Source: Fidelibacterota bacterium
GTDB taxonomy: Bacteria > Fidelibacterota > Marinisomatia > Marinisomatales > UBA1611
Assembly: GCA_016784605.1 (NCBI GenBank)
Contig: JADHUI010000005.1
Coordinates: forward strand, 6,410 to 70,409
Direction of reading: 5' to 3'
DNA: 64,000 nt
A program made the position numbers and the translations under genes. Below are positions 1 through 64,000 of this stretch, one piece after another. Numbering within the stretch: position 1 is the stretch's first letter; the number at the start of each line of letters is the position of its first letter. The notes under the pieces were generated by a model, which made no database searches, was not told the origin of the DNA, and was given only the letters and a program-made list of their open reading frames with translations.

Positions 1-812
1 CGAGACATTAATTTTTCCCCATTTTTCAATAAGAGATTTAAAGGAATGATAGTTCTATCGAAATTGGGTGAATCTGCATCGGTAGCATATTGATTTAATA
101 TAGAATAAAAATCTTTTTTGGAGTTTGAACTTATAAATAACATTATTTTTGTTCCTGGAGTGTTATCACACTCATTGAGCTCCCATTCTGGCTGCCCTTC
201 TTTTCGAGTGAGACACAGGCCATTGGCTTGAATTTTACACACATCAAATAAGCGGAGAATAAAGAAAAGACTTTCTCCTAAAAATTGATCAGGAGCCACT
301 GTCGTTTTCCCTTTTACTATGTCGAATGCAGCCTGTCGGTGTGACGATAATCCCAATACATCAGTTATATTTTCAAAACATCCAATTCCATCATCCTGGA
401 TCGTTATTTGAATTAATTGAGATGTTTGTTTAAACCCGATTGTAGCATGATGTGCATTCGAATGAGATAGAATATTATTAAATGCATTTGAAAACCCATA
501 TTCACAAATGGTTGAAATATTTTGAGGCATTTGGTTTAAATAAGGAAAAATAAATTTTACGCCAATATTATTTTCATTTATCGTATCTGTTATTGGAATC
601 AATTTAGAAAAATCGATGGTTGGAATAATTTCATAATACCGATCTTTTGTTTTCCCGTGAGCGGTTATTTTCCCATCCTGAATAAGCGATTTTACATGTC
701 GTAGAATTCCCTGCCGAGAAATTCCAAATTTCCGGATTGAGGCTCTAACGATGTCCTTCTGATGCTCTGAAAGATTATCTAATATAAATTTTCTTATTTG
801 AGTTGACTGCAC
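1..812 (-). CDS. Partial (runs off window start) HTH + HATPase-like protein, probably the DUF4325/STAS-like family
   Basis: Not in ORF track; hand translation from GTG at 812: MQSTQIRKFILDNL...FGISRQGILRHVKSLIQDGKI (winged HTH) ...YGFSNAFNNILSHS...ITIQDDGIGCF...GESLFF...PGTKIML (GHKL N/G boxes)...GEKLMS at the window edge. Confidence 0.75.
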   Translation of the reverse strand, partial: MQSTQIRKFILDNLSEHQKDIVRASIRKFGISRQGILRHVKSLIQDGKITAHGKTKDRYYEIIPTIDFSKLIPITDTINENNIGVKFIFPYLNQMPQNISTICEYGFSNAFNNILSHSNAHHATIGFKQTSQLIQITIQDDGIGCFENITDVLGLSSHRQAAFDIVKGKTTVAPDQFLGESLFFILRLFDVCKIQANGLCLTRKEGQPEWELNECDNTPGTKIMLFISSNSKKDFYSILNQYATDADSPNFDRTIIPLNLLLKNGEKLMS

Positions 813-854
813 GCTGGAATTAATCTAAAAATATTATCAACAAAATACTATATA

Positions 855-884
855 ATTATAAACAATTTAATTTTTTATTGTCAA
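855..884 (-). promoter_or_regulatory. Sigma70-type promoter for the HTH-HATPase gene
   Basis: Minus strand TTGACA (884-879), 18 nt, TATAAT (860-855): both hexamers are exact consensus, about 40 nt upstream of the GTG. Confidence 0.6.
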
Positions 885-958
885 CAAAACAGATATTTTT
901 ATCTTCAATAAATAAATGTTATTCCGTTTGAAATAACTCACTTAATTTTAGGTTGAAT

Positions 959-1453
959 ATGAAACATTGGATTGCAATATATACGAAGCCTCGGCATGAA
1001 AAAACCACAGCCAGAGCATTGGAAGAAAAAGGATTTGAAGTATATCTTCCGATTGTTCGTGAACGACGGAAATGGAGTGATCGAAAAAAATGGGTTGATA
1101 TACCGTTATTCAAATCATATATGTTCGTCCAATGCGAACCTAAAAAAGGACTTTTTGTTCTTCAAACATCCGGTGTGGTTAAAATTATTAAATTTGGGAA
1201 TGAAATTGCCCTTGTTAATCCAGCCACAATTCAAGCAATTAGGCTCATGATTGAAGGTGGCTATAATCCAACACCGATTGACTTTTTTATTGTTGGCGAT
1301 AAAGTGGAAGTGCAGGAAGGTCCTATGAAAGGCATTGCAGGAGAAGTGGTTCGTGTGGATAAAGATGATCGATTGGTTGTTCGAGTGGATGCGATTCAAC
1401 ATTCTGTATCTGTTCAAATAAACCGAGGATTTTTAAAACCTATCAAATCATAA
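959..1453 (+). CDS. UpxY/RfaH-type NusG-family transcription antiterminator
   Basis: WIAIYTKPRHEK, W-S-D-R-K-K...PLFKSYMFV NGN domain, C-terminal KOW GDKVEVQEGPMKG; ATG at 959. Confidence 0.85.
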   Translation: MKHWIAIYTKPRHEKTTARALEEKGFEVYLPIVRERRKWSDRKKWVDIPLFKSYMFVQCEPKKGLFVLQTSGVVKIIKFGNEIALVNPATIQAIRLMIEGGYNPTPIDFFIVGDKVEVQEGPMKGIAGEVVRVDKDDRLVVRVDAIQHSVSVQINRGFLKPIKS

Positions 1454-1460
1454 TATTATC

Positions 1461-2597
1461 ATGAAAAATGATTTTTCCATTATTATTATAGGAGCAGGCG
1501 TTGTTGGATTATCCATTGCAAGGTCGCTTGCGCTTAAAGGGCAATCAAATATACTGATTATTGAAAAGGAAGATCATTTTGGGAAAGGGATTTCTAGTCG
1601 CAACAGCGAAGTTATACACTCAGGTATCTATTATCCTCCCAATTCATTAAAAGCAGACTTATGCACGCAAGGTCGCGATCTACTTTATGACTATTGTGAT
1701 TCAAATCAAATTTGGTATTCTCGCTGTGGCAAACTGGTTATTGCTCACCAGGGCCAAGAAGAAGAATTAGCAAAATTATATCTTAATGCTCAGAAGAATC
1801 ATGTTCCGGAATTAGAAATGATTCATAAAGAAAATATTCAATTATTGGAGCCATCAATTAATGCAGAAACAGCCCTATTTATTGGTTGTACTGGCATTAT
1901 CGATGCACATGCTTTAATGACTTCATTGAAAAGGGAATCGGATAATGCGGATCATAATACGTTATATAAAACTAAAGTTACGGGTGCAAAAACGATTGAA
2001 TCTGGTTATGAAATTTCCATTGAAAATGCAATGGGAGAAATTGAAATTGCCACATCTGATTGGGTGGTAAATGCCAGCGGACTTGAAAGTGATCACTTGG
2101 CGCGATTTATCGCTCAAGGCGAAAGACCAACATTCCCGGAGTTACAGTATTCTAAAGGTGACTATTTTAAATTATCATCTAAATGGCGAAATCATTTTAC
2201 ACATTTAATATACCCATTACCGGATAAAAGACATGATTCATTAGGGATTCATTTAAGTTTTGATCAACTTGGGAATACAAAATTAGGCCCCAGTGCACAT
2301 TGGCAAAGGAATCGTGATAAAGATTACCAGGTTGATTCTACCCATCTCGATTATTTTTTTGATGAAGGTTTTACATATATACCCGAATTAAAAAAGGAAG
2401 ATTTATCTCCTGATTTTTCCGGTATTCGCCCTAAAATAAAAACAAATGATCATTCATTCTCCGATTTCTATATTTCCCATGAAGATGTTAAAGGGTTTCC
2501 GGGTTGGATTAATTTAATTGGGATTGATTCGCCAGGACTTACTTCTTCGCTAGCCATAGGTGAAAAGGTTGCTCAAATAGTCCATTCCGCTCTATAA
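1461..2597 (+). CDS. FAD-dependent oxidoreductase, L-2-hydroxyglutarate oxidase (LhgO)-like
   Basis: IIGAGVVG Rossmann motif, SSRNSEVIHSGIYY, KGDYF, GIRPK, GIDSPGLTSSLAI. Confidence 0.8.
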   Translation: MKNDFSIIIIGAGVVGLSIARSLALKGQSNILIIEKEDHFGKGISSRNSEVIHSGIYYPPNSLKADLCTQGRDLLYDYCDSNQIWYSRCGKLVIAHQGQEEELAKLYLNAQKNHVPELEMIHKENIQLLEPSINAETALFIGCTGIIDAHALMTSLKRESDNADHNTLYKTKVTGAKTIESGYEISIENAMGEIEIATSDWVVNASGLESDHLARFIAQGERPTFPELQYSKGDYFKLSSKWRNHFTHLIYPLPDKRHDSLGIHLSFDQLGNTKLGPSAHWQRNRDKDYQVDSTHLDYFFDEGFTYIPELKKEDLSPDFSGIRPKIKTNDHSFSDFYISHEDVKGFPGWINLIGIDSPGLTSSLAIGEKVAQIVHSAL

Positions 2598-2650
2598 GAT
2601 ATATTAAATTAGAGATACAATTTTCCATCATTAGAAGAGAGGTTCTAACC

Positions 2651-3133
2651 ATGAAAAAGTATATCGCATCCCTGTTTGTTTCCTTCATACTTGTGCAAGG
2701 ACTTGTATATGCTCACTGTCAAGTTCCGTGTGGAATTTATGACGATGCTGCTCGGATTGTACAATTACGTGAAGATTTTGCTACTATTCAAAAAGCGATG
2801 AATCAAATTGCCATACTAAATCAAAAAAGCGATGCTCAATCACTCAATCAAGCCACACGCTGGATTATGACAAAAGAAACACATGCTAATAATATTCAAA
2901 ATAGTGTTTCAAGTTATTTTTTAACACAACGCATTAAAAGTAAGTCTGGAAAAGAATTTGATTCTTATGCTTCGCTCACAACATCTTTGCATCAAATATT
3001 AGTGTCAGCTATGAAGTGTAAGCAAACGGTTGATGTTCAACACGTTCAAAAAGGTTTAGACCGAATTAACGCTTTCATTGAATTGTATTTTGATGATCAT
3101 GGGAAAAAGCATTTGATGGAAATGGATCATTAA
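2651..3133 (+). CDS. sodN: Nickel superoxide dismutase with signal peptide
   Basis: Ni-hook HCQVPCGIYD directly after a hydrophobic leader ending VYA; RWIMTKETHA and YFLTQRIK motifs. Confidence 0.9.
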   Translation: MKKYIASLFVSFILVQGLVYAHCQVPCGIYDDAARIVQLREDFATIQKAMNQIAILNQKSDAQSLNQATRWIMTKETHANNIQNSVSSYFLTQRIKSKSGKEFDSYASLTTSLHQILVSAMKCKQTVDVQHVQKGLDRINAFIELYFDDHGKKHLMEMDH

Positions 3134-3201
3134 TGGTAGCAGATTTTCTGTTTATTATACGTTTTTTACAATAATGACTTAACCGTCACTTCTGTTTCAA
3201 T

Positions 3202-3245
3202 AAAAAGACAAAAGCCCTAATCTCACGTCTTGAAACTAAGGCTTT
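3202..3245 (-). terminator. Intrinsic terminator after tRNA-Sec
   Basis: Minus strand AAAGCCTTAGTTTCA-AGACG-TGAGATTAGGGCTTT stem (G-U pairs work only on this strand) followed by TGTCTTTTT. Confidence 0.6.
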
Positions 3246-3251
3246 GTTAAA

Positions 3252-3347
3252 TGGCGGGAACGCCTGAGAATCGAACTCAGCTCCCGATTCATCACCGGGA
3301 CAGCGGCTTTGAAGGCCGAGGTGGGCACCAGCCTCACACTCATTCCC
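3252..3347 (-). tRNA. selC: tRNA-Sec (anticodon UCA), 96 nt, encoded CCA
   Basis: GGGAATG...CGTTCCC-G-CCA acceptor, D-loop TGGT, anticodon loop CTTCAAA, long variable arm TCCCGGT/ATCGGGA, T-arm CTGAG-TTCGATT-CTCAG. Confidence 0.85.
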
Positions 3348-3355
3348 AATATTAT

Positions 3356-4132
3356 TTAGGGTCTATATAATACGCGATAATCCATTCCAAGTTTACGTTT
3401 TATTTCTTCCCCAGCTTTTTTAGCTTGTCTTTTGCTGGTATATCGAACAATCCTAACGGCATTTAATTTTTTGCCATTTGATTCTACTGTATGAATTTCA
3501 ACATTATAACCAATTTGACTGGCTTGCAATCGAAGACGTTCTGCATTATTTAAATTTCCAAATGCACCAATTTGAATTATATATGGTTTTTTAACCATTT
3601 CTTTTTTAAGCAATTTTTTCGGAGCACGTTGCACCTTTTGATTTAAATCTAATTCGTATTTGTCCACAGCTAAGTTTGGATGAATACTTTTTATATAGGA
3701 TATCCAATATCGAGCTGAATCACTCTCTCCTGTTGCATCAAAACTATTTACAAGTAAATCTACAGCTCGCTGAACGTTATGAGAATTGTGGTATTTTAAT
3801 GGAATTATTTTAAAATGTTTCGCTGATTGTGAATACAAACCTCGAGCAAAATAATATTCCCCCACTTTCATAGCCGCTTCATGGGCAAATTTTGATTCTG
3901 GAAACTTTTCCAATAATTGTTGATATTGCGTGAGGGCATTATCGCCATTGGTTGTAATTAATGCTTTTAAATACCACACATCCGGATCATTGGGGTATTT
4001 GGACATCAATTCAGGCACTTGCTCCTTCACAGCAACAATTTGACCTTCATGAATCAGAGAAAGATACATATCAATATTCTGCGCATTTAATAATGATAAA
4101 AATATTGACAGCCATAGAATGCACTTACTCAT
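3356..4132 (-). CDS. Secreted TPR + C-terminal SPOR domain protein
   Basis: Signal peptide, TPR-like LLEKFPESKFAHEA, C-terminal YIIQIGAFGNLNNAERL SPOR motif. Confidence 0.75.
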   Translation of the reverse strand: MSKCILWLSIFLSLLNAQNIDMYLSLIHEGQIVAVKEQVPELMSKYPNDPDVWYLKALITTNGDNALTQYQQLLEKFPESKFAHEAAMKVGEYYFARGLYSQSAKHFKIIPLKYHNSHNVQRAVDLLVNSFDATGESDSARYWISYIKSIHPNLAVDKYELDLNQKVQRAPKKLLKKEMVKKPYIIQIGAFGNLNNAERLRLQASQIGYNVEIHTVESNGKKLNAVRIVRYTSKRQAKKAGEEIKRKLGMDYRVLYRP

Positions 4133-4137
4133 TTGCT

Positions 4138-5178
4138 TTATTGATCCGTGACTTGCTCGATTATCTGATCGATTTGGTGAGACAGCTCCACGGGAGTTGA
4201 ACCGTGTAAAGACAATTTTAGTTTCATCAATAAACCATGAATGCTGGGGTTATTTGAATCCAAGGATTGTTCAATCAAAGAAATAGCGGCCTGATGTTCG
4301 CCTTTCTCTTCTAATACATTGGCCAATTTTGCCACCGCTTCAATATTATCAGGATTTTCATCTAAAATTCTTCGATAAAACTTTTCTACTTCACTGTATC
4401 GACCTAAATCGAATAAAGCTGATTCAATTTTTGAAAAAACTTTTACACTTTCAGACGGGGATAAATGGGCGAATTTTTCCCAACTGTCAATTGCTTTAAC
4501 TAAATCTCGAGCTTCAGAAAAAATATCGCCTAAATAATAGTGTGGTAATCCAAAATCGCGTGCATCTTTAATCGCTTTTAGAAAAAGAGATTTAGCTCCA
4601 TGGCTATCTCCGGATTCCATCTTCTCTAAACCTTCATAAACTTTATATTGCGCGACTTGAAATGGATTTTTCTCCTGAGATTGTTTTTGTATAATTTTCG
4701 CCCATTTTGTTGCTGTTTTCCAATCGTGATCTTTTTCAGCTACTTCAAGAAGAAATTGGGACGCCCATATATTTTTCTTGTCCAATTGAAGAATCTTCTC
4801 CCCTTCCTTCTTGGCACGTGCAATAAATCCTAATTCATTATAATCCATTGCCAGAGCTTGGTGGATTTCGACTCTTAAGGGTTTATCTAAATGAGGACGA
4901 ACGGTTAATGATTGGTGGATTTTTACAGCTTGTTCTGGATGATCATCACGTAAAATATTGCCCATTTGCAAATAAGCTGTAACATGGTCAGAATCTTGTT
5001 TTACCACATCACGTAATAATTTCAATGCGTGGTTTCGATCTGAACGTACCATGGCATTTAATGCTTCAGTATATAAATATTCTATTTTGGGTGTTGGGTC
5101 AGATTTAAATCTCAAATAAATAAAAAGAATTCCTAGAGAGGCTAACCCAAGTATGATTAAAGTAATCCATGTATTCAA
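4138..5178 (-). CDS. LapB/YciM-like N-terminally anchored TPR protein
   Basis: N-terminal TM helix, AYLQMGNILR...AVKIHQSL motif typical of LapB, multiple TPRs, downstream of a LapA-like gene; no C-terminal rubredoxin CxxC seen. Confidence 0.7.
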   Translation of the reverse strand: MNTWITLIILGLASLGILFIYLRFKSDPTPKIEYLYTEALNAMVRSDRNHALKLLRDVVKQDSDHVTAYLQMGNILRDDHPEQAVKIHQSLTVRPHLDKPLRVEIHQALAMDYNELGFIARAKKEGEKILQLDKKNIWASQFLLEVAEKDHDWKTATKWAKIIQKQSQEKNPFQVAQYKVYEGLEKMESGDSHGAKSLFLKAIKDARDFGLPHYYLGDIFSEARDLVKAIDSWEKFAHLSPSESVKVFSKIESALFDLGRYSEVEKFYRRILDENPDNIEAVAKLANVLEEKGEHQAAISLIEQSLDSNNPSIHGLLMKLKLSLHGSTPVELSHQIDQIIEQVTDQ

Positions 5179-5183
5179 AGTGA

Positions 5184-5507
5184 TTAATCTCCATCCTCGA
5201 GATCATAGATACCTTCATCAATGGCTACATTTCGTAAATCATTTAATTCATCTGTTAAAATTCGGTTTTTATTTTGTAGGGCACGGATATCATTTTTTGC
5301 ACTCAATATTGAAACAACAGCAGCTAAAAATCCGATTAAAACTCCCACAGTTAATGCGCCAAGCATAATCATGGATACAGGTGCACTTTCATATTCATGA
5401 AAAATCAAATTAACATATACTTGGGAATTCTCTCCAGCATTTTGTGTGAGAAAATAGACGAGAATGAGAACGGTGAGTATTCCACCAAAAATTTTTACAA
5501 GTTTCAT
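5184..5507 (-). CDS. LapA (DUF1049) family membrane protein
   Basis: Two TM segments with FxxQN motif, C-terminal coiled coil, adjacent to LapB-like gene. Confidence 0.7.
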   Translation of the reverse strand: MKLVKIFGGILTVLILVYFLTQNAGENSQVYVNLIFHEYESAPVSMIMLGALTVGVLIGFLAAVVSILSAKNDIRALQNKNRILTDELNDLRNVAIDEGIYDLEDGD

Positions 5508-6829
5508 TAAGCTGCCTCCGCTTTATTAATAAGTTTTCCATGAAGGGTTACCCCTTTTGCTTCAATAATTTCTACAGGAACAATATCTTTTACTTGGGCC
5601 AATCCTTTATCAAATATAACCCATTTATTCGCATCAATTCGCCCAGCCCATTGATCTTTTGACCGTTTACTTTCTTTTTCCACAAGAACAGATTCTGTGT
5701 GTCCAACAAATGATTTGTTTCGCGCCAAAGTATGGTTTTTTTGGAGTTCAATGACTTCAACAAGTCGCGATTGCTTTTCAGCTTCGGGAACGCGATCATC
5801 ATATTCTGAAGCTTTTGTGCCACGTCGGGGTGAATATTTAAAATTAAAAGCTGAATCAAACTTTACATGATTCATTACTTCAATGGTTTCGGCAAAATCG
5901 CTTGCAGTTTCACCGGGGAAACCAACTATAATATCTGTACTAATGCCCACATAAGGAAGTTTTTGGCGAATTTTATCTGCTAATCTCATAAAATGATCTT
6001 TTGTATAGGTACGATTCATCCTTTTTAAAATTGTATCCGATCCTGCTTGAAGAGGTAAATGAATATAATTACAAATGTTATCATATTGCCCCATTACATT
6101 TAATAATGGATCCGTAATATCTTGCGGATGGGGTGAAGTATACCGGATTCTTTTTACGCCATCAATCTGTGCAACTGATTCCAATAAACCATGAAATTCT
6201 TTGCCTTCATGACGATAGGAATTCACATTCTGTCCAAGTAATGTAATCTCGACAAATCCTTCTGATACCGCTTGCGTTACTTCTGTAATAATGCCTTCAA
6301 CACTTCTACTTCTTTCTCGTCCACGGGTGAAAGGGACAATACAGAATGTGCAAAATTTATCACACCCACGCATAATGGAAATCCAAGCATTTATGCCTTC
6401 TTTTCGGCTAGGGAATAAATCATCATAAACTTCAAATTTAGATAATGTTGTATCCACTTGACTTTGTTTAATCGTTTGCTTTCGGGAAAGTAGTTCTGGT
6501 AAACGTCGATAAGAATCGGGGCCTAGAACAATATCGACATAAGGTTTATTTTCTAAAATATCATGCTTTAAACTTTGAGCCATACAACCTAAAACACCAA
6601 TTAATACTTCAGGTCGCTTTTGTTTTATTAAATCATAACGGCCCAATTGAGAGTGGACTTTTTCTTCCGCATGTTCTCGAACAGAACAAGTATTGACAAA
6701 TATTACATCAGCTGATTCTAATGATTCTGACTGGATATAACCTTGCTTTTGCAATAAGCCTTCAACAAGTTCGGAGTCAGCTACATTCATCTGGCAGCCG
6801 TAAGTTTCTATAAAATACGATGAATTCAT
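5507..6829 (-). CDS. miaB: tRNA-2-methylthio-N6-dimethylallyladenosine synthase
   Basis: ETYGCQMNVADSE, NTCSVRE, radical SAM GCDKFCTFCIVP, C-terminal TRAM domain. Confidence 0.95.
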   Translation of the reverse strand: MNSSYFIETYGCQMNVADSELVEGLLQKQGYIQSESLESADVIFVNTCSVREHAEEKVHSQLGRYDLIKQKRPEVLIGVLGCMAQSLKHDILENKPYVDIVLGPDSYRRLPELLSRKQTIKQSQVDTTLSKFEVYDDLFPSRKEGINAWISIMRGCDKFCTFCIVPFTRGRERSRSVEGIITEVTQAVSEGFVEITLLGQNVNSYRHEGKEFHGLLESVAQIDGVKRIRYTSPHPQDITDPLLNVMGQYDNICNYIHLPLQAGSDTILKRMNRTYTKDHFMRLADKIRQKLPYVGISTDIIVGFPGETASDFAETIEVMNHVKFDSAFNFKYSPRRGTKASEYDDRVPEAEKQSRLVEVIELQKNHTLARNKSFVGHTESVLVEKESKRSKDQWAGRIDANKWVIFDKGLAQVKDIVPVEIIEAKGVTLHGKLINKAEAA

Positions 6830-6850
6830 GACAGGGATGTATCCCTAGAT

Positions 6851-7780
6851 TTATTTAGATGCGTCGGAGAAGAAATAGTCCAACGGGTTTTGAGGAGACC
6901 CATAATAATGGACTTCATAATGGAGATGTGGCGCAGTCGAACGCCCTGTATTTCCTGTATAACCAATAATATCGCCCCGCTTCACTTTTTGTCCCGTTCT
7001 CACTTTTAATTTGGACAAATGAGCATAAATAGTTGTGTATCCATATCCGTGATCTACTTTTATATGATTCCCAAAACCACCCACATAATAAGCTCTTTTT
7101 ACTTCGCCATCCGCAGGAGCAATAATGGGGGTTCCGGTTCTAACAGTAATATCTTGACCTTGGTGGAACCTTTTTTTATGATCAATGGGGTCCGTTCTAT
7201 ACCCGTAAGATGAATTTAAATAGCCACCTTCAATTGGACGGATGGATGGAATGGCTCGAATACGATCAACATCTGTTTTAACTTGATCATAAATGTTTTC
7301 ATAACTAATCAATTCTAGGTTTACTTTTCGCGATAATTTGTCAATATCAAATTCAAGCGCCATTAATTCTTTATTGACAGCCGGAGCAAGATTATCCATG
7401 GATAAAGATTTTTCAGACATAATTCCCCCGATACCTAATTGTCTGATTTCTTTATCAATATCGGGCATTCCTGCATAGGTTCGAACAGCTTGATCTTTTT
7501 CTTCTAAGGCTATTATTTGGCTATCTAAAAAATCTAAACGCGTTTTTAAAGCATCTAAATTTTGGGATACACTGTGGTAATTTTGTTTGAATTCAGCCAA
7601 TCGCTTTTGATAAAGCAATTTACTAAGGCTATCTGCACTAAAGAATAATACCGCCCCCAACAACACAATGGTCGTCGACAAAATGGCGATAAATTGAACA
7701 CGGGAAAAATGCACTTGTTTTACACCTTTCTCGGTCTCTCTATGGATAATATACCGGCTGGTCGGAAAAATTTGTTTCAT
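6851..7780 (-). CDS. M23 family metallopeptidase
   Basis: HQGQD (HxxxD), YAHLS, GRSTAPHLHYEV; N-terminal TM and coiled coil. Confidence 0.9.
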   Translation of the reverse strand: MKQIFPTSRYIIHRETEKGVKQVHFSRVQFIAILSTTIVLLGAVLFFSADSLSKLLYQKRLAEFKQNYHSVSQNLDALKTRLDFLDSQIIALEEKDQAVRTYAGMPDIDKEIRQLGIGGIMSEKSLSMDNLAPAVNKELMALEFDIDKLSRKVNLELISYENIYDQVKTDVDRIRAIPSIRPIEGGYLNSSYGYRTDPIDHKKRFHQGQDITVRTGTPIIAPADGEVKRAYYVGGFGNHIKVDHGYGYTTIYAHLSKLKVRTGQKVKRGDIIGYTGNTGRSTAPHLHYEVHYYGSPQNPLDYFFSDASK

Positions 7781-7823
7781 TTAAGATTATTTATAATCCT
7801 CGGATCGCTGATTTTACGAAGGA

Positions 7824-8288
7824 TTAGTCTGTACTTTCAACCGGTTTATCATCGGGCACTTCTTCGGTGATTATTTCTTCTTTTGGCTCAATTTCGTCTT
7901 GTCCATCGACGGGTATATTCACTTCAACTGCTTCTGAAACACTTTCTTCATGTTCATCAGAATCTGGAATTGAATCTAGATCTGCTTTTCTTTCAAGGAT
8001 CTTTTCCCTTAATTCATCAATTTTATCGACATAATTAAAAAATTCTGCATTGCCTGTAAAGTTTACAATATTATCGTCTTTAGCTTGGTCGTAAACATGT
8101 TGACCCAATAGTTCCGTTTGTTTATCCATTTCTTTACCTAATTGATGGATATCCAATTTGATTTTTGAAATACGGGTTAATTCTTCTGTTTTAGCAACAG
8201 CAACTTTACTCATTTCTTCGGCTTTTTCGACCGCAGAACTTCCCCATTCTTTCATATTTTCTTTTAAATCATCCCATAATTTTGACAT
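7824..8288 (-). CDS. Hypothetical coiled-coil protein with acidic tail
   Basis: 154-aa ORF preceded by GAGGA RBS; helical N-half. Confidence 0.65.
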   Translation of the reverse strand: MSKLWDDLKENMKEWGSSAVEKAEEMSKVAVAKTEELTRISKIKLDIHQLGKEMDKQTELLGQHVYDQAKDDNIVNFTGNAEFFNYVDKIDELREKILERKADLDSIPDSDEHEESVSEAVEVNIPVDGQDEIEPKEEIITEEVPDDKPVESTD

Positions 8289-8404
8289 GGTTTCATCCTC
8301 TTCTAAAATTTCATTATTTTTACTGTAAAAAAATTACACTTGTTTGTAGAAAAAACAAGCATATTCCATTTCCTGGTTCGAAGGTATGTTTAGCTCATTG
8401 TGAA

Positions 8405-9364
8405 TCATTTTTTTTCAAACGGATTATTCAATGCATAGGTCATTTTTTTGTCAATTAAATAATCTCTCACTTGATTACAAACAGCTAAAGAAACGCCTTC
8501 TTTCGCTTCTAAAGTTGATGCGCCTAAATGGGGTGTTAAAATGCAATTAGGTATATTTAATAACGGATGGTTTTCATCAATGGGCTCTTTTTCAAAAACA
8601 TCCATTCCCGCTCCTGCAATGATGTTTTGGTTTAATGCAGTGGCTAAATCATTTTCATGAATAATGCCTCCTCGCGCAACATTAATAATACGTGCTGTGG
8701 GTTTCATCATGTTAAAACGATCCAAATTAAATAAATATTTTGTCTCATTTACCAAAGGAACGTGAAGTGAAATAAAATCTGATTCCTGAGTTAGTGTATC
8801 CAAATCAACCATTTTTAATTCATTAATGTTAAAATCTTTTTGAGTTAAAAAAGGATCATATCCAATCATATTCATGCCAAAAGCACTAAATCTTTTTCTG
8901 ACTTCGCACCCAATTTTTCCGCATCCAACAATGCCAAGTGTTTTACCAAATAATTCTGTACCCACTAAAGCATGACGATTCCAATGTCCCTGATTTAAAC
9001 TTTCATGTCCTTGAGCCAAATGACGCGAAACCGCTAAAATCATTCCAACAGTATGTTCTGCAGCCGAGATGGTATTTACGGCAGGGGTATTCATTACAAT
9101 AATTCCGAGACGAGTTGCCGTGGGAATATCAATATTGTCAACACCGACACCCGCTCTCCCAATGATTTCCAAATTCGCAGCCTTATTGAGTGCTTCTTCA
9201 TCTGGTTTGGACCCACTTCGGATGACCCAACCATGTACTTCGGGCAAAACAGACATCCATTCTTCCCTTGCAGAATGAGCATAATCTAATACATCAAACC
9301 CGGCTTTTTCCAGAATAGCATAGCCTGATTCGGCAATTGGATCTGTTACTAAAACTTTTTTCAC
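8405..9364 (-). CDS. serA: D-3-phosphoglycerate dehydrogenase-like 2-hydroxyacid dehydrogenase (no ACT domain)
   Basis: [45 protein letters not shown]; 319 aa. Confidence 0.75.
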
Positions 9365-11619
9365 GAATCTTTTGCAATTTTGTTTAAAGCGGATCCTTCT
9401 TTAAACCATTCTATTTGAATATTAGATAATGAATGGGATAATGTGCCAGAATCAACAGAACCATCCAAATGGGTCATAATCATTTCGTGTTTACTTCCTG
9501 TTGCAAGAGAATCCAAACCTAAAATATCCACTCGATCATTTTCCTGAATGAGATTATAAGTATTTTTATCATCGAATGTAAAAGGAAGAATCCCTTGTTT
9601 TTTTAGATTCGTTTCTGCGATTCGAGCAAAACTTCGCGTAATAACGGCTTTACATCCTAAATGCCGAGGTTCCATAGCTGCATGTTCACGGCTAGATCCT
9701 TCGCCATAATTTTCATCACCAATGACGACCCAACCGGTCTGATTTGACTTATAATACCTCGCAATTTGATTAAATGATTGGCCCGTTTCTCCATTAAGAA
9801 TATTTGTGCCGTGTCCCACTTCATCCGTAAAACTATTGACGGCTCCACTATACATATTTCCGGAAATATTGTCCAAATGGCCTCTGAATCTTAACCAAGG
9901 ACCTGCTGGAGATATATGATCTGTAGTGCATTTTCCTTTTGCCTTTACTAATACAGGTAATTGACAAAAATCATTCCCATCCCATTTTATAAATGGCTTT
10001 AATAGTTGCAATCGTTCACTTTCAGGATTTACAACAACTTGAATATCTTTTCCAGATTTGGGAGGCGCCACAAACCCAAATTCGCCAGGATCAAACCCAT
10101 CCTTTGGTAATTCTTTTCCAACAGGATGACTTAGCATGACCTTTTCTCCGTTTTCATTTATTAACGAATCCGTTTCAGGATTAAAGCTCATGGATCCAGC
10201 TATAGCTAAAGCAGTTACAATTTCCGGACTTCCAATAAATGCATATGTGCCTGAATTCCCATCAGCTCTCTTGGCAAAATTTCGATTGAAGGATGTTATA
10301 ATAGAATTTTTCTTTCCATCTTCCATGCCATGTCGCTTCCATTGACCAATACACGGTCCACATGCATTCGCCAAAACGGTTCCACCTAATTCTTCCAGAA
10401 TCGCTAATTGACCATCTCGTTCAATAGTGGCTCGTATTTGTTCAGATCCTGGAGAGATCATGAAGGATGATTTTGCTTTTAATCCTTTTGATAGCGCTTG
10501 TTTTGCAACGTGAGCTGCTCGTTCAATATCTTCATAAGATGAATTCGTGCAACTTCCAATTAATGCGACACTCAAAACATCCTCATATTCCTGCTCAATA
10601 ACATCCGTTTTCATTTGAGAAATGGGATGGGTCAAATCCGGTGTAAATGGACCCACAATGTGTGGCTCTAGTTCCGATAAATTTATTTCAATAATTTCGT
10701 CATAATAAGCTTCAGGATTTTCCAATACTTCATCATCTGCACGTAAATGCGTTTTAATGCCATCGGCTAAATCCGCAACATCCGATCTTTCTGTTTGTCT
10801 TAAATAAGTTCCCATTTTTTCATCATAAGGAAAAACAGATGTTGTTGCGCCTATTTCAGCGCCCATATTTGTGATGGTTGCTTTTCCAGTGCAACTAATT
10901 GATTTTGTTCCAGGACCAAAATATTCAACAATTTTCCCTGTACCACCTTTGACAGTCATAATTCCTGCTAATTTTAAGATGACATCTTTTGCGGATGTCC
11001 AGCCCGATAAAGAACCGGTTAATTTAACGCCAGTTACACCGGGCCATTTCAGTTCCCAAGGCATTCCAGCCATAACATCCACAGCATCAGCACCGCCCAC
11101 TCCAATTGCGACCATACCTAAACCACCCGCATTTACTGTATGAGAATCAGTCCCAACCATCATTCCGCCTGGAAAAGCATAATTTTCTAAAATAACTTGG
11201 TGAATAATTCCCGCTCCGGGTTTCCAAAAACCAATGCCATATTTTTGACTCACGGAATGTAGAAATGCATACACTTCTCCATTTACTTTCTCCGCCGTTG
11301 CTAAATCACTTAAAGCACCTACTTCTGCTTGAATTAAATGATCACAATGGACGGTGGAAGGGACCGCTGTTTGCTGCTTCCCTGCTGACATAAATTGCAA
11401 TAAAGCCATTTGTGCCGTTGCGTCTTGCATAGCCACACGATCAGGATTGAAATAAGCATATGTTTCAAATCGCGTTGGCTTTTTTGAAAATGGTTCAGCT
11501 AAGTGTGCAAATAGAATTTTTTCTGTAAATGTAAGTGGTCGCCCTAAAAAGGATCGAGCATTTTCTACCTTTTCCCCAAATGTGCTATAAACATCTTTTA
11601 TCATCCGTAAATCGAACAT
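9361..11619 (-). CDS. Aconitate hydratase (mitochondrial-like type)
   Basis: [56 protein letters not shown]; likely ATG at 11619 after AAGGA. Confidence 0.93.
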
Positions 11620-11767
11620 GAATTTCATCCTTTTGTCATCAATTGCTATATGTGGAACCCAAACCATTTTAAATCGTTTGGAATTAGACGTTGAAGTTAC
11701 AGAATCAATACGAGAGTTTTCAATGCGAAGTCATGAATAGTTACCATAAATTTTGAATGAAGATAAA

Positions 11768-14700
11768 ATGAAATATTTTCTTATTATAGTTACCCTTTTT
11801 CAGGTGGGCTTTGCAAAAAGCTCCCAAAGTATTCAAAGAAATGATGCTGAACAATTTTCTTTTGATGTTATGACCGAACCACGAAACGTTGATGATTTGC
11901 GACATAAATCTTTTTTAATTGGTTTACCAAACAAATCTATACCTCATGTATCTGTTCAATATTTAGAACCGACCGAATGTCCATTTGATTGTTCTTCTCT
12001 CCAAAGTGAAGCGGAATTTTGGGCCCAACAGCAAAAAGTACAATCGTTAGAAACGGCTACATTTGTTATTTCTCCCGTTAAAGGGAATAATCAATATTAT
12101 AAAAAAATTCGAATCCAAATGAATTTCGGAAATTTCCAGGAAGAATTCCAACCGCCCACAAAAAATCAAGCCATCCTTTTATCGCCTCAAATTATGAATT
12201 GGGATTATGCTAAAAACTGGATTCAACCTCAATCGCGAAAAAGAATGCAAACCAGTTCATTCCCGGCAGGTACATGGTTATCGTTTCATATTGAAAAAGA
12301 TGGAATGGCGAAAATATCCTACAATTCTATATCTTCCATATATAATCAAACATCCACCATTGACCCTCGATCCATTATGCTTTTTACCGGACCAGAATTA
12401 GGCAGGTCGAAAACACAAGCAACAAATCAACCCATCCAAGATAATCTGGTTGAAATAGGTTTATTTATTTCAGGTGAAAATGATGGTACATTTGATTCTA
12501 ATGATGAAATATTCTTCTATGGGAAAGGAGCCAGCGGTTATAATGTTATGAGCGGATCCGTTGTATTTAATCAAAATTTATATTTCACGCATAATACCTA
12601 TTATTTACTCATCCCCAATGACACTTCTCTTCGAGGAAATAGAATTACAGATGAAACAATCCCCGACGAAATTACTCTATCAATCGATTATGGTTTAAAT
12701 TACATCCACCAGGAAATCGATTTAGTTAACCCGGCTCAATCAGGGTTAGGATGGGCATCAAGCCCTATTCCCCATAATGGAACTTATTCTTTAGATTTAA
12801 ATATGCCTTCCCCAAAAACGACAATCGATGCCACCGTTACTATGGGGTTTCTTGGTGGCGAATTAACGCCCACGTCCTATCATAATACCAATCATAGAAT
12901 CTATTGTTATTTTGGTTCTGTCATTTCAGGAAATCATACGGCGTATGCATCTTGGTCATCAATCGGGACACATACGGCAAACTTCATCATTCCTGGTACG
13001 AATTTATCAATTGGAATTAATTCACTCTTTGCCGTTAATTCATCTAGCAATAGCAATTCTCAACCCTATTTTGATTATATAAACCTTCAATATGGTCGTC
13101 AATTGATGGCAAATGAGTCTTATGATTTTTATTCACCCATTCAAGGGACAAAAGTAAGATTTGTTCTTGATGGTTCTCCTTCCAGCTTAATGCATATTTG
13201 GGATATTTCAGATGTTCAAAACCCAAAAGCAATGACACTTGTAGAAAGTTCGGGATTAACCACATTTGATATTCAAACAATGTTTGCATCCCCAAATCAT
13301 TTCACTGTTTTTAATACAGATGACTTAGTACCCATTTCTTCCTTGACAAATGAAGGTTCAATGTCTTTTTCTACGTTAAGAAAAGAAAATGAACTTGCTG
13401 ATCATATTGTCATAGGCCCAGAGTCATATCGTGAAAGTGCACAACGATTATTAGATTTAAGGACTCCTGCAGTTTTTGCAAGCATTGAAGATATATATAA
13501 AGAATTTACGGCTGGCAATGAAGATCCGATGGCCATACGAACTTTTATTCAATGGACACAGGAATATTGGCAAAGCCCCAAACCTTATTCCGTTTTCTTG
13601 ATTGGTGATGCCGATTTTGATTATAGAAATATTTCAGGAGAGTCTGGAAACATAATTCCAACTATTGAAGTAGGAACTTCTTTTTCGTGGGCTACAGATG
13701 ATCGATTAGCGACATTATATGGCTCAGTCCCAGAATTAGCTTTGGGCCGGTTCCCTGCACGCAACTTAGGTGAATTTGAAGATTATATAGATAAAATCCT
13801 CGACGCGGAAACGTCCCCTGAACTTGGAGCTTGGCGTCAACGTGTCACTCTTATTGCTGACGATGGCGCTCGCCCCGAAAAAGAAACCTGGGAAATTGGA
13901 ACGGGAAAAAGTCATACTTACAATTCAGAAGATTTAGCTTCTTTGATCCCGCCCACCATCGAAATAAATAAATTATATATGTTAGAATTTCCTGAAGAAA
14001 GTGATGCGTCCGTATATGGTGTTGTAAAACCTGAAGCAACACAAGCTGTCATAAATGCTTTAAATGAAGGAACAGCCATTATCAATTATATTGGACATGG
14101 ATCTTCAACTCAATTGGCCCAAGAGCGATTACTTTATTTAGATAGAGGCGATATTCAATTAATGAATACAGGAAATAAATATCCTTTATGGATTGTGGGT
14201 ACATGCTCCTTCGGTCATTTTGATGATTTATATATTGAATCCTTTTCTGAAGAACTTGTTCGAACACCCATGAATGCTGCCGTGGCTGTTATTAGCACAA
14301 CTCGAAAAATAACCGTATCCGGCAATGCAAATTATTCGGAAGATTTATTTTCAACAATTTTTCCGAATGGAGGTGTTTCTTCCTTGCCCATTGGTTCAAT
14401 ATTAAGAAATATAAAAACAGGATATGGCGAAGGAGAATATTTTACATTATTTGGTGATCCAGCCATGAAAATGCCAATACCCACTGACACATTATCTATA
14501 TCGTCCATTTCTCCGGACACAATTGAAACTTTAGCTTTGGGCACATTCACAGGGCAACAAATGGCTGTGGCGGAAACTGGCACTGGTATTGTATCTTTAC
14601 GAGATGCCAAAAGAACCGTTTCTCGCGAATACAATATTGCTTCTACAACTCAATCCGTTACTTATACTCTCTCTGGCCCTCTTTTATTCAGAGGCCAATT

Positions 14701-15505
14701 TTCTTTTTCGGGGAATGATTTAAGTGGAAACTTTCGAATTCCATTAGATATTTCCTATTCAGATGAAAATGCGGAAATGAATATATATATTTATAGTCAT
14801 GATGGATTAGGGGAAGCATTAGGGAACCACGGGAATATTCCTTTAAGGGGCGGGAATGTCACATCGGATACGCAAGGTCCTATTATTTCGTTCGAAACAC
14901 AAGACGGGAGAATTATTTCAACAGGAGATCATATCGATAAAGATAATCCAATTGTTATTAGACTAACAGATGCAATGGGAATTAATTTAACAAACGAAAT
15001 TGGTCATGAAATTATGTTAACAGATTTACGGAATCAAAATACCACCAATATTACGAATGATTTTATTTACGATATTAATAGCATTACCACAGGAACTATT
15101 CCCTTTACCCTGTCACCAAATGATTCCGAAATTGAATTCACAATAAAAGCATGGGATAGTGCAAACAATTCTTCAGAGCAAACATTATCTCTAAATGTAA
15201 CTGAATTACAATCATTGGGTTTATTTAACATTTTTAATTACCCAAACCCATTTGCTCAAGAAACTCAATTCACTTTTGAAATAAATCAATCGGCCGATAT
15301 TTCATTGGCAATCTTTACATTAGGTGGACGGAAAATAATGGAATTTGATCCCGTTGTATATATGTCTGGGTACCATACAATCGATTGGAATGGAAAGGAT
15401 GCTTTCGGAGGACAATTAGCCAACGGTGTTTATTTATACCGAATCCAAGCAGAAGCTAACGGCGAAAAAGTTTCAACAATCGGGCGGATTGCAAAGTTTA
15501 GATAA
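11768..15505 (+). CDS. PorU-like C25 (gingipain family) sortase with C-terminal FlgD/T9SS-type Ig domain
   Basis: FYGKG, IYKEFTAG..DPMAIR.F, LIGDADFDYRN, GRFP, catalytic YIGHG and GTC, LFGDP, AWDSANN, NYPNPF...WNG...LANGVYLY. Confidence 0.8.
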   Translation: MKYFLIIVTLFQVGFAKSSQSIQRNDAEQFSFDVMTEPRNVDDLRHKSFLIGLPNKSIPHVSVQYLEPTECPFDCSSLQSEAEFWAQQQKVQSLETATFVISPVKGNNQYYKKIRIQMNFGNFQEEFQPPTKNQAILLSPQIMNWDYAKNWIQPQSRKRMQTSSFPAGTWLSFHIEKDGMAKISYNSISSIYNQTSTIDPRSIMLFTGPELGRSKTQATNQPIQDNLVEIGLFISGENDGTFDSNDEIFFYGKGASGYNVMSGSVVFNQNLYFTHNTYYLLIPNDTSLRGNRITDETIPDEITLSIDYGLNYIHQEIDLVNPAQSGLGWASSPIPHNGTYSLDLNMPSPKTTIDATVTMGFLGGELTPTSYHNTNHRIYCYFGSVISGNHTAYASWSSIGTHTANFIIPGTNLSIGINSLFAVNSSSNSNSQPYFDYINLQYGRQLMANESYDFYSPIQGTKVRFVLDGSPSSLMHIWDISDVQNPKAMTLVESSGLTTFDIQTMFASPNHFTVFNTDDLVPISSLTNEGSMSFSTLRKENELADHIVIGPESYRESAQRLLDLRTPAVFASIEDIYKEFTAGNEDPMAIRTFIQWTQEYWQSPKPYSVFLIGDADFDYRNISGESGNIIPTIEVGTSFSWATDDRLATLYGSVPELALGRFPARNLGEFEDYIDKILDAETSPELGAWRQRVTLIADDGARPEKETWEIGTGKSHTYNSEDLASLIPPTIEINKLYMLEFPEESDASVYGVVKPEATQAVINALNEGTAIINYIGHGSSTQLAQERLLYLDRGDIQLMNTGNKYPLWIVGTCSFGHFDDLYIESFSEELVRTPMNAAVAVISTTRKITVSGNANYSEDLFSTIFPNGGVSSLPIGSILRNIKTGYGEGEYFTLFGDPAMKMPIPTDTLSISSISPDTIETLALGTFTGQQMAVAETGTGIVSLRDAKRTVSREYNIASTTQSVTYTLSGPLLFRGQFSFSGNDLSGNFRIPLDISYSDENAEMNIYIYSHDGLGEALGNHGNIPLRGGNVTSDTQGPIISFETQDGRIISTGDHIDKDNPIVIRLTDAMGINLTNEIGHEIMLTDLRNQNTTNITNDFIYDINSITTGTIPFTLSPNDSEIEFTIKAWDSANNSSEQTLSLNVTELQSLGLFNIFNYPNPFAQETQFTFEINQSADISLAIFTLGGRKIMEFDPVVYMSGYHTIDWNGKDAFGGQLANGVYLYRIQAEANGEKVSTIGRIAKFR

Positions 15506-15509
15506 TAAA

Positions 15510-16094
15510 ATGACAAAACCGCCAAAAATAATATTAGCATCAACATCACCTCGAAGAAAACAGCTCTTGGAACAAATCGATTTTTCCTTTGAAATTATCC
15601 CAAGTACGATTTATGAAGATTTTAACATATCGCTAAAACCCAAAAACTTTGCAATGCATTATGCAGAATTGAAAGCGAAAGATGTTGCATCTAATTATAC
15701 AGATGCATTAGTAATAGGGGCAGATACAATTGTTGTATATGATGATAAAATTCTAGGGAAACCCAAAGATAAAAACGAAAGTTTCGATATGCTTACCATG
15801 CTTTCCGGCAATACACATAAAGTAATAACAGGTGTTTCAATTCAATGGCAATCATGCAATATTTCCGAAACTTTTGCTGAAGAAACATTCGTCACTTTTC
15901 GCGAAATTAGCAAAAGCGATATACTCTATTATATTAGCACTTACAATCCTTTAGATAAAGCTGGGAGTTATGGTATTCAAGATTGGTTTTCGGTCTATGT
16001 GAAAGAAATCAAAGGGGACTTTTATAATGTAATGGGTTTCCCCTTATCGTCTTTTTATCAAAGGTATAAACGGATAATTGAAGCCGATGATTAA
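15510..16094 (+). CDS. maf: Maf family nucleotide pyrophosphatase
   Basis: IILASTSPRRKQLL, IGADTIV, DKAGSYGIQ, NVMGFP; ATG at 15510. Confidence 0.92.
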   Translation: MTKPPKIILASTSPRRKQLLEQIDFSFEIIPSTIYEDFNISLKPKNFAMHYAELKAKDVASNYTDALVIGADTIVVYDDKILGKPKDKNESFDMLTMLSGNTHKVITGVSIQWQSCNISETFAEETFVTFREISKSDILYYISTYNPLDKAGSYGIQDWFSVYVKEIKGDFYNVMGFPLSSFYQRYKRIIEADD

Positions 16095-16509
16095 GATTAA
16101 CGATCAATTATCTATTTCAGAAAAGGAAATCCAATTTGATGCAATTCGAGCCTCCGGTCCAGGGGGACAGCATGTCAATAAATCTTCTACAGCTATTCAA
16201 TTAAAATTTGATTTAAACACATCATCTCTAACGAATGATATTCTAACTCGACTTAGGGTTATCGCGGGCTCACATTTATCGACCAATGATGTTATAATCA
16301 TTAAGGCTCAAAACCACCGATCACAAAGGATGAATAAAACAGATGCACTGGATCGACTATTACGAATGATTGCCCAAGCAGCAATAAAGCCTAAAATCAG
16401 AAGACAAACCCGCGTTCCTATAAAAGAAAAAGAAAAGCGGCTGAGAAATAAGCGACATCAAAGTCAAAAGAAAGAGTTTCGAAAATATCCAAATGTTGAA
16501 AATGACTAA
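16087..16509 (+). CDS. arfB: Alternative ribosome rescue peptidyl-tRNA hydrolase
   Basis: RASGPGGQHVNK, RSQ..NK, basic C-terminal tail. Confidence 0.9.
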   Translation: MIKINDQLSISEKEIQFDAIRASGPGGQHVNKSSTAIQLKFDLNTSSLTNDILTRLRVIAGSHLSTNDVIIIKAQNHRSQRMNKTDALDRLLRMIAQAAIKPKIRRQTRVPIKEKEKRLRNKRHQSQKKEFRKYPNVEND

Positions 16510-16576
16510 AAACAGTTGTTTTATGGATTGTCACCCAAGACTCCTTCTGTTAATTTCACCTGCGAAATTTTAGACT

Positions 16577-17413
16577 ATGGCTCAATTTTACTTAGAATTA
16601 AAGGTGTTACGTGAATCTCGAGGAATCTCCTTAGAAGAGCTCGAATCCCGTACTAAAATCAATATCCGTTATTTACGGGCTATTGAAAAGGGTGAGTTCG
16701 ATGTGATAGAAGTGCCTTATTTACGTTTATTCCTTAGGGCTTATGCAGAAGAAATTGGTGGCGATTCTGTGAATGCATTGGAACAATTAGACTCTTTTAA
16801 TGGGACTGTAAAAAAACCACTTCAAATAGTTCAAGAAGAGCTAAAAGATGATGTTCCAGGCTACCCGTCTCAGGATGCCAATGAAAAGATAAATTCTTCT
16901 TTCCAAACAGATCAAAAACTGAGGCAAGATATTATAAAAGGAAGTGTGTTACTTTTAATTTTTATTTTTGCTATTGTTATTTTCAGATCCATTTTTACAG
17001 AAGAAAGTAGTGCGCAGCTCGAACCAGCATCAACGAATTCTGCATCAGTAGAATCAACGATATCAGAATCCATTATTTTGGCAAAATACCGTGCAATCGC
17101 TTCAAGTAACGCCATGGTTCAAGTCGAACCCCCTTTCTTTATCACCATCCAGTCAAGCGAACAAATAAACATTTTATTTTCATTTGACAATGGCGCAAGT
17201 CAAACAATTACATTATTTGCAGGTGTTAATAAAACTTTACCTCCTTTTGTCGAGTCCGCAAATATCTTATTCCCTAAATCATTGGGCGTAACTACTCTTA
17301 TTAATGGTATCAGCCCAGGGAAAATAGACGAGCAAGAACACCCCGTCCGCCTTGAAATCATTAATGCACCTCCTAGCGTAAAAATCACCCATTACGCTCC
17401 AAGCTTCAATTAA
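16577..17413 (+). CDS. RodZ-like HTH membrane protein
   Basis: LKVLRESRGISLEE...TKINIRYLRAIEKG...YLRLFLRAYA HTH, single TM, periplasmic domain. Confidence 0.75.
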   Translation: MAQFYLELKVLRESRGISLEELESRTKINIRYLRAIEKGEFDVIEVPYLRLFLRAYAEEIGGDSVNALEQLDSFNGTVKKPLQIVQEELKDDVPGYPSQDANEKINSSFQTDQKLRQDIIKGSVLLLIFIFAIVIFRSIFTEESSAQLEPASTNSASVESTISESIILAKYRAIASSNAMVQVEPPFFITIQSSEQINILFSFDNGASQTITLFAGVNKTLPPFVESANILFPKSLGVTTLINGISPGKIDEQEHPVRLEIINAPPSVKITHYAPSFN

Positions 17414-17496
17414 ATAACCCACAAAAACCCATATCTGTTATACCCCTATCAAATAGGGACTTCCAGCATTTATATTAAAATAATTATTAATAATTA

Positions 17497-17541
17497 TTGA
17501 CATTATTCTTACAAGTAAGTAAGATAGTGGGTAGTTGTGGG
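17497..17541 (+). promoter_or_regulatory. dcw promoter with MraZ-binding GTGGG boxes
   Basis: TTGACA (17497-17502), 17 nt, TAAGAT (17520-17525); GTGGG at 17527 and 17537 (10-bp period). Confidence 0.75.
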
Positions 17542-17560
17542 TAACTTTCCCTTTTAAACA

Positions 17561-18025
17561 ATGACTTTAAGTGCTAACAGATTCATTGGCGAATACGCCT
17601 ATTCAATTGATGCGAAAGGTCGCGTCAATATTCCTGCCAGATTCAGGCAGGCCCTCTCAGTTGAAAATGAGGGGACCTTTTTTACAACGCGTGGTTTTGA
17701 TCGTTGCATCTATGTTATTCCAGCCATCATTTGGATGGATATGGAAACGGAACTCAGCAATCTTTCTTCCGTCTCGGGAATCAATAGAACCTTTATCCGA
17801 AATCAAACGCGACATGCTTCATCTTCCACATATGATAAGCAGGGACGAATTACTCTTCCTACGTCCCTGCTTGAGTACGCTGGTATTGACAAAGAAGTAG
17901 CCATTATTGGCATGATTAATAAAATTGAAATTTGGAATCCTGATATCTTAGCAGAAAATGATCAAAACAATCTTAACCTAGATTCAAATGCATATGATGA
18001 TTTGGCCGGAAAAATTATACTCTAA
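17561..18025 (+). CDS. mraZ: Division/cell wall cluster transcriptional repressor
   Basis: IDAKGRVNIPARFR and DKQGRITLP repeats, IEIW. Confidence 0.95.
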   Translation: MTLSANRFIGEYAYSIDAKGRVNIPARFRQALSVENEGTFFTTRGFDRCIYVIPAIIWMDMETELSNLSSVSGINRTFIRNQTRHASSSTYDKQGRITLPTSLLEYAGIDKEVAIIGMINKIEIWNPDILAENDQNNLNLDSNAYDDLAGKIIL

Positions 18026-18924
18026 TGAATTCATTGCCATCTCAGGAAACGCAATTACCGCATATTCCTGTAATGGTCGACGAGGTATTGACTTACCTCA
18101 GTATCAACCCCAATGGAGTTTATGTGGATGGAACCGTCGGAGCAGGCGGCCATTCCAAACATATTCTCAATCAGCTTTCTCCCGCAGGAACTCTCGTTGG
18201 ATTTGACCGGGACCAAGAGGCCTTGGATATTGCCAAGAAAACCCTTTCCGCCTCTCCATCTCGGATCAAACTCGCCTGCGCGTCATATCACACATTCCCA
18301 ACGTTTCTTCGGAATGAAGGAATTCCAAGCGTGAATGGTTTTTTACTCGATTTAGGGCTTTCGTCTATGCAACTCAATGATGCATCCAGGGGATTTGCGT
18401 TTTCAAAGAGCGGTCCACTTGATATGAGATTTGATCAGACGGCGGAACTTGACGCTGAATCATTAATTAATTATAGTTCTGAAGAAGAATTGGCCAATAT
18501 TATATATGAGTTTGGAGAAGAAAGATTGTCTCGTCGAATTGCAAGGTCCATCGCGCAGAAAAGACCCATATCCACCGTTGACGACCTTTATGACGCAGTG
18601 CGATCGGCAACGCCTCCGCAACATAGGAATAAATCCTTAGCGCGTGTTTTTCAGGCATTTCGTATTGCTGTTAATCAAGAACTCGAAAAAATTGAGTCCT
18701 TTTTAGCTCATTTTATGGATTCTTTAACTGTCGGCGGCCGAATTGTAATTATGAGTTATCATTCGCTCGAAGATCGCATGGTAAAGCATTCATTTAAATC
18801 ACTTAAGCAAGCAGGAGTATTAAAAGTGCTCACAAAAAAACCCATTATGGCAAGTAAAGAAGAAATCGAAATCAACCCGAGATCGCGAAGCGCAAAATTA
18901 CGTGCTGCTGAAAGGATTATCTAA
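18025..18924 (+). CDS. rsmH: 16S rRNA m4C1402 methyltransferase
   Basis: HIPVMVDEV, DGTVGAGGHS, DLGLSSMQ, FQAFRIAVNQE, YHSLEDR, NPRSRSAKLR. Confidence 0.95.
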   Translation: MNSLPSQETQLPHIPVMVDEVLTYLSINPNGVYVDGTVGAGGHSKHILNQLSPAGTLVGFDRDQEALDIAKKTLSASPSRIKLACASYHTFPTFLRNEGIPSVNGFLLDLGLSSMQLNDASRGFAFSKSGPLDMRFDQTAELDAESLINYSSEEELANIIYEFGEERLSRRIARSIAQKRPISTVDDLYDAVRSATPPQHRNKSLARVFQAFRIAVNQELEKIESFLAHFMDSLTVGGRIVIMSYHSLEDRMVKHSFKSLKQAGVLKVLTKKPIMASKEEIEINPRSRSAKLRAAERII

Positions 18925-19247
18925 TGGCTCGTCGAAGAAAGTCAAAAAAACAAAATGAAATATTTCAAACAGCCATGTTCTTTGTGTCTACTATTGGTGT
19001 CATTGCTTGTCTGATTATTTATCTTTGGGTTTACACGGAAATTGATGAATCATTGTTGGCAATTGAAATTCAAAATTCCACTGTTGCAGAAATTTCAAAT
19101 GAAATTGAAGAATTAAAAAGTAGTATAGAAATGTTATCGCGCCCTGATGTTATTTCGCGAAAAGCAAAAAGCCAGCTTGGGATGGTTGTAGCTCATCCGG
19201 AAACACTTTCAATAAAGTTGAATGCAGGATTGTTGAATTCGCTATGA
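18924..19247 (+). CDS. ftsL: Cell division protein FtsL-like
   Basis: Short basic N-terminus, TM, coiled coil, AKSQLGM; position between rsmH and ftsI. Confidence 0.75.
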   Translation: MARRRKSKKQNEIFQTAMFFVSTIGVIACLIIYLWVYTEIDESLLAIEIQNSTVAEISNEIEELKSSIEMLSRPDVISRKAKSQLGMVVAHPETLSIKLNAGLLNSL

Positions 19248-21223
19248 CAAAGACATACCTAAAATATCGAAATCGTGTAACGGTGATTTCCAGCTTTGTG
19301 CTAATTAGCTGGGCGGGACTTTCATTCCGTTTATTCGATATTATGGTATTAAATGGTGAAGAATTTCATCGTATCGGACTAAAGCAAGGCCTCATTGAAT
19401 TAACTATTCCTGCAAATCGCGGCAATATTGTAGATCGAGATAATCGCCCCTTAACTCGAAATATTATTCATTATACCTTAGCTGCAAATCCACAGAAAGT
19501 AGATGATAAAAAAGCACTCGCAGAATTAATTCACAATCGAACAGGTAAAGGTGTCGATTCCTATTTAAACAAATTAAACAGAAAAGGAAAATTTGTTTAT
19601 TTGGAAAGGAATTTAAGTAAAGAAGTTTTGGGCTCGCTAATTGGAGTTCAGATAGATGGGTTTCAAATAAAACGACAGTATAGGCGCTATTATCCTCACG
19701 AAACTATCGGTTCACAAATATTAGGATATACCAGTGTAGATGATGATGGCATTGCCGGTTTAGAAAAAGATTTCAATCAAGATTTAAAAGGGGAATCTGG
19801 CGCCATAGTTAAATCAAAAAATGGACATGGAAAAACTCAACTATCCCCTAACCTTCCTTACACTCCGCCTAGGGATGGGAATAATATTCAATTAACGCTC
19901 GACTTAGAATACCAATCTATTTTACAGGAAGAATTAAACAGACGGATTAAGGAAACAGGCGCCAAAACAGCCACTGGGATTATTATGAATCCACAAACAG
20001 GTGAAATACTTGCAATGGCAACAGAGCCAGGATTTAATAATAATCAATACTCTGAATCATCCGTGGAATACCATAGAAACCGTGCCATAACGGATCAATT
20101 TGAACCAGGTTCAACATATAAAGTTGTTCCTGCTGTAGCCGCTTTTGATCAAAATGTTGTGGACTTAACGGAAGAGTTTAATTGTGAAAATGGTTCATTC
20201 ATGTATAAGAATATTCCGATTCGAGACCATGAAGAATATGGATTACTTACATTTCCTCAAGTCATGGAACATTCAAGCAATATTGGAATTATTAAAATTG
20301 CCGAACGCCTTGGGCAAGATGAGTTATATAAATATTCTCGCGAATTTGGTTTTGGGTCACAAACAAGAATTTCATTCAGGGGCGAATCTTCCGGTTCCCT
20401 AAAACCCATCAATCGGTGGAGCCAAATTTCCCTCGGACAAATTTCTATGGGTCATGAAGTTGGTGTAACTGCTCTCCAATTAGCGACAGCTTACTCAGCA
20501 ATCGCTAATGGTGGATTTTTAGTAGTACCTAAAATTACTCGTCAAATTATGAGTCCTGATGGGGATATAATTCGAAAAGAAAATTATGAAATCACTCGGA
20601 AAGTAGCTACCCGTGAAACGATGGATGAAATAACTAAAATGCTGTGTCGAGTTGTAAAAACCGGAACAGGTACGGGAGCTGAAATTGCTGGGTGGAATGT
20701 GGCGGGGAAAACCGGAACTGCTCAAAAATATATGGACGGAAAATATTCAAATACAAAATTTATATCAAACTTTGTTGGATATCTTCCAGCGGATAACCCT
20801 CAACTTCTAGGTGTCTTCGTATTGGATGAACCTAATGCGGGCTTTCATTGGGGAGGGATTGGTGCCGCCAAAATATTTAATCGCGTCATGACTCGGGTTA
20901 TTAGTATGGATGATGAAATTAAGCCTCCATCAAAAAAACATTATTCGTCCCCAAAAAACAAAGCTGATATTATACTTGTTGATGCATCTGTAAAAATTGC
21001 TGAGAATATTTCTAATCATCCAGTTCCGCTGTGGACGACTGCTAGTGTGGCTAAAACTATCATGCCAGAACTTCGTGGGATGAGTATGCGAAAAGCGATG
21101 ACAACACTTCGAAGATCGAATTTGAAGTACAAATTAGATGGATCTGGAAGTGTTGCATGGCAAAGTCCGGGGCCGGGAACTTATGTATCATCTGGAACCG
21201 TATGTAGAGTAGGGTTAAAATAA
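19244..21223 (+). CDS. ftsI: Penicillin-binding protein 3 transpeptidase with PASTA domain
   Basis: RGNIVDR, EPGSTYK (SxxK), SSN, KTGTAQK, C-terminal [13 protein letters not shown]. Confidence 0.93.
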
Positions 21224-22671
21224 TGCAATCACTCCATACGCTCATCGATCATCTCCTTCCCACAGAACTCAATGATTGGCCAGATGTTTCTGTTTCGGGT
21301 ATTAAAATCAATTCTAACACGGTTGAGCCCGGAGATTTGTTTGTAGCCATCCCAGGTACAAAAGTTGATGGGCATGATTTCGTCCAAGATGCAATTGATA
21401 AAGGTGCCACTGCAATTGTATCAAATGGGCGTGATTTGGGTGCACTTCCTGTCCCCCAAGTCAAAGTAGCCAACCCTCGGAGAGCTGCATCCGCATTGGC
21501 CAATTTATACTATGAGCAACCTAGTAAAGAATTAACGATCATTGGTATTACGGGTACGAATGGAAAAACAACCATTGCGTCTATTCTTACATCTATACTA
21601 ACAGAAGCCGGTTTTCAAACAGCGCAAATGGGAACATTAGGACTAATTGCAGATGGCTTTCCACAAGAAAAAGATTTAACAACATCGGATCCCATAACAT
21701 TACATAAAACGTTTCGTTCTTTAATCGATGCAGGATATTCGCATGTTGTCATGGAAGTGTCATCCCATGCTTTATCACAGTATCGTGTTGCTGATGTTCA
21801 ATTTAATATTGCCGTATTCACAAATCTTACTCCAGAACATTTAGATTATCATCATACGATGGAAGATTATTTCTTAGCTAAATCAAAATTATTTTCAATG
21901 CTCGGGTTGGATGCGACGGCTATAATAAATGTTGATGATTTAAGCGGGAAAAGATTATTAGAGATTTCAACAGCTCCCGCATTAACCGTTTCACGGTATG
22001 AAGAAAAAGATATTCATTTTACACACGTTTCATCTTCTCTTGAAGGAATAGAAGGTGACATTACGGCAGGAACTCAACAATACCCAATTAAATCGTCTTT
22101 AATTGGGACTTTCAACCAAGAAAATATTATACTCGCCGTTTCGGCAGCCCATGCGCTTGGCATTGAACCCAAGAAAATATCTAATGGTATAACACGATTA
22201 AAAAGTGTAGCCGGTCGCATGGAATCCATCACTTTGCGGAAAGGTGGTGTCGTTATAATTGATTACGCTCATACATCCGATGCTTATGAAAAGGTATTAT
22301 CGACAATTCGAGCGATTGTACCTGTAGGAAAAAGTATTTTTGCCGTATTTGGAGCAGGCGGAGACAGAGATAAATCAAAACGACCCGAAATGGCAAGAAT
22401 TGCAGAAAAATACTGTGACCATTGTTACGTAACACCCGACAACCCCCGGACAGAAAACCCCGACTCAATTTGTAATGAAATTATAGCAGGGTTTTCGACA
22501 GATCATTATACTGTTTATCAAGATCGATCCATTGGACTCAAAGATGCTTTGAACCGACTTGGTCATGGGGATGTTACCATTGTTCTGGGAAAAGGTCGAG
22601 AAGCATATCAGGAAATAAACGGAATCAAATTTCCTTATTCTGATTTAGAAATAATTGAGGCTTTTCGATGA
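21223..22671 (+). CDS. murE: UDP-MurNAc-tripeptide synthetase (mDAP type)
   Basis: [33 protein letters not shown]. Confidence 0.95.
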
Positions 22672-24008
22672 GAATTGATATAAAAAATCCAGAAAAATTC
22701 AGTCAAATTTTCACTAAGGTTACTGGGCAAATTTTAAAAACACCTGTAACGGGAATTGTAACAGATAGTCGCGAATGTCAAGAAGGCGATTTATACATTG
22801 CATTAACTGGAGAACGCGTTGACGGCCATCGTTTCTTGGAAACGGTCAATGATTTGGGCGCTTCTGTAGCATTGGTAGCTCAATCAAATGACGCCATTTT
22901 AAGAATGCAGCAAGTGGTTGTAGGAGATCCACTAAAAACCATTGGGCGGATTGCTCGAAACTGGCGCAGGCAATACGATATACCTATCATTGGTATTACG
23001 GGATCAAATGGAAAAACATCAACCAAAGAATTATTATTCCATATTTTAGAATCTAATTTTAAAGTGCACGCCACGCAGGGGAATTTCAATACGTCTATTG
23101 GACTTCCCCTCACCCTTTTAACTCTAGATGGCACCCATAGCATTTCCATATTAGAAATGGGTGCTAATCAGCCGGGAGATATTGATTATTTATGTCAAAT
23201 TACAGAGCCAACACATGGACTTATAACTAATATTGCACCAGCACATTTGGCCGGGTTTGGTAATATTGACATAATTGCGGAGACGAAGGGCGCTCTCTTC
23301 AAATCTCTCGAAAATGGAATTTCATTTGTCAATTTAGCGGATGAAAAAGTCCAAAGCATTCCAACCTATGGGGACACAGTATCATTTGGATTGACAGCAG
23401 ATTGCGATTTCCCAGTTGATATTCATGAAGAAGAAAATGGAAATTTGACATTAACCATAGATGCTGAAGAAGTTCAAACTGAATCTCAAAATTTCTCATT
23501 TATAAAAAATATGATTTCTGCTGCTTCCATTGCAATTTCTTTAGGAATTAGCTGGGATACTTTCCGAGAAAGAATTAAGACATTCACACCACCCGCTGGT
23601 CGGTGTCAAGTAAAGCAATTTAATGACATTACCGTAATCGATGATACATATAATGCCAATCTATCATCGAGTTTAGCCGCTTTAGATTATTTAAAGGCCT
23701 TCAGTGGTAACGGAAGACGGATTTTTGTTTTCGGTGATATGTTTGAACTTGGAAAAAGTTCTCAGAAACAACATGAAAAAATTGGTCTAAAATGTTCAAA
23801 AATCGGGTTGGATGCTGTATATACTATCGGGGATGAAACTGTTTATACGGATAAAGTTATCTCTCGTGGGTTCCACCAACATTTTAAAGCACAAGAGTCT
23901 CTCATACAAGCTTTGAAAAATGGGCTACAGTCAGGCGATAAAGTACTGATTAAAGGATCTCGTGGCATGGCAATGGAAAAAATAATTTCAGGGGTATTTC
24001 AAAGCTAA
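22668..24008 (+). CDS. murF: UDP-MurNAc-pentapeptide synthetase
   Basis: [46 protein letters not shown]. Confidence 0.95.
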
Positions 24009-25111
24009 TGTTATATCAACTGCTTACATCTGTTAAAGATTCATTTTCATTTTTGAATGTATTCGAATATATCACATTTCGTTCAGCATCTGCTGCTATT
24101 ACAGCATTATTAATAAGCTTTCTTATCGGGCCCTGGATTATCCACATACTACAAAGTCATCAAATTGGGGAAGAAATTCGCCAGTCAGGGCCCGAAAGTC
24201 ATTTGAAGAAAAAAGGGACACCCACGATGGGAGGATTGCTTATTTTGAGTGCAGTACTTGTACCGACTTTTCTATTTGGCGATTTAAGCAATACATTTAT
24301 TCAAATTATTATTGTGTCAACTATTTGGATGGGTTTATTTGGATTTATTGATGATTATTTAAAGGTTGTTAAGAAATCGAAAGCGGGTCTAATTGCACGA
24401 TACAAAATGGCTGGACAAATACTATTAGGTATAGTTATTAGTTTTTGGATTTTAAATACGCCAGAATTTGCCCATATAGCGTCTAAAACATCTATCCCAT
24501 TTTTAAAGAATTTTGAAATCGATTTTGGTTTACTTTACCCATTTATCGTTATTTTTGTTATTACTGGAACTTCAAATGCTGTTAATTTAACAGACGGTTT
24601 GGATGGACTCGCTGCAGGTCTATTAGCTATTTCATTCACTGTTTTTGCTGCCATCGCATATATATCCGGGCGTGTTGATTTTTCTGATTATTTGAATATT
24701 TTATATTTACCTGGAGCCGGCGAATTAACCGTATTTGCGTCAGCCATGGCTGGTGCTTGCTTAGGTTATTTATGGTTTAATGCAAATCCTGCAGAAATTT
24801 TTATGGGGGACACTGGCTCCCTTTCTTCTGGTGCCGCTTTAGGGACATTAGCTGTGTTATTAAAAAAAGAATTATTATTGATTATAATTGGCGGTGTCTT
24901 TGTTTGGGAAGCTATCTCAGTCATTTTGCAAGTAGGGTATTTTCGGTGGACAAAATCAAAATACACTGAAGGTAAAAGACTGTTCAAAATGGCGCCAATT
25001 CATCACCATTTCGAATTATCAGGATGGCCAGAATCAAAAGTCGTGATTCGTTTTTGGATCATTGGTCTCCTACTAGCCCTTTTTTCATTAACCACATTCA
25101 AGATTCGTTAA
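24008..25111 (+). CDS. mraY: Phospho-MurNAc-pentapeptide translocase
   Basis: KKGTPTMGG, DDYLK, NAVNLTDGLDGL, FMGDTGS, MAPIHHHFE. Confidence 0.96.
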   Translation: MLYQLLTSVKDSFSFLNVFEYITFRSASAAITALLISFLIGPWIIHILQSHQIGEEIRQSGPESHLKKKGTPTMGGLLILSAVLVPTFLFGDLSNTFIQIIIVSTIWMGLFGFIDDYLKVVKKSKAGLIARYKMAGQILLGIVISFWILNTPEFAHIASKTSIPFLKNFEIDFGLLYPFIVIFVITGTSNAVNLTDGLDGLAAGLLAISFTVFAAIAYISGRVDFSDYLNILYLPGAGELTVFASAMAGACLGYLWFNANPAEIFMGDTGSLSSGAALGTLAVLLKKELLLIIIGGVFVWEAISVILQVGYFRWTKSKYTEGKRLFKMAPIHHHFELSGWPESKVVIRFWIIGLLLALFSLTTFKIR

Positions 25112-26494
25112 ATGGATATTAGTAACAAAAATTATATTAATATTGCCGGAAAAAACATTTCGATTATCGGTCTTGGTCGAAGTGGTGTTTCTGCAGCGAA
25201 ACTTGCTCACCATCATGGGGCGAATGTTTTTATTAGCGATGCCAATGATTCAGAATTGAACCGCCATTTTTTAAATGAATTGAATCGCCTAAACATTGCA
25301 GGTGAATCCGGAACACATTCGGACCGTATTTTTGATGCAGATTTAATGATTATTTCTCCGGGTGTTCCGAAAGAAAGTTCTATTGTTAAAAAAGCAATTG
25401 AAGTTGGAATCCCCGTTGTAGGCGAAATCGAATTTGCTTATTGGTTTTCTCAATATCCAATTATTGGTGTTACAGGGTCAAATGGGAAAACCACAACTGT
25501 AAATATATTAGGAAAGATTTTTCAAACAGATACAATTCATGGTTCCATTTGTGGCAATGTAGGCATTCCTTTTTCACAAGAAGTTTTAGCCGACACAATA
25601 AACCCTGATGCTAAAAGAGTTTACATTCTTGAAATATCAAGTTTTCAAATGGAATTCATTCTCCATTTTCACCCAAATTTCAGCCTATTTCTTAATATTA
25701 CACCGGACCATCTAGATCGACATGGATCCTTAAAGAATTATATCGACTGTAAATTGAATATGGCCAAAAACCAGACCGACCAAGATACGGTTATATTTAA
25801 TCAAAATGATTTTGAGCTACAACAAGCTTTTCAAAACCATAAAGCAAAAACAATTCCATTTAGCACGATTCATCAGTCTGGATTGTTTCGTATGAATGAA
25901 ACAAAAATATATGGCCCTAACCATGAATCTTTTATTGGACTCGATCAAATTAAAATACCCGGGCAACATAATATTGAAAACATTATAGCCGCTTCTACTC
26001 TATCGTTTGAATTTGGTATTTCATTATCCCATATCTCAAAAGTAATATCAAACTTTAGCGGCGTTGAACATAGACTAGAATATGTAGCAGAAATTGAAGG
26101 CGTAACATATATCAATGATTCAAAAGCAACCAATCTTGAATCTGTTATTGTTGCCTTAAGTAGTTTTAATCAGCCCATAATATTGATCCTTGGCGGTCGA
26201 AATAAAGGGGCGGATTTCCATAATCTCCTTCCACATACTCAAGTAAACCAAGTCAAACAGGTTATCACGTATGGAGAAGCTCGTCACGAAATTACCGAAT
26301 CTTTTGGGGATGCGGTGAGATCTGAATCTATTTTGGATCTCAGGGATGCGGTAGTGACAGCTAAAAACCTGGCCAGCCCAGGAGACGTTATTTTATTGTC
26401 TCCTGGCTGTGCCAGTTTTGATCAATTTGATCATTTCGAAGAGAGAGGAAACATGTTTAAAAAATGGGTCAACGAATTGGACTTAGTAATATGA
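25112..26494 (+). CDS. murD: UDP-MurNAc-L-Ala:D-Glu ligase
   Basis: GLGRSG, SPGVP, GVTGSNGKTT, EISSFQ, DHLDRH, NDSKATN, SPGCASFDQF. Confidence 0.95.
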   Translation: MDISNKNYINIAGKNISIIGLGRSGVSAAKLAHHHGANVFISDANDSELNRHFLNELNRLNIAGESGTHSDRIFDADLMIISPGVPKESSIVKKAIEVGIPVVGEIEFAYWFSQYPIIGVTGSNGKTTTVNILGKIFQTDTIHGSICGNVGIPFSQEVLADTINPDAKRVYILEISSFQMEFILHFHPNFSLFLNITPDHLDRHGSLKNYIDCKLNMAKNQTDQDTVIFNQNDFELQQAFQNHKAKTIPFSTIHQSGLFRMNETKIYGPNHESFIGLDQIKIPGQHNIENIIAASTLSFEFGISLSHISKVISNFSGVEHRLEYVAEIEGVTYINDSKATNLESVIVALSSFNQPIILILGGRNKGADFHNLLPHTQVNQVKQVITYGEARHEITESFGDAVRSESILDLRDAVVTAKNLASPGDVILLSPGCASFDQFDHFEERGNMFKKWVNELDLVI

Positions 26495-27639
26495 ATTTAG
26501 ATGTAATCATTAAAAGATATGATCGAACATTACTTGTTTGCCTTCTACTCCTTGCGGGTGTTGGTACCATCATGCTTTTTAGTGCCAGTTCACCCATTTC
26601 CTTATTAGAGTCAAATAACAGGACCAATATGCTTTATCTTGAAGCGCATTTAAAACGGTTACTCATTGGTGTTATTGTTATGTTTATGACTCTTTCATTT
26701 GATTATAGAATATTAAAACGATTTGCCCCAGGTATTATGATCGGAGCAATTGCTCTTCTTGCAATCACTAAATTATTATTCTTAATTAAAGGAAATTATT
26801 CCCCTGCTCGTTGGATTTACATTGGTTCATTTTCCATTCAAACTTCTGATATAGCTCGCTTAGCAGTATTGATTTATACGTCCTATTATTTGGATAAAAA
26901 ACGATCACAAATCCATGACTTCCAAACGGGGCTCTTACCTATCTTGGGTGTCCTTTCATTGGTAATGGGATTAATCGTTATTCAACCTGATTTTAGTACA
27001 GCTGCCATGATTGGGTTTATCGGAATTGCCCTTATTTTTATTTCTGGTGCAAAAATGTCACACTTATCATTTTCTGGGGCGATGGGCTTGTTAGTTGCAA
27101 TACCTGTACTTGTTTCCAAGCCCTATCGATTAGCTCGTATTTTATCTTGGTTTGGAATTGGGACAAATCCTGCAGCAGATTATCAAGCAGATCAATCTTT
27201 AATTAGCTTAGGAAATGGTGGCTGGTTTGGGCTTGGGCTTGGGAACAGTATGGAAAAGAATTTATTCCTCCCAACGCCACACACCGATTTTATCTTTGCC
27301 ATTATAGGTGAAGAACTTGGTTTTATTCGTGCCATTTTGATTTTAGTTCTTTTTGTTTTTATTTTTCACCGAGGCCTTAAAATTGCCAAACAATGTACAG
27401 ATCCTTTTGGCGTTTTTTTAGCCATCGGTATTTCATTTAATATTATCCTCTATGCATTTACAAATGCAGCTGTTGTGACAGGTATTTTTCCCGTAACTGG
27501 TTTACCCATGCCCATGATTAGTTATGGTGGATCTGGAATGGTTATAAACCTAGCGATGATTGGCATTTTACTCAATATCAGTCAAGCTCGGAGATCTGTA
27601 TCTCATAAAAAAGGTTGGAGCCCAATGTATAATGGCTAA
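26491..27639 (+). CDS. ftsW: SEDS peptidoglycan polymerase
   Basis: Multi-TM, QPDFST, LPTPHTDFIFAIIGEELG, PVTGLPMPMISYGGS; ATG at 26491. Confidence 0.93.
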   Translation: MNLDVIIKRYDRTLLVCLLLLAGVGTIMLFSASSPISLLESNNRTNMLYLEAHLKRLLIGVIVMFMTLSFDYRILKRFAPGIMIGAIALLAITKLLFLIKGNYSPARWIYIGSFSIQTSDIARLAVLIYTSYYLDKKRSQIHDFQTGLLPILGVLSLVMGLIVIQPDFSTAAMIGFIGIALIFISGAKMSHLSFSGAMGLLVAIPVLVSKPYRLARILSWFGIGTNPAADYQADQSLISLGNGGWFGLGLGNSMEKNLFLPTPHTDFIFAIIGEELGFIRAILILVLFVFIFHRGLKIAKQCTDPFGVFLAIGISFNIILYAFTNAAVVTGIFPVTGLPMPMISYGGSGMVINLAMIGILLNISQARRSVSHKKGWSPMYNG

Positions 27640-28735
27640 TGCTTTACGAGTCATAATTGCCGGAGGTGGCACAGGTGGGCACTTATTCCCTGCTTTAGCG
27701 ATAGGTGAAGAAATTAAATCTCGACATCATGATGCGAAGGTTCATTTTGTAGGATCCACTTTTGGCCTGGAAGCGAAAGTTTTTCCTGTGAAGGGCGTTT
27801 GGCATACTTTAGTTCCAATTCGGGGACTTCAACGGGATATTAGCTTTAGAAGTGTGGGTAGAAATATTTTATTACCTGGACGCATTATTCAATCCATGAT
27901 AAAAATAAAATCTCTCATCAGAGAATTTTCGCCACAAATTGTCGTTGGAACAGGCGGATATGCAAGCGCCCTCCCGCTCTATGTCGCATCGGGTGAAAAA
28001 GAACCAATTCCAATTCTATTACAAGAACAAAATTCCTTCCCCGGAATTACCACAAGATGGTTTGCAAAAAAAGCAAAAGCGATTTGTGTTGCTTTCCAAG
28101 ATTCCGTGGATTTGTTAAAAGCGGATTCCGTCATAACCGGAAATCCAGTGCGGGCAGGAATATCTGACGGAAATAAAGAAAGTGCCTTAAAAACATTTTC
28201 TCTTCAAGAAGATAAAAAAACGGTTTTTCTTTTTGGCGGTAGCCAAGGATCTGCTTATTTAAATCAACAAATGTCTCAAACGGTTGAATCATTGATTGAA
28301 TCCGGTATTCAGGTATTATGGCAAACAGGCGATGTTGCCTACGATTCCTATAAACAATTTGATTCAGAAAGTGTTCGAGTTCTCCCCTTTATTAATGATA
28401 TGGCTGGTGCATATGCTCTCGCTGATTTAGTGATTTCGAGAAGTGGCGCACTTGCTTTAGCGGAAATAACCGTTTGTCATAAGCCAAGCATTCTTATCCC
28501 ATTTCTAGGCGCCGCTGGTGATCATCAAACTAAAAATGCTCAATCAATGGTCAATTCTGGAGCATCACAAATATTATTTGAAAAATCACTCTCACAAGGT
28601 GATTTCACTAGAACAATCCTTGGCCTAATAAACAACCAAGATCAACTAAATCAAATGGGCAAGGCAGCAGGCGGATTAGGTAAACCAAATGCAACCAGCG
28701 ATATAGTGGATAATATTTTGGAGATTACTAAATGA
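27632..28735 (+). CDS. murG: Lipid II GlcNAc transferase
   Basis: GGGTGGHLFP, GTGGY, EQNSFPG, GNPVR, GGSQG, HQTKNA; ATG at 27632. Confidence 0.95.
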   Translation: MANALRVIIAGGGTGGHLFPALAIGEEIKSRHHDAKVHFVGSTFGLEAKVFPVKGVWHTLVPIRGLQRDISFRSVGRNILLPGRIIQSMIKIKSLIREFSPQIVVGTGGYASALPLYVASGEKEPIPILLQEQNSFPGITTRWFAKKAKAICVAFQDSVDLLKADSVITGNPVRAGISDGNKESALKTFSLQEDKKTVFLFGGSQGSAYLNQQMSQTVESLIESGIQVLWQTGDVAYDSYKQFDSESVRVLPFINDMAGAYALADLVISRSGALALAEITVCHKPSILIPFLGAAGDHQTKNAQSMVNSGASQILFEKSLSQGDFTRTILGLINNQDQLNQMGKAAGGLGKPNATSDIVDNILEITK

Positions 28736-30126
28736 CCGTATTCCGGAAAGTATCCAAAATTCATTTTATTGGCATTGGTGGCATTGGTATGAGCGGAATT
28801 GCTGAATTACTATTAAATCTTGGTTTCAAAATATCCGGATCAGATTTACATGAATCAGAGAATGTTCAAAGATTAAAATCGCTAGGTATTTCAATCGCTA
28901 TCGGACATAATCCAGATAATATCGACCATGCGGATGCTGTTGTTTATTCAAGTGCTGTTCCGCAGGAAAACCCTGAAATTGTTATGGCACACCAAAAAGG
29001 AATCCCTGTTATTAGAAGAGCAGAAATGCTGGGTGAGCTTATTTCTATGAAAGAAACCAGCATTGGCGTGGGTGGGACACACGGGAAAACGTCTACATCA
29101 TCCATGATTGGAAGTATTCTTGCTCATGGTAAAAAAGACCCAACCCTTGTTGTCGGTGGACTCGTCAAAAGTTTAGATACGAATTCTAAATTAGGCGATG
29201 GGAGCATTATTGTTGTGGAAGCAGACGAATTTGACCGAAGCTTTTTAGCGCTCAAACCAACTATTGGCATTATTACAAATATTGAATTAGAGCATACAGA
29301 TTGTTACGAAGATTTGCAGGATTTGCAAAATACGTTTTTACAATTCGCCCAAGCTGTACCCTTTTATGGTGAAGTTATTATTTGCAAAGACTCTCCTGCC
29401 CTTTTTGAGATTATACCAAAAATAACTCGCCCTGTTACGACATACGGACTTTCTGATGGGGCTGATTATCAAGCGGTTAAATTATCCTTTGATGCATTTT
29501 CATCCACCTATTCTATAAAACATGATGAATCTATTCTAGGCGAAATCACCTTAAATGTCCCTGGAGAACATAATGTTTTAAATTCGCTTGCTGCGGTAAT
29601 AATTGGGTTAGAAATGGGACTTGATTTCATAACGGTTAAGGATGGTATTTATGCTTATGCCGGAGTAAGAAGACGATTTGAATTAAAAGGAACTGAAAAT
29701 GACATCATGGTTGTGGATGATTACGCCCATCACCCAACTGAAGTCCTAGCAACTTTAAATGCGGCCAAGGCCGGGTGGAATCGTCGACTCATTTCAGTTT
29801 TCCAACCACACTTATACTCTCGCACTCAAGAATTTTTTAGAGAATTTGGGGAAGCATTAGCCTCAAGTGATGTTGTCATTATTACAGATATTTATCCTGC
29901 ACGCGAGAAACCCATTCCGGGTATTACAGGTGAAATGATCTATAATGAATGTGTGAATTCCGGACATACATCTGTTTTCTACATTCCTGATTTGGATAAT
30001 GTTATTCAAAAACTAGATGAAATTGTTATTCCTGGAGATTTAGTTATTACATTAGGTGCAGGAAATATTTGGCGATATAGTGAAAAGTATATACAACATT
30101 TGTCAACGGTAAATACCGAGGTATGA
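28732..30126 (+). CDS. murC: UDP-MurNAc:L-Ala ligase
   Basis: HFIGIGGIGMSG, GTHGKTS, EADEFD, DDYAHHPTE, FQPHLYSRT. Confidence 0.96.
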   Translation: MTVFRKVSKIHFIGIGGIGMSGIAELLLNLGFKISGSDLHESENVQRLKSLGISIAIGHNPDNIDHADAVVYSSAVPQENPEIVMAHQKGIPVIRRAEMLGELISMKETSIGVGGTHGKTSTSSMIGSILAHGKKDPTLVVGGLVKSLDTNSKLGDGSIIVVEADEFDRSFLALKPTIGIITNIELEHTDCYEDLQDLQNTFLQFAQAVPFYGEVIICKDSPALFEIIPKITRPVTTYGLSDGADYQAVKLSFDAFSSTYSIKHDESILGEITLNVPGEHNVLNSLAAVIIGLEMGLDFITVKDGIYAYAGVRRRFELKGTENDIMVVDDYAHHPTEVLATLNAAKAGWNRRLISVFQPHLYSRTQEFFREFGEALASSDVVIITDIYPAREKPIPGITGEMIYNECVNSGHTSVFYIPDLDNVIQKLDEIVIPGDLVITLGAGNIWRYSEKYIQHLSTVNTEV

Positions 30127-30127
30127 A

Positions 30128-31054
30128 TTGGATTATATGGCAGAATTAATCAAAATTGTTAAAGGTCAATTGACCGAAAATGAACCAATGGCTCGACATT
30201 CGTCCTATGGTGTTGGTGGTCCAGCAACTGCTTTTATTATCCCAAAGAATGTGAATGATTTATCGAACATCCTTCGATTCGCACATTCCCATAAAATAAA
30301 AACATTTTTTGTCGGTTCAGGTTCGAATATTTTAGTGAGCGACACAGGCATTGATGGCTTAGTTATTTCTCCTGTTAAAGCTTTTACTCACCTTTCATTT
30401 AAAGAAGGGAATATTGAAGCTGAGTCAGGTGTTATGTTAGGTCGACTTGTTCGAGAATCCATCAATAGAGACTTAACAGGGTTTGAAGGATTGGGTGGCG
30501 TTCCTGGAACTTTAGGTGGCGCACTTATGATGAATGCCGGCGCCTTTGGACACGAAATATCTAATTACCTCGTTTCTATTACTCTTATGAGCATGGATGG
30601 GAATCTTCATATTCTCCAAAAAGAAGAAATTGATTTTTCTTATCGCTATTCATCTATCGACAAAGAAGCCTTTATTGTGAGTGCACTTTTTTCATTGAAA
30701 AATTGTGACGCTCAATCTATTCAAGAAAAACGAAAATTAGCGAGCGATAAACGAAAATCATCTCAACCATTAAAATATCGATCTGCAGGAAGTGTATTTA
30801 AAAATCCAAATTCTACTACGGCCGCAGGTTATTTAATCGACCAAGCTGGTTTAAAAGGATTACGACAAGGTGATGCAGAAATATCCAAAAAACATGCCAA
30901 TTTTTTTATTAATCATGGCAAAGCAACTGCAAAGGATATTTCAACGTTAATTCAAATTGCGAGAAAAAATGTTAAAGAAAAATTTAATATTATGTTAGAA
31001 CTAGAAATAAAAACTTTCGGATTCAACGAAAGAGAGTTAATGCCTAATGGCTAA
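30128..31054 (+). CDS. murB: UDP-GlcNAc-enolpyruvate reductase (start may be ATG 30137)
   Basis: GSGSNILV, PGTLGGALMMNAGA, SAGSVFKNP, KHANF, LELEI. Confidence 0.95.
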   Translation: MDYMAELIKIVKGQLTENEPMARHSSYGVGGPATAFIIPKNVNDLSNILRFAHSHKIKTFFVGSGSNILVSDTGIDGLVISPVKAFTHLSFKEGNIEAESGVMLGRLVRESINRDLTGFEGLGGVPGTLGGALMMNAGAFGHEISNYLVSITLMSMDGNLHILQKEEIDFSYRYSSIDKEAFIVSALFSLKNCDAQSIQEKRKLASDKRKSSQPLKYRSAGSVFKNPNSTTAAGYLIDQAGLKGLRQGDAEISKKHANFFINHGKATAKDISTLIQIARKNVKEKFNIMLELEIKTFGFNERELMPNG

Positions 31055-31808
31055 GAAAAAATCAAAAATATCGTTGAATACAATCATTCGCTTTGGATTA
31101 GCCATTTTTGTTATTGGACTCGTTTGGTCGGCGATTAGTTGGGTGAATTTTCGAGGATACATCGATGTGAGTCACTATTCTTATAAAGGATATGTTCAAA
31201 TTTCAAGAAGTGAATATATGGGACTTATTGATGATATAACAAAACAAACACCTTCAGAAATCAATTTAGTTGAAATTCAAGAACGAATCGAAACACATCC
31301 TTATGTACGCGCAACAAGAGTGAGTCATCGGTTTCCGTCAACCATTGAAATTGAGATTGTTGAACGAGTGCCATTAGCGGTATTGAATGGCGATCCGATG
31401 GTATTTTTAGATGAAGAATGTTATGTAATGCCCGAGGTTGGGAATTTGGCCGATTTAAACGTTCCAATATTGTCTAATTATAATCCTAACCCAGATTTGT
31501 ATCCAACTGGAGATAAAGCCAATTCTGTCAAAGTACAAGAATCCATAGAATTATTGAAGAAAATTCAGCGGGATTATGGATCCCTTTATCAAAATATTTC
31601 AGAAATGTCTCTTAATACCAATGATGAATTCATTATCGTTCTTATTGACCAACCAACTAAAATACGATTAGGGCGAAATAATATTTGGACCAAATTACTT
31701 GTATTACGTGAATTTGAACTAGCGATTCAAGGAAAAAGAACGTTAACGGATTATGCCTATCTTGATATGAGATATGATAATCAAGTTATTGCGAAAGAAC
31801 GATTATGA
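31047..31808 (+). CDS. ftsQ: Cell division protein FtsQ/DivIB
   Basis: TM, POTRA (HPYV...RFPSTIEIEIVER.P), C-terminal YLDMRY; position. Confidence 0.85.
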   Translation: MAKKKSKISLNTIIRFGLAIFVIGLVWSAISWVNFRGYIDVSHYSYKGYVQISRSEYMGLIDDITKQTPSEINLVEIQERIETHPYVRATRVSHRFPSTIEIEIVERVPLAVLNGDPMVFLDEECYVMPEVGNLADLNVPILSNYNPNPDLYPTGDKANSVKVQESIELLKKIQRDYGSLYQNISEMSLNTNDEFIIVLIDQPTKIRLGRNNIWTKLLVLREFELAIQGKRTLTDYAYLDMRYDNQVIAKERL

Positions 31809-33076
31809 AACGCAGTTCTCAATCTCAAGGCCCAAATATAACGGTTGGAATCGATATTGGTTCTTCAAAAGTCTGTTGCGCTATTGGAGAATTACAACCA
31901 GATAAATCCACAAAATTAATGGGAATTGGTATTGTTCCATCAAGAGGTATGAACCGAGGTAATATTGTTCATCGTGATCAATTAATTGAACAAATCGAAA
32001 AAGCCGTTCAAGCAGCAGAAATGATGTCCAATATATCTGTAGAGAGAGCAATCATATCTATGACGGGTGAGCATATCCGTTGTATTAACACTGTCGGTGC
32101 GGTTGCCTTAAACAAAGGAAGCTCGCCGAATTTGGTCTCGGAGCATACAATTAGAGCTGAAGATTTAGATAAAGCTGTTGAATTATCCCAAGCCGTTTCT
32201 CTTCCTATGGATAAAGATATTTTACACGTACTGCCACAAGAATTTTTGGTCGATACCTTAGAATTTATTAAAAACCCTATTGGCATGACTGGACGACGTC
32301 TTGAAGCAAGAGTACATTTAGTTATTGCAGCCACAACAGCTATGCATAATTTGAGAAATTGCGTTGAAGAGCTGGGTATTGATTTTGAAGGTATCGTATT
32401 TCAACCACTCGCATCATCACTCGTCGCATTGAATGATGATGAAAAAAGCTTAGGTGTTACCTTGGTTGACATTGGAGCACATACAACGGATGTTACTGTG
32501 TATAATGGGGACGCAGTTCGATACTCCAGTGTTATACCTATTGGCGCAAACAGTATAACCAATGATATAGCTGTTATGCTTCAAATTGGTCTTGAAACAG
32601 CAGAAGATATAAAAGTAAAGTATGCATCTGCAAAAGCCTCTATGGCATCTTCAGAATTAAAATTCGATTTACCGGTTAATAATGGCGGCCCAAAAAGAAG
32701 CATTTCGGAACATGAAGTATCTCGGTATGTCGAAGCGAGAATGCAGGAAATATTTCAACTCATCGTTAGAGAAATTTCTAAAGCAGATGTAAAAGGTAAA
32801 TTAACATACGGCATCGTTTTAACAGGCGGAGGCGCTCAATTAAAAAACTTAACGGCTTTAGCTGAAGAATCTTTAGCAATGAAAGTGCGTTTAGGTGTGC
32901 CATCTCGTATTACTGGAATCGAAGAAGTTGCTCCAAACCCAGAATACACTGCAGCTCTCGGTTTACTGTTATGGAAAACACAATCAGATGATTTTAGCCA
33001 TCCATCTCAAGATTCAGCATTAACCATAAAAGCTGTATCTAATAAAGTCGGTAAATGGTTTAAAGAATTTTTTTAG
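31805..33076 (+). CDS. ftsA: Cell division protein FtsA
   Basis: GIDIGSSKV, LHVLPQEF, VDIGAHTT, AEDIKVKY, VLTGGGAQL. Confidence 0.95.
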   Translation: MKRSSQSQGPNITVGIDIGSSKVCCAIGELQPDKSTKLMGIGIVPSRGMNRGNIVHRDQLIEQIEKAVQAAEMMSNISVERAIISMTGEHIRCINTVGAVALNKGSSPNLVSEHTIRAEDLDKAVELSQAVSLPMDKDILHVLPQEFLVDTLEFIKNPIGMTGRRLEARVHLVIAATTAMHNLRNCVEELGIDFEGIVFQPLASSLVALNDDEKSLGVTLVDIGAHTTDVTVYNGDAVRYSSVIPIGANSITNDIAVMLQIGLETAEDIKVKYASAKASMASSELKFDLPVNNGGPKRSISEHEVSRYVEARMQEIFQLIVREISKADVKGKLTYGIVLTGGGAQLKNLTALAEESLAMKVRLGVPSRITGIEEVAPNPEYTAALGLLLWKTQSDDFSHPSQDSALTIKAVSNKVGKWFKEFF

Positions 33077-34344
33077 AACTAGAACAAAAAAAAGGAGAAT
33101 AATATGCTATTTGAATTCGATAGCTTATCAGAACAAAAAGCTAAATTAAAAGTCGTAGGCATTGGTGGTGCGGGAGGAAATGCCGTCACCCGAATGATTA
33201 CGTCAGGTATGGAAGGTGTAGATTTTATTGCCATCAATACAGATGCTCAAGATTTGGACAATAACCCGTCCGAGCACAAAATTCAAATTGGTCGGGATTT
33301 AACAAAAGGACTCGGAGCTGGAGCACGAGCAGAAGTTGGACTGCAAGCTGTCGAAACAGATCAAGATGCTGTTCGGTCTTTACTTGATGGTGCGGATATG
33401 ACATTTATAACAGCCGGAATGGGTGGTGGAACAGGAACAGGAGCAGCACCTGCCGTAGCACAAATTTCGAGAGAAATGGGTATTTTGACTGTTGGGATTG
33501 TAACACTTCCCTTCAAATTCGAAGGACCTAAACGATTAAATCGTGCATTAGCTGGTATGGCAGAACTCAAAAAGAATTGTGACACCTTACTCGTAATCCC
33601 AAATCAAAAACTCATGTCAATTGTGGATAAATCCACAACATTGGGAGACGCATTTAAGTTGGCAGATTCCATTCTTCATCAAGCGGCTAAAGGCATTTCT
33701 GATTTAATTAATGTTCATGGAATGATAAACCTTGATTTTGCTGATGTTGAAACGATTATGAAAAATATGGGAGAAGCCATTATGGGCACGGGAACGGCAA
33801 CAGGTGAAGAGCGTGCTGTACTTGCAGCTCAACAAGCCATATCATCCCCACTCCTCGATGATGCTTCTATTAAGGGAGCTCAGGGTGTATTAGTGAATAT
33901 TACGGGCGGGAATGATTTAACTCTTCACGAAGTTGATGAAGCGACTAGTATCATTTTTGAAGAAGCTGGACCATCAGCCAATATAATCTTTGGCGCCGTA
34001 ATTGATCCTGATTTAAATGATGAGATTCGAGTTACAGTGATTGCAACTGGTTTTAATAAATCTGAACCAATGGCTGATATTATTGAACCTCAAGATACAA
34101 TGACTACACGGTCTCATAAAACGCATATTCTTTCCGAACAAGTGAATGCACCGTTATATGCTCAAGCACCTGAAGTAGAAGAACCTCAAGAAACGGTGAT
34201 TCAACCAACCGATAAGAAATCGCCTATTATGTTTGATTCAACCAAACCAACTCCCATTGTGTACGGGGATGATTTAGATGTACCTGCGTTTATTCGTAGG
34301 CAACATGAATAATAAATAGTTACACTGTTCTAGTTCTAAAAAAA
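33068..34344. repeat. Perfect 19-bp inverted repeat pair bracketing ftsZ (33068-33086 and 34326-34344)
   Basis: TTTTTTTAGAACTAGAACA versus TGTTCTAGTTCTAAAAAAA, exact reverse complements. Confidence 0.85.
33104..34312 (+). CDS. ftsZ: Cell division protein FtsZ
   Basis: GGAGGNAV, GMGGGTGTG tubulin signature, NLDFADV, C-terminal DLDVPAFIRR; AAGGAG RBS. Confidence 0.98.
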   Translation: MLFEFDSLSEQKAKLKVVGIGGAGGNAVTRMITSGMEGVDFIAINTDAQDLDNNPSEHKIQIGRDLTKGLGAGARAEVGLQAVETDQDAVRSLLDGADMTFITAGMGGGTGTGAAPAVAQISREMGILTVGIVTLPFKFEGPKRLNRALAGMAELKKNCDTLLVIPNQKLMSIVDKSTTLGDAFKLADSILHQAAKGISDLINVHGMINLDFADVETIMKNMGEAIMGTGTATGEERAVLAAQQAISSPLLDDASIKGAQGVLVNITGGNDLTLHEVDEATSIIFEEAGPSANIIFGAVIDPDLNDEIRVTVIATGFNKSEPMADIIEPQDTMTTRSHKTHILSEQVNAPLYAQAPEVEEPQETVIQPTDKKSPIMFDSTKPTPIVYGDDLDVPAFIRRQHE

Positions 34345-34379
34345 AGCCCCATCTGCTTCTAGCGGACGGGGCTTTTTTT
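34338..34379. terminator. Bidirectional intrinsic terminator between ftsZ and rpmB
   Basis: A8-GCCCC...GGGGC-T7 hairpin between convergent genes. Confidence 0.85.
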
Positions 34380-34408
34380 ATTTATTTTTTAAAAGGATGA
34401 TAAAAAGT

Positions 34409-34645
34409 TTATACTTTTATTCCTTTTGCGCGAAGTTCATTAACAACACGTGTAATTCCTTTTTTATCAATAACCCTCATACCACGCGTGGAAATGCGGA
34501 GAGTGATAAACCGGTTTTCTTCTGGTAGCCAGAATTTTTTACGTTGTAAATTGATATTAAATCTTCTGCGGGATTTATTATGTGCGTGGCTAACATTATT
34601 GCCAAACATCGGTTTTTTCCCTGTTACGTCACAAACTCTACTCAT
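34409..34645 (-). CDS. rpmB: 50S ribosomal protein L28
   Basis: [29 protein letters not shown]. Confidence 0.97.
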
Positions 34646-34779
34646 AATATTCTTTATTATTTGTTTCTATTTAATTGAAAAAATGCTGGCGAATTTACAT
34701 TAAATGAACAGTTTCACAAATTATTTAAGTCAAATCATTCCAATTGATTGTTTTTAATGTTAAAACCCTAAATTTGAAT

Positions 34780-35229
34780 ATGAATATTCGACATGGTAAG
34801 AAAGAAGATATACCCTTCATAGTAGAGTTTAATAAGGCTATGGCTTTAGAGACAGAGATGAAAGATCTAAATAGTCCTATTTTAACAAAAGGCGTTACGG
34901 CGCTTTTCAATAATTCTAATAATGGATTTTATCTCATTGCTGAAAAAAATAATAAACTATGTGGACAATTAATGATTACAAAAGAATGGTCTGACTGGCG
35001 TAATGGAATCTTTTGGTGGATTCAATCTGTTTACATACATCCAGATCATCGAAAAAAAGGTATATATAAAAAGCTTCACAAAGAAGTGAAAAAACTTGCC
35101 CAAGAAGATGGAAATGTATGCGGTATTAGGTTGTATGTTGACCGCAGTAATGTGAATGCGAAAAATGTATATTTAGCAATGGGAATGAAAGAAACAGAAT
35201 ATGAATTATACGAAGAAGATTGGTCCTAG
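34780..35229 (+). CDS. GNAT family N-acetyltransferase
   Basis: EWSDWRNG.FWWIQSVYIHPDHRKKG, RLYVD..N..A..VY; ATG at 34780. Confidence 0.85.
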   Translation: MNIRHGKKEDIPFIVEFNKAMALETEMKDLNSPILTKGVTALFNNSNNGFYLIAEKNNKLCGQLMITKEWSDWRNGIFWWIQSVYIHPDHRKKGIYKKLHKEVKKLAQEDGNVCGIRLYVDRSNVNAKNVYLAMGMKETEYELYEEDWS

Positions 35230-35279
35230 AATTTGAAAAATGAAATACATTTATTTTTATGTTTAGTACATTTTAGATT

Positions 35280-36284
35280 ATGAAAATCGGTCATATAAAA
35301 ATAAAGACACCCATCTTCCTCGCTCCAATGGCGGGCTATACGGATTACCCTTTTCGCATTTTATGTAAACAAATGGGAGCGGGTGTTGTTTATTCTGAAT
35401 TTGTTTCTGCGGATGGTATTATTCGCGAAAATACAAAATCGTTAAATTTAATTCGATTTTCAAATAAAGAACGGCCGATCGGAATACAAATTTTTGGGGA
35501 CAACCCGGATGTCATGTCTATGGCGGCTCGATATGTGGTCGATCAATTCAACCCAGACATATTAGATATAAATTATGGTTGTCCTGTTCCAAAAGTGACA
35601 AAAAAGGGTGCTGGATCTGCCGCACTTAAAGATTTATGTCTAATGGATGATATAACATCCGCAGTTGTGGAATCGGTTCCTGAAGTGCCTGTGACCGTTA
35701 AAATGCGCGCCGGATGGGATAAACAATCCATTATTGTACCTGAGGTTGGGCCTCGATTAGAAAATTTAGGTGTAAAAGCCATCGCCCTACACCCAAGAAC
35801 AACTTCCATGCGATATAAGGGAAAATCTGATTGGTCATTGATTAAACAATTAAAAGATTCTGTGTCCATTCCCATTATTGGTAATGGCGATATTTTAACG
35901 ACAGATGATATGGTGCGCATGTTTGAAGAAACCCAATGTGATGCCGTTATGGTTGGAAGAGTTGCCCATGGAAATCCCTGGTTTTTTCGAGAAGCTAAAG
36001 CAAGATTCATGGGACAAGCCGTTCCTCTTCGCCCAACTATGACAGAAATTGCAGATATGTGCGAGAATCATTTAAACCTTATCATAAAATATCATGGACA
36101 ATCCATTGGTTCAAATTTGATGCGTAAACATTTTTCAAATTATATAAAAAAATTCCCGGGTGCATCTAAGATTAGGTATCGCCTCGTTACGGCTCCACAT
36201 GTAGATGATATGAGGATTGAATTAGAATCGTTTAAAGAAAAAGCCGTCTATTGGGAAAGCCAACAAGATGAAAATCATTTATAA
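35280..36284 (+). CDS. dusB: tRNA-dihydrouridine synthase B
   Basis: LAPMAG, QIFG, DINYGCP, VTVKMRAGW, GNGDI, VMVGR. Confidence 0.9.
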   Translation: MKIGHIKIKTPIFLAPMAGYTDYPFRILCKQMGAGVVYSEFVSADGIIRENTKSLNLIRFSNKERPIGIQIFGDNPDVMSMAARYVVDQFNPDILDINYGCPVPKVTKKGAGSAALKDLCLMDDITSAVVESVPEVPVTVKMRAGWDKQSIIVPEVGPRLENLGVKAIALHPRTTSMRYKGKSDWSLIKQLKDSVSIPIIGNGDILTTDDMVRMFEETQCDAVMVGRVAHGNPWFFREAKARFMGQAVPLRPTMTEIADMCENHLNLIIKYHGQSIGSNLMRKHFSNYIKKFPGASKIRYRLVTAPHVDDMRIELESFKEKAVYWESQQDENHL

Positions 36285-36382
36285 TCCATAAGGCAATTGC
36301 TTGAATCCATCCACATTTAGCCGGTAAATTATCGGGCTCTTTTATTCATAATTTTATTAAAATAAATCACTAAAGGCTAGTT

Positions 36383-38017
36383 ATGCAAAATGCCAAAGTA
36401 CACGTTCCGAAAGCGGTTAATGAACCTGTCTATTCTTATGCGCCTGGGACTCCCGAGCGAAAAGCATTAAAAAATCGTATTACAGAGTTAAAAGCACAAG
36501 AAATTGAAGTTCCCATCATTATTAATGGTGAAGCTATTTTTACAGGGAATACTGTTGAGATGCGAATCCCGCACGATCATCAACATGTGTTAGGAATATA
36601 TCATCAAGCCGGCGATAAAGAAATTAAATTGGCGATTGAATCTGCAATGGATGCATGGGAAAATTGGTCAGCGCTCCCTTGGGAATCACGGACGGCTCTT
36701 TTTAAAAGAATGGCATCTATTTTACAAAGAACTCATGAACAAACAATTAATGCTGCAACAGTCTTAAGTCAGAGTAAGAATGCATTTCAAGCTGAAATAG
36801 ATGCTTCTTGTGAATTAATAGATTTCTTCAATTTTAATACCATGTATGCACAGGAAATATATGAACAACAGCCACTTTATTCTCCAGATGGCATTTGGAA
36901 TATGGTTGAGAATCGTCCCTTAGAAGGATTTGTTTTTGCTGTAACGCCTTTCAACTTCACTTCTATTGCTGGAAATTTACCAACGGCTCCAGCCCTAATG
37001 GGCAATGTGGCTTTATGGAAACCTGCATCGAGTGCAGTTTACAGTGGTTATTATTTAATGAAATTATTTGAAGAGGCTGGCTTACCAAAAGGAGTGATTA
37101 ATTTTATTCCTGGATCTGGAAGCAAAATTGGCCCCACAGTTCTTGAAAGCCCTTATTTGGCTGGGGTTCATTTTACTGGCTCTACATCCGTTTTTCAATC
37201 TATGTGGAAAACGATTGGACAAAACATTCCAAAGTATAAAACATATCCAAGAATTGTAGGAGAAACAGGTGGGAAAGATTTTTGCATTGCACATGAATCT
37301 GCTAATATAGATGCCTTAGCTACAGCCATGATTCGTGGAGCCTTTGAATATCAAGGGCAAAAATGTTCGGCTCTATCCCGAGTTTACATACCATCATCCA
37401 TATGGCCTGAAGTCAAAGAAAAATTTGTATTAGATGTATCAACGATCTCTGTTGGCGATCCAGAAGATTTTTCTCATTTTATGAATGCAGTAATAGATCA
37501 ATCTGCTTTTGATTCGATTACGTCTTTTATAGAATATGCAAAAATATCTCCAGACGCGACGATTATTACAGGTGGGTCGTATGATGATTCTAAAGGATAT
37601 TTTATCGAACCCACAACGATAGTAACAACAGATCCCCATTTCAAAACAATGGAAGAAGAAATATTTGGACCTGTGTTAACGATTTTTATATACGACCCAA
37701 AAGATTGGGCTGACACTTTAACATTAGTGGATAAAACATCTCCCTATGCTCTCACAGGTTGCGTTCACAGTACAGATAGAGAAAAAATTGTTGAAGCGAG
37801 TAAAGCGCTTACCCATTCTGCCGGTAATTTTTATATTAATGATAAACCTACTGGGGCTGTAGTAGGACAACAACCTTTTGGTGGAAGCCGAGCGTCCGGC
37901 ACAAATGATAAAGCTGGATCTATGATGAATTTACTTCGATGGGTCTCTCAGCGTACTATAAAAGAAACATTTGATCCGCCGAAGAACTTCCCATACCCAT
38001 TTATGGATAACAAATAA
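36383..38017 (+). CDS. pruA: L-glutamate gamma-semialdehyde (P5C) dehydrogenase
   Basis: NEPV..YAPG, PFNFTSI, FTGST, GETGGK, FEYQGQKCSA, EEIFGP, QPFGGSRASGTNDK. Confidence 0.93.
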   Translation: MQNAKVHVPKAVNEPVYSYAPGTPERKALKNRITELKAQEIEVPIIINGEAIFTGNTVEMRIPHDHQHVLGIYHQAGDKEIKLAIESAMDAWENWSALPWESRTALFKRMASILQRTHEQTINAATVLSQSKNAFQAEIDASCELIDFFNFNTMYAQEIYEQQPLYSPDGIWNMVENRPLEGFVFAVTPFNFTSIAGNLPTAPALMGNVALWKPASSAVYSGYYLMKLFEEAGLPKGVINFIPGSGSKIGPTVLESPYLAGVHFTGSTSVFQSMWKTIGQNIPKYKTYPRIVGETGGKDFCIAHESANIDALATAMIRGAFEYQGQKCSALSRVYIPSSIWPEVKEKFVLDVSTISVGDPEDFSHFMNAVIDQSAFDSITSFIEYAKISPDATIITGGSYDDSKGYFIEPTTIVTTDPHFKTMEEEIFGPVLTIFIYDPKDWADTLTLVDKTSPYALTGCVHSTDREKIVEASKALTHSAGNFYINDKPTGAVVGQQPFGGSRASGTNDKAGSMMNLLRWVSQRTIKETFDPPKNFPYPFMDNK

Positions 38018-38097
38018 TTTTCGTTGAAATAGAACTCTATTTCTAAACGCATTAATCATACAATTCATATTATATATGGATAAAATAAGGAAATAAG

Positions 38098-39276
38098 ATG
38101 AAAGTACATGAATACCAAGGTAAACAGATCTTTGCCAAGGCAGGAATGCCGGTACAAGATGGATATATTTTTGACAAAATTGAAGATGCTGAATCCACGA
38201 TTAAACGTGTACAAAAAGATTTCAATACAGAAGATGTGGTTGTCAAAGCTCAAATCCATGCAGGGGGTCGCGGTAAAGGCGGCGGTGTGAAGTATTCTCC
38301 CAACTTTGATAAAGCATTGGAAAATGCTAAAAATATTCTTGGTATGAATTTGGTCACACACCAAACAGGAGAAAAGGGACAGCTAGTCCGTAAAGTCTAT
38401 GTGACAGAAGCATTTGATATTGCAGAAGAATATTATGCTGCCATAACACTAGACCGCGGTAAAGGAATGGATGTTTTTATGGTTTCATCAGAAGGGGGAG
38501 TTGAAATAGAAAAAGTTGCCGCAGAAACTCCTGAAAAAATTGTTAAAGTATGGATTGATCCATTACTTGGGATGAAATCTTTTCAAGCAAGAAAATTAGC
38601 TTATGGTTTAGGCCTTCCAAAAGATGCATTCAAATCAGCTGTTAAAATATTTATGCAAATGTATCAAACATATCAAAACATAGATGCGACTATTGTAGAA
38701 GTGAATCCACTTATTTTGACGACTGACGGGCGAGTTGTTGTTTTAGATGCAAAAGTAAATTTAGATGATAATGCTTTATTTCGTCATCCGGACATTGCAG
38801 AAATGCGTGACTTAAATGAAGAAGACCCCAATGAAGTTGAAGCTGCCGAGTTCAATCTTAATTACATTAAACTTGATGGGAACGTGGGCTGTATGGTTAA
38901 CGGTGCCGGTTTAGCTATGGCAACCATGGATATCATTAAACTTGCGGGCGGTGATCCTGCAAACTTCCTTGATGTCGGTGGCACCGCTTCAGCTGAAACA
39001 GTTAAAAATGGATTTAGAATTATTTTATCAGATGATAATGTAAAGGCAGTATTAATAAATATTTTTGGCGGAATTGTACGTTGTGATCGAGTTGCAAATG
39101 GTGTTGTTCAAGCTGTAAAAGAGTTGGGACTTAAAGTGCCAGTCGTGGTTCGCTTAGAAGGTACAAATGCAAAAGAAGCACAAACCATTTTAGCTGAATC
39201 CGGTGTTTCAATTATTCCAGCTGTTGGTATGAAAGATGCTGCAGAAAAAGTTGTTAAAGCAGCGTTAAGCGCATAG
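38098..39276 (+). CDS. sucC: Succinyl-CoA ligase beta subunit
   Basis: [42 protein letters not shown]. Confidence 0.97.
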
Positions 39277-39287
39277 GAGATTTAAAT

Positions 39288-40169
39288 ATGTCAATACTAG
39301 TCAATAAAGATTCAAAAGTAGTCATCCAAGGTATTACGGGTTCAGAAGGGCAATTCCATGGTGGGCAAATGTTAGAGTATGGCACCAACGTAGTTGCAGG
39401 AGTAACCCCTGGGAAAGGTGGGCAAAGCACATTAAATAATCGTGTACCTGTATTTAATACTGTGGAAGAAGCTGTAAACGAAACTGGTGCAAATACGTCC
39501 ATTATTTTTGTTCCTCCCGCATTTGCAGCTGAAGCCGTCATGGAAGCAAGTTTTGCTGGAATTAAAGTCGTTGTTTGTATTACAGAAGGTGTTCCTGTTC
39601 ATGATATGATTAAAGTAAAAAAAGTGGTGGATCAAAATGGGACCAAACTTATTGGACCTAACTGCCCCGGGATAATAACGGTTGATGAATGTAAACTTGG
39701 TATTATGCCAGGATTTATAACAAAAAAAGGATCCATAGGCGTTATATCAAAATCAGGAACCCTCACCTATGAAGCGATTGACCAATTAGTCAATGTTGGA
39801 CTAGGCCAAACAACGGCGATTGGAATTGGCGGAGATCCAATCATTGGAACAACGATGAAAGATTGCCTCGAATTATTTGAAGCCGACCCAGAAACAGAAG
39901 GCATTGTTATGATTGGAGAAATTGGAGGTCAAATGGAAATTGAAGCTGCACGCTGGGCGAAAGATCATGTATCCAAACCAATGGTTGGATTTATCGCTGG
40001 GCAAACAGCCCCTCCTGGACGGCGCATGGGACATGCGGGTGCCATTGTATCTGGTGGTGACGATACGGCGGAAGCAAAAATGAGAATATTGAAGGAAAGC
40101 GGGATTGAAGTGGCTGAATCTGTTGCAGATATTGGCGACCTCATGAAAGCTGCAATGGAAAATAAATAA
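39288..40169 (+). CDS. sucD: Succinyl-CoA ligase alpha subunit
   Basis: [33 protein letters not shown]. Confidence 0.97.
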
Positions 40170-40191
40170 TACAATAAAAGGAAATAGAATA

Positions 40192-40617
40192 ATGGGAAAT
40201 AAAACATTTGCAATCATAAAACCAGATGCAATAAAAAATAGAAATACAGGGAAAATTTATGATCGTATTCTACAAGCCGGTTTTAAAATCCTTTCTGCAA
40301 AACTCATGAAAATGACCAAAGCACAAGCAGAAGGATTTTATTCAGTTCATAGTGAACGTCCATTTTATGAAGAATTAACTACATTTATGTCTTCGGGTGC
40401 GTGTATGGTTCTAGCATTAGAAAAGGACAATGCCGTCTCAGCATGGCGTGAAACCATTGGTGCAACCAATCCGGATGAAGCTGCTGAAGGAACTATTCGG
40501 AAAGATTTTGCGACGAGCCTTGGAGAGAATGCTGTGCATGGATCTGATAGTGATGAAAATGCTGAAAAAGAGATTGGATTTTTCTTCACAGAGAGTGAAC
40601 TTATAGCGAATCAATAA
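40192..40617 (+). CDS. ndk: Nucleoside diphosphate kinase
   Basis: TFAIIKPDA, GTIRKDF, NAVHGSDS. Confidence 0.97.
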   Translation: MGNKTFAIIKPDAIKNRNTGKIYDRILQAGFKILSAKLMKMTKAQAEGFYSVHSERPFYEELTTFMSSGACMVLALEKDNAVSAWRETIGATNPDEAAEGTIRKDFATSLGENAVHGSDSDENAEKEIGFFFTESELIANQ

Positions 40618-40627
40618 TTCGAGACTT

Positions 40628-41527
40628 ATGATTAAACGCTTAAATATAGTCTTCATCATTTCTTTATTAGCTTTAACCGCATGCGGAAACACTGGCATTG
40701 AAGGATATGTTGGAGAAGAAATTTCTATCACAGCCGAGAACCCAGAAGAAGGGAAAAGGTTTGATTATGACTGGGCTTTAGTGTCATTACCTGACGGAAG
40801 CTTATTGTCGGAAACAGACTTAATTTTGGAGGACAAATCCAAGAAAATGTCCTTCACGCCTGATTATCCTGGGGATTATTCTTTTGATGTCATTATATCT
40901 AAATATGGCGATCAAGTATCAACCCAATCTTTTCTATTCACAATTCTAGATGAAGATGCAAAAGAACAAGAAGTTGCGTCCACTAACCAAGAATCTGAAA
41001 TAGCTGATGATGATAACGAAGAAGAAACATGGCTTAATGAGGAAATAGAAGAAGAAGATGAAGACGTTGATGAATATCTTGAAGATGATGATGAATATAT
41101 CGACGAGGAATACGAAGAGTATGTGGACGATGAATATGATGGCGACGAAGATTCTGAATTTGTAGATGAAGATGAGCCTGTAGTCGTTGTACAAGAAACT
41201 GTACCGGCTCCAAAAAAACCTGTAATACAAAAAGCTAAACCTAAGCCAAATCCCGGCTCATCCATTCCCGCAAATTTTAAACGTTTTACAATTCAAGTCG
41301 TATCCAAACGAGATTTAAAAAGTGCCCAAAAAACAGCTGCTGAACTTATTATGGCTGGATATGATGGTTATATCCAAAAGGCCTTTTTTAAAGAAACAAA
41401 TGAAACCTGGTACCGTGTACGGATTGGCAGTTATGATAATCGTAATTCTGCGGTTGCTGTAGCGAATGCTGTGTCTAAAAAATTAGGCATCAAAGCTTGG
41501 GTAGATTTTGTGCGATTTGAACAATAA
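40628..41527 (+). CDS. Lipoprotein with Ig/PKD-like domain, acidic linker and SPOR domain
   Basis: Lipobox LTAC, W...P.GS...FTPDYPGDY, D/E-rich tract, FTIQV...WYRVRIGSY SPOR motif. Confidence 0.7.
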   Translation: MIKRLNIVFIISLLALTACGNTGIEGYVGEEISITAENPEEGKRFDYDWALVSLPDGSLLSETDLILEDKSKKMSFTPDYPGDYSFDVIISKYGDQVSTQSFLFTILDEDAKEQEVASTNQESEIADDDNEEETWLNEEIEEEDEDVDEYLEDDDEYIDEEYEEYVDDEYDGDEDSEFVDEDEPVVVVQETVPAPKKPVIQKAKPKPNPGSSIPANFKRFTIQVVSKRDLKSAQKTAAELIMAGYDGYIQKAFFKETNETWYRVRIGSYDNRNSAVAVANAVSKKLGIKAWVDFVRFEQ

Positions 41528-41545
41528 ATAATTTTTGGAGGAAAA

Positions 41546-42748
41546 ATGAACCCTATAAATCTATACTTTGACGTTAGAGATATTTTTAGAGCACCACGTC
41601 TTGCTTTAAGTGGAAAAAAAATCTGGATATTCCTTTTGGGAAATCTTGCAGGTTTTATTCTTTATTGGATTTTTTCATATTTAGCTTTAGCCGCTGCCGG
41701 TATTCCTTTTAGTGATGCCATTGCTTCTCATGGTCTTTATCCATGTTTATATGGTACCGAAGCACCATGGTTTGCATGGGCTTTATACTATGTTGGATCG
41801 TTAGGATGGCTTGCGTTTCTCCATTTATCTTGCACAGCTGTTGCTCGCGTTACATTGAAACAATTGAAAGGTGACAACTTCTTTTCAGCTGGTGATGCAT
41901 GGAAATATGTGCAAAAACATTGGCATCCAGTCATTTTTACTTCTGTCTCTATTGTACTCATTTTAGGTTTCTTTCTTTTCTTTGCTGGCATCTTCGCTTT
42001 ATTTGGTAAAATTCCATTTGTGGGTGAATACTTATTTGCTCTCCCCTATCTCTTCTATTTTATGGGATCCGTTTTTACAGTATATACCGCATTTGTCCTT
42101 TTGGTCTCATGTATTTATACTCCTGCCATTGTCGGTGCTTATGAAGAAGATACAATGGGATCTGTTTTTCAATCTTATTCAATTGCTTGGTCTCAACCTT
42201 GGCGTGTTGTTCTCTACAACGCAATACTCTTACCATTAGCTTGGTGGTCTGTAAAAATATTTTCATGGTTTATGTTTGCAGGATTTCAATTAGTAAATCA
42301 TATTTTTGGGATGAGTTTTTTGATGGGCGAAAAGGCAACATCCATTGTCGGAAATGCGCTTAATTATGTATTTCCAAGTGGTTTATGTGAGACAATTTGT
42401 TCACCGTTTTCTTGTGGTGGACCGGTCTGTAGCACACCTTGTAGTTTCTACACACTCCCTCAAGCTGGAACATTGTCTGGCTCAGAAACGGGTGCCGCCA
42501 TCTTTGTGGGCCTATTTATTCTTATTCTCTTTTTTACCGTTATATCTTATGGATTGTCCATTATATCTGTCGGAGAAACACTCATGTTTATCATTTTTAA
42601 AAAGAAGTCTGATGATGACGATTTAATCGAAAGAAAAGATGAAGATGAATTAGAAGAAGATGATGATGACGATTTTTCATTTGATGATATAGATGGTGAT
42701 GACTCTACGGAAGAAGATGCAAATTCAGGTGATTCTGAAGAAGAATAA
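41546..42748 (+). CDS. Hypothetical polytopic membrane protein
   Basis: About 6 hydrophobic segments, Cys-rich loop, acidic tail; GGAGG RBS. Confidence 0.7.
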   Translation: MNPINLYFDVRDIFRAPRLALSGKKIWIFLLGNLAGFILYWIFSYLALAAAGIPFSDAIASHGLYPCLYGTEAPWFAWALYYVGSLGWLAFLHLSCTAVARVTLKQLKGDNFFSAGDAWKYVQKHWHPVIFTSVSIVLILGFFLFFAGIFALFGKIPFVGEYLFALPYLFYFMGSVFTVYTAFVLLVSCIYTPAIVGAYEEDTMGSVFQSYSIAWSQPWRVVLYNAILLPLAWWSVKIFSWFMFAGFQLVNHIFGMSFLMGEKATSIVGNALNYVFPSGLCETICSPFSCGGPVCSTPCSFYTLPQAGTLSGSETGAAIFVGLFILILFFTVISYGLSIISVGETLMFIIFKKKSDDDDLIERKDEDELEEDDDDDFSFDDIDGDDSTEEDANSGDSEEE

Positions 42749-42806
42749 AACAATACCATATAACTTGTAAAAAAGCACTTCGATTAGGTAGTTTCCCAGG
42801 CTTTAT

Positions 42807-43265
42807 ATGAAGCTATTTCGAACAGAACTAGCCTCAGAGTTCAAGGATAAGCTCTTTGACATTGAATCTGTGGAATTAACTGACGACTCAATCGTTGCCG
42901 AAACCCAAGGGATTTCCTGCATACTATCTGCAGAGAGAGCTCGATATGGATTTCAGTTGAATGGGAATATAAGTACACAAATATCCCTCCAATGCGATCG
43001 TTGCTTAATATCATTTTTGGAAAATCATGAAATACCTTTCACTTTTTGGTTAACTTCCGATAAAAGTTTAATTGGAACGAATGAAATAAATGTTTTTCAA
43101 TTTGAACCCAATCAAGAGTATATAGACTTAAAAGATGTTATATCTGAATTGATATTTGTTGATATTCCTTTTAAGATTCTATGCAAGGAGAATTGTAATG
43201 GACTTTGTGACCAATGTGGAACAGATTTAAATAAAGAAACATGTGAGTGTGAAATACACAATTAA
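42807..43265 (+). CDS. YceD/DUF177 family protein
   Basis: CDRCL, LCKENCNGLCDQCGTDLN..CEC; upstream of rpmF. Confidence 0.85.
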   Translation: MKLFRTELASEFKDKLFDIESVELTDDSIVAETQGISCILSAERARYGFQLNGNISTQISLQCDRCLISFLENHEIPFTFWLTSDKSLIGTNEINVFQFEPNQEYIDLKDVISELIFVDIPFKILCKENCNGLCDQCGTDLNKETCECEIHN

Positions 43266-43286
43266 GAAATTTTTTGAGGAGTAAAA

Positions 43287-43463
43287 ATGCCATTACCTAA
43301 AAGACGCCAATCAAAAACCAGAGGCAAGAAACGTCGGACACATTACAAGTCCAAATTAGCATCTGTTACAACATGTGCTCAATGTAGCCAACCGAAAATG
43401 CCACATCATGCATGCCCTAATTGTGGGTATTATCGTGGCCGCCCAGTTATCGCAGCAAAATAA
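43287..43463 (+). CDS. rpmF: 50S ribosomal protein L32 (below ORF-track length cut-off)
   Basis: Hand translation MPLPKRRQSKTRGKKRRTHYK...CAQC...HHACPNCGYYRGR, 58 aa; GAGGAG RBS. Confidence 0.95.
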   Translation: MPLPKRRQSKTRGKKRRTHYKSKLASVTTCAQCSQPKMPHHACPNCGYYRGRPVIAAK

Positions 43464-43475
43464 TCCACTTATTAT

Positions 43476-44474
43476 ATGATCGTAGCCGTTGATGCCATGG
43501 GGGGTGACTTTGCCCCCGATGTCGTGGTACAAGGTGCCATTCAAGCTATCGAATCTTCTTCTGTAAACATTGTTTTAGTTGGAGATGAAATCGCCATACA
43601 GACTCATTTAGGCTCTTTTGAATCCGACCGAATTACGATTCATCATGCGCCAGAATTAGTATCTATGGATGAACCGGGTTCCCGAATTGTAAAATCAAAA
43701 CCTAACTCATCCATCGTTCAAGGATTAAAACTGGTTAAAACTGGTAAAGCAGATGCTTTTGTTAGTGCTGGGAATACAGGCGCTGTATTAGCTTCTACCC
43801 TTCTATTATTAGGACGAATTCCAGGCGTAAGACGACCAGCCTTAGCTGCCCACATTCCATCTGATTCTGGTGGGAAACTCATTTGCGATGTTGGGGCAAA
43901 TCCAGACGCAAAGGCAAATCATCTTCTCCAATTTGCACAACTAGCTTCCTATTATTATTCTCACGTTGAAGGTAAATCTGAACCTAATGTTGGATTAGTT
44001 AATATAGGGGAAGAACCCAATAAAGGGAGTGAATTATATTTGGAAGCATATCAGCTTTTAACTGAAAATATTCCCCGTTTCATCGGAAATGTAGAAGGCC
44101 GTGATATAATGTCATCCAATGCGGATGTTCTTATTTGTGACGGTTTTGTCGGAAATACGCTTATCAAATTTGCAGAAAATTGGATTGTTCATTTAGGACA
44201 AGAATTGAAGCGTGGGTTAAAAAAGAATTGGGTCAGTCGATTAGGTGGTTTTCTTGTAAAGCCAACATTAAGGGCCCTCTATAAAATATTCGATTATGAA
44301 GAACATGGCGGCGTACCATTATTGGGTGTAAATGGGGTGGCGATTATTTCCCATGGAAGTTCTGGCCCAAAGTCGATTATGAATTCGATTTTTGCGGCAA
44401 AAAGATGCGTGGAAAGTGATTTAATTACGCATACAAGAGAAAGTTTTGAAACATTATTAAGGGATTCAGCATGA
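43476..44474 (+). CDS. plsX: Phosphate acyltransferase
   Basis: AVDAMGGDFAP, SAGNTGA, DVGAN, NIGEE..KG, CDGFVGN, HGSS. Confidence 0.95.
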   Translation: MIVAVDAMGGDFAPDVVVQGAIQAIESSSVNIVLVGDEIAIQTHLGSFESDRITIHHAPELVSMDEPGSRIVKSKPNSSIVQGLKLVKTGKADAFVSAGNTGAVLASTLLLLGRIPGVRRPALAAHIPSDSGGKLICDVGANPDAKANHLLQFAQLASYYYSHVEGKSEPNVGLVNIGEEPNKGSELYLEAYQLLTENIPRFIGNVEGRDIMSSNADVLICDGFVGNTLIKFAENWIVHLGQELKRGLKKNWVSRLGGFLVKPTLRALYKIFDYEEHGGVPLLGVNGVAIISHGSSGPKSIMNSIFAAKRCVESDLITHTRESFETLLRDSA

Positions 44475-45460
44475 ACGCAACCATAACTACAACGGCACGT
44501 TACGTTCCGAAAAATGTTGTTACAAACCATGATTTGGAAAAAATCATGGACACGTCAGATGAATGGATAAAAAGTAGAACGGGTATTCATCAAAGACATT
44601 TTGTTGGCAAAGATGAAGCTACATCTGATATTTGTACTCAAATTGCTCAATCATTATTAGAAAAAAGACATTTATCACCCGATGACATTGATATTATCAT
44701 TGTTTCCACCGTTACACCGGATATGTTTGCCCCATCAACGGCAGCGATTGTCCAAAATAATATTGGCGCATCACGTGCTTGGGGTTTTGATTTATCAGGG
44801 GCTTGTACTGGCTTCCTTTATGGATTAGAAACTGGAGCCAAATTTGTGGAGTCTGGTCAATATAATAAAGTGATGGTTATAGGTGTTGATACCATGTCAT
44901 CAATTTTAGATCTTGAAGATCGAAATACGGCTGTTTTATTTGGCGATGGTGGTGGAGGTGTAATTCTTGAACAAACGGGCCATGATTCTGGCATTTATGA
45001 TTCTATTTTGAAAATGGATGGATCTGGAGGTCCTTTTCTGCAAATGCCTGGCGGTGGAAGCCGTATGCCAGCGACAGTGGAAACCGTGGAAAATAAAATG
45101 CATTATATTAGGCAAGATGGTAGAACGGTTTTCAAATTTGCCGTAAAAGGCATGGCTGATGTTTCTGCTAGGATTTTAGAAAAGCATCAATTAACAGGCG
45201 ATGATATTGCATTATTTATTCCACATCAAGCTAATAAGCGAATTATTGATGCAGCGGCCAACCGATGTGGAATCGATTCAGATAAAGTACTGGTTAATAT
45301 TCACGAGTATGGAAACACGACTGCGGGAACGCTTCCGATCGGGTTAAGTGAAGCACAGGATTCTGGTCGGATAAAAGATGGGGATATTTTATTACTTGCT
45401 GCTTTTGGTGCAGGTTGGACTTGGGGAAGTATGCTTATTAAATGGGATACTCTTTCATGA
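44471..45460 (+). CDS. fabH: Beta-ketoacyl-ACP synthase III
   Basis: DTSDEWI..RTGI, ACTGF, FGDG, PHQAN.RI, GNT. Confidence 0.95.
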   Translation: MNATITTTARYVPKNVVTNHDLEKIMDTSDEWIKSRTGIHQRHFVGKDEATSDICTQIAQSLLEKRHLSPDDIDIIIVSTVTPDMFAPSTAAIVQNNIGASRAWGFDLSGACTGFLYGLETGAKFVESGQYNKVMVIGVDTMSSILDLEDRNTAVLFGDGGGGVILEQTGHDSGIYDSILKMDGSGGPFLQMPGGGSRMPATVETVENKMHYIRQDGRTVFKFAVKGMADVSARILEKHQLTGDDIALFIPHQANKRIIDAAANRCGIDSDKVLVNIHEYGNTTAGTLPIGLSEAQDSGRIKDGDILLLAAFGAGWTWGSMLIKWDTLS

Positions 45461-46371
45461 AATTAGCCTGGATGTTTCCTGGTCAAGCATCTCAAAAAGT
45501 TGGGATGGGATTAGATTTATACGAAAATACATCTCTTGGAAAAAAATACTTTGACCAAGCAAATGATATTTTAGGATATGATATTAAATCGATTGTATTC
45601 GATGGACCGGATGAAAAATTAAAACAAACTCAATTCACTCAACCGGCCATTTATATTGTAAGTGTTATTTTAGGGAAACTGTTAATTGAAGCTGGAAAAT
45701 TTCCATCTGCAGTTGCGGGTCATAGTTTAGGTGAATATTCTGCATTAACCATTGCGGAAGCCTTTTCATTTGAGACCGGTCTTTCTTTAGTTCAAGTGCG
45801 AGCAGAAAGTATGTATAAGGCAGGAGAATCCATCCCAGGTTCCATGGCCGCTATTGTCGGTTTAGAAGATGATCATGTAAAAACATTATGCGAAAAGAAT
45901 CATTCAGGAATAGTTGTTCCCGCTAATTACAATTCACCTGGACAAGTGGTTATTTCAGGTAATCCAGCTGCGATTGAGTCTATGATAATAACGGCAAAAG
46001 AAGAAGGTGCACGAATGGCTGTTCAATTAAATGTGAGTGGCGCCTTCCATTCTCCTTTAATGGCATCCGCACGCGAATCACTTGCAGAGATATTGGATTC
46101 CACCGAAATTTCGGACACATTATATCCCGTTTATGCCAATGTTAGTGCATTACCTATAACGGATGGAAATGAAATACGAGGTTTATTGTTAAAACAGCTA
46201 GAAAGCCCTGTGTTGTGGTCAAAAACAATTCAAGGCATGATTGATAATGGTTTTGAACCGTTTATTGAAGTTGGTCCGGGCAAAGTATTACAAGGATTGT
46301 TAAAACGAATTGATCGTAAAAAGCAATCACTCGGTATAGGCACATTAGAAGAAATGAATAACTATGTTTGA
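45457..46371 (+). CDS. fabD: Malonyl-CoA:ACP transacylase
   Basis: FPGQASQ, TQPAI, GHSLGEY, VSGAFHS, EVGPG; ATG at 45457. Confidence 0.95.
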   Translation: MKLAWMFPGQASQKVGMGLDLYENTSLGKKYFDQANDILGYDIKSIVFDGPDEKLKQTQFTQPAIYIVSVILGKLLIEAGKFPSAVAGHSLGEYSALTIAEAFSFETGLSLVQVRAESMYKAGESIPGSMAAIVGLEDDHVKTLCEKNHSGIVVPANYNSPGQVVISGNPAAIESMIITAKEEGARMAVQLNVSGAFHSPLMASARESLAEILDSTEISDTLYPVYANVSALPITDGNEIRGLLLKQLESPVLWSKTIQGMIDNGFEPFIEVGPGKVLQGLLKRIDRKKQSLGIGTLEEMNNYV

Positions 46372-47110
46372 TTTAAAAAATAAAGTTGCTGTCGTTACGG
46401 GAGCATCAAGAGGCATTGGAAAATCAATTGCTGAAACATTTGCAAAAGCAGATGCGACAGTCATTTGTGTGAGTCGTTCTGAAGCACCATTACAAAAACT
46501 CGCCAACGACTTGAACGCAACCGGAGGGAATGCATCTTATCGAACGTGTGACATTTCTGACGGAGATTCCTTTGCAACAATGATAAAATCTGTTGTGGGA
46601 GAATTTGGGCAATGCGATATTTTAATCAATAATGCAGGCGTCACACAAGATACACTCTTAATGAGAATGTCAGATGACCAATGGTCTCAGGTGATGGATA
46701 TAAATTTAAAAGGGGCGTTTCATGGTTGCAAATCTGTTATGCGTCCGATGATGAAAAAACGTTGGGGTCGTATTATTAATATATCATCCATCGTTGGAAT
46801 TACAGGAAATGCAGGACAGGCAAATTATGCCGCTTCAAAGGCTGGCCTTATCGGTCTAACAAAAAGTGTGGCAAAAGAAGTTGCTTCCCGGGGAATTACG
46901 GTAAATTGTATAGCGCCCGGATTTATTAAATCAGATATGACAGATATTTTATCAGATCAAGTTAAAGAAGAATTACTGGTTCGAATTCCGGTCGGAAGAA
47001 TGGGAGAAGGCGATGATATTGCACACGCTGCACTATTCCTCGCATCCAATGAAGCCAGTTTTATTACAGGACAAACCATCGTTATTGATGGTGGTCAAAT
47101 CATAAGCTAA
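46364..47110 (+). CDS. fabG: 3-oxoacyl-ACP reductase
   Basis: TGASRGIG, NNAG, YAASKAG; position in fab cluster. Confidence 0.93.
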   Translation: MFDLKNKVAVVTGASRGIGKSIAETFAKADATVICVSRSEAPLQKLANDLNATGGNASYRTCDISDGDSFATMIKSVVGEFGQCDILINNAGVTQDTLLMRMSDDQWSQVMDINLKGAFHGCKSVMRPMMKKRWGRIINISSIVGITGNAGQANYAASKAGLIGLTKSVAKEVASRGITVNCIAPGFIKSDMTDILSDQVKEELLVRIPVGRMGEGDDIAHAALFLASNEASFITGQTIVIDGGQIIS

Positions 47111-47122
47111 ACAGGAGGAAGA

Positions 47123-47353
47123 ATGTCAACATTAGACAAAATCAAAGAAGTTGTAATCGACAAATTAGGTGTGGATGAAGCCGCCGTTAAACCTGAATCT
47201 CATTTTATTGATGATTTGGGTGCTGATTCGCTAGATACAGTGGAACTCATTATGGAATTTGAAGAAGAATTTGGTATTGAAATTCCAGATGAAGATGCTG
47301 AAAATATCATGACAGTTGGTGCAGCAGTAGATTACGTAGAAAAACATAAATAA
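47123..47353 (+). CDS. acpP: Acyl carrier protein
   Basis: [20 protein letters not shown]; AGGAGG RBS. Confidence 0.97.
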
Positions 47354-47365
47354 TAAGGCAAGTTT

Positions 47366-48598
47366 ATGCGCAAAGTCGTTGTAACAGGATTGGGCGTTCT
47401 CGCTCCAAATGGAAATAATGTAGACTCATTTTGGTCAGCTTTAGTCGCAGGACAAAGTGGCATTGGTCCTATCAGTTATTTTGACACAGATGATTTAAGA
47501 GTTAGTATTGCTGGAGAATTATCCGACTTTTCGCCTGAACCTGTTTTAAGTCCCAAAGAAGTTCGAAAATTAGATCCATTTTCTGTGTATGCACTCGTGG
47601 CGGGACAGGAAGCCATTGATCAATCAGGGCTCGACTTGTCATCAATTGATTTAGATCGTGCTGGAGTCATCATTGGATCGGGCGTCGGAGGTATTCAAAC
47701 GTTGGAAGAACAACACGGTGTTATTATGGAAAAAGGCGGTCGCCGTGTTTCTCCACAATTTGTACCCAAAATGATTGCCAATATTGCTGGCGGTCATTTA
47801 TCCATTCGTTGGGGTTTTCGAGGTCCAAATCAAACGATTATATCTGCCTGCGCATCTGCCACAGATGCCATTGGGATGGCTTTGCGTCTTATTCGGTATG
47901 GTGACGCTGATATAATGATTACAGGTGGAACTGAAGCAAGTATAACACCCTTAACCATTGCCGGTTTTGGAAATATGCGCGCACTATCACAACGAAACGA
48001 TGATCCGCAACGAGCAAGTCGTCCCTTTGACTTAGATAGAGATGGCTTTGTATTAGGCGAAGGTGCTGGCATGATTGTGATTGAGTCTGAAGAACATGCA
48101 CTTAATCGGGGTGCAACTATTTTAGCAGAATTAGCTGGATATGGTGCAACAGACGATGCGCTCCATGTAACACAACCTGCTCCGGGTGGTGCTGGAGCAG
48201 AAAAAGCCATGAACCGCGCCATTGAAGATGCAGAATTAACTAAAACAGATATTCATTATATTAATGCACATGGGACTTCTACTCCCTTTAATGATAAAAA
48301 TGAATCTGCAGCCATCAAAAGTTTATTTGGTAACCATCCAATTAAAGTAAGTTCAACCAAATCAATGACTGGACATTTATTAGGAGCTGCAGGTGGAATT
48401 GAAGCTGTAGCAACGGTAAAAACTATATTGGAACAAAAGGCACCACCGACCATCAATCAGGTAACGCCTGATCCGGAATGCGATTTGGATTATATCCCGA
48501 ATCAATCCCAATCATTTACGATTAATGCTGCTTTATCCAATACATTTGGGTTTGGCGGACATAATGCGGTTATTTGTCTGAAAAAATATTCTGGCTAA
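47366..48598 (+). CDS. fabF: Beta-ketoacyl-ACP synthase II
   Basis: VVVTGLG, SACAS, NAHGTST, KSMTGHLLGAAG, NTFGFGGHN. Confidence 0.96.
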   Translation: MRKVVVTGLGVLAPNGNNVDSFWSALVAGQSGIGPISYFDTDDLRVSIAGELSDFSPEPVLSPKEVRKLDPFSVYALVAGQEAIDQSGLDLSSIDLDRAGVIIGSGVGGIQTLEEQHGVIMEKGGRRVSPQFVPKMIANIAGGHLSIRWGFRGPNQTIISACASATDAIGMALRLIRYGDADIMITGGTEASITPLTIAGFGNMRALSQRNDDPQRASRPFDLDRDGFVLGEGAGMIVIESEEHALNRGATILAELAGYGATDDALHVTQPAPGGAGAEKAMNRAIEDAELTKTDIHYINAHGTSTPFNDKNESAAIKSLFGNHPIKVSSTKSMTGHLLGAAGGIEAVATVKTILEQKAPPTINQVTPDPECDLDYIPNQSQSFTINAALSNTFGFGGHNAVICLKKYSG

Positions 48599-49314
48599 TG
48601 GGTCTTATTGACTCCATTAAAGATTTTTTTTCGTTTAACCGCTCACAAGCAAATCCCCTAGAAAAAAAAATACATTATGTATTCAATCGTCGTGAATATT
48701 TAACACAGGCGTTTACCCACAAATCAATCTTATCCGGTCCGAGACAAAATTATGAACGATTGGAATTTTTGGGAGATGCTGTATTAGATATTGTTGTAAG
48801 TAAAGCTCTCATGAAGGAATTTCCTGAAGGAGATGAAGGATTATTAACTCAACGTCGTGCCTTTCTAGTCCAAAAATCCCATCTAGCAAAAATGGGCAAA
48901 TTGTTGGATTTGATGGATCATTTAAATATTGAATCAAGCGTCAATTTATCTGTTGATAAAATTGCTGAAAAACAACAAGCCAATTTATTTGAAGCGCTTA
49001 TTGGAGCCATGTTTCTTGATGGTGGAATGGAACCATGTAAAAAGCTTATTATGAAAACAGTTTGGGCTCATCGAGATCATGCATGGGAATCAACAAATTT
49101 TAAGGGAAAACTCATAGAATTTTGTCATCAGAGATCGATGGGTAATCCTTCTTTTCAGGTAAAAGATGTTACAGGTCCTGATCATTCTAAAACGTTTGAA
49201 GTACAAGTATTTATTGATGGCGAAGCCTTCCCTACGGGTGTTGCTACAAATAAAAAATCCGCAGAACAACTTGCGGCTAAAGGGGCATTAGAAAAGTTAG
49301 GAGCAGCTCTCTAA
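48598..49314 (+). CDS. rnc: Ribonuclease III
   Basis: NYERLEFLGDAVL signature, FEALIGA, dsRBD GPDH.KTF...KKSAEQ.AA; ATG at 48598. Confidence 0.95.
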   Translation: MGLIDSIKDFFSFNRSQANPLEKKIHYVFNRREYLTQAFTHKSILSGPRQNYERLEFLGDAVLDIVVSKALMKEFPEGDEGLLTQRRAFLVQKSHLAKMGKLLDLMDHLNIESSVNLSVDKIAEKQQANLFEALIGAMFLDGGMEPCKKLIMKTVWAHRDHAWESTNFKGKLIEFCHQRSMGNPSFQVKDVTGPDHSKTFEVQVFIDGEAFPTGVATNKKSAEQLAAKGALEKLGAAL

Positions 49315-49856
49315 GCGGTCATATTTTTAATTTTATCTCTTAAAATCGCCGCTTTTTCATATTCTTCTTTTTCGATTGCCTGTTCCAATTTTTTTTCAAT
49401 TTCTTGAACAGACATTTTCATTCTCGTTTTTTTCACCGGTTTTTCTTCTATGCTACCTTCTGGAACGCCTGCTTCAGCCATCACTTCTTCATGAACAAGA
49501 ATAGGCACCTTTAACCGTAATCCAACGGCTAATGCATCACTGGGACGCGCATCAATAATACACTGTCCTAATTCATCTGTTTCAATGACCATTGACGCAT
49601 AAAATACACCTTCACTTAAGCGGCTAATTTTAATGGTCTTTAATTGAGCATCTACCCCGGAGATTACAGCACCAATTAAATCATGTGTAAGCGGGCGGGG
49701 TGTTTCTACATATTCAATGGCAAGGGCGATTGCCTGTGCTTCAAATGATCCTACTATCACAGGGAGAATTCGATTTCCATCTATTTCTTTAAGCATAACC
49801 GCATAACTTCTACTGGGCGGATGAAAAGATATTTTTTTAACGTTTACTGGTATCAT
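49311..49856 (-). CDS. Bifunctional nuclease (DUF151) with C-terminal UVR domain
   Basis: LPVIVGSFEAQAIA, RPLTHDL, DARPSDALA, AIEKEEYEKAAILRD. Confidence 0.9.
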   Translation of the reverse strand: MIPVNVKKISFHPPSRSYAVMLKEIDGNRILPVIVGSFEAQAIALAIEYVETPRPLTHDLIGAVISGVDAQLKTIKISRLSEGVFYASMVIETDELGQCIIDARPSDALAVGLRLKVPILVHEEVMAEAGVPEGSIEEKPVKKTRMKMSVQEIEKKLEQAIEKEEYEKAAILRDKIKNMTA

Positions 49857-50893
49857 GTTAATGCTTCAAGTTCATTTTTTAATTTTGAAATTTTTACCAC
49901 AGGACTTGGATCAACCCCATGGGCTATGGCGCACCAATAACTTAACCAATCCCCGTAGTGAATCATATGAAGAAATCTTTCTAACCTGTTGCTACCAGAA
50001 CATTGTATTGTTTCTTGGTTTAGCGAAAGGTCCTTTAAAATATTTTCAGAAATCGTTTGACGATATTTGACCCTTGTATGATCATCTTCATCTTTTAGCC
50101 ATAACAAAACCATATCTTTGAATAAAGATTCGTTCTTTTCCCATCCAACAATCTCATTATGGTTTAACTCCGGTAATTCATTATGATATGCAGGCATTTT
50201 TGCATTTTCACAAAATTGCCCTTTATACCTAAGAGCTACAACAGATGTCCCTTCTGATTCACCATAAATGATTGGAATTTTTGAATGAATCTTTTGTGCC
50301 ATTCCATAAGCTGGGTTAAGATCATTATCTTGACAATAAAGAGCCGTCATATTTTTTAAAAAGGGAATTGACGAGATTAAATCTGTTTCCCAATTATGAT
50401 TAATTAAACCATATTTATGTAATATATATAACATGGGAATAAATGAAAACGCTAATGCGGCTCTCGGTTGAAGACCTGAAGGTATTTTTACCACATCTTT
50501 TCCCGCGCCATTCAATTTTTCTGTTATTTGGCCTCCCGTACTAATACCCACGATTTGAGCACCCACATCGAGGGCTTGGTCTGTTGCTGATAATGTTTCT
50601 TCTGTGTTTCCTGAATAAGATGAACAAATCACTAAGGTATTTTCATTCACCCAATTGGGTAAACCATAATGCCTTGATACAACAAATGGAATGGATAATT
50701 GGTTTTTCAGTAATACGCGATTAACATCACCCCCAATAGCTGAGCCACCCATTCCAGCTAAAACGATATTTCGAATGGGTGTATCAAATTGTTTTAAATC
50801 AGCTTTTTTTCCAATTTCAACAGCATCCAACATATTAGAAGAAAAATCGTGAATCGCTCCAAACATATTATCTGGGTCTAATGCGTGAGTCAT
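49853..50893 (-). CDS. Bifunctional phosphoglucose/phosphomannose isomerase (SIS)
   Basis: GMGGSAIGG, SYSGNTEET, QPRAA, ENAK, PELNHNEIVGW. Confidence 0.9.
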   Translation of the reverse strand: MTHALDPDNMFGAIHDFSSNMLDAVEIGKKADLKQFDTPIRNIVLAGMGGSAIGGDVNRVLLKNQLSIPFVVSRHYGLPNWVNENTLVICSSYSGNTEETLSATDQALDVGAQIVGISTGGQITEKLNGAGKDVVKIPSGLQPRAALAFSFIPMLYILHKYGLINHNWETDLISSIPFLKNMTALYCQDNDLNPAYGMAQKIHSKIPIIYGESEGTSVVALRYKGQFCENAKMPAYHNELPELNHNEIVGWEKNESLFKDMVLLWLKDEDDHTRVKYRQTISENILKDLSLNQETIQCSGSNRLERFLHMIHYGDWLSYWCAIAHGVDPSPVVKISKLKNELEALT

Positions 50894-50895
50894 TT

Positions 50896-51864
50896 TTAGT
50901 ATGTCCTTTTTTCAATAAGTTGTATAAATAAGTCTAAATCAGCCCGTCTATCCTCAGGAATAATGTGTAAAGTATCTCGTGCTTCATTAAAAAAGGATTC
51001 ATATTTCTCAATCGTTTGTTGGGTAATTCCAGTTTCATCCAGAAAAGTTTTTATTCTCTCCATAGATTGTTCATTTGGGTGAGACAAAAAGGGTGATATA
51101 AGTTCTTTCCATTCATTTTCTTTTTGATTTCGAGCTAAAATAACCGGATACGTTTGTTTCCCCTCTGCTAAGTCGCTTCCTAAACTTTTTCCCATTTTTT
51201 CCGCATCTGAAATAAGTTCTAACAAATCATCTTGAAGCTGAAACCCTTTTCCCAGTAACCTTCCAAATTGATCCAACTTTTGAACCGTTTGATCATCTAA
51301 CCCTTCCATGATGGCGGGCAAAGCGGCACAAGCACCGAGCAATGCTCCTGTTTTACAATCAATCATTTTAAGATAGCTTTCTTCGGAAATGGTTAAATCA
51401 TTTTCAAATTCTTTATCCCAAGCTTGTCCTTCACATATTTCTAATGTGACCTTGTTAAAATAATTCATGATTTCTGTCGCATGATTTTCCACAAGGGTTA
51501 CTTTAAGTTGCGCCAAAACAAAAATCGCATCTCCAGCTAAAATAGCTGTGGATTCATCCCATTTTTCATGCAAAGTTGGTAATCCATGTCTTGTATCATC
51601 ATTATCCATAATATCATCATGAACCAATGTAAATGTATGAAGCAATTCAACGGCTAACGCTATATTTGTAAGGCCATCTTGATTAGCACTCAATGCCTGT
51701 CCCGTTAGATGAACGAGAATGGGACGAAATCTTTTTCCAATTCCCTGCAATGAGAATCGGATGGGATCATAAAGATACCGTGGATTTTTTGGAATGGGTA
51801 ATCCCGCTAATTCTCGATTTACTTCTTCTCGAATTAATTGTATATGATGTTGAAAATCAGCCAT
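50896..51864 (-). CDS. Polyprenyl (geranylgeranyl-type) diphosphate synthase
   Basis: GKRFRP, LVHDDIMD (FARM), EGQAWD, KTGAL, FQLQDDLL, SDLAEGK. Confidence 0.9.
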   Translation of the reverse strand: MADFQHHIQLIREEVNRELAGLPIPKNPRYLYDPIRFSLQGIGKRFRPILVHLTGQALSANQDGLTNIALAVELLHTFTLVHDDIMDNDDTRHGLPTLHEKWDESTAILAGDAIFVLAQLKVTLVENHATEIMNYFNKVTLEICEGQAWDKEFENDLTISEESYLKMIDCKTGALLGACAALPAIMEGLDDQTVQKLDQFGRLLGKGFQLQDDLLELISDAEKMGKSLGSDLAEGKQTYPVILARNQKENEWKELISPFLSHPNEQSMERIKTFLDETGITQQTIEKYESFFNEARDTLHIIPEDRRADLDLFIQLIEKRTY

Positions 51865-53231
51865 TATTCTTCAATGACAATATGCCCAAATGATTTCAAT
51901 TTATCCAATACGAGTTCTTTTATTTCTTCCATACGTTCAATGGAATTCGCTTCGAAACGTGTTACAATCACCGGTTGCGTGTTTGATGAACGCACAAGCC
52001 CCCATCCGTCCCCAAATTGGATTCTAACACCATCAATGGTATTACAATTAAAATTCTCTTTAAAATAAGAGAGCGCTTTTTCTGCAATGGCAAATTTTTC
52101 TTCATCCGTACCGCAATCTAAACGCATTTCTGGTGTTGAATAATACTTAGGCAAACTAGCGGCTATTTCAGATAATTTTTTATTGGAACGAGAGACCAAT
52201 TGCATTAGACGAGCAGCGACATAAATGGCATCATCAAATCCAAAAAAATCATCGGCAAAAAAGATATGCCCACTCATTTCTCCACCAAATTTGCATTGAA
52301 GTTCTGACATTCTTTGTTTAATGAGTGAATGCCCCGTTTTCCACATGACAGGAGTTCCGCCTACTTTTAGAATCATATCTTCTAACGCTTGAGAGCATTT
52401 TACATCAAATAATATTTCATCTCCAGGTTCAACAATTTCTGGCAGAAATAAGGCCATTAATTGGTCTGCCCAAATGATGTGTCCTTTTTCATCCACCACG
52501 CCTACGCGATCTGCATCACCATCAAAGGCAAATCCTAAATCATAATCACCCGATGTAACTTCTGTAATAAGATCTTTAAGATTTTTTTCAACCGTTGGGT
52601 CTGGATGGTGATTTGGAAATGTACCATCTGCATCACAATAAAGTTCTGTCACTTCTACATTGTTCATGCCTTTAAATATTTCAGGAGCATTTAAACAAGC
52701 AGCTGCATTTCCACAATCCATGACGACTTTTAGTGGACGTTCAATGGTGATTTTGCTTCGTATCATACGATTGTAATCATCATTAATATTATAACGAGCT
52801 TCACTGCCTTCCCCTGTTTCGAAATCGTTATTTTCGATTAATTCTTCCAAAGATTGAATCGCTTCTCCAAATACAGCTTTCCGTTCAAGGGACATTTTAA
52901 ATCCATTGAATTCTGGTGGATTATGACTTCCCGTAATTTGTACAGCACCAAATACGCCTAATTTGAACATACTATAATAATTAGCGGGTGTAGGTAATAA
53001 GCCTAAATTTATTACATCTGTTCCTGTAGATAAAACGCCTTCAGCGAATGATTCCATAAGAGAAGGTGTTGTAAGACGAATATCACCACTTAAAGCAATT
53101 TCTTGTCCACCGGATCGTTTTATATGCGTTCCAAATGCTTTCCCTAAAGAAACGACAACATGATGGGGGAAATCTTCATCAACTTTACCCCGAATATCAT
53201 ATTCACGGAAAATATATTTATTAATGTTCAT
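51864..53231 (-). CDS. Phosphomannomutase/phosphoglucomutase
   Basis: IFREYDIRG, TGSHNP, DGDADR, GEMSGH, RSSNTQP. Confidence 0.93.
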   Translation of the reverse strand: MNINKYIFREYDIRGKVDEDFPHHVVVSLGKAFGTHIKRSGGQEIALSGDIRLTTPSLMESFAEGVLSTGTDVINLGLLPTPANYYSMFKLGVFGAVQITGSHNPPEFNGFKMSLERKAVFGEAIQSLEELIENNDFETGEGSEARYNINDDYNRMIRSKITIERPLKVVMDCGNAAACLNAPEIFKGMNNVEVTELYCDADGTFPNHHPDPTVEKNLKDLITEVTSGDYDLGFAFDGDADRVGVVDEKGHIIWADQLMALFLPEIVEPGDEILFDVKCSQALEDMILKVGGTPVMWKTGHSLIKQRMSELQCKFGGEMSGHIFFADDFFGFDDAIYVAARLMQLVSRSNKKLSEIAASLPKYYSTPEMRLDCGTDEEKFAIAEKALSYFKENFNCNTIDGVRIQFGDGWGLVRSSNTQPVIVTRFEANSIERMEEIKELVLDKLKSFGHIVIEE

Positions 53232-53310
53232 TTTATTCCTTAATCTTTAAATATTTGAGTAATGAAATTACACGAATTCTAAATGGATTTCCTTATAAGA
53301 AACAGTCTAA

Positions 53311-54216
53311 TTATTTATTTTGATTCGAAATAACTCGACGAAGAAAACCATCTTGTTCTTCAAGTGCTACTTCTGCTTTTTCTTTAGAGCAATCTAAGAT
53401 TCCCATGACAATACCTGTTTTTACTGACATACCCGATTCTGTTAACAAATGACCCGATCGCGTATAATCAATGCCAGTCACTTCATGAATAATGCGCGTG
53501 CCACGATCCACCAATTTTTCATTCACAGCCATCAGATCAACCATAAGATTCCCATATACTTTCCCTAATTTGATCATCGTTGTTGTGGAAATCATATTCA
53601 ATATTAATTTTGTAGCTGTACCTGCTTTCATCCGAGTGGAACCTGTTACCACTTCTGGACCCGTTACCGCACGAATGATCACATCCACTTCGGTCATTTT
53701 ATATGGGTTTGGATTGGTGACAAGGTAAACCGTTTTTGCACCTTTTTCTTTTGCATGATCTAAAGCTGATACCACATAGGCCGCAGCTCCACTACAAGAA
53801 ATACCCATTAAAGTGTCATTTTCATTTATTGAATATTTTTCTAAATCGTGTATGGCGGCTTCCGGTTGATCTTCTGCCCCTTCAATGGAATTTGTAAGCG
53901 CAGGTTCGCCTCCAGCTATAACACCAATAAAGAGTCCTTTTGGTGCAGAATAGGTCGGTGGAATTTCAGATGCATCTAATACACCCAATCGTCCACTGGT
54001 TCCAGCACCTACGTAAAATACGCGTCCCCCCTTTTTGATCGAGTTGACTGCAAATTCTACTGTTTTGTCAATTTCAGGAATTGCCAATTCTACTGCGGAT
54101 GCAATTGCTTGATCTTCTTGATTAATTGTAACCAATATATCATGAATGGACATTGCATCAATTGTAGATGATTTTGGATTTTGTTGTTCAGTTTTAAGTT
54201 CGCCACGTGATTTCAT
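53311..54216 (-). CDS. murQ: N-acetylmuramic acid 6-phosphate etherase
   Basis: GAGTSGRLGVLDASE, EGAED, GPEVVTGSTRMKAGTA, GKVYGNLMVD. Confidence 0.95.
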   Translation of the reverse strand: MKSRGELKTEQQNPKSSTIDAMSIHDILVTINQEDQAIASAVELAIPEIDKTVEFAVNSIKKGGRVFYVGAGTSGRLGVLDASEIPPTYSAPKGLFIGVIAGGEPALTNSIEGAEDQPEAAIHDLEKYSINENDTLMGISCSGAAAYVVSALDHAKEKGAKTVYLVTNPNPYKMTEVDVIIRAVTGPEVVTGSTRMKAGTATKLILNMISTTTMIKLGKVYGNLMVDLMAVNEKLVDRGTRIIHEVTGIDYTRSGHLLTESGMSVKTGIVMGILDCSKEKAEVALEEQDGFLRRVISNQNK

Positions 54217-54236
54217 AGCCCGTAAATTACAACTTC

Positions 54237-55121
54237 ATGAAGGCGTGGAAAAACATTACTCTTGATCTCCCGAATATGGATTTAAATCTGGTTTCAGACA
54301 TATTATCCGTTCTAGATGTATTATCATTTACCATTTTAGATAAACAAAATGAATCTGATTCAAATTGGTTTGATGATCCTAATCATAAAATGACCCTCAC
54401 TGGAAATACGCACAATCTTGTTTTACTCATTCACGCCACTCACGATGTTTCCCAACTCTTGTTAGAGATTCAGTCTCTTTTAAAATTGCCATTTCTTCCA
54501 TCCTACCAAGAAGAACTATTTGAAGATAAAGATTGGGTCACCTATACCCAATCACAGTTTAAAGAAATTCGTATTTCACATTCACTGCGGATTGTTCCGC
54601 CATGGGAATCGGAAACACCCTTTCCAGGGAAATCCATTTTAATTCAACCTGGCAGTGGTTTTGGAACTGGATCCCACCCTACAACTCAATTATGTTTACA
54701 ATGGTTAGAAAAGAATCTTAAAGGACATGAATCCATGTTGGATTATGGCTGTGGTTCTGGCATTTTATCTATTGGAGCAAAACTGATTGGCCTTTCTTTT
54801 GTCGAAGGCGTTGAGTTGGATCCACTTGCTCTCCAAAATGCGAATCAAAATAATGAACTTAATGGATGCAGAATTCCTTTTTATCATCCAGATTCATTTA
54901 ACCCTAAAGAATCATATACACTGATAGTGGCTAATATTTTGGCGGTCATTTTAATTCGGTTGGCACCGGTTATTGGGCCACTTGTTGGAGAAACATTGGT
55001 TTTGTCAGGGATTCTTGAAAAACAAGCTGAAGATGTGATTCAGTGTTATTCAAAATGGGTCACTCTTTCAATTATAGATATAAAAGATGGATGGGTTTTA
55101 CTTTCAGGTTCTTTAGGATAG
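54237..55121 (+). CDS. prmA: Ribosomal protein L11 methyltransferase
   Basis: DW...F..I, IVPPWE, PGSGFGTGSHPTT, LDYGCGSGIL, VANIL, LSGIL. Confidence 0.92.
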   Translation: MKAWKNITLDLPNMDLNLVSDILSVLDVLSFTILDKQNESDSNWFDDPNHKMTLTGNTHNLVLLIHATHDVSQLLLEIQSLLKLPFLPSYQEELFEDKDWVTYTQSQFKEIRISHSLRIVPPWESETPFPGKSILIQPGSGFGTGSHPTTQLCLQWLEKNLKGHESMLDYGCGSGILSIGAKLIGLSFVEGVELDPLALQNANQNNELNGCRIPFYHPDSFNPKESYTLIVANILAVILIRLAPVIGPLVGETLVLSGILEKQAEDVIQCYSKWVTLSIIDIKDGWVLLSGSLG

Positions 55122-55294
55122 CAATAAAATATTTATGTATTTATCCCTTTCTAACTCAAGTGTCTTACTAACATCAATTTCATGAATGATGTATGACTCG
55201 TTTCAGAAATATTTTCTGTGTAATTATGACATTACGTGGAAGATTATCACGACATGACACTATTTATAATTCATTTTATTCCAGCGATAAAATA

Positions 55295-56659
55295 TTAATT
55301 AACTTTAGAAAAATACCGACGCGTTTCCGCCATCACCTTGGGGGAAAGTAAAATAGCAGACGTCATGGTAGGAATAGCCATTAATGCAAACATACCATCA
55401 ATGAGATTAATGGCAATATCAATGGATATAATAGATGCTAAAACAATCGTGCCAACATAAAAATAATTGTAAATGGGTTTTGCCTGTGTCCCAAACAAAT
55501 AACTGGTGCATTTTCGTCCATAATAAGAATAACCAAACATAGTCGATAAACTAAAACTTAATACCGCAATTACTAAAATGATTTCCCCCAAAATACCCAA
55601 CTCATGCTTAAAAGCCATGACGGTTAAAGTAACACCATTATCTCCATGGAAATCTACTCCAGATGCTAAAATCACAAACGCAGTAATGGAACACACAACA
55701 ATGGTATCAATAAAGGGTCCCATCATGGCCACTAATCCTTCTCGCACAGGTTCTTTGGTTCTTGCGGCGCCGTGGGCCATAACTTCCGTTCCAATTCCTG
55801 CTTCATTCGAAAATGCAGCTCGTTTTATTCCCACAATAATGATAGACCCCAAAGCACCACCCAAAACGGCATCACCCGTAAAAGCATCCTGAAATATAGA
55901 TGCAAATATTCCCGGAATATCTGATATATGATTCATAAGAATTATCATGGCTGCAAATAAATAAATTAAAACCATTAAGGGGACCATTCTCGAAGCAACT
56001 TTACCAATTCGTTTAATTCCGCCAAAAATAACCAACGAAACAATACTTGCTGCAACGAGTCCTGTTACGGCATCTCCCACCATTGGATTGGATGTAAATA
56101 GGTGATTTGGTTGATAAAATAAATCACGTACAATTTGTGCGAGTTGATTGGCTTGGAATAAAACGAGACATCCAATCAATCCTGCCACACTAAATAAAAT
56201 AGCTAAGGGACGGAAGGCTTTTCCCAACCCTTCTTCAATCACATACATTGGGCCACCTTGCACTTCTCCCGCATCATCTTTCCCGCGATACATAATACTG
56301 AGTGTACAGGTAAAATATTTTGTTGCCATTCCAATGATGGCACTGACCCACATCCAAAATAAGGCACCAGGACCGCCTGTATGAATGGCTAAAGCTACTC
56401 CACCAATATTTCCCATTCCCACCGTACTGGCTAATGCAGAAGATAATGCTTCAAAATGTGAAATTTGTCCGGGATCTTTTTCATCATCATACTTTCCCCG
56501 TAAAATTTGAATCGCATGGGGGAAATGTCTAAAGGGGATAAATCGACTATAAATTGTAAAAAAGAATCCGCCACCCACTAATAGAATTATGAGAGGTGTT
56601 CCCCACATCATTCCTGAAAAGGCGGACATCACTTGGTCTAATGTATGAATAAGTCCCAT
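55295..56659 (-). CDS. Sodium:alanine/glycine symporter (AGCS/AlsT family)
   Basis: VGMGNIGGVA, GGPGALFWMW, GGPMY, GGIKRIG, RAAFSNEAG, FIDTIVVC. Confidence 0.92.
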   Translation of the reverse strand: MGLIHTLDQVMSAFSGMMWGTPLIILLVGGGFFFTIYSRFIPFRHFPHAIQILRGKYDDEKDPGQISHFEALSSALASTVGMGNIGGVALAIHTGGPGALFWMWVSAIIGMATKYFTCTLSIMYRGKDDAGEVQGGPMYVIEEGLGKAFRPLAILFSVAGLIGCLVLFQANQLAQIVRDLFYQPNHLFTSNPMVGDAVTGLVAASIVSLVIFGGIKRIGKVASRMVPLMVLIYLFAAMIILMNHISDIPGIFASIFQDAFTGDAVLGGALGSIIIVGIKRAAFSNEAGIGTEVMAHGAARTKEPVREGLVAMMGPFIDTIVVCSITAFVILASGVDFHGDNGVTLTVMAFKHELGILGEIILVIAVLSFSLSTMFGYSYYGRKCTSYLFGTQAKPIYNYFYVGTIVLASIISIDIAINLIDGMFALMAIPTMTSAILLSPKVMAETRRYFSKVN

Positions 56660-57055
56660 TTGAGTATTTTTTTAATGTTTTGTTTATGATTATTAAAGAG
56701 AATCGTTGTGTATTTTAATGAAAGAATAGGAATATGCCTAACTTGATTAATTTATCAGCCACGAAGATTCCCCGTAGAAATGGCGATTTATTTATATCAT
56801 ACCTGACATTCCATGCTTTGATTTATTTTCCATTTAAGTGGATTCCGGATCGTTATTCAAACTTCCGGAATGACAACGATTCGTTAAGTCATCCCGAATG
56901 CCATAGGCAGAGGGATCTATTTGAGTAATGCGCGATTTCTCTATTAGCTTTATATCAGATTTGGATGGGAATGAATTGAGATTTTTCGCTGGTTTTATCA
57001 TATCCTAGATTTTCAAAAACGGGTTTTTCACTCAGAATGACTTAATGAAAAAAGT

Positions 57056-57604
57056 GGCATCCCGAGAGACAAAGTCTGAGGGATCTATTTGAGTAATGCG
57101 CGTTTTTACCAGTGGCCCAATATTGGGTTTGAATGGAAAAGAACCGGATAAAGAGAAATGAGTAATCTATTTATGTGAAGAAAAAGTTTTTCACTATTAT
57201 CTATTAATATATTGCTAATTTTAAAAATGGAAAAAACATTTTTTGTATATATAGTAGCGAGTTTGTCCAGAAGACTTTACACAGGAGTTACTTCAGATTT
57301 ACAAGGAAGAATGTGGCAACATAAAAATAAAACGATGAATGGTTTCACAAAGAAATACAATATAAATAGATTGGTATGGTTTGTAGAAACGGACGATTGG
57401 CATGCCGCCATCGAAGAAGAAAAAAGAATCAAAGGTTGGAGAAGAGAAAAGAAAATTCAACTACTTGAAAAGACAAATATATCTTGGCAGGATCTATCTG
57501 AACAATGGGTTGAATGAAAGATCTTTACAGGTGGGTAAAGTAGATTCTTCTCTCGGCCTACCTATTGCAAGATTATAAAATCCCGGTTTTTCACTCAGAA
57601 TGAC
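57056..57604 (+). mobile_element. Putative autonomous unit: left arm + GIY-YIG gene + right arm
   Basis: Nuclease ORF enclosed by the same two arms that delimit the gene-less units; mobility itself is inferred, not shown. Confidence 0.45.
57227..57517 (+). CDS. Stand-alone small GIY-YIG nuclease (96 aa)
   Basis: FFVYIV...LYTGVT (GIY/YIG strands), R..QH, GFTKKY, AI..EKRIKGWRREKK, N..W.DL; ATG at 57227. Confidence 0.9.
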   Translation: MEKTFFVYIVASLSRRLYTGVTSDLQGRMWQHKNKTMNGFTKKYNINRLVWFVETDDWHAAIEEEKRIKGWRREKKIQLLEKTNISWQDLSEQWVE

Positions 57605-58419
57605 AACAAAGGCAAAAGTCATCCCGAATGCCATAGGCAGAGGGATCTATTTGAGTAATGCGCGTTTTTACCAGTGGCCCTATATTGGGTTTGGTGGAAA
57701 AGAGTCAGATATATAGAATGTGAGATTCTTCGCTGGTTTTATCATATCTTAGATTTTCAAATACGGGTTTTTCACTCAGAATGACAACGATTCGTTAAGT
57801 CATCCCGAATGGCATAGGCAGAGGGATCTATTTGAGTAATGCGCGATTTCTCTATTAGCTTTATATCAGATTTGGATGGGAATGAATTGAGATTCTTCGC
57901 TGGTTTTATCATATCCTAGATTTTCAAAAACGGGTTTTTCACTCAGAATGACAACGATTCGTTAAGTCATCCCGAATGCCATAGGCAGAGGGATCTATTT
58001 GAGTGATGCGCGATTTCTCTATTAGCTTTATATCAGATTTGGATGGAAATGAATTGAGATTCTTCGCTCGGATTATCTAACGAAAGATTGTTAAATCTCG
58101 GTTTTACACTCAGAATGACTTAATAAAATAAGTGTCATCGCGAGGTGCTTTCTCTGTGATGATCTGCTTAATTCTTAGGGCAAATTCTTGATATAAAAAC
58201 AGACTGTCCCGTCATCTGACGGGATTTACAACCCCACTCATACTTCGCTCGCAATGACGGTTTATTTATATCATTCCTGACATTCCATGCTTTGATTTAA
58301 CATCAATATTTGAGGATTCGGTATTTGTTTTACCATGTCGAAGATTAATCGTCATTTTTTAATCTCACATGTTTTGATAAATGATTCGTTCAGATTTGCT
58401 TATTTTCTAAACATATTTT

Positions 58420-59511
58420 ATGAAACAATTTGATCAATACCTGCTTCGGCAATTTTTTGCAATTTTCCTCATGGCTCTATTGGGTTTTGTGAGCATTTTT
58501 ATTATTGTCGATCTTATCGAAAATCTCGATCGATTTATCGATAACCACGTTCCTTGGAAAATGGTTGGTTTATACTATGTTTACTCATTTCCTTGGTTTG
58601 TAAGTATTGCATTACCCATGTCCGTTCTCATTGGAACCGTCTTTAGCGTGGGAGGATTTGTTAAGCGGAATGAATGGACAGCTATGAAAGCTGCAGGCGT
58701 TTCTTTATATCGATTAGCATTACCGTTATTTTTAGTCGGATGTTTTATCGGCGGAGGATCCTTTATTTTGGATAATGAATGGGTATCTTGGGGGAATGAA
58801 AAACGTTTCGAAATCGACCGTGATTATGTCAAAAGACGCTCTCGCCATAAATTAAAAAATGTCCTTAATAATATTTTCCTTCAAAAGAATTCTCATTCAC
58901 ATATATCCATCGGGAAATATCGAATAAAAAAAGAAATTGGAACGGATATAGCAATCGTCCAATTGGATGACAAATCTATTTTACAGAGAGTGGATGCAAA
59001 AAAGATTACATGGAATCCCGATTCTTCATTATGGATTTTAAAGGATTATTCCATTCGCTCTTTTTTAAAAAACGGTCAAGAGTCCCAAGTTGTCATTTCG
59101 AAAGAAGATACATTAATAGAATTAGGTTTTTCACCTGAAGACATTAAAAAACAAGCACGTTCACCTGAGGAGTTAAACTATTTTGAACTCACAAGTCGCA
59201 TTGCGCAATTAAGAGAAAATGGTGTTGATACATTGAGATGGGAAGTGATTCGTTATATGAAAATATCCTTTTCATTTACAAGTCTCATTTTAATTCTTTT
59301 TGGAATTCCGCTCGTAGTCTATAAAGAAAATAATAGTTTATCCTTTGGAGCCGGGATGAGTGTTTTTGTAATATTTAGTTATTATGCCTTTATAAAGTTT
59401 GGGCAATCACTGGGATTTAATGGTATTCTAGAACCCTTAATGTCAGCATGGTTAGGGAATATTCTCTTCTTTACCGGTGGAGCCTATTTATTGGTTTCAG
59501 CAAAAAAGTAA
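58420..59511 (+). CDS. LPS export ABC transporter permease, LptF/LptG family
   Basis: FDQYLLRQF, LPMSVLIG, RNEWTAMKAAGVS, 3+3 TM layout, SAWLGN. Confidence 0.88.
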   Translation: MKQFDQYLLRQFFAIFLMALLGFVSIFIIVDLIENLDRFIDNHVPWKMVGLYYVYSFPWFVSIALPMSVLIGTVFSVGGFVKRNEWTAMKAAGVSLYRLALPLFLVGCFIGGGSFILDNEWVSWGNEKRFEIDRDYVKRRSRHKLKNVLNNIFLQKNSHSHISIGKYRIKKEIGTDIAIVQLDDKSILQRVDAKKITWNPDSSLWILKDYSIRSFLKNGQESQVVISKEDTLIELGFSPEDIKKQARSPEELNYFELTSRIAQLRENGVDTLRWEVIRYMKISFSFTSLILILFGIPLVVYKENNSLSFGAGMSVFVIFSYYAFIKFGQSLGFNGILEPLMSAWLGNILFFTGGAYLLVSAKK

Positions 59512-59524
59512 AGGTTTAATCAAA

Positions 59525-60916
59525 TTACTTTTTCCGCTTTTTTGAGCGTCTTTTTTCACCAGGCTTGAGTGGTTTTCGCGATTTTGGACTCGTAATAGTC
59601 AGTCCCATAGAAAAATTAAAACCACGCATTGAACTAATCCAAACGCCATTACGAAAAGCAAAACCTAAGTCAAAAATAATGGGTCCTTTATGTACGCCAA
59701 AGCCCATAGATAATTCACTTAAATCTCCTCCAGCCCAACTATACCCAAATCGAACAGGAACATTATCTAATTTTGTCCATTCTGCTCCAAAAGATATACG
59801 CCATTTTGCGCGAGAATAATATTCATTAATAAAACCAGTGACTAAATCACTGGCAAATACGAATGTGTCAGTTCTTTTAGATAATCCCATTCGAAATGTG
59901 GCTGGATAACGTGTTTCAAACACACGACCTTCTCCGGCTCCTGTCGTGTCTAAAATAATTTCAGAATTATTATAGAATAAGGAATCTTGAGATAATTTGT
60001 CTGCACGAATGGTATCAATGGTATAAGTAAATAAGACTGCTTCATTCGGGCCTAATTCTTCCCCTTCCCATGTTAACGGATAAATACCTGGAATCGTAAA
60101 ACCTGGACCTTCATCGTTTACGCTATTTGTTTTATTCCAGACAATCGTTCCCATGGCATTAATCATGGATGAACCAAAGGTCCAACCTTGGAATTCTTTT
60201 GTAACAATTCCGAGATCGAGCCCAAAACCAGCTCCACCCATTCCTTGTCGAAGAAGATATCGGCCGGAACCATACAAACCTTTATCATCCGTTACAAGAT
60301 TTGCATAACTATTTTCAGGATCGATTCCCATATAAAACAATCCTTGCAGATATTTAAGGGTAATACCCGTTGAGAAATTATTAAAAGGAACCGCAAAGGT
60401 TAAACCATATTCGTTTAAGCCTAAAATTTCATAACCCAAAGTCATGTCTAATTCTGGTTTATTCGCATTCCCATACATCATCATTTCTAATAATCCGATG
60501 GGTAATTTATAATTAGCCAAAAAGATAGCATTACTGGTAAAAGCCAGATTCCCTGACGTAAAGTTCAGCATGGGGATGGGCAAATGAACATCCTGGAAGA
60601 AGGTTAATCCGCCCGCATCTTCATAATTTTCAAATAATTTATCTTTATCTGCAGTGTATAATGTATCACCGCTGTATTCGGCGATTGTTTCAAATGAAAT
60701 AAAATTCCCAATAACGCCAGTGTCAAACCCAAATAATTGCCATTGAAAAGGTTTATATTGCTGAAATCCAATTAAAGCAGGATTGTACCCTACCGAAAAA
60801 ATACCATCGGCTATAGTTGTGTATGTTCCTGCTAAACCTACAACGCGAGCATCCCGTTTGGTTTGGGCAAAAGCACAAGTGGCAATTATAAAAACGGTAA
60901 GAAGGCATTTTTTCAT
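59525..60916 (-). CDS. Putative outer-membrane beta-barrel protein (FadL/PorV/DUF5723-like)
   Basis: Signal peptide, ARVVGLAG...YNPAL N-terminal motif, GITLKYLQG, GFGLDLG, alternating beta-strand pattern. Confidence 0.6.
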   Translation of the reverse strand: MKKCLLTVFIIATCAFAQTKRDARVVGLAGTYTTIADGIFSVGYNPALIGFQQYKPFQWQLFGFDTGVIGNFISFETIAEYSGDTLYTADKDKLFENYEDAGGLTFFQDVHLPIPMLNFTSGNLAFTSNAIFLANYKLPIGLLEMMMYGNANKPELDMTLGYEILGLNEYGLTFAVPFNNFSTGITLKYLQGLFYMGIDPENSYANLVTDDKGLYGSGRYLLRQGMGGAGFGLDLGIVTKEFQGWTFGSSMINAMGTIVWNKTNSVNDEGPGFTIPGIYPLTWEGEELGPNEAVLFTYTIDTIRADKLSQDSLFYNNSEIILDTTGAGEGRVFETRYPATFRMGLSKRTDTFVFASDLVTGFINEYYSRAKWRISFGAEWTKLDNVPVRFGYSWAGGDLSELSMGFGVHKGPIIFDLGFAFRNGVWISSMRGFNFSMGLTITSPKSRKPLKPGEKRRSKKRKK

Positions 60917-63900
60917 TATCGCATTCCCCCGTTTCCGTATTGACTCATAATCGTATTATTCCCACTCATTCTACCCGCACTTGGGCGAATATGGATATAA
61001 TATCCATTCATATCACGAATCGTGCCATCGCCTTTGGATAAACGCAATCGAATTTTATCGTGAGTAGTTGGTAATCCGCTTGTTTCACTCAATGTCCATG
61101 AATAGGCATTTGTATTTTCAATTCCTTGAACGATGGGTGTCCAAAATTCACCATTATTTAATTCAGGATTTTCGGCTGTAGAATAATCAATATTGACAGA
61201 TGTGATATCTCCATACGTATTCCAAAGAATTTCATACGATTGATCTGAGTAAAGAGTATCGCCCCCATTTGGCCATGTTAACACTAATTCATCTTGAGCA
61301 TCATTCATGAGACCCGTATTGCTTAGTCGAAACGTTATAAATGAATTAATATCCAAATAATCAAGCGTTGTCATAAAAACGGATTGGCTATCTGTACCAT
61401 TTAGATGAAATCGTGGCGCTACATAATGATCGCCATATCCCGTTAATAGGAATATCCGATTCGAGTCCAAGGTGCTGTTAAACGTGCCTGTCCCCGCTTC
61501 ATGCACCATTCCCGGTGGGAAGCCAGATGAATCACCTTCTTCATAATAACTTACGGGATCCGGTAAAATAAATTTCCATAATGTATCCACATAAGCAATC
61601 ACAGAATCTGTTCCCGAAATGGATCGTCGCACAAGATATGGCATTCCGTCGATACACTCTGAAAAGTCAGTCATAACATTAAAAATATGAATATCAGATG
61701 TATCTGGGTCCAATTCAAGACATGTATCGACAATATAAATACTATCTGTCGGATCCCATCCTTGTTGAGAAACTAACGAATCACGAAGGACGGATAGCAT
61801 TTCACTTGATCGATCAGATGGAAACAGGGTCAAATTGGACATGAGGATGGATAACTCTGCTCCAAAAGGTAAAGCATTTGTTACATTTGATGTTAATTCA
61901 GCTTGAATCAGGGAACTGCGAATTCTATTTCGTGTTTCATGATCAAATTCTTCAATGGGCGTTTCCACAGCAGAAATAAATGTCATAGGTGCCATCATCA
62001 CTTCAAACGGTGCTTCTAGACGAAAACCTCCGCCAATGGCTTTTCCAATTTCAATCGTACCTCGACCATCAACACGTGATTCGGATTCCACAATTAGATT
62101 CACTGGATTCACCGACAATAGTTCGATTATATTGGCACAATTTTCATCGGATAATACTTGGTTTGACCACGAGGGTGCACTGTCTGATTTTGAATTATAT
62201 ATTTCGGTTAATGTACCATATTTATTCAGCTCAATGACGGTCATGGCTGTATCAACATCATTGATAGGATAACCGATCGAATCCACATTAACGCATAATG
62301 TTGTGGTATCGCCAAATGTATCAATCCCAATCATATCGATGCCCAATTTTACCGGTAATTTGATTTGGCTATACATAATAAATTGAATCCGTACGTCTGT
62401 CATCATCATTCCACTGAATCCTTGAGGCATATTATCCATGTTTTGTGTGACAGAAGGGAAACCCATATAAACATACGCTTCTAACGATTCAAACTCCATG
62501 GAATACATACGAACACCTAAACCAAGTCCACCGAGAGAAGAACCATCCAATGGAATGGAAGCAATTTGTTCCGGAATAGATACGTCTAAAGCTAATTCCA
62601 TATTATTAATCGGCTCATCGGGGTATTGGGTACTCTGGAATGAATATCCTTTTAAATCAAAATCTCGATCAAACACGTTCCCTTTGGATAAAACAGTTTC
62701 AATAATAACCGAATCACCTCCAGCGGGTGGAGCAAAATTTTGGAAATTCATTTTAAAATTGATATCGAATGGAAATGTACTCGCCAAATTTGAAATAACT
62801 AAACGATTCGCAGTATTATCCACGCCTTCCGTTTTAAGCATCGCTTGAAAAATAGATAAACTTGTTTCAGAACCTTCTTCATCCCCTTCTGAAGCAGCAA
62901 AACCCATATCTGGCTTTGGAATATCAAGAATCGTTTCTGTAATACTCACATCAGCACTGTCAAGAGATGGAATATTCATATTTAATACCAGATTAACCGC
63001 CATAGAATCATTCGCATAAATCGTCACAGATTCACCTGATGCCACATCGGCCGAATCCAACTTAAACCCTAAATTTATTTTTAATAATTGCCTAAGTCTC
63101 GCACTCGCCAATGATGTGGTGTCAGCATAAGTAATATTGGTTCCAATTGTTGGTATCGTTTCATGATGAGCCAATGAATCGGTGATTTCATATTTACCGG
63201 TATAAAGTCCTGCGGTGGATTGAATCAAATTTTTGGATATTCCTTGATTTCCGATGGATGTAATAAATTGACTTGCATCGCTATTGGCGACAACTAATGC
63301 TTCAATTCCGTCAATAATTTGCGGATCGCTTGTTAAATCAATATCGCTAAATCCTAAATCTAGTTCAATTAATACAGACCCTAAAATAGAATCAACCGTA
63401 GAATTAAATATGCCTACCATCGTATTCCAATTTTCTGCTGAAATTTCCCTATCTTCTGCAGGTGGCATATAAAATGTAGCCGCCTCCCAAGTAAGTGGAT
63501 TACTTTCATCGTAGGTCGTATCCACATAAGGAATTCCATAAAGGACAACCGGAAGGCTCATATTAATGGGAGTAGATGGAATAGCAAAATCCCCTAAATC
63601 AACACCGGGGATTTCTGTCGGCGCGATTTCTGTATCCAAATATCCACCCGGAAATTGAACCTGTAAATTATCTTCGCCAATGGATTGAGATGGCAGATCG
63701 CCTTCAAATACGAGTTGCATTCCCAAACCATCGTCCGAGGGAAAGATATTTACACTATCAACGATGCCATCAAGAGAATATCTTTGTTGGACTAATGGAA
63801 TCTTGAGATCGATGAACCATGTGGGCATTTCAAACTTCTCTGATGTTTCAAAATCACACCCACTCAAGAGAAGTAAGCTTAATGCTCCGCTTAAATAAAG

Positions 63901-63948
63901 GACACCGAAATGTTTCCTTCGAAATGATCGTCTCGGATTATGTTTCAT
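60916..63948 (-). CDS. Large acidic beta-rich hypothetical lipoprotein
   Basis: Lipobox LSGC, P.W...L.IPL N-terminal motif, C-terminal Ig-like PNGG...I.W...IDYS...Y.W. Confidence 0.65.
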   Translation of the reverse strand: MKHNPRRSFRRKHFGVLYLSGALSLLLLSGCDFETSEKFEMPTWFIDLKIPLVQQRYSLDGIVDSVNIFPSDDGLGMQLVFEGDLPSQSIGEDNLQVQFPGGYLDTEIAPTEIPGVDLGDFAIPSTPINMSLPVVLYGIPYVDTTYDESNPLTWEAATFYMPPAEDREISAENWNTMVGIFNSTVDSILGSVLIELDLGFSDIDLTSDPQIIDGIEALVVANSDASQFITSIGNQGISKNLIQSTAGLYTGKYEITDSLAHHETIPTIGTNITYADTTSLASARLRQLLKINLGFKLDSADVASGESVTIYANDSMAVNLVLNMNIPSLDSADVSITETILDIPKPDMGFAASEGDEEGSETSLSIFQAMLKTEGVDNTANRLVISNLASTFPFDINFKMNFQNFAPPAGGDSVIIETVLSKGNVFDRDFDLKGYSFQSTQYPDEPINNMELALDVSIPEQIASIPLDGSSLGGLGLGVRMYSMEFESLEAYVYMGFPSVTQNMDNMPQGFSGMMMTDVRIQFIMYSQIKLPVKLGIDMIGIDTFGDTTTLCVNVDSIGYPINDVDTAMTVIELNKYGTLTEIYNSKSDSAPSWSNQVLSDENCANIIELLSVNPVNLIVESESRVDGRGTIEIGKAIGGGFRLEAPFEVMMAPMTFISAVETPIEEFDHETRNRIRSSLIQAELTSNVTNALPFGAELSILMSNLTLFPSDRSSEMLSVLRDSLVSQQGWDPTDSIYIVDTCLELDPDTSDIHIFNVMTDFSECIDGMPYLVRRSISGTDSVIAYVDTLWKFILPDPVSYYEEGDSSGFPPGMVHEAGTGTFNSTLDSNRIFLLTGYGDHYVAPRFHLNGTDSQSVFMTTLDYLDINSFITFRLSNTGLMNDAQDELVLTWPNGGDTLYSDQSYEILWNTYGDITSVNIDYSTAENPELNNGEFWTPIVQGIENTNAYSWTLSETSGLPTTHDKIRLRLSKGDGTIRDMNGYYIHIRPSAGRMSGNNTIMSQYGNGGMR

Positions 63949-64000
63949 AAATAATTGTTTACCTTAGGACTACCGCTCTAGAATTTGGTCTTTTTTTAGT

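Follow-up and report, generated by a model that had tools for sequence, protein, structure and literature searches.

The window, by which we mean the whole 64-kb stretch of DNA analysed here, contains a block of palindromic repeat arms around one small GIY-YIG nuclease gene, located between the divergent host genes alsT and lptF/G. The question raised by this locus is what the nuclease does to the repeats, and whether it spreads them. The first-pass annotation had taken the block for an undescribed system. It is not one, since the enzyme family, its association with repeats and the analogy with REP/RAYT/BIME elements are already published by Chenal et al. (2025, PMC11893778; this article and PMC3733652 are cited from the parts available). 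The Ssn family (CDD cd10448) consists of single-domain GIY-YIG proteins of about 94 aa, which bind GTC-tagged hairpins (NTS/SRM) as ssDNA only and cut upstream of them. The biochemistry covers four family members. SsnA is inactive on dsDNA and plasmids and neither binds nor cuts RNA, and removal or extension of the hairpin loop is tolerated (PMC11893778). From the 20-nt product and the NTS75 oligonucleotide of that study, we derived a cut position 5 nt 5' of the G of GTC. A relation to IS and REP/RAYT/BIME elements and a mobile origin are given there as hypothesis, and our literature search, with subscription journals outside its coverage, found no paper testing Ssn-driven mobility.

The features of the locus are listed below in window coordinates.

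55295..56659, minus strand: alsT, sodium:alanine symporter (PF01235), host flank outside the element
56767..56786, minus strand: decayed arm left of the block, recognised from sequence and retained in the short allele (the X8 contig reaches 56786)
56779..56825, no strand: left-hand copy of the direct repeat that bounds the block (linker and degenerate C-left arm), 44/47 identical to 58253-58299; crossover window 56787-56800, from the X8 joint
56795..56874, no strand: C unit of the NTS/dRS3-like GTCATTCC...GGAATCC type, left arm degenerate, right arm intact and folding at -8.2 kcal/mol
56888..57041, no strand: A unit 1, from the arm search; left arm GTCATCCCGA-12nt-GAGGGATCT, then spacer and long-loop right arm
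57056..57604, no strand: A unit 2, arm - ssn - arm, recognised from sequence; left tag mutated (GGC for GTC)
57227..57517, plus strand: ssn, encoding a 96-aa nuclease of the Ssn (SsnA-like) family with a single GIY-YIG domain (PF01541, homology, AF2 fold)
57618..57785, no strand: A unit 3, from the arm search
57799..57952, no strand: A unit 4, near-identical to A unit 1 in sequence
57966..58119, no strand: A unit 5, from the arm search
58134..58258, no strand: B unit of the GTCATYGCGA type (arms 58134+/58258-), with a 16-nt perfect palindrome inside at 58208-58223
58253..58324, no strand: right-hand copy of the direct repeat that bounds the block, plus a resident partial C unit (58270); congener G002 has an orthologous C unit at this site; crossover window 58261-58274
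58420..59511, plus strand: LptF/LptG permease (PF03739), host flank outside the element

The five units of left arm, spacer and right arm reported earlier were all recovered, with left arms (+) at 56888, 57056, 57618, 57799 and 57966 and right arms (-) at 57041, 57604, 57785, 57952 and 58119. Their start-to-start spacings are 168, 562, 181 and 167 nt, the ssn gene filling the second unit, so that the gene-less spacings of 168, 181 and 167 nt are confirmed. All 12 motif matches of the window fall inside the block. Beyond the five A units, the array comprises the B unit, the C unit (arms 56795+, degenerate, and 56874-), the partial C unit, the decayed arm and the bounding direct repeat, and the three arm subtypes A, B and C alternate within it. 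Cutting and binding by Ssn depend on the G of the GTC tag and on the C that follows the stem; 12/12 called arms, which flank ssn on both sides, keep the two bases. Pieces of the block were recovered in contigs of three runs (in run X1 the ssn piece has a depth of 23 vs ~20 in the flanks); since none of these contigs crosses the entire array, the unit order rests on the assembly. Promoter and terminator scans of the block gave no signal above shuffles.

Some smaller observations concern the same region. The tag is changed to GGC at 57056, upstream of ssn, and to ATC at both terminal C-left arms (56795 and 58270). The positions altered in these three arms are necessary for Ssn cutting (PMC11893778), and the arms may be cut-resistant ends. 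The palindrome CCCGTCA..TGACGGG, perfect or near-perfect, lies inside B units, both at 58208-58223 in the window and at C23, C25 and C11:70772 of the window genome (G000), and similar small CCCG...CGGG inserts fill arm loops in many relatives. On the minus strand at 60916-63948, the window also encodes a predicted lipoprotein-like ORF of 1010 aa with no Pfam match, which adjoins a DUF5723 protein.

The ORF at 57227-57517 (+) starts with ATG and encodes 96 aa; a TTG start at 57212 would give 101 aa. Its product matches PF01541 (E 1.7e-13) as its sole Pfam domain and, being below 150 aa, has the size of a single-domain protein. The single GIY-YIG gene with its motif residues, as first described, was thus recovered (Y8, Y18, G20, R28, H32 and E65), and Y8, Y18 and E65 align with the catalytic Y6, Y17 and E64 of SsnA. 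The protein shares 46% identity with the N. gonorrhoeae ssnA orthologue (E 6e-25), which has NTS repeats on its flanks, and 46% with the homologue of Azospirillum lipoferum 4B, a member of the genome list used to define SRM (PMC11893778). In the reverse search, the N. gonorrhoeae orthologue found the ssn ORF as its single match in the genome (E 5e-19, 85/90 aa). With this NTS-flanked orthologue substituting for the N. meningitidis protein, the 96-aa protein falls within the limits set by Chenal et al. for the family (E < 1e-10, > 75% of SsnA length). Its AlphaFold2 model (pLDDT 91.8) has the GIY-YIG fold, with UPF0213 BH0048 as top fold match and Slx1 as the next; no Ssn structure was among the fold matches, and the NCBIfam search gave no specific model. 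The same protein used as query against the genome (2.17 Mb, 89% complete) returned itself alone.

On these sequence grounds, the ORF is assigned to the Ssn family, whose members are site-specific ssDNA nucleases. By family homology, the protein is predicted to cut its own A-type arms, and we consider this probable. Such cleavage is an extrapolation, since the window holds no SRM match and A-type arms are not among the substrates assayed in the available parts of PMC11893778. The first-pass annotation had proposed the protein as the cognate hairpin-recognising nickase of the repeats. As a hairpin nuclease this is very likely right, given the four family members characterised (PMC11893778) and the gene-arm association described below. 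It is not expected to nick cruciforms in duplex DNA, because SsnA acts on ssDNA alone (PMC11893778).

The A-type arm follows the consensus GTCATYCYGA-loop-GARGRATCY, with loops or inserts of 12-44 nt and a 5-bp stem. This stem is real, as judged by compensatory changes and not by the energy model: the two variable pairs of the stem are both of Watson-Crick type in 206/214 distinct A-type arms, and the base before GTC is T in 167/214. In the DNA minimum-energy structure, the left arms form the outer stem, at -4 to -6 kcal/mol, and from that of the long right arms the outer stem is absent. The hairpin character of the inverted arm pairs described earlier is supported by covariation. Transcripts of the units might also be structured RNAs that partner the nuclease, as had been suggested, or guide it; the conserved unit length and the repeated structure could speak for this. 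But SsnA neither binds nor cuts RNA (PMC11893778), the Rfam scan of the block gave nothing at E <= 5, RNA folding of the unit was no better than that of shuffles (z +1.72 and -0.34), and G-T mismatches among stem variants were not in excess over C-A (2 vs 6). A role for such RNAs is very improbable.

By sequence, the window repeats classify as CGTC-type palindromes in their tag and first A-T pair, though not in the size of stem and loop. They share with the CGTC-tagged REPs (families 1-4; dRS3, RPE-4, RPE-6; Di Nocera et al. 2013, PMC3733652) the unpaired TGTC/CGTC tag, the A-T first stem pair, the short tail, the inverted dimers and the clusters. They differ in that the A arms have 5-bp stems with G.A mismatches and long loops, whereas CGTC REPs have stems of 8-9 bp and loops of 4-5 nt. 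The latter "apparently lack a dedicated transposase", and the available parts of PMC3733652 name no dedicated enzyme for them.

Compared with the Ssn/SsnA loci of PMC11893778, the window has the same ~95-aa single-domain GIY-YIG protein with the catalytic Tyr, Tyr and Glu kept, the same arm-gene-arm layout with GTC-tagged hairpins ending in ATC-Y on both sides of the gene, and the same scattering of arms in intergenic clusters. It is unlike them in its GTCATYCYGA...GARGRATCY arms with 12-44-nt loops, which lie outside SRM, in its three alternating subtypes, and in its host, which judging by the names of homologues is likely a marine Marinisomatota/Fidelibacterota member and not a symbiont. It also offers filled and empty alleles, whereas the available parts of that article give mobility as hypothesis only. 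The published SRM pattern has 0 exact matches in the block, and its 2 matches in the rest of the genome do not resemble arms. Since SRM was found near only 71% of Ssn homologues (PMC11893778), its lack here points to a variant arm and does not exclude the protein from the family. The present subtype escapes the published pattern, and Figures 2c, 3e and 5a of Chenal et al. may already show some arm variants.

The arms are not confined to the nuclease locus. With three arm patterns, 53 arms in 17 clusters were found in the 2.17-Mb genome (89% complete); 52/53 lie outside long ORFs, although long ORFs cover 92% of the genome. As 41/53 arms belong to 16 further clusters without an Ssn gene, the array cannot be called the gene's own. 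A second array at the end of contig C23 (G000:C23:64584-65749, L001) has 13 arms, made up of A, B and C units as in the window, and no nuclease, and lies behind a pilB / sigma54-regulator / pilC-like operon, gene names being read from translations. At the site of this array, G002 carries arms and run X8 appears to have a shorter version. Between outward-facing tags, linker length varies from 5 to 58 nt and is 13 nt in 9/52 cases, 4 of which come from the window locus. Joining of units at cut sites, by which a linker would equal twice the cut distance, was considered and rejected in view of the 5-58-nt range and because entire linkers travel with arms in both arrays. Small GIY-YIG genes of another kind stand directly behind tRNA-Ser and tRNA-Ala genes (L120, G000:C9:16786-16995, and L123, G000:C8:3-101), each near a partial duplicate of tRNA sequence, an association unlike that of Ssn.

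Comparison with relatives supported an association between gene and arms. TGTCAT occurs within 300 nt of 81/96 homologue loci vs 8/79 distal windows, and a called arm (broader arm caller) within 500 nt of 130/181 Ssn loci vs 7/54 distal windows, the distal controls being mostly coding DNA and not matched intergenic DNA. The published SRM pattern flanks 16/181 of these loci vs 0/54 distal windows. The 181 loci represent distinct proteins, 8/189 having been dropped as identical, with a bias towards relatives of the window protein. In a comparison of 201 genomes from the phylum, where kin are not independent, the A-type pattern is present in 54/71 ssn-positive vs 48/130 ssn-negative genomes, and at least 10 copies in 23 ssn-positive vs 8 ssn-negative genomes; the reversed pattern has 0 occurrences in all 201. 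Among five of the eight arm-rich ssn-negative genomes searched with PF01541, other small GIY-YIG genes were present in 5/5.

Arm subtype also follows the protein tree, as the proposed co-phylogeny of nuclease and repeat would require. On a quick ML tree of 97 columns, with arm-type labels that are regex classes defined for this analysis, arm type changes 10 times vs at least 33 in 100 shuffles. The tree has 176 rows (181 minus 5 with short profile cover), and 58/176 without a typed arm were omitted from the count, leaving 118 typed rows (YGA 78, GCGA 22, CC 18) whose groups mix host phyla. Within the genus, G001 combines a GCGA-clade protein with GCGA arms, and G000, G002 and G003 are YGA. Residues 70-72 and the 13-15 loop differ most between arm groups, with W71 in 76/76 YGA proteins and G in 19/21 GCGA proteins. 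A specificity code in these residues is offered as hypothesis only, since the arm groups are largely clades.

The alsT-lptG site is variable, and an empty version of it in relatives, as had been anticipated, does exist. In G003, G005 and G008, the intergenic region measures 65-88 nt and no arms are seen; in G001 it measures 245 nt with one decayed GCGA arm, and in G002 it runs into a contig break, with a C arm at the end. A strain more than 99% identical (11 differences in 1,927 flanking nt) provides a short allele: an 11.9-kb contig of run X8 joins 56786 to 58261 and is without 56787-58260 (1,474 nt), with 14-nt identity at the joint across the B/C linker and the tag of the bounding repeats. 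Run X8 has no ssn depth and a depth of 116 in the flanks; the short allele is known from one contig of one run. For the B right arm, cleavage is predicted at 58263/58264, a position within the 14-nt crossover window. A single crossover between the bounding repeats would give the short allele, in either direction: a cassette may have entered at an arm already in place, or it may have been excised. Host recombination between the same repeats would yield the same short allele. A further contig joint, 56035-58504, has a 32-nt side. The joints 57102-57671 (X1) and 56937-57671 (X7) were also considered as excisions and were rejected, as the second array on contig C23 accounts for both.

The gene itself changes place. 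In four congeners, ssn is located at differing sites; those of G002 and G003 correspond to gaps of 13-52 nt in the window genome, and at the counterpart of the G001 site there is an arm cluster but no gene. Together with this, the empty allele in a near-identical strain suggests likely movement of ssn from one repeat-marked site to another. In G002, the insertion junctions are ~22 nt away from the first tag, with no target duplication and ~42 nt replaced; they are therefore off the predicted cut and bear no precise cut-and-paste signature. Some other recombinase or transposase (IS110/Piv-like or HUH) could move the units, with Ssn as passenger or regulator. Such junctions would fit it, as would the many arms in the eight ssn-negative genomes and dRS3 being the target of a phage recombinase (noted in PMC11893778). 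Set against this, no match to PF01797 (IS200/Y1, HUH) or PF02371 (IS110) was found in the 89%-complete genome, the available parts of PMC3733652 link no transposase to CGTC repeats, and arm subtype tracks the Ssn tree. We regard this alternative as improbable, and less likely than action by Ssn.

The main rival is that Ssn acts as a domesticated ssDNA restriction enzyme, cutting incoming DNA at arms and lowering recombination at arm-flanked loci, the arrays changing by host recombination and slippage with the gene passive. Restriction of transforming DNA by Ssn was observed in vivo in N. meningitidis (PMC11893778); the present genome contains comEC and dprA, besides the pilB/pilC-like operon adjoining the second array, and has one ssn vs 53 arms, 52 of them intergenic. 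On the other side, ssn has a patchy, multi-copy distribution across the phylum, with 0 to 9 matches per genome and 71/201 genomes positive; its site differs in each of the four congeners, and it is absent from the allele of the >99% identical strain. Owing to this patchiness, the shifting sites and the empty allele, ssn resembles a mobile gene more than a fixed host function. As a full account, passive restriction is rather unlikely, although restriction and movement by Ssn can both hold.

The explanation that we favour, with a little over even confidence as a whole, is an Ssn gene within an array of GTC-tagged arms, in which ssDNA cuts at arms likely promote arm-to-arm recombination, unit duplication and gene movement. 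The enzyme would bind arms as ssDNA hairpins and cut ~5 nt 5' of the tag, when these become single-stranded in the lagging strand or in incoming transforming DNA. Cut ends would then recombine with other arms, and in this way units would duplicate, arrays become mosaic and the gene shift from one arm-marked site to another. For the step in which Ssn cutting drives these rearrangements, we see about equal chances of its being right or wrong. The filled and empty alleles are compatible with a nuclease that spreads its elements. Against this explanation, RecA-type deletion between the 47-nt direct repeats explains the short allele without Ssn, and the eight ssn-negative genomes with at least 10 arms, the junctions off the cut, the variable linkers and the right-arm folding also count against it.

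The arrangement recalls REPIN/RAYT elements (GTAG REPs, HUH transposase) and BIMEs, with one enzyme gene for many non-autonomous inverted arm pairs, mosaic tandem arrays and recognition of ssDNA hairpins. It is unlike REPIN/RAYT in that the enzyme is a hydrolytic GIY-YIG nuclease, for which strand-transfer activity is not known, the tag is GTC instead of GTAG, and the 89%-complete genome has no Y1 transposase (PF01797). How CGTC/dRS3/SRM repeats spread is the wider matter, for which the available parts of PMC3733652 name no transposase and those of PMC11893778 only hypothesise a mobile origin. Tentatively, and with the odds somewhat against it, Ssn proteins might be the enzymes, missing so far, that mobilise CGTC-type repeats. 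Cassettes of arm-ssn-arm layout would home into existing arms via ssDNA cuts without transposase chemistry, and residues 70-72 together with the 13-15 loop would read the specificity groups (YGA, GCGA, CC and a deeper GTCWY-CCTGAG). Under the same tentative reading, the split of the family into specificity groups would place most specificities outside the published motif. With a filled/empty pair in >99% identical strains and a 14-nt crossover window, the question of spread becomes directly testable. To what is available of PMC11893778, the analysis adds an arm subtype missed by SRM, an agreement of arm type with the protein tree that extends across phyla, and signs of mobility. Ssn groups with arm types beyond the published pattern are candidate new ssDNA-cutting specificities for molecular tools.

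Several loci of the wider collection deserve mention. A deep clade of 24 UPF0213-like small GIY-YIG proteins (L232-L253, L094, L096) is accompanied by a fourth arm type, GTCAC/GTCTY-CCTGAGC...TCGAAGG, with the tag in 19/24 loci, and L250 by yet another repeat type; hairpin association may extend beyond cd10448. In family f23 (10 Ssn homologues, L206, L208, L203 and kin), the arms are decayed and the GTC tag is absent throughout, so this is possibly a domesticated or immobilised lineage. The Ssn loci L019, L060, L031 and L013 carry short tandem duplications of arm ends with a period of 19-56 nt.
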